A program made the position numbers and the translations under genes. The notes below the pieces were generated by a model. It had not been told where the DNA came from and ran no database searches. It saw only the letters and a list, made by a program, of their open reading frames with translations. From contig CAYWJO010000072.1 in NCBI GenBank assembly GCA_964458565.1, forward strand, positions 1 through 10,075: a stretch of DNA of 10,075 bases, written 5' to 3'. This document shows positions 1 to 10,075 of the stretch, piece by piece. The stretch comes from an uncultured archaeon (lineage in GTDB: Archaea > Asgardarchaeota > Thorarchaeia > Thorarchaeales > Thorarchaeaceae). How positions within the stretch are numbered: position 1 is the first letter of the stretch; each line of letters begins with the position of its first letter.

Positions 1-1
1 T

Positions 2-1423
2 CCAAGTGCAACTTCAAATTCCAATGGTTATGATGTGTTCCAAGTATTTTCTGAATTCTCAATGTTTTTCGATGATCAAACATGGTCCTCGTTTTCATCA
101 GCAGATGCACGCGTAAGTGCCCATGAAAAATGGTCGCAAGAAATGGCTTGGTTATCACACACGGAGGTTGAAGGTATTGCCTTTGATGGGGAATTCTTCT
201 ATATCAGTACTGCTAGGACAATAGATAATCAGGGGAATGCTTCCTTATACAAAGTTAACAAATCTGGCGTTCTTCAAGATTCAGTACTTCTGGAAACAGG
301 ATCACTTACTCACGCAGGTGGTATTGCTCTACATGATGGGATTCTTTGGATTCCTCTATCAGAACGGACATCCTCTCCTACATCACCATCTAAAATACTT
401 CGATATGGATTGAATCTTGATTTCATCGATGAATGGAAAAACAGCAGTGAACAAGGTAATGCGCATTGGGGAGCTCTCTGTATTGAACCTAATCGAGATC
501 TTGTTTATGTTGCGGATTATGGTACTAGTAATCTGTATATCTATGATATTGATGGATCTTTCATTCACACAATTACTAATCCACCAGATTCAAACATCCA
601 GTCATTGATTGTTATTGACGGATATCTATACGGCGGTCAATCTGGTTATGGTTCTAATGATGTGGTAGTTTGGGAGATACTGAATCGAGCTGGCACCGAA
701 ATAAGACGCCGAGGTATTCTAACAACCCCTTCTGGTTTTACCGATAATGCAATCACATGGTTCAACGGATCCTGGTGGACATGCAACGGTGAACCATACA
801 CCTTACATGAATTAAATGGTGCGGATTTGTTTCTGCAGATTTCTGAGTATTATATTAAATCTCAATCTTACGTCTATCCTGGCAGTGTGGTTGAAGGTCT
901 AGTAAAGATGAGCGGAAATCAAGCATTCAATCTTGGATTTGCTTCATCATGGCCTGCAGGAAATCCTCAAATTATCAGTCATGCAAATCAAGGCAATACT
1001 TCATTATACGATGGAATGACTGACTATGATGAAATAGCAATATCATCTGATTGGATGCGAATAGGAGTTCATTGGAAAGAGAACTACTCAGAACTATGGC
1101 TGAATGGCACCCAATCAATTAGCTGGTCATCACCAACCATAGCTATCTCTCCCCTGAAAGCAGGTCTTCAACTCTGGGGTTCAGCAGACGCACCTCTTTA
1201 TGCTAAGTGGTTATTTGTACGCAAATGGTGTGTTTTTCCACCACAACACGGGCTCTGGGAGGAATCTGTATGTCCTAGTATCTCAACCACAACGACATCA
1301 TCCACCAGCACAAATTCCACTCAAACTCCACCAGATACTGGATTATTTGCGTTTGGAGTGATTATTGCCATTACCTCAATTGTCTGTGTATTGGTCCTCC
1401 TTAGGAGAAAACTTCGTTCTTGA
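2..1423 (+). CDS. 5'-truncated membrane-anchored surface protein: DUF2341-type C-terminal region, inserted beta-propeller, S/T linker, C-terminal TM anchor
   Basis: The frame is open from base 2 (PSATSNSNGYDVFQVFSEF...), so GTG35 is not the true start. The N-terminal PSATSNSNG..F..F and the late WLFVRKW...P.HGLW resemble motifs of archaeal DUF2341-containing proteins (from recall). Blade-like repeats: EGIAFDGEFFYIS, HAGGIALHDGILWIP, GALCIEPNRDLVYVAD, QSLIVIDGYLYGG, NAITWFNGSWW. Ends with STTTTSSTSTNSTQTPP, hydrophobic LFAFGVIIAITSIVCVLVLL and RRKLRS. Confidence 0.8.
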   Translation, partial: PSATSNSNGYDVFQVFSEFSMFFDDQTWSSFSSADARVSAHEKWSQEMAWLSHTEVEGIAFDGEFFYISTARTIDNQGNASLYKVNKSGVLQDSVLLETGSLTHAGGIALHDGILWIPLSERTSSPTSPSKILRYGLNLDFIDEWKNSSEQGNAHWGALCIEPNRDLVYVADYGTSNLYIYDIDGSFIHTITNPPDSNIQSLIVIDGYLYGGQSGYGSNDVVVWEILNRAGTEIRRRGILTTPSGFTDNAITWFNGSWWTCNGEPYTLHELNGADLFLQISEYYIKSQSYVYPGSVVEGLVKMSGNQAFNLGFASSWPAGNPQIISHANQGNTSLYDGMTDYDEIAISSDWMRIGVHWKENYSELWLNGTQSISWSSPTIAISPLKAGLQLWGSADAPLYAKWLFVRKWCVFPPQHGLWEESVCPSISTTTTSSTSTNSTQTPPDTGLFAFGVIIAITSIVCVLVLLRRKLRS

Positions 1424-2198
1424 ATCTGATTTTTGTGAAATAGACTGGATCTGTTTCAGAGTATCTGAAGCCCATATTCAGATAGAGTGCTTTCGCAGCT
1501 GTATTCTCATCAAAGAAATGTAAGACGACTGTAGGAGTAAGTTTCTCAAGTTCACAAACAACTTTTTTGACACATTCTGATGCAAAACCTTTCCCACGAT
1601 ATTTTGGATGCGTAGCTACATTACCAAGTTCAGCCCCGTATTTGGTCACGAAATGAACCCCTGCAACTGCTACAATCTGACTGTCTTTTCTAATTCCATA
1701 AAAAGGACCTAGATTCATTGCTTGAGATGTCCATGCTGGAGTACCACAGATACGATATAATGCTCTAAGTTCGTCTTCATCTTTTAAATCTAGGGGCTCA
1801 GGTTCTTCTGATCCCCATGAGTTTACTTCCTCACATGTATCTAGCACCATCTGTCTTTCTTGAATTGGATTTATTGTTTGAGCTAGTGGCCTTATGAGTT
1901 CTAATTGTTGTTGAGTGCAGATAAAAACGAGGTCTCTCCCTTTGAGTGATTCTTCAGAATCTACTATGAGGTCTCTCAAACACTCAGTATTCTCTGTCCA
2001 GAAAGCTCCAGCTAAGAAATCGAGATCCTTGTACAATGAAAAAGCTGCACAGAGTGAATCATCTTCGATTAAAATACGAACACCGCACCAAGGTAAGAGT
2101 TGGGTGCAATCTGCAATCATGATGATATTCTCAAGTGGTTTTTTCGAAAGCAGATCAAGTAATCGTTCTTTGAGAATTTCATCCATCTCGATTATCAA
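1401..2198 (-). CDS. GNAT family N-acetyltransferase (FR47-like C-terminal GNAT domain)
   Basis: Acetyl-CoA motif A (ELGNVATHPKYRGKGFAS) and motif B (ENTAAKALYLNMGF). An AGGTG SD-like motif lies 5 nt upstream of TTG2198. Alternative start is ATG2186. Confidence 0.9.
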   Translation of the reverse strand: MIIEMDEILKERLLDLLSKKPLENIIMIADCTQLLPWCGVRILIEDDSLCAAFSLYKDLDFLAGAFWTENTECLRDLIVDSEESLKGRDLVFICTQQQLELIRPLAQTINPIQERQMVLDTCEEVNSWGSEEPEPLDLKDEDELRALYRICGTPAWTSQAMNLGPFYGIRKDSQIVAVAGVHFVTKYGAELGNVATHPKYRGKGFASECVKKVVCELEKLTPTVVLHFFDENTAAKALYLNMGFRYSETDPVYFTKIRFKNEVFS

Positions 2199-2201
2199 GA
2201 A

Positions 2202-2230
2202 AACACCTATTGACCTCTTTTATATGTCAA
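2202..2230 (-). promoter_or_regulatory. Putative TATA box (TATAAAA) and SD-like AGGTG for the GNAT gene, with a TTGAC-N11-GTCAA inverted repeat around the TATA
   Basis: The minus strand reads TTGACATATAAAAGAGGTCAATAGGTG just upstream of the start. Confidence 0.45.
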
Positions 2231-2271
2231 AGAAAAATGTACCTCATGATTCAAATGCGTGTGTGCACAGC

Positions 2272-2305
2272 TTTAATATAGCACAATTCAAGATTTTAAT
2301 GAGGT
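2272..2305 (+). promoter_or_regulatory. Putative archaeal TATA box (TTTAATATA) and SD (GAGGT) for the DinB gene
   Basis: TTTAATATA at 2272-2280. GAGGT at 2301-2305, 8 nt before ATG2314. Confidence 0.5.
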
Positions 2306-2313
2306 TCTATTCC

Positions 2314-2796
2314 ATGAAAGAAATGGTTTCCAATATTCTCAAAGAGGGTTTTCATGGGCATAATACACATGTCTCTCCAAAGAAAGCTCTTCTCGGATTG
2401 GATGCTGATTCAGCAAGAAAAGTACCATGCGATCGTGTTCATTCTTGCTGGGAACAACTATATCACATTGTTTTCTGGCAAGATTTAGTTTTAGAAGAAG
2501 TTAGGGGAAATGTAGTTGATTGGACTGAAACACATGGAAAGGATTGGCCAAAGCCAGAATCAATCTTGGATTCCTCAGGATGGAATAAATTGGTTGAACG
2601 TTTCTTTAAAGGACTAGCTGAAGCAGAGGAATTACTAGATACATTAGATTTACAAAAACCTATACCCTCATGGAATGACCATCCTGCTTTCAAAGCAATG
2701 TTAGTCTTAGCTCAACACAATTCGTATCATATTGGACAAATAGTCGTAGCTCGTCAAGCTCTGAAAACATGGCCTCCACCAGATGAGGCTGTTTAA
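2314..2796 (+). CDS. DinB/YfiT superfamily protein (putative metal-dependent thiol transferase or hydrolase), 160 aa
   Basis: HSCWEQLYHIVFWQ and AQHNSYHIGQI supply the DinB His triad. Size fits a four-helix bundle. SD precedes ATG2314; the in-frame ATG2299 is an alternative. The extension to 1915 in the ORF track is an antisense shadow of the GNAT gene. Confidence 0.9.
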   Translation: MKEMVSNILKEGFHGHNTHVSPKKALLGLDADSARKVPCDRVHSCWEQLYHIVFWQDLVLEEVRGNVVDWTETHGKDWPKPESILDSSGWNKLVERFFKGLAEAEELLDTLDLQKPIPSWNDHPAFKAMLVLAQHNSYHIGQIVVARQALKTWPPPDEAV

Positions 2797-2809
2797 TAGT
2801 AGTCCGTGG

Positions 2810-4060
2810 TTATGCATTTGCCCTTCGGTCCTTAATTATTAACCCTCCAAGAACTAGAATAACTGCAAGTGACCCGACCGTAATCAGCATTCGTGGATCA
2901 AACAACAATCCCAATAGACTGCTTTCTATGAATACTTGAACTGAGTGCGAGGATGGGTTTCCAGCTTTATCGTAAGCAACGATGGTGTAATTATGTGATC
3001 CTGCTGATGCGCCTTCTAAATCATACTCAACAATCTTAGATGGACTGAACCATTCGGCCGAATCTATCAAAACTCCATTATCGTATATCTCATAATAAAA
3101 TGGATTGTTGTCAGATAGTTGCCATTCAATAGTGTGGTTTTCCTCGCCTTCAGGAAATGAGAAATCCTCCAATCCCTCTATTTCAGGAGCGTCAATATCC
3201 CTGACTCGGACTAACACAGTATCTGAAGCAGTTTGAGTGAATTTATCCTCAAGCACAATCTCGAATGTATGTGTACCATATGACAAGCCATCAACATCCA
3301 AATAGATGGATTCGTCATCTGGCTCTAATGTTTCATCATATAATAAGATACCATCTCGATGTATACTATAAGATGCTGGAGTTTCATCGTCGAAGGTCCA
3401 TTGTATTGAATTACTAAGTTCGCCTTCATTATATTCTATATCAGCAGGATGCGAAAGAATTGGAGCTCCAAGATCACGTATCGTTATTAGTGTAGAACTC
3501 ATTGTAGTATCTTCATAGGTCATGCTAGTGCTCATTTCTACAAGAGATAAAACCCCATCTACCTTGAGATACATTATGGTGTAATTATAATAATATTCTG
3601 CACCGCCATTGTCAAACGCCATTTCTAAAACGAATCCCCACTCTGATTCTGTATCCAACATTGTCGTATTGTCTTCTGGGGTTACTGCTGAATCAAGAAA
3701 GATAGTTGTTAGTAACTCCCAATTGTTGATAGGTATTACCAGATTGATGGGTATATACATTGAATACGATGGAGTCCCGTTCATGTAATATTGACTGAAA
3801 TCAACAGAAGGTATATCAGAGAATTCCAGAATTGCAACAGGTAATGCAGGGATTGAGTTAATTTCGAAATAGACTAAATCATCTATATCTTCACTTGGAT
3901 AATCTCCGACACTAGTGAGTCTTTGATTGAAATAGAAAACATCATCCACCTCAATTCCCCATTCGAAACCTTGTGTGTTTGCTATAACACCTATTGGCAC
4001 TAGCATCATAATCAAGATAGCACCCAATGTAACGCCTGTGACTTCAAGACCTTCCCTCAT
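2810..4060 (-). CDS. Secreted, C-terminally anchored surface protein with two Ig-like repeats
   Basis: Signal-peptide-like hydrophobic N-terminus (VTLGAILIMMLVPIGVIA) followed by FEWGIEVDDVFYF. Two 92-aa beta-sandwich repeats. C-terminal TM LITVGSLAVILVLGGLII followed by KDRR. Very acidic. GGAG SD upstream of ATG4060. Confidence 0.85.
   Translation of the reverse strand: MREGLEVTGVTLGAILIMMLVPIGVIANTQGFEWGIEVDDVFYFNQRLTSVGDYPSEDIDDLVYFEINSIPALPVAILEFSDIPSVDFSQYYMNGTPSYSMYIPINLVIPINNWELLTTIFLDSAVTPEDNTTMLDTESEWGFVLEMAFDNGGAEYYYNYTIMYLKVDGVLSLVEMSTSMTYEDTTMSSTLITIRDLGAPILSHPADIEYNEGELSNSIQWTFDDETPASYSIHRDGILLYDETLEPDDESIYLDVDGLSYGTHTFEIVLEDKFTQTASDTVLVRVRDIDAPEIEGLEDFSFPEGEENHTIEWQLSDNNPFYYEIYDNGVLIDSAEWFSPSKIVEYDLEGASAGSHNYTIVAYDKAGNPSSHSVQVFIESSLLGLLFDPRMLITVGSLAVILVLGGLIIKDRRANA
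2924..3475 (-). repeat. Two tandem 92-aa Ig-like protein repeats (3200-3475 and 2924-3199)
   Basis: Both follow D..AP.....D....EGE....I.W...D..P..Y.I...G.L......D..G.S.G.H...IV..DK.....S..V.V. Confidence 0.85.
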
Positions 4061-4105
4061 TGAAATAACTCCATAATTTGATGGTCATTATGTATTATCT
4101 GGATA

Positions 4106-6499
4106 TCAATATTTCGACCTATTGTCTTTAGACTTAGCAATCTTCGCCAAAACCGAGTTGAATCCAGGAGTATGTCCAAACGCAGTGTGCTTGTCGTCTG
4201 TGAGAAGATTGATGTTCCCATCTCTGACCCACCACCCATCAGAAGACCATACCACTCTTGGGTCTATGTCCTCATCAAGTTCCAGTCCTATGCCATTGAT
4301 TCTTCCTCTAATTGATTTGACATCAACCCGGTCACCATCAACTAATCCGAATTCTTTTGCTGCTTTGGGATGCATCCGCACGTACATTCTTCTTTTTTGG
4401 AACCTGTTCATAGGAATCTGTCTGATGGGATCAATAACAACATCAAATGGACAGACATCCAAGGCACATTCTCTGCACCCAATACATCTCTTATCATCCC
4501 ATTCAGGAATTAACAGGCCTGTAAATCCATCCGGAATCTCTAAAGGTTTACCGGATAGATTGACAGCAAGTCTGTCTATCAGCTTTCCGAGTGTCGCTCT
4601 CATTGAAGAATGTGAAGTTGGGAATTCAATATCATGATACTGAATCTCTTCAGGACTAGGAGATCTCAACGTGATAGCTTCATCAGGACATTCCTTAACA
4701 CATTTTTGACAGGACGTGCAATGAGAAAAACTTCTCACACTACCTCCAACCTCTATAGATGTGAACTGTGAATGTAATCGTTCTCGTAATCTTCCAGATA
4801 TCATGATGAATGAATACTCATTGTAAATATCAGGAGTAGATAGTGGACTCTCATCTGGCTCTTCATGGAACGGAAGAGGATCATAACCCATGAGTTCTAA
4901 TTGCTTTGAAAAGAGCTCAATTTTCCCTGATTCTGTTCTGAACTTCTTGTCTGAGAAAGGTATTCCCATACTTCTGGTTCTAATTCCTTCAGGATTTGCA
5001 ATCAATTTCTCTAGAGTGATATCTCTACAATCTTCTGAGTCAAGAGCCATTTTAATTGCATCCAATTCGGAGATATCAAAGAAATCACCGAGTCCTGTAC
5101 GTTGAGCTAGTTCACTCCACATCCAAAGTTCATCCCTTGCTTCTCCCCTTGGTTCCACTATCTTTGGAGCATATTGAACTATTCGATGAAGCTCACTATG
5201 GACTAAGTTGTGATGCTCAAAAATCGTTGTTGCTGGCAGAACATAATCACAGAACTTTGCGGTATCTGTCAACTCTAAATCGATACAGACTTTGAATGGT
5301 ATCTTTTCAAGTGCTTCAACAACCTTGTTTGTATTGGCCCATTGGGTTATTGGATTCGCTGCTTGAATCATCAGAACCTCTAGTGGACTATCTTCACTAT
5401 TAAGAACAAATTCGGGAATGTAAGTTCCTGATGGAACAATAGGTTTTACTGAATCATCCAAATTATCATCTAGTCTTATGGAAGCACCATTGAACGGACT
5501 ATGGTCCGATGATAAGTATTGGAACCCTCCACCTGAAACACCAAGATACCCGCAGATTGCTAACAAGCTGTGTACTGCTCTAGCAGCCCAGGTGCCATTT
5601 GTATAATGATTCATACCTGCAGGCGCAGTCATAATCAGACCTGGGCCATGGGTTGCAAATGTAGTTGCAATCTCTTCTATTGTGTTGACATCAACCCAGG
5701 TTATCTCACTGACTTTTTTCTTGCCATATTCCGAAACACGCTTTCTGTATTCCTCAAAACCCACAACATACTTCTCAACAAACCCATGATTATAGAGATC
5801 TCTGGTGATAATTTCATTAGCGATTCCCAAAGATAAAGCTGAATCAGTTCCAGGTCTAATTGTTGTATAGATATCTGCTATCTTTGCATAAGGTGTCTTT
5901 CTAGGATCAATAACAATCAGTTTTGCACCTTTGTCAATTGCCTCTTGGATGACTCTTTTGGAATGTATACTGGATTCAAATTTGTTTGTCCCCCACATAA
6001 CAAGACACTTTGAGTTTGACCAATCACACAACTCATGTGGTGGAAATGGTCCCACATTGAATCGTGCACCTTCGTATGCTGCCTCAAAACAGATTTCCGC
6101 AATTCCCGGAATCATTCGACATCCAAAGGCATTAGCATATCGCGCTGCATATTTTGGAGCCATGCCGTCATTTCCTGAGCCGCTGTAAATTCCCACTGAG
6201 GTAGGTCCTCGTTTTTCCTTGGCATGATTAAGTCTAGATGCAATTTCATCTAATGCGTCTGACCAACTGACTTTGATGAACTCTTGATTTTCAGTTCTCT
6301 TCAGAGGGTGTAAAATTCTATCATCCGAATACATTCGAAGGACATGTGCGTATCCCTTCGGACAGCAGCGACCCAGAGTGTAGGGGTGATTTGGGTCTCC
6401 TTCAAGTCGAGTTAGTATCCCATTCTCAACATGGACTATGTATGCACAGATATCTGGGCAGTTTAATGCACATGCAGAAAAGAGCATTTGTGTTGTCAT
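4106..6499 (-). CDS. Molybdopterin (Mo/W-bisPGD) oxidoreductase, DMSO reductase superfamily (YyaE/acetylene hydratase-like), with inserted 2x[4Fe-4S] ferredoxin; 797 aa
   Basis: Numbering from ATG6499. N-terminal FS0 motif C10-x3-C14-x3-C18-x27-C46-PKG. RILHPLKR...VSWSDALD. Probable metal ligand Cys137 (AEICFEA). WGTN, VIDPR, IRPGTD, TDTAKFCDYVLPA. Domain IV: SGR...HSQF and MHPKAA..GLVDGDRVDVKSIRG...NINLLT. No Tat signal. ATG6499 is preferred over GTG6568 because the Cys motif normally sits about 10 aa from the start. Confidence 0.95.
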   Translation of the reverse strand: MTTQMLFSACALNCPDICAYIVHVENGILTRLEGDPNHPYTLGRCCPKGYAHVLRMYSDDRILHPLKRTENQEFIKVSWSDALDEIASRLNHAKEKRGPTSVGIYSGSGNDGMAPKYAARYANAFGCRMIPGIAEICFEAAYEGARFNVGPFPPHELCDWSNSKCLVMWGTNKFESSIHSKRVIQEAIDKGAKLIVIDPRKTPYAKIADIYTTIRPGTDSALSLGIANEIITRDLYNHGFVEKYVVGFEEYRKRVSEYGKKKVSEITWVDVNTIEEIATTFATHGPGLIMTAPAGMNHYTNGTWAARAVHSLLAICGYLGVSGGGFQYLSSDHSPFNGASIRLDDNLDDSVKPIVPSGTYIPEFVLNSEDSPLEVLMIQAANPITQWANTNKVVEALEKIPFKVCIDLELTDTAKFCDYVLPATTIFEHHNLVHSELHRIVQYAPKIVEPRGEARDELWMWSELAQRTGLGDFFDISELDAIKMALDSEDCRDITLEKLIANPEGIRTRSMGIPFSDKKFRTESGKIELFSKQLELMGYDPLPFHEEPDESPLSTPDIYNEYSFIMISGRLRERLHSQFTSIEVGGSVRSFSHCTSCQKCVKECPDEAITLRSPSPEEIQYHDIEFPTSHSSMRATLGKLIDRLAVNLSGKPLEIPDGFTGLLIPEWDDKRCIGCRECALDVCPFDVVIDPIRQIPMNRFQKRRMYVRMHPKAAKEFGLVDGDRVDVKSIRGRINGIGLELDEDIDPRVVWSSDGWWVRDGNINLLTDDKHTAFGHTPGFNSVLAKIAKSKDNRSKY

Positions 6500-6561
6500 G
6501 AGTCTTATTTTACCAAATAAATTGAAGCAATAACTGTTGTGAAAAAGAGTGGATATTGAGG

Positions 6562-6640
6562 TGGTCACTTTTGCTCAGAAAGACCATATGCGGTGACCAA
6601 CTAATCTATATTTGAACATTCAATTCCTGTCAAAGGGATT
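6562..6640. promoter_or_regulatory. Divergent promoter region with inverted repeats and a weak TATA-like element
   Basis: TGGTCAC (6562-6568) and GTGACCA (6593-6599). TCTATAT near 6606. TTGAA-CA-TTCAA (6612-6623). AATTCCT-gtcaa-AGGGATT (6622-6640). Confidence 0.35.
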
Positions 6641-6658
6641 TTGCATAGCGTGATTATT

Positions 6659-9600
6659 ATGTCTGAACCTAACGATATCGAAATTCAACATTATTCGAGT
6701 GCCTTAGCCGCTGGAATAGCTGAGATGTTCAACACATGGGATGAGTTGTGGCCAGGTGGATTCACCTCAGGTGTTCCATTCACAGAAGAGCGTGTACGGA
6801 AAACTTATGACAAAATGCGCGCTCTCGCTTTGTTAATAGCTGTTGATACAGGCGAGAACAAACCTATAGGTTTCTGTTCATTGATGCAACACTGGAGAGA
6901 TGAGGATGCAGCATATATTGGTCTTTTGGGTGTTTCTCCTGAAGCATTATCAAAAAAGGTAGGAAAGCGTCTCTTACATGAAGCAATGAACATAGCAATT
7001 AAGAAGGGCTACGAGAGAGTCGACCTACATACATGGGCTGGCAACCTGAGAGCTGTACCACTTTACAAGAAGATTGGTTTGATGTGGAATCCAGAAGCAG
7101 ATGGTGTTCATTTAGAAGGCTTTATTCCAGAGATATTGAAACATCCTTTAGCTGCACCATTCTGGGATGGTGTGACAGAGGCAAATGCATGGTATGATTT
7201 TCAAGAACGCGAGCTAGAGCAAGCTCCAGATGATGTTGATGATCATGGAATGGCAGTTTACAATTACCTATTCAAGAATCAGAATCGCAAATTATCAGTT
7301 ATCGTTGATAGACTAAGTAAGGGCATTACCTCGATTGATTGTGAAACAGAAGCAGGAAGATTGAAGGTTTCAGCGAGAGTTACAGAGCATCTGACAATTT
7401 GCGGTATACCTTCTATGTACTCTCTAGTAATTGAGAACAATACATCTGAAGAGATCTCCGTAAAAGCTAACCTGAAGGGATTTTCAGGCTTGCATTTCGA
7501 AGGTAAATCCGAACTTGAAATTTCAGTACAACCCGATGGAACTCATGAATGGTTAGTACCATTCTATGTTGATTCCACAACTGACCTCTATAGAAAAGGA
7601 TGGAAAACACCTGCAATCACGGTCAATCTAACTATAGGGGATGAAAAATCAGTACTCACCACAGGAATGCAAATCCGACCTGCTGCAGAAATCCTTACCC
7701 GTTGGGGTGAAAGCCTAATTGAACCTGGTTGTTCCACGAAAATCCCGATTACAATTGTTGGATATGAAGACACTCCGATGAATGGTGAACTCAAATACGA
7801 AGCACCTCCAGGTTTGACTGTTGATATCGGGGATAGTGAGTTTGAATTAGAATCTGAGGGCATATCTGGAGCGGTTCTAAACATAGCTGCTGCTAAAGAC
7901 CTCAAGATTGGAACGCATGATCTATGGATTCACATGGTTTTCTCACTACAGCATGATGGAAAAGACTTACAGCTGACCACTCGGAAATTTAGGATACCTG
8001 TATTCTGCGTCACCGGTGGTCGTGTAGCTGTAGGTTTTGATGATATACGACGTAGAGTCATAGTTGCTGGTCACAATCTGTTTGCAAGAATTGAACGTGA
8101 AGGAGCAAGAGCAACCATCCTAGGTCGAAATATGACAGGATTGAAATCGATTAGTACTGGTGGTGAAATAGGTCCTCCATTTGGTTTGAGTCCATTCCGG
8201 GAAGCTGAGAGAGAAGTTGAGATTGAAGAGGACGAACTGAGGACAATAGTGTCTCTAAAGGCTAATCATCCTGACCATCCGATGCAAGTTGAAGACAAAC
8301 TAATTTTCCACTGTGATACATCAATTGTTGAGCATCAGATGTTGGTCAAGAATATTGGAAATGAACCTTATTCAGTGCAACAGCAGTTTAATGGGGGTGG
8401 CGGTGGGATTTCATTCAATGCAGGTTTCTCTAAGGTTTACCTACCATTACAGAATGGTATTGTAGCGACACCTGCAACTGATTTTACACTCGCTTATCCT
8501 GCCATCTCATCGGAACCTGATTTCTTCAAAGAACAATGGGTTGCACTAGATGATGGAGAAACCGCAATGGGTCAAATATGGTTGTCAGATGGGATTGAAG
8601 AAATTCGAGTTAACAATGCACAGGTTAGTAGGATACTCTATGAGAGAGAGATGATTCAACCTGGTGAAATAAGGTGTCTTTCTAAAGTATGGAATTTGAT
8701 GCATGCATCAAGTTGGAAGGAAATCCAAGAAACATGGACACGAATAATTCATAAAACTGTGCCAACCTTACCTGAAATGATTGAATCTCCACCTATATGT
8801 TCTCCAATCAATATCCATGTAGATCCTGTAATAGTACATGGTGAAGCAGATTCTGAAACAAAGATACGTTTCACAAAATCTATACTTCCACCCATACCTG
8901 GTACCCTTGTGATTGAAGGACCAAAGGGTTGGAATATCGGATTGAAAGATGCAGAGGGTAGTACTGTTGCTGAATTAGGAAGATCAATAGTAGTTCCTGA
9001 AGTTCAGATTGTGGATGGATTGGAATATACTCTCACCTTGAAATCTGAAGACTCAGGGAAACGAGGGTTTACATTGGAACAAGGGATGGTTAAATTTCAC
9101 TCTTTCATGGAACTGTCTGAAGATTTCTATATTATCCGTGTAGGTGACTCAACAAAAGATGTTGCCATTGAGGAAATAGAAAAAGAAGGTTTGAAGGTCT
9201 TTAAAATCAACAATGGAGTTATTGAGTTTAAGGTATCTGCTGAATATGGTGGGTGCCTTTATTCTCTGAAGAATAAAGGTGGCGTGGAGCTCCTTCAATC
9301 TGGGTTTCCAAAAGCGCATCCTTTCAGCTTTGTAGATAACTACTATGGTGGAGTTCAACCTCTAATTTGGGATGAAGAATTGGATGATGATTTGACAAAG
9401 GCTCGCACCAACAGGGAGAAGATGAACATATCAGTTTACGAAATTGACAATTGGAGTGGTGTTGAACTAGAGTGGATTGGAACCATTCAGAAGACTAATC
9501 GTGGAGCTCGTAATATTCTTCGATACTTAACATCTTCTGGAAGTCCTTTGGTCTATGTAGAGTTCGTGGTCATAAATGTGACATCTGCCCCCATGAGATT

Positions 9601-9964
9601 CTATCCTACAATCTTAACATTTCCTTCTTTTGATGGAAGCCTTGAAGACTATGTGATGAGTACACGATGGGGCGACGACATGGTCCATCTACGACCAAGT
9701 CCAATTCCTACCGCATTGATGCCAATGACAAACTTCATACGTTTTGGAAAAGGCGAAGATGGTCTCGGAATATTGGTTCCTTTGAAGGAGCGTCGATCCC
9801 TTGCATTGGTCATCAGTGAACTAGTTTTAGCAGGTCCCTTTGATTTCACAACTTGGTTGTTACCTGGTGAGTCTCGTCGGCTCCCTATGATTTTATTTGT
9901 GAATCCTCCTGATGCTGATTCTTTGGAAAAGATTCAGAAAGTACTTGAAACCGCTTTCAAGTGA
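6659..9964 (+). CDS. Large (1101 aa) GNAT-domain protein with an extended all-beta C-terminal region
   Basis: N-terminal GNAT: AYIGLLGVSPEALSKKVGKRLL and RVDLHTWAGNLRAVPLYKKIGL. From recall it resembles the ~1000-aa GNAT family of Firmicutes. Ig-like and galactose-mutarotase-like segments follow (KINNGVIEFKVSAEYGGCLYSLKN). No signal peptide or TM. ATG6659 is preceded by a weak GCGTGA SD-like motif; TTG6641 is the alternative. Confidence 0.88.
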   Translation: MSEPNDIEIQHYSSALAAGIAEMFNTWDELWPGGFTSGVPFTEERVRKTYDKMRALALLIAVDTGENKPIGFCSLMQHWRDEDAAYIGLLGVSPEALSKKVGKRLLHEAMNIAIKKGYERVDLHTWAGNLRAVPLYKKIGLMWNPEADGVHLEGFIPEILKHPLAAPFWDGVTEANAWYDFQERELEQAPDDVDDHGMAVYNYLFKNQNRKLSVIVDRLSKGITSIDCETEAGRLKVSARVTEHLTICGIPSMYSLVIENNTSEEISVKANLKGFSGLHFEGKSELEISVQPDGTHEWLVPFYVDSTTDLYRKGWKTPAITVNLTIGDEKSVLTTGMQIRPAAEILTRWGESLIEPGCSTKIPITIVGYEDTPMNGELKYEAPPGLTVDIGDSEFELESEGISGAVLNIAAAKDLKIGTHDLWIHMVFSLQHDGKDLQLTTRKFRIPVFCVTGGRVAVGFDDIRRRVIVAGHNLFARIEREGARATILGRNMTGLKSISTGGEIGPPFGLSPFREAEREVEIEEDELRTIVSLKANHPDHPMQVEDKLIFHCDTSIVEHQMLVKNIGNEPYSVQQQFNGGGGGISFNAGFSKVYLPLQNGIVATPATDFTLAYPAISSEPDFFKEQWVALDDGETAMGQIWLSDGIEEIRVNNAQVSRILYEREMIQPGEIRCLSKVWNLMHASSWKEIQETWTRIIHKTVPTLPEMIESPPICSPINIHVDPVIVHGEADSETKIRFTKSILPPIPGTLVIEGPKGWNIGLKDAEGSTVAELGRSIVVPEVQIVDGLEYTLTLKSEDSGKRGFTLEQGMVKFHSFMELSEDFYIIRVGDSTKDVAIEEIEKEGLKVFKINNGVIEFKVSAEYGGCLYSLKNKGGVELLQSGFPKAHPFSFVDNYYGGVQPLIWDEELDDDLTKARTNREKMNISVYEIDNWSGVELEWIGTIQKTNRGARNILRYLTSSGSPLVYVEFVVINVTSAPMRFYPTILTFPSFDGSLEDYVMSTRWGDDMVHLRPSPIPTALMPMTNFIRFGKGEDGLGILVPLKERRSLALVISELVLAGPFDFTTWLLPGESRRLPMILFVNPPDADSLEKIQKVLETAFK

Positions 9965-9974
9965 TTTGTTTCTT

Positions 9975-10000
9975 AGGGCTCTTCGGAGCCCTTTTTCTTT
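9975..10000 (+). terminator. Intrinsic terminator: 7-bp stem, UUCG tetraloop, T-tract
   Basis: AGGGCTC-TTCG-GAGCCCT then TTTTCTTT, starting 11 nt after the TGA stop of the giant GNAT. Confidence 0.8.
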
Positions 10001-10075
10001 ATCTAAGGAATAAGTGTAACGCAATAGCAATCTTATTCGTATCTGTTCTTGGAATTTTGTTCTACATGACTCCTG

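Follow-up and report, generated by a model that had tools for sequence, protein, structure and literature searches.

How does a Mo/W-bisPGD (MopB) enzyme that is encoded by a single gene move electrons beyond its first iron-sulphur cluster? Few redox enzymes have been studied as closely as the MopB enzymes, whose wiring, considered canonical, runs through the cluster FS0 and then through either a beta subunit that is a protein of its own or a domain fused at one terminus. The gene that raises the question lies in a stretch of 10,075 nucleotides from an uncultured Thorarchaeon (contig CAYWJO010000072.1), which was analysed whole and is here called the window. A preliminary description of this DNA had proposed that a ferredoxin of about 110 aa sits in a loop of domain IV of the enzyme, and Pfam, the alignment with a solved structure (2e7z) and the loop lengths in relatives all place a ferredoxin-type module there. 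The features are collected in Table 1.

Table 1. Features of the Thorarchaeota MopB gene, in window positions; residue numbers count from the GTG start (P0001).
Feature	Position	Strand	Details or basis
MopB enzyme gene (Mo/W-bisPGD)	4106..6568	-	820 codons, open frame from GTG 6568
FS0 [4Fe-4S] motif, domain I: C33-x3-C37-x3-C41 ... C69, then conserved K71	6362..6472	-	Pfam Molybdop_Fe4S4 31-81
Cys160, aligned with metal-ligand Cys141 of acetylene hydratase	6089..6091	-	alignment to 2e7z
First strand of domain IV with HSQ motif, residues 587-602, before the insert	4763..4810	-	strand E560-565 in P0007 numbering
Inserted ferredoxin-like module, residues about 603-728	4385..4762	-	Pfam, alignments
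Cluster motif 1, CxxCxxCxxxCP: C617, C620, C623, C627, P628	4685..4720	-	
Spacer between motifs, 66 aa, two predicted helices	4487..4684	-	
Cluster motif 2, CxxCxxCxxxxCP: C695, C698, C701, C706, P707	4448..4486	-	
Remainder of domain IV (Molydop_binding profile positions 24-109) and stop codon	4106..4384	-	Pfam

The real start of the protein is likely the ATG at 6499, 23 codons inside the GTG start and the origin of the earlier numbering, or the ATG at 6487, which gives the database form P0007 (793 aa). A Pfam scan returned Molybdop_Fe4S4 at residues 31-81 (35.2 bits, curated cut-off 22.7), Molybdopterin at 84-489 (165 bits, cut-off 24), Fer4_7 at 616-710 and Molydop_binding at 723-806 (61.3 bits, cut-off 26.8). 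With its three MopB domains, a modelled four-domain fold, FS0, the Lys and the metal ligand, the protein is, as judged from sequence and model, a member of the Mo/W-bisPGD (MopB / DMSO reductase) superfamily. C33, C37 and C41 are kept wherever the alignment is not gapped (109-110 of the 114 orthologues), C69 and K71 in all 114, and Cys160 in all 114 family members as well as in all 90 relatives. The protein of 4106-6568 has no twin-arginine (Tat) signal, its N-terminus leading straight into FS0, and the enzyme is cytoplasmic and encoded by a single gene. It is one of three MopB genes in the window's Thorarchaeota genome, where the predicted binding of Mo/W-bisPGD has as its sole support a MobA-like gene with a match (E 3e-13) below the cut-off. 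Selenocysteine was considered and rejected, the in-frame stops in two orthologues being merely their terminal stop codons.

The metagenome contig behind the window is 10 kb long and its depth is low (about 2-8); a chimera made in assembly, or a pair of genes read as a single one, would give the appearance of an inserted domain. However, the frame is open, with no stops, and contigs from four other salt-marsh runs match at ≥99%, with neither joints nor loose ends. X4 record 14 and X5 record 19 span the junction near 4385, X2 record 4 and X4 record 15 the one near 4762. Since independent contigs from other runs bridge both junctions, the gene is not a chimera; a chimeric assembly was one of the outcomes that, according to the preliminary description, would overturn its proposal. 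The same architecture is found in closed contigs of 2.6 and 3.2 Mb and is common to more than 110 independently assembled orthologues, some of them on megabase contigs. An artefact is thus already refuted, with a negligible residual chance.

Domain IV opens as had been described, with a strand ending in HSQF whose histidine is H599 (formerly H576), and its next motif, MHPKAA, begins at residue 732 (H733, formerly H710). The extra segment, about 113 aa long, occupies the loop after the first strand. Since Molydop_binding is matched only over the later part of its profile, the domain is split around the Fer4 match, exactly the outcome that had been suggested for a Pfam search, and the two cysteine motifs that had been placed at 4685-4720 and 4448-4486 are present and in frame. 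Conservation of these motifs in homologues, the lack of which had been named as a refuting outcome, is complete for the ligands: all eight insert cysteines are invariant across the 114 orthologues, whose identity is 63-71%, and the two motif prolines are kept in 107 and 109 of them, so the motifs are not there by chance. Motif 1 has the canonical spacing; motif 2 does not, carrying an additional residue before its last Cys that is kept in 110 of 110 distinct insert sequences. Taken alone, the insert exceeds the Pfam cut-offs for Fer4_7, Fer4, Fer4_10 and Fer4_16; the Fer4_7 match, which spans both motifs, reaches 35.1 bits there and 28.4 bits in the full-length protein (cut-off 27). By this score the insert is classed as a 2x[4Fe-4S] dicluster ferredoxin domain, with two clusters predicted from the motifs. 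Of the earlier claim of three [4Fe-4S] clusters in one chain, the three four-cysteine motifs are therefore borne out, while the insert clusters themselves are motif predictions. A module of the four-cluster beta subunit type (Fer4_11) was rejected, as the insert has no PF13247 match and only eight of the sixteen cysteines required. The 66-aa spacer is the least conserved part of the protein, yet its R, L, P, P and W positions are invariant.

The length of the domain IV loop sets the family apart. In alignment A1 the 54 family members have 129-144 residues there (median 131), the 90 relatives 13-19 (median 18); against 2e7z, query residues 590-598 correspond to chain residues 599-606 and query 731 to chain 628, which gives about 133 aa in the Thorarchaeota enzyme versus about 22 aa. 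The usual spacing of about 20 aa, given in the preliminary description, agrees with the values for the relatives and 2e7z. We checked uniqueness among the best 150 50%-identity representatives, in 301 Asgard genomes, in the 30 nearest Atlas models and in the PDB. The insert form makes up one single 50%-identity cluster among those 150 representatives, and in the 301 Asgard genomes it is confined to the family to which the window belongs (Thorarchaeota in NCBI names); the next relatives are at most 36% identical and all without the insert. No solved or described enzyme with a ferredoxin module inside domain IV was found in the PDB, the 30 nearest Atlas models or the literature, and an ESM Atlas search by features gave scores of at most 0.79, which serve as leads only. 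The covered literature on Thorarchaeota molybdoenzymes, with key Thorarchaeota genome papers lying outside that coverage, made no mention of the insert-bearing gene or its architecture; a Thorarchaeota thiosulfate reductase is reported, at second hand, in PMC6646929.

The surroundings of the gene point to what the module may do. The absence of a nearby beta or membrane subunit gene, already remarked in the window, extends to 12 other genomes. In all 13, drawn from 12 genera, the gene with the insert is monocistronic; neither an Fe-S nor a membrane partner gene adjoins it, and no operon partner is conserved. This arrangement supports a built-in replacement for the beta subunit. The idea is strengthened by the relatives that lack the insert, in which a Fer4_11 beta gene is tightly coupled to the MopB gene or Fer4_11 is fused to the C-terminus. 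In P0128 (36% identical, no insert, same well-supported clade), Fer4_11 and then NrfD genes follow; P0136 is followed by an overlapping Fer4_11 gene; the Asgard relatives L032, L035, L036 and L039 each have a protein of 138-167 aa with 16-18 Cys directly downstream; and the fusion is full in P0164 and truncated in P0293. The window's own genome has four Fer4_11 genes, whose neighbours are three AOR genes and one FlpD gene; no MopB gene adjoins them. Two further clade members, P0134 and P0137, stand alone with FS0 only, so a MopB enzyme of this clade can manage without extra clusters.

A different role for the module is that of an adaptor, in which its two clusters mainly dock the enzyme onto a larger complex (a polyferredoxin, an Hdr/FlpD-type or a hydrogenase module) and the enzyme is not self-contained. 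FlpD-linked and other Fe-S proteins are encoded elsewhere in the window's genome, and a partner may be among the genes outside the neighbourhood; the invariant spacer residues are of a surface type. Against this, the neighbourhoods of the gene in the 13 genomes share no conserved partner. We regard an adaptor as unlikely; it overlaps with the built-in wire, because electrons would still pass through the insert.

The comparisons made for the origin of the module gave motif-level similarity only. Aligned with the relatives' beta subunits (hhalign), the insert matched over 24 columns with a probability of 83%; a profile search of proteins of 69-249 aa returned only end-of-contig fragments of the same family, and a PDB profile search gave Fer4 matches at E 1.5e-5 or weaker. 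From these protein, PDB and beta-subunit sequence comparisons, no donor of the insert is identified.

Structure prediction gives a confident host and a tentative module. The AF2 model of the protein (pLDDT 89.8) reaches target-normalised TM-scores of up to 0.8 against solved MopB enzymes and 0.96 against an Atlas MopB cluster. The core lies above pLDDT 90 and the remainder of domain IV at 86-97, so that the insert leaves the fold undisrupted. The insert itself is modelled at 39-79, with cluster loops below 50, in the order strand, cluster loop with helix, strand, two helices, strand, cluster loop, strand; in this low-confidence model the order fits a ferredoxin-like module with a helical sub-insertion. 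AF2 of the insert alone, from 110 sequences, gave pLDDT 64.8, and with that model Foldseek found nothing below E 0.83, the weak top rows all being Fe-S proteins. A complex prediction combining the core, the rest of domain IV and the insert with three 4Fe-4S ligands scored 0.24 against a mark of 0.32, which speaks neither for nor against the arrangement.

The best solved relative, by both sequence (E 2e-63, 218 bits) and fold (Foldseek E 3.5e-47), is the acetylene hydratase of Pelobacter acetylenicus (2e7z), likewise a cytoplasmic, single-chain, four-domain protein with FS0 and a Cys metal ligand. It is nevertheless non-redox, only about 23% identical and without the insert, and its FS0 spacing is Cx2Cx3C rather than Cx3Cx3C. 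The match raises the prospect that the insert has a structural, regulatory or redox-sensing function and its clusters lie outside the electron route to the metal centre, or that the enzyme is itself a non-redox hydratase; the insert, moreover, evolves faster than the core (42-59% versus 63-71% identity). Yet the gain and strict retention of eight cluster ligands are hard to square with a non-redox enzyme, and relatives have electron-transfer beta subunits. In acetylene hydratase the catalytic residue Asp13 comes straight after the second FS0 Cys; its counterpart in the alignment is Ala34, an Ala in 103 of the 109 rows covering the column (Pro38 in a different register), and that enzyme has FS0 only, in place of FS0 plus two extra cluster motifs; we thus rejected acetylene hydratase as an identity, and consider a module off the electron path quite improbable.

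Two further identities were rejected. For formate dehydrogenase alpha (TIGR01591) the protein scores 272 bits against a cut-off of 666, and the Sec/Cys-His dyad is missing, Phe161 following the ligand in 112 of 114 sequences. For the thiosulfate/polysulfide reductases PhsA/PsrA (NF012032) it scores 218 bits against 694, with no Tat signal and no adjacent beta or NrfD gene. The three-subunit enzymes of the Psr/Phs/Dms type (e.g. 2vpw, with catalytic subunit, Fer4_11 beta and NrfD anchor) share the catalytic fold, and their gene order is exactly that of P0128, the closest relative without the insert and also without a Tat signal; the Thorarchaeota enzyme has, in contrast, two extra clusters by motif instead of four, in a generic Fer4_7-type and not a Fer4_11 module.

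The preliminary description knew of no characterised enzyme with this architecture. That holds for an internal module, whereas single chains with extra Fe-S domains are known: the NAD-dependent formate dehydrogenases FdsA/FdhA (6tg9, 7vw6) and ForC/YjgC (8rqz) join a MopB core and additional Fe-S clusters in one chain. In these the Fe-S domains are N-terminal, the alignment beginning at chain residue 255-371, and in P0164 and P0293 Fer4_11 is fused after domain IV, while the Thorarchaeota module interrupts that domain. The ActB subunit of alternative complex III is presumably a further lead for fused Fe-S wiring in MopB proteins. Outside this superfamily, a flavoprotein has a ferredoxin-like domain inserted in another domain, where it serves as electron exit and docking site (PMC12350162); beyond the Fer4 motifs, no sequence relationship between it and the insert was found. 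The internal position alone is therefore new: the kind of enzyme is known, and its architecture here is a genuine new variant.

We consider it probable that the gene encodes a single-gene cytoplasmic oxidoreductase whose lineage-specific 2x[4Fe-4S] module, in the domain IV loop, does the job of a beta subunit. By homology, substrate would react at a metal held by Cys160 and two pterins, and electrons would pass by way of the pterin and Lys71 to FS0, bound by C33, C37, C41 and C69. They would then reach the two insert clusters predicted from the motifs, which, with the cross-ligation usual for dicluster ferredoxins, would be held by C617, C620, C623 and C706 and by C695, C698, C701 and C627; a soluble carrier, for example ferredoxin, would accept or supply the electrons. 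The module would in this way take the role of the Fer4_11 subunit encoded beside the catalytic gene in the nearest relatives, and the helical spacer would pack it onto the core or form a docking face.

The order of these steps could also differ. In MopB structures domain IV covers the pterins, and the insertion point comes after the HSQ segment of this domain, so that the insert clusters might approach the pterins from that side and provide a second electron route by which FS0 is bypassed. FS0 and Lys71 are strictly kept, however, arguing for the canonical route, and we know of no MopB enzyme that uses a route from the domain IV side; we think this very unlikely. A bolder reading makes the enzyme the first self-wired MopB enzyme with its electron-transfer module inside domain IV, the clusters perhaps nearing the pterins from that side, which would give an FS0-independent route or direct ferredoxin-coupled low-potential chemistry with no characterised counterpart; taken as a whole, this reading is improbable.

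A conserved ferredoxin module inside the domain that caps the cofactor would be a third, independent way of wiring a MopB enzyme, and a compact single-chain enzyme with three clusters would suit electrochemistry. A single clade would then combine all three solutions, the beta subunit as a protein of its own, the fusion at the C-terminus and the internal insert, and would thus constitute a natural experiment in the rebuilding of electron-transfer chains. Since orthologues in different genera retain 63-71% identity, the enzyme probably points to a redox reaction not yet recognised in the metabolism of this major Asgard lineage, which lives in anoxic sediments.

Domain IV of the Mo/W-bisPGD (MopB) enzyme had been observed to contain a dicluster ferredoxin, and our analysis confirmed it. 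The minus-strand frame at 4106-6568 translates open, with both cysteine motifs of the insert, CxxCxxCxxxCP (4685-4720) and CxxCxxCxxxxCP (4448-4486), exactly where the preliminary description had placed them. Pfam detects Molybdop_Fe4S4, Molybdopterin, Fer4_7 (residues 616-710) and Molydop_binding (723-806); since the last match begins only at profile position 24, this domain is split around the ferredoxin match, as had been anticipated. The alignment with the best solved relative, acetylene hydratase (2e7z), reaches residue 598 and resumes at 731, a stretch across which 2e7z itself has about 22 residues. The loop was also described as unusually long, and in an alignment of 144 sequences it spans 129-144 residues in the insert family versus 13-19 in 90 relatives, giving therefore a net insertion of about 113 aa.

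The cysteine motifs are kept in homologues, all eight insert cysteines being invariant in 114 orthologues (63-71% identity). Conservation is also complete (114/114) for C69, a ligand of the domain I cluster (FS0), and for Cys160, which occupies the metal-ligand site; C33, C37 and C41 of FS0 are conserved in every row covering those positions, and Lys71 is invariant. Identity is lower across the insert (42-59%) than in the core (63-71%), and despite this variability the insert retains about 20 invariant columns, five of them in the spacer between the motifs. A chimeric assembly was ruled out by contigs from four other runs, which are at least 99% identical over the gene, bridge both insert junctions and show no joints over MopB. 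The FS0 motif itself (6446-6472, minus strand) reads Cx3Cx3C instead of the usual Cx2Cx3C; an Asp two residues past its second Cys is frequent in the Cx3Cx3C sub-clade of the alignment and invariant in the insert family.

When 1.84 billion representatives clustered at 50% identity were searched exhaustively with HMMER, the insert form fell into one full-length cluster and two fragments; next in rank, after a score of 1305 bits, comes a protein at 436 bits (36% identity). Among the matches listed, the domain IV loop lacks Fer4 motifs in all 147 other representatives; in one of these the motifs follow domain IV, and in another they are N-terminal. In a phylum-wide sample of 301 genomes, insert-covering matches (53-71% identical) were confined to the family of the window, where they turned up in about 45 of 77 genomes, and other families held only 28-36% identical relatives, with the match ending before the insert. 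Fer4 families were absent from all 30 nearest ESM Atlas models. In these sets the variant is restricted to one Asgard family; a few insert-bearing MAGs are labelled Odin-, Loki- or Hermodarchaeota, as given in NCBI records.

The window is the entire contig C72 of a 3.73 Mb genome in 93 contigs, derived from salt-marsh metagenomes, and its proteins best match MAGs named Candidatus Thorarchaeota by NCBI. It holds six plausible genes.

Plausible genes in the window
Feature	Position	Strand	Remarks
Surface protein, DUF6454-like domain	2-1423	+	Predicted C-terminal hydrophobic anchor; Thr/Ser-rich stalk
GNAT acetyltransferase	1401-2198	-	
DinB_2 protein	within 1915-2796	+	293-aa ORF; DinB_2 match in residues 158-276 only
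Anchored surface protein (predicted)	2810-4060	-	416 aa; repeated beta-rich modules; C-terminal hydrophobic anchor
MopB gene	4106-6568	-	
1107-aa protein, divergent from MopB	6641-9964	+	N-terminal GNAT acetyltransferase domain, residues 38-146

The first half of the DinB_2 ORF overlaps the opposite-strand GNAT gene. Since the orthologue in locus L005 has 155 aa, the true DinB start probably lies well inside this ORF. The remaining ~950 residues of the 1107-aa protein gave no confident family, with FixG_C and Acetyltransf_10 sub-threshold only; its gene is retained upstream of MopB in 10 of 13 genomes and adjacent in only some. The 416-aa surface protein gene was not found adjoining MopB in other genomes.

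The reported absence of a nearby beta or membrane subunit gene holds across the 13 genomes (12 genera) compared: in these the insert-bearing gene is a monocistronic unit, with variable upstream and convergent downstream genes. Its recurring neighbours (the large GNAT protein, DinB, a 180-aa protein, a CitMHS-type permease and an M29 peptidase) look like plain synteny. The convergent CitMHS/ArsB-type anion permease gene, a few genes downstream in 7/13 genomes (loci L019-L030), may hint at an anionic substrate or simply reflect synteny. A MopB fragment in another genome (G155:C3:430952-431473, L025), 69% identical to residues 85-257, contains two in-frame TGA codons. Situated ~1.4 kb downstream from the intact gene and bordered by a duplicate of the CitMHS permease gene, it has the appearance of a decayed local duplication. 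Four genes of the four-cluster beta subunit family (Fer4_11) exist in the window's genome, three with aldehyde:ferredoxin oxidoreductase (AOR) genes and one in an FlpD cluster. On contigs C28 (L047-L049) and C4 (L050), a 160-174-aa Fer4_11 gene precedes each AOR gene, and the fourth adjoins an FlpD/ferredoxin fusion.

A FastTree phylogeny gives the insert family a long stem with full support and nests it, again with full support, in a clade that also holds P0128 and 22 further representatives. Among relatives lacking the insert, Fer4_11 and NrfD/DmsC genes come after the P0128 gene, an overlapping gene encoding a classic four-cluster protein comes after that of P0136, P0164 carries a complete Fer4_11 domain at its C-terminus, and the P0134 and P0137 genes stand alone. 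Four Asgard relatives in a neighbouring clade have a Fer4_11 gene directly downstream (138-167 aa, 16-18 Cys). P0293, encoded in a genome that belongs to the window's own family, bears a truncated, eight-Cys remnant as a C-terminal fusion. In a second MopB of this family (L042:1575-4022, plus strand, genome G281; 815 aa, 31% identical) the C-terminal end is a truncated Fer4_11 remnant in which just eight Cys are left, which is another way to build a short wire into the chain.

Three enzyme identities were rejected: acetylene hydratase, whose Asp13 aligns with Ala34; formate dehydrogenase (272 bits, cut-off 666; no Cys-His dyad); and PhsA (218 bits, cut-off 694; no Tat signal, no partner gene). 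In a superfamily survey that makes no mention of insertions, Asgard MAGs contributed seven 'AH family' homologues (PMC10100899), and a review reported a 'thiosulfate reductase' for Thorarchaeota (PMC6646929); the insert-bearing gene may lie behind either label.

Most likely, the protein is a cytoplasmic MopB oxidoreductase whose internal dicluster module takes the role of a beta subunit, a reading supported by the comparative pattern of wiring in relatives. Electrons between FS0 and a soluble carrier would run through this module, which, judging by its motifs, would bind the clusters. The AF2 model gives pLDDT >90 for the core and 39-79 for the insert, a profile search among proteins of 69-249 aa found no free-standing insert homologues, and similarity to beta subunits is at the motif level only. 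The proposed grafted architecture is supported, and strengthened by the comparative data, while service as an electron wire is plausible only. The insert represents a new architectural variant within known MopB enzymes.
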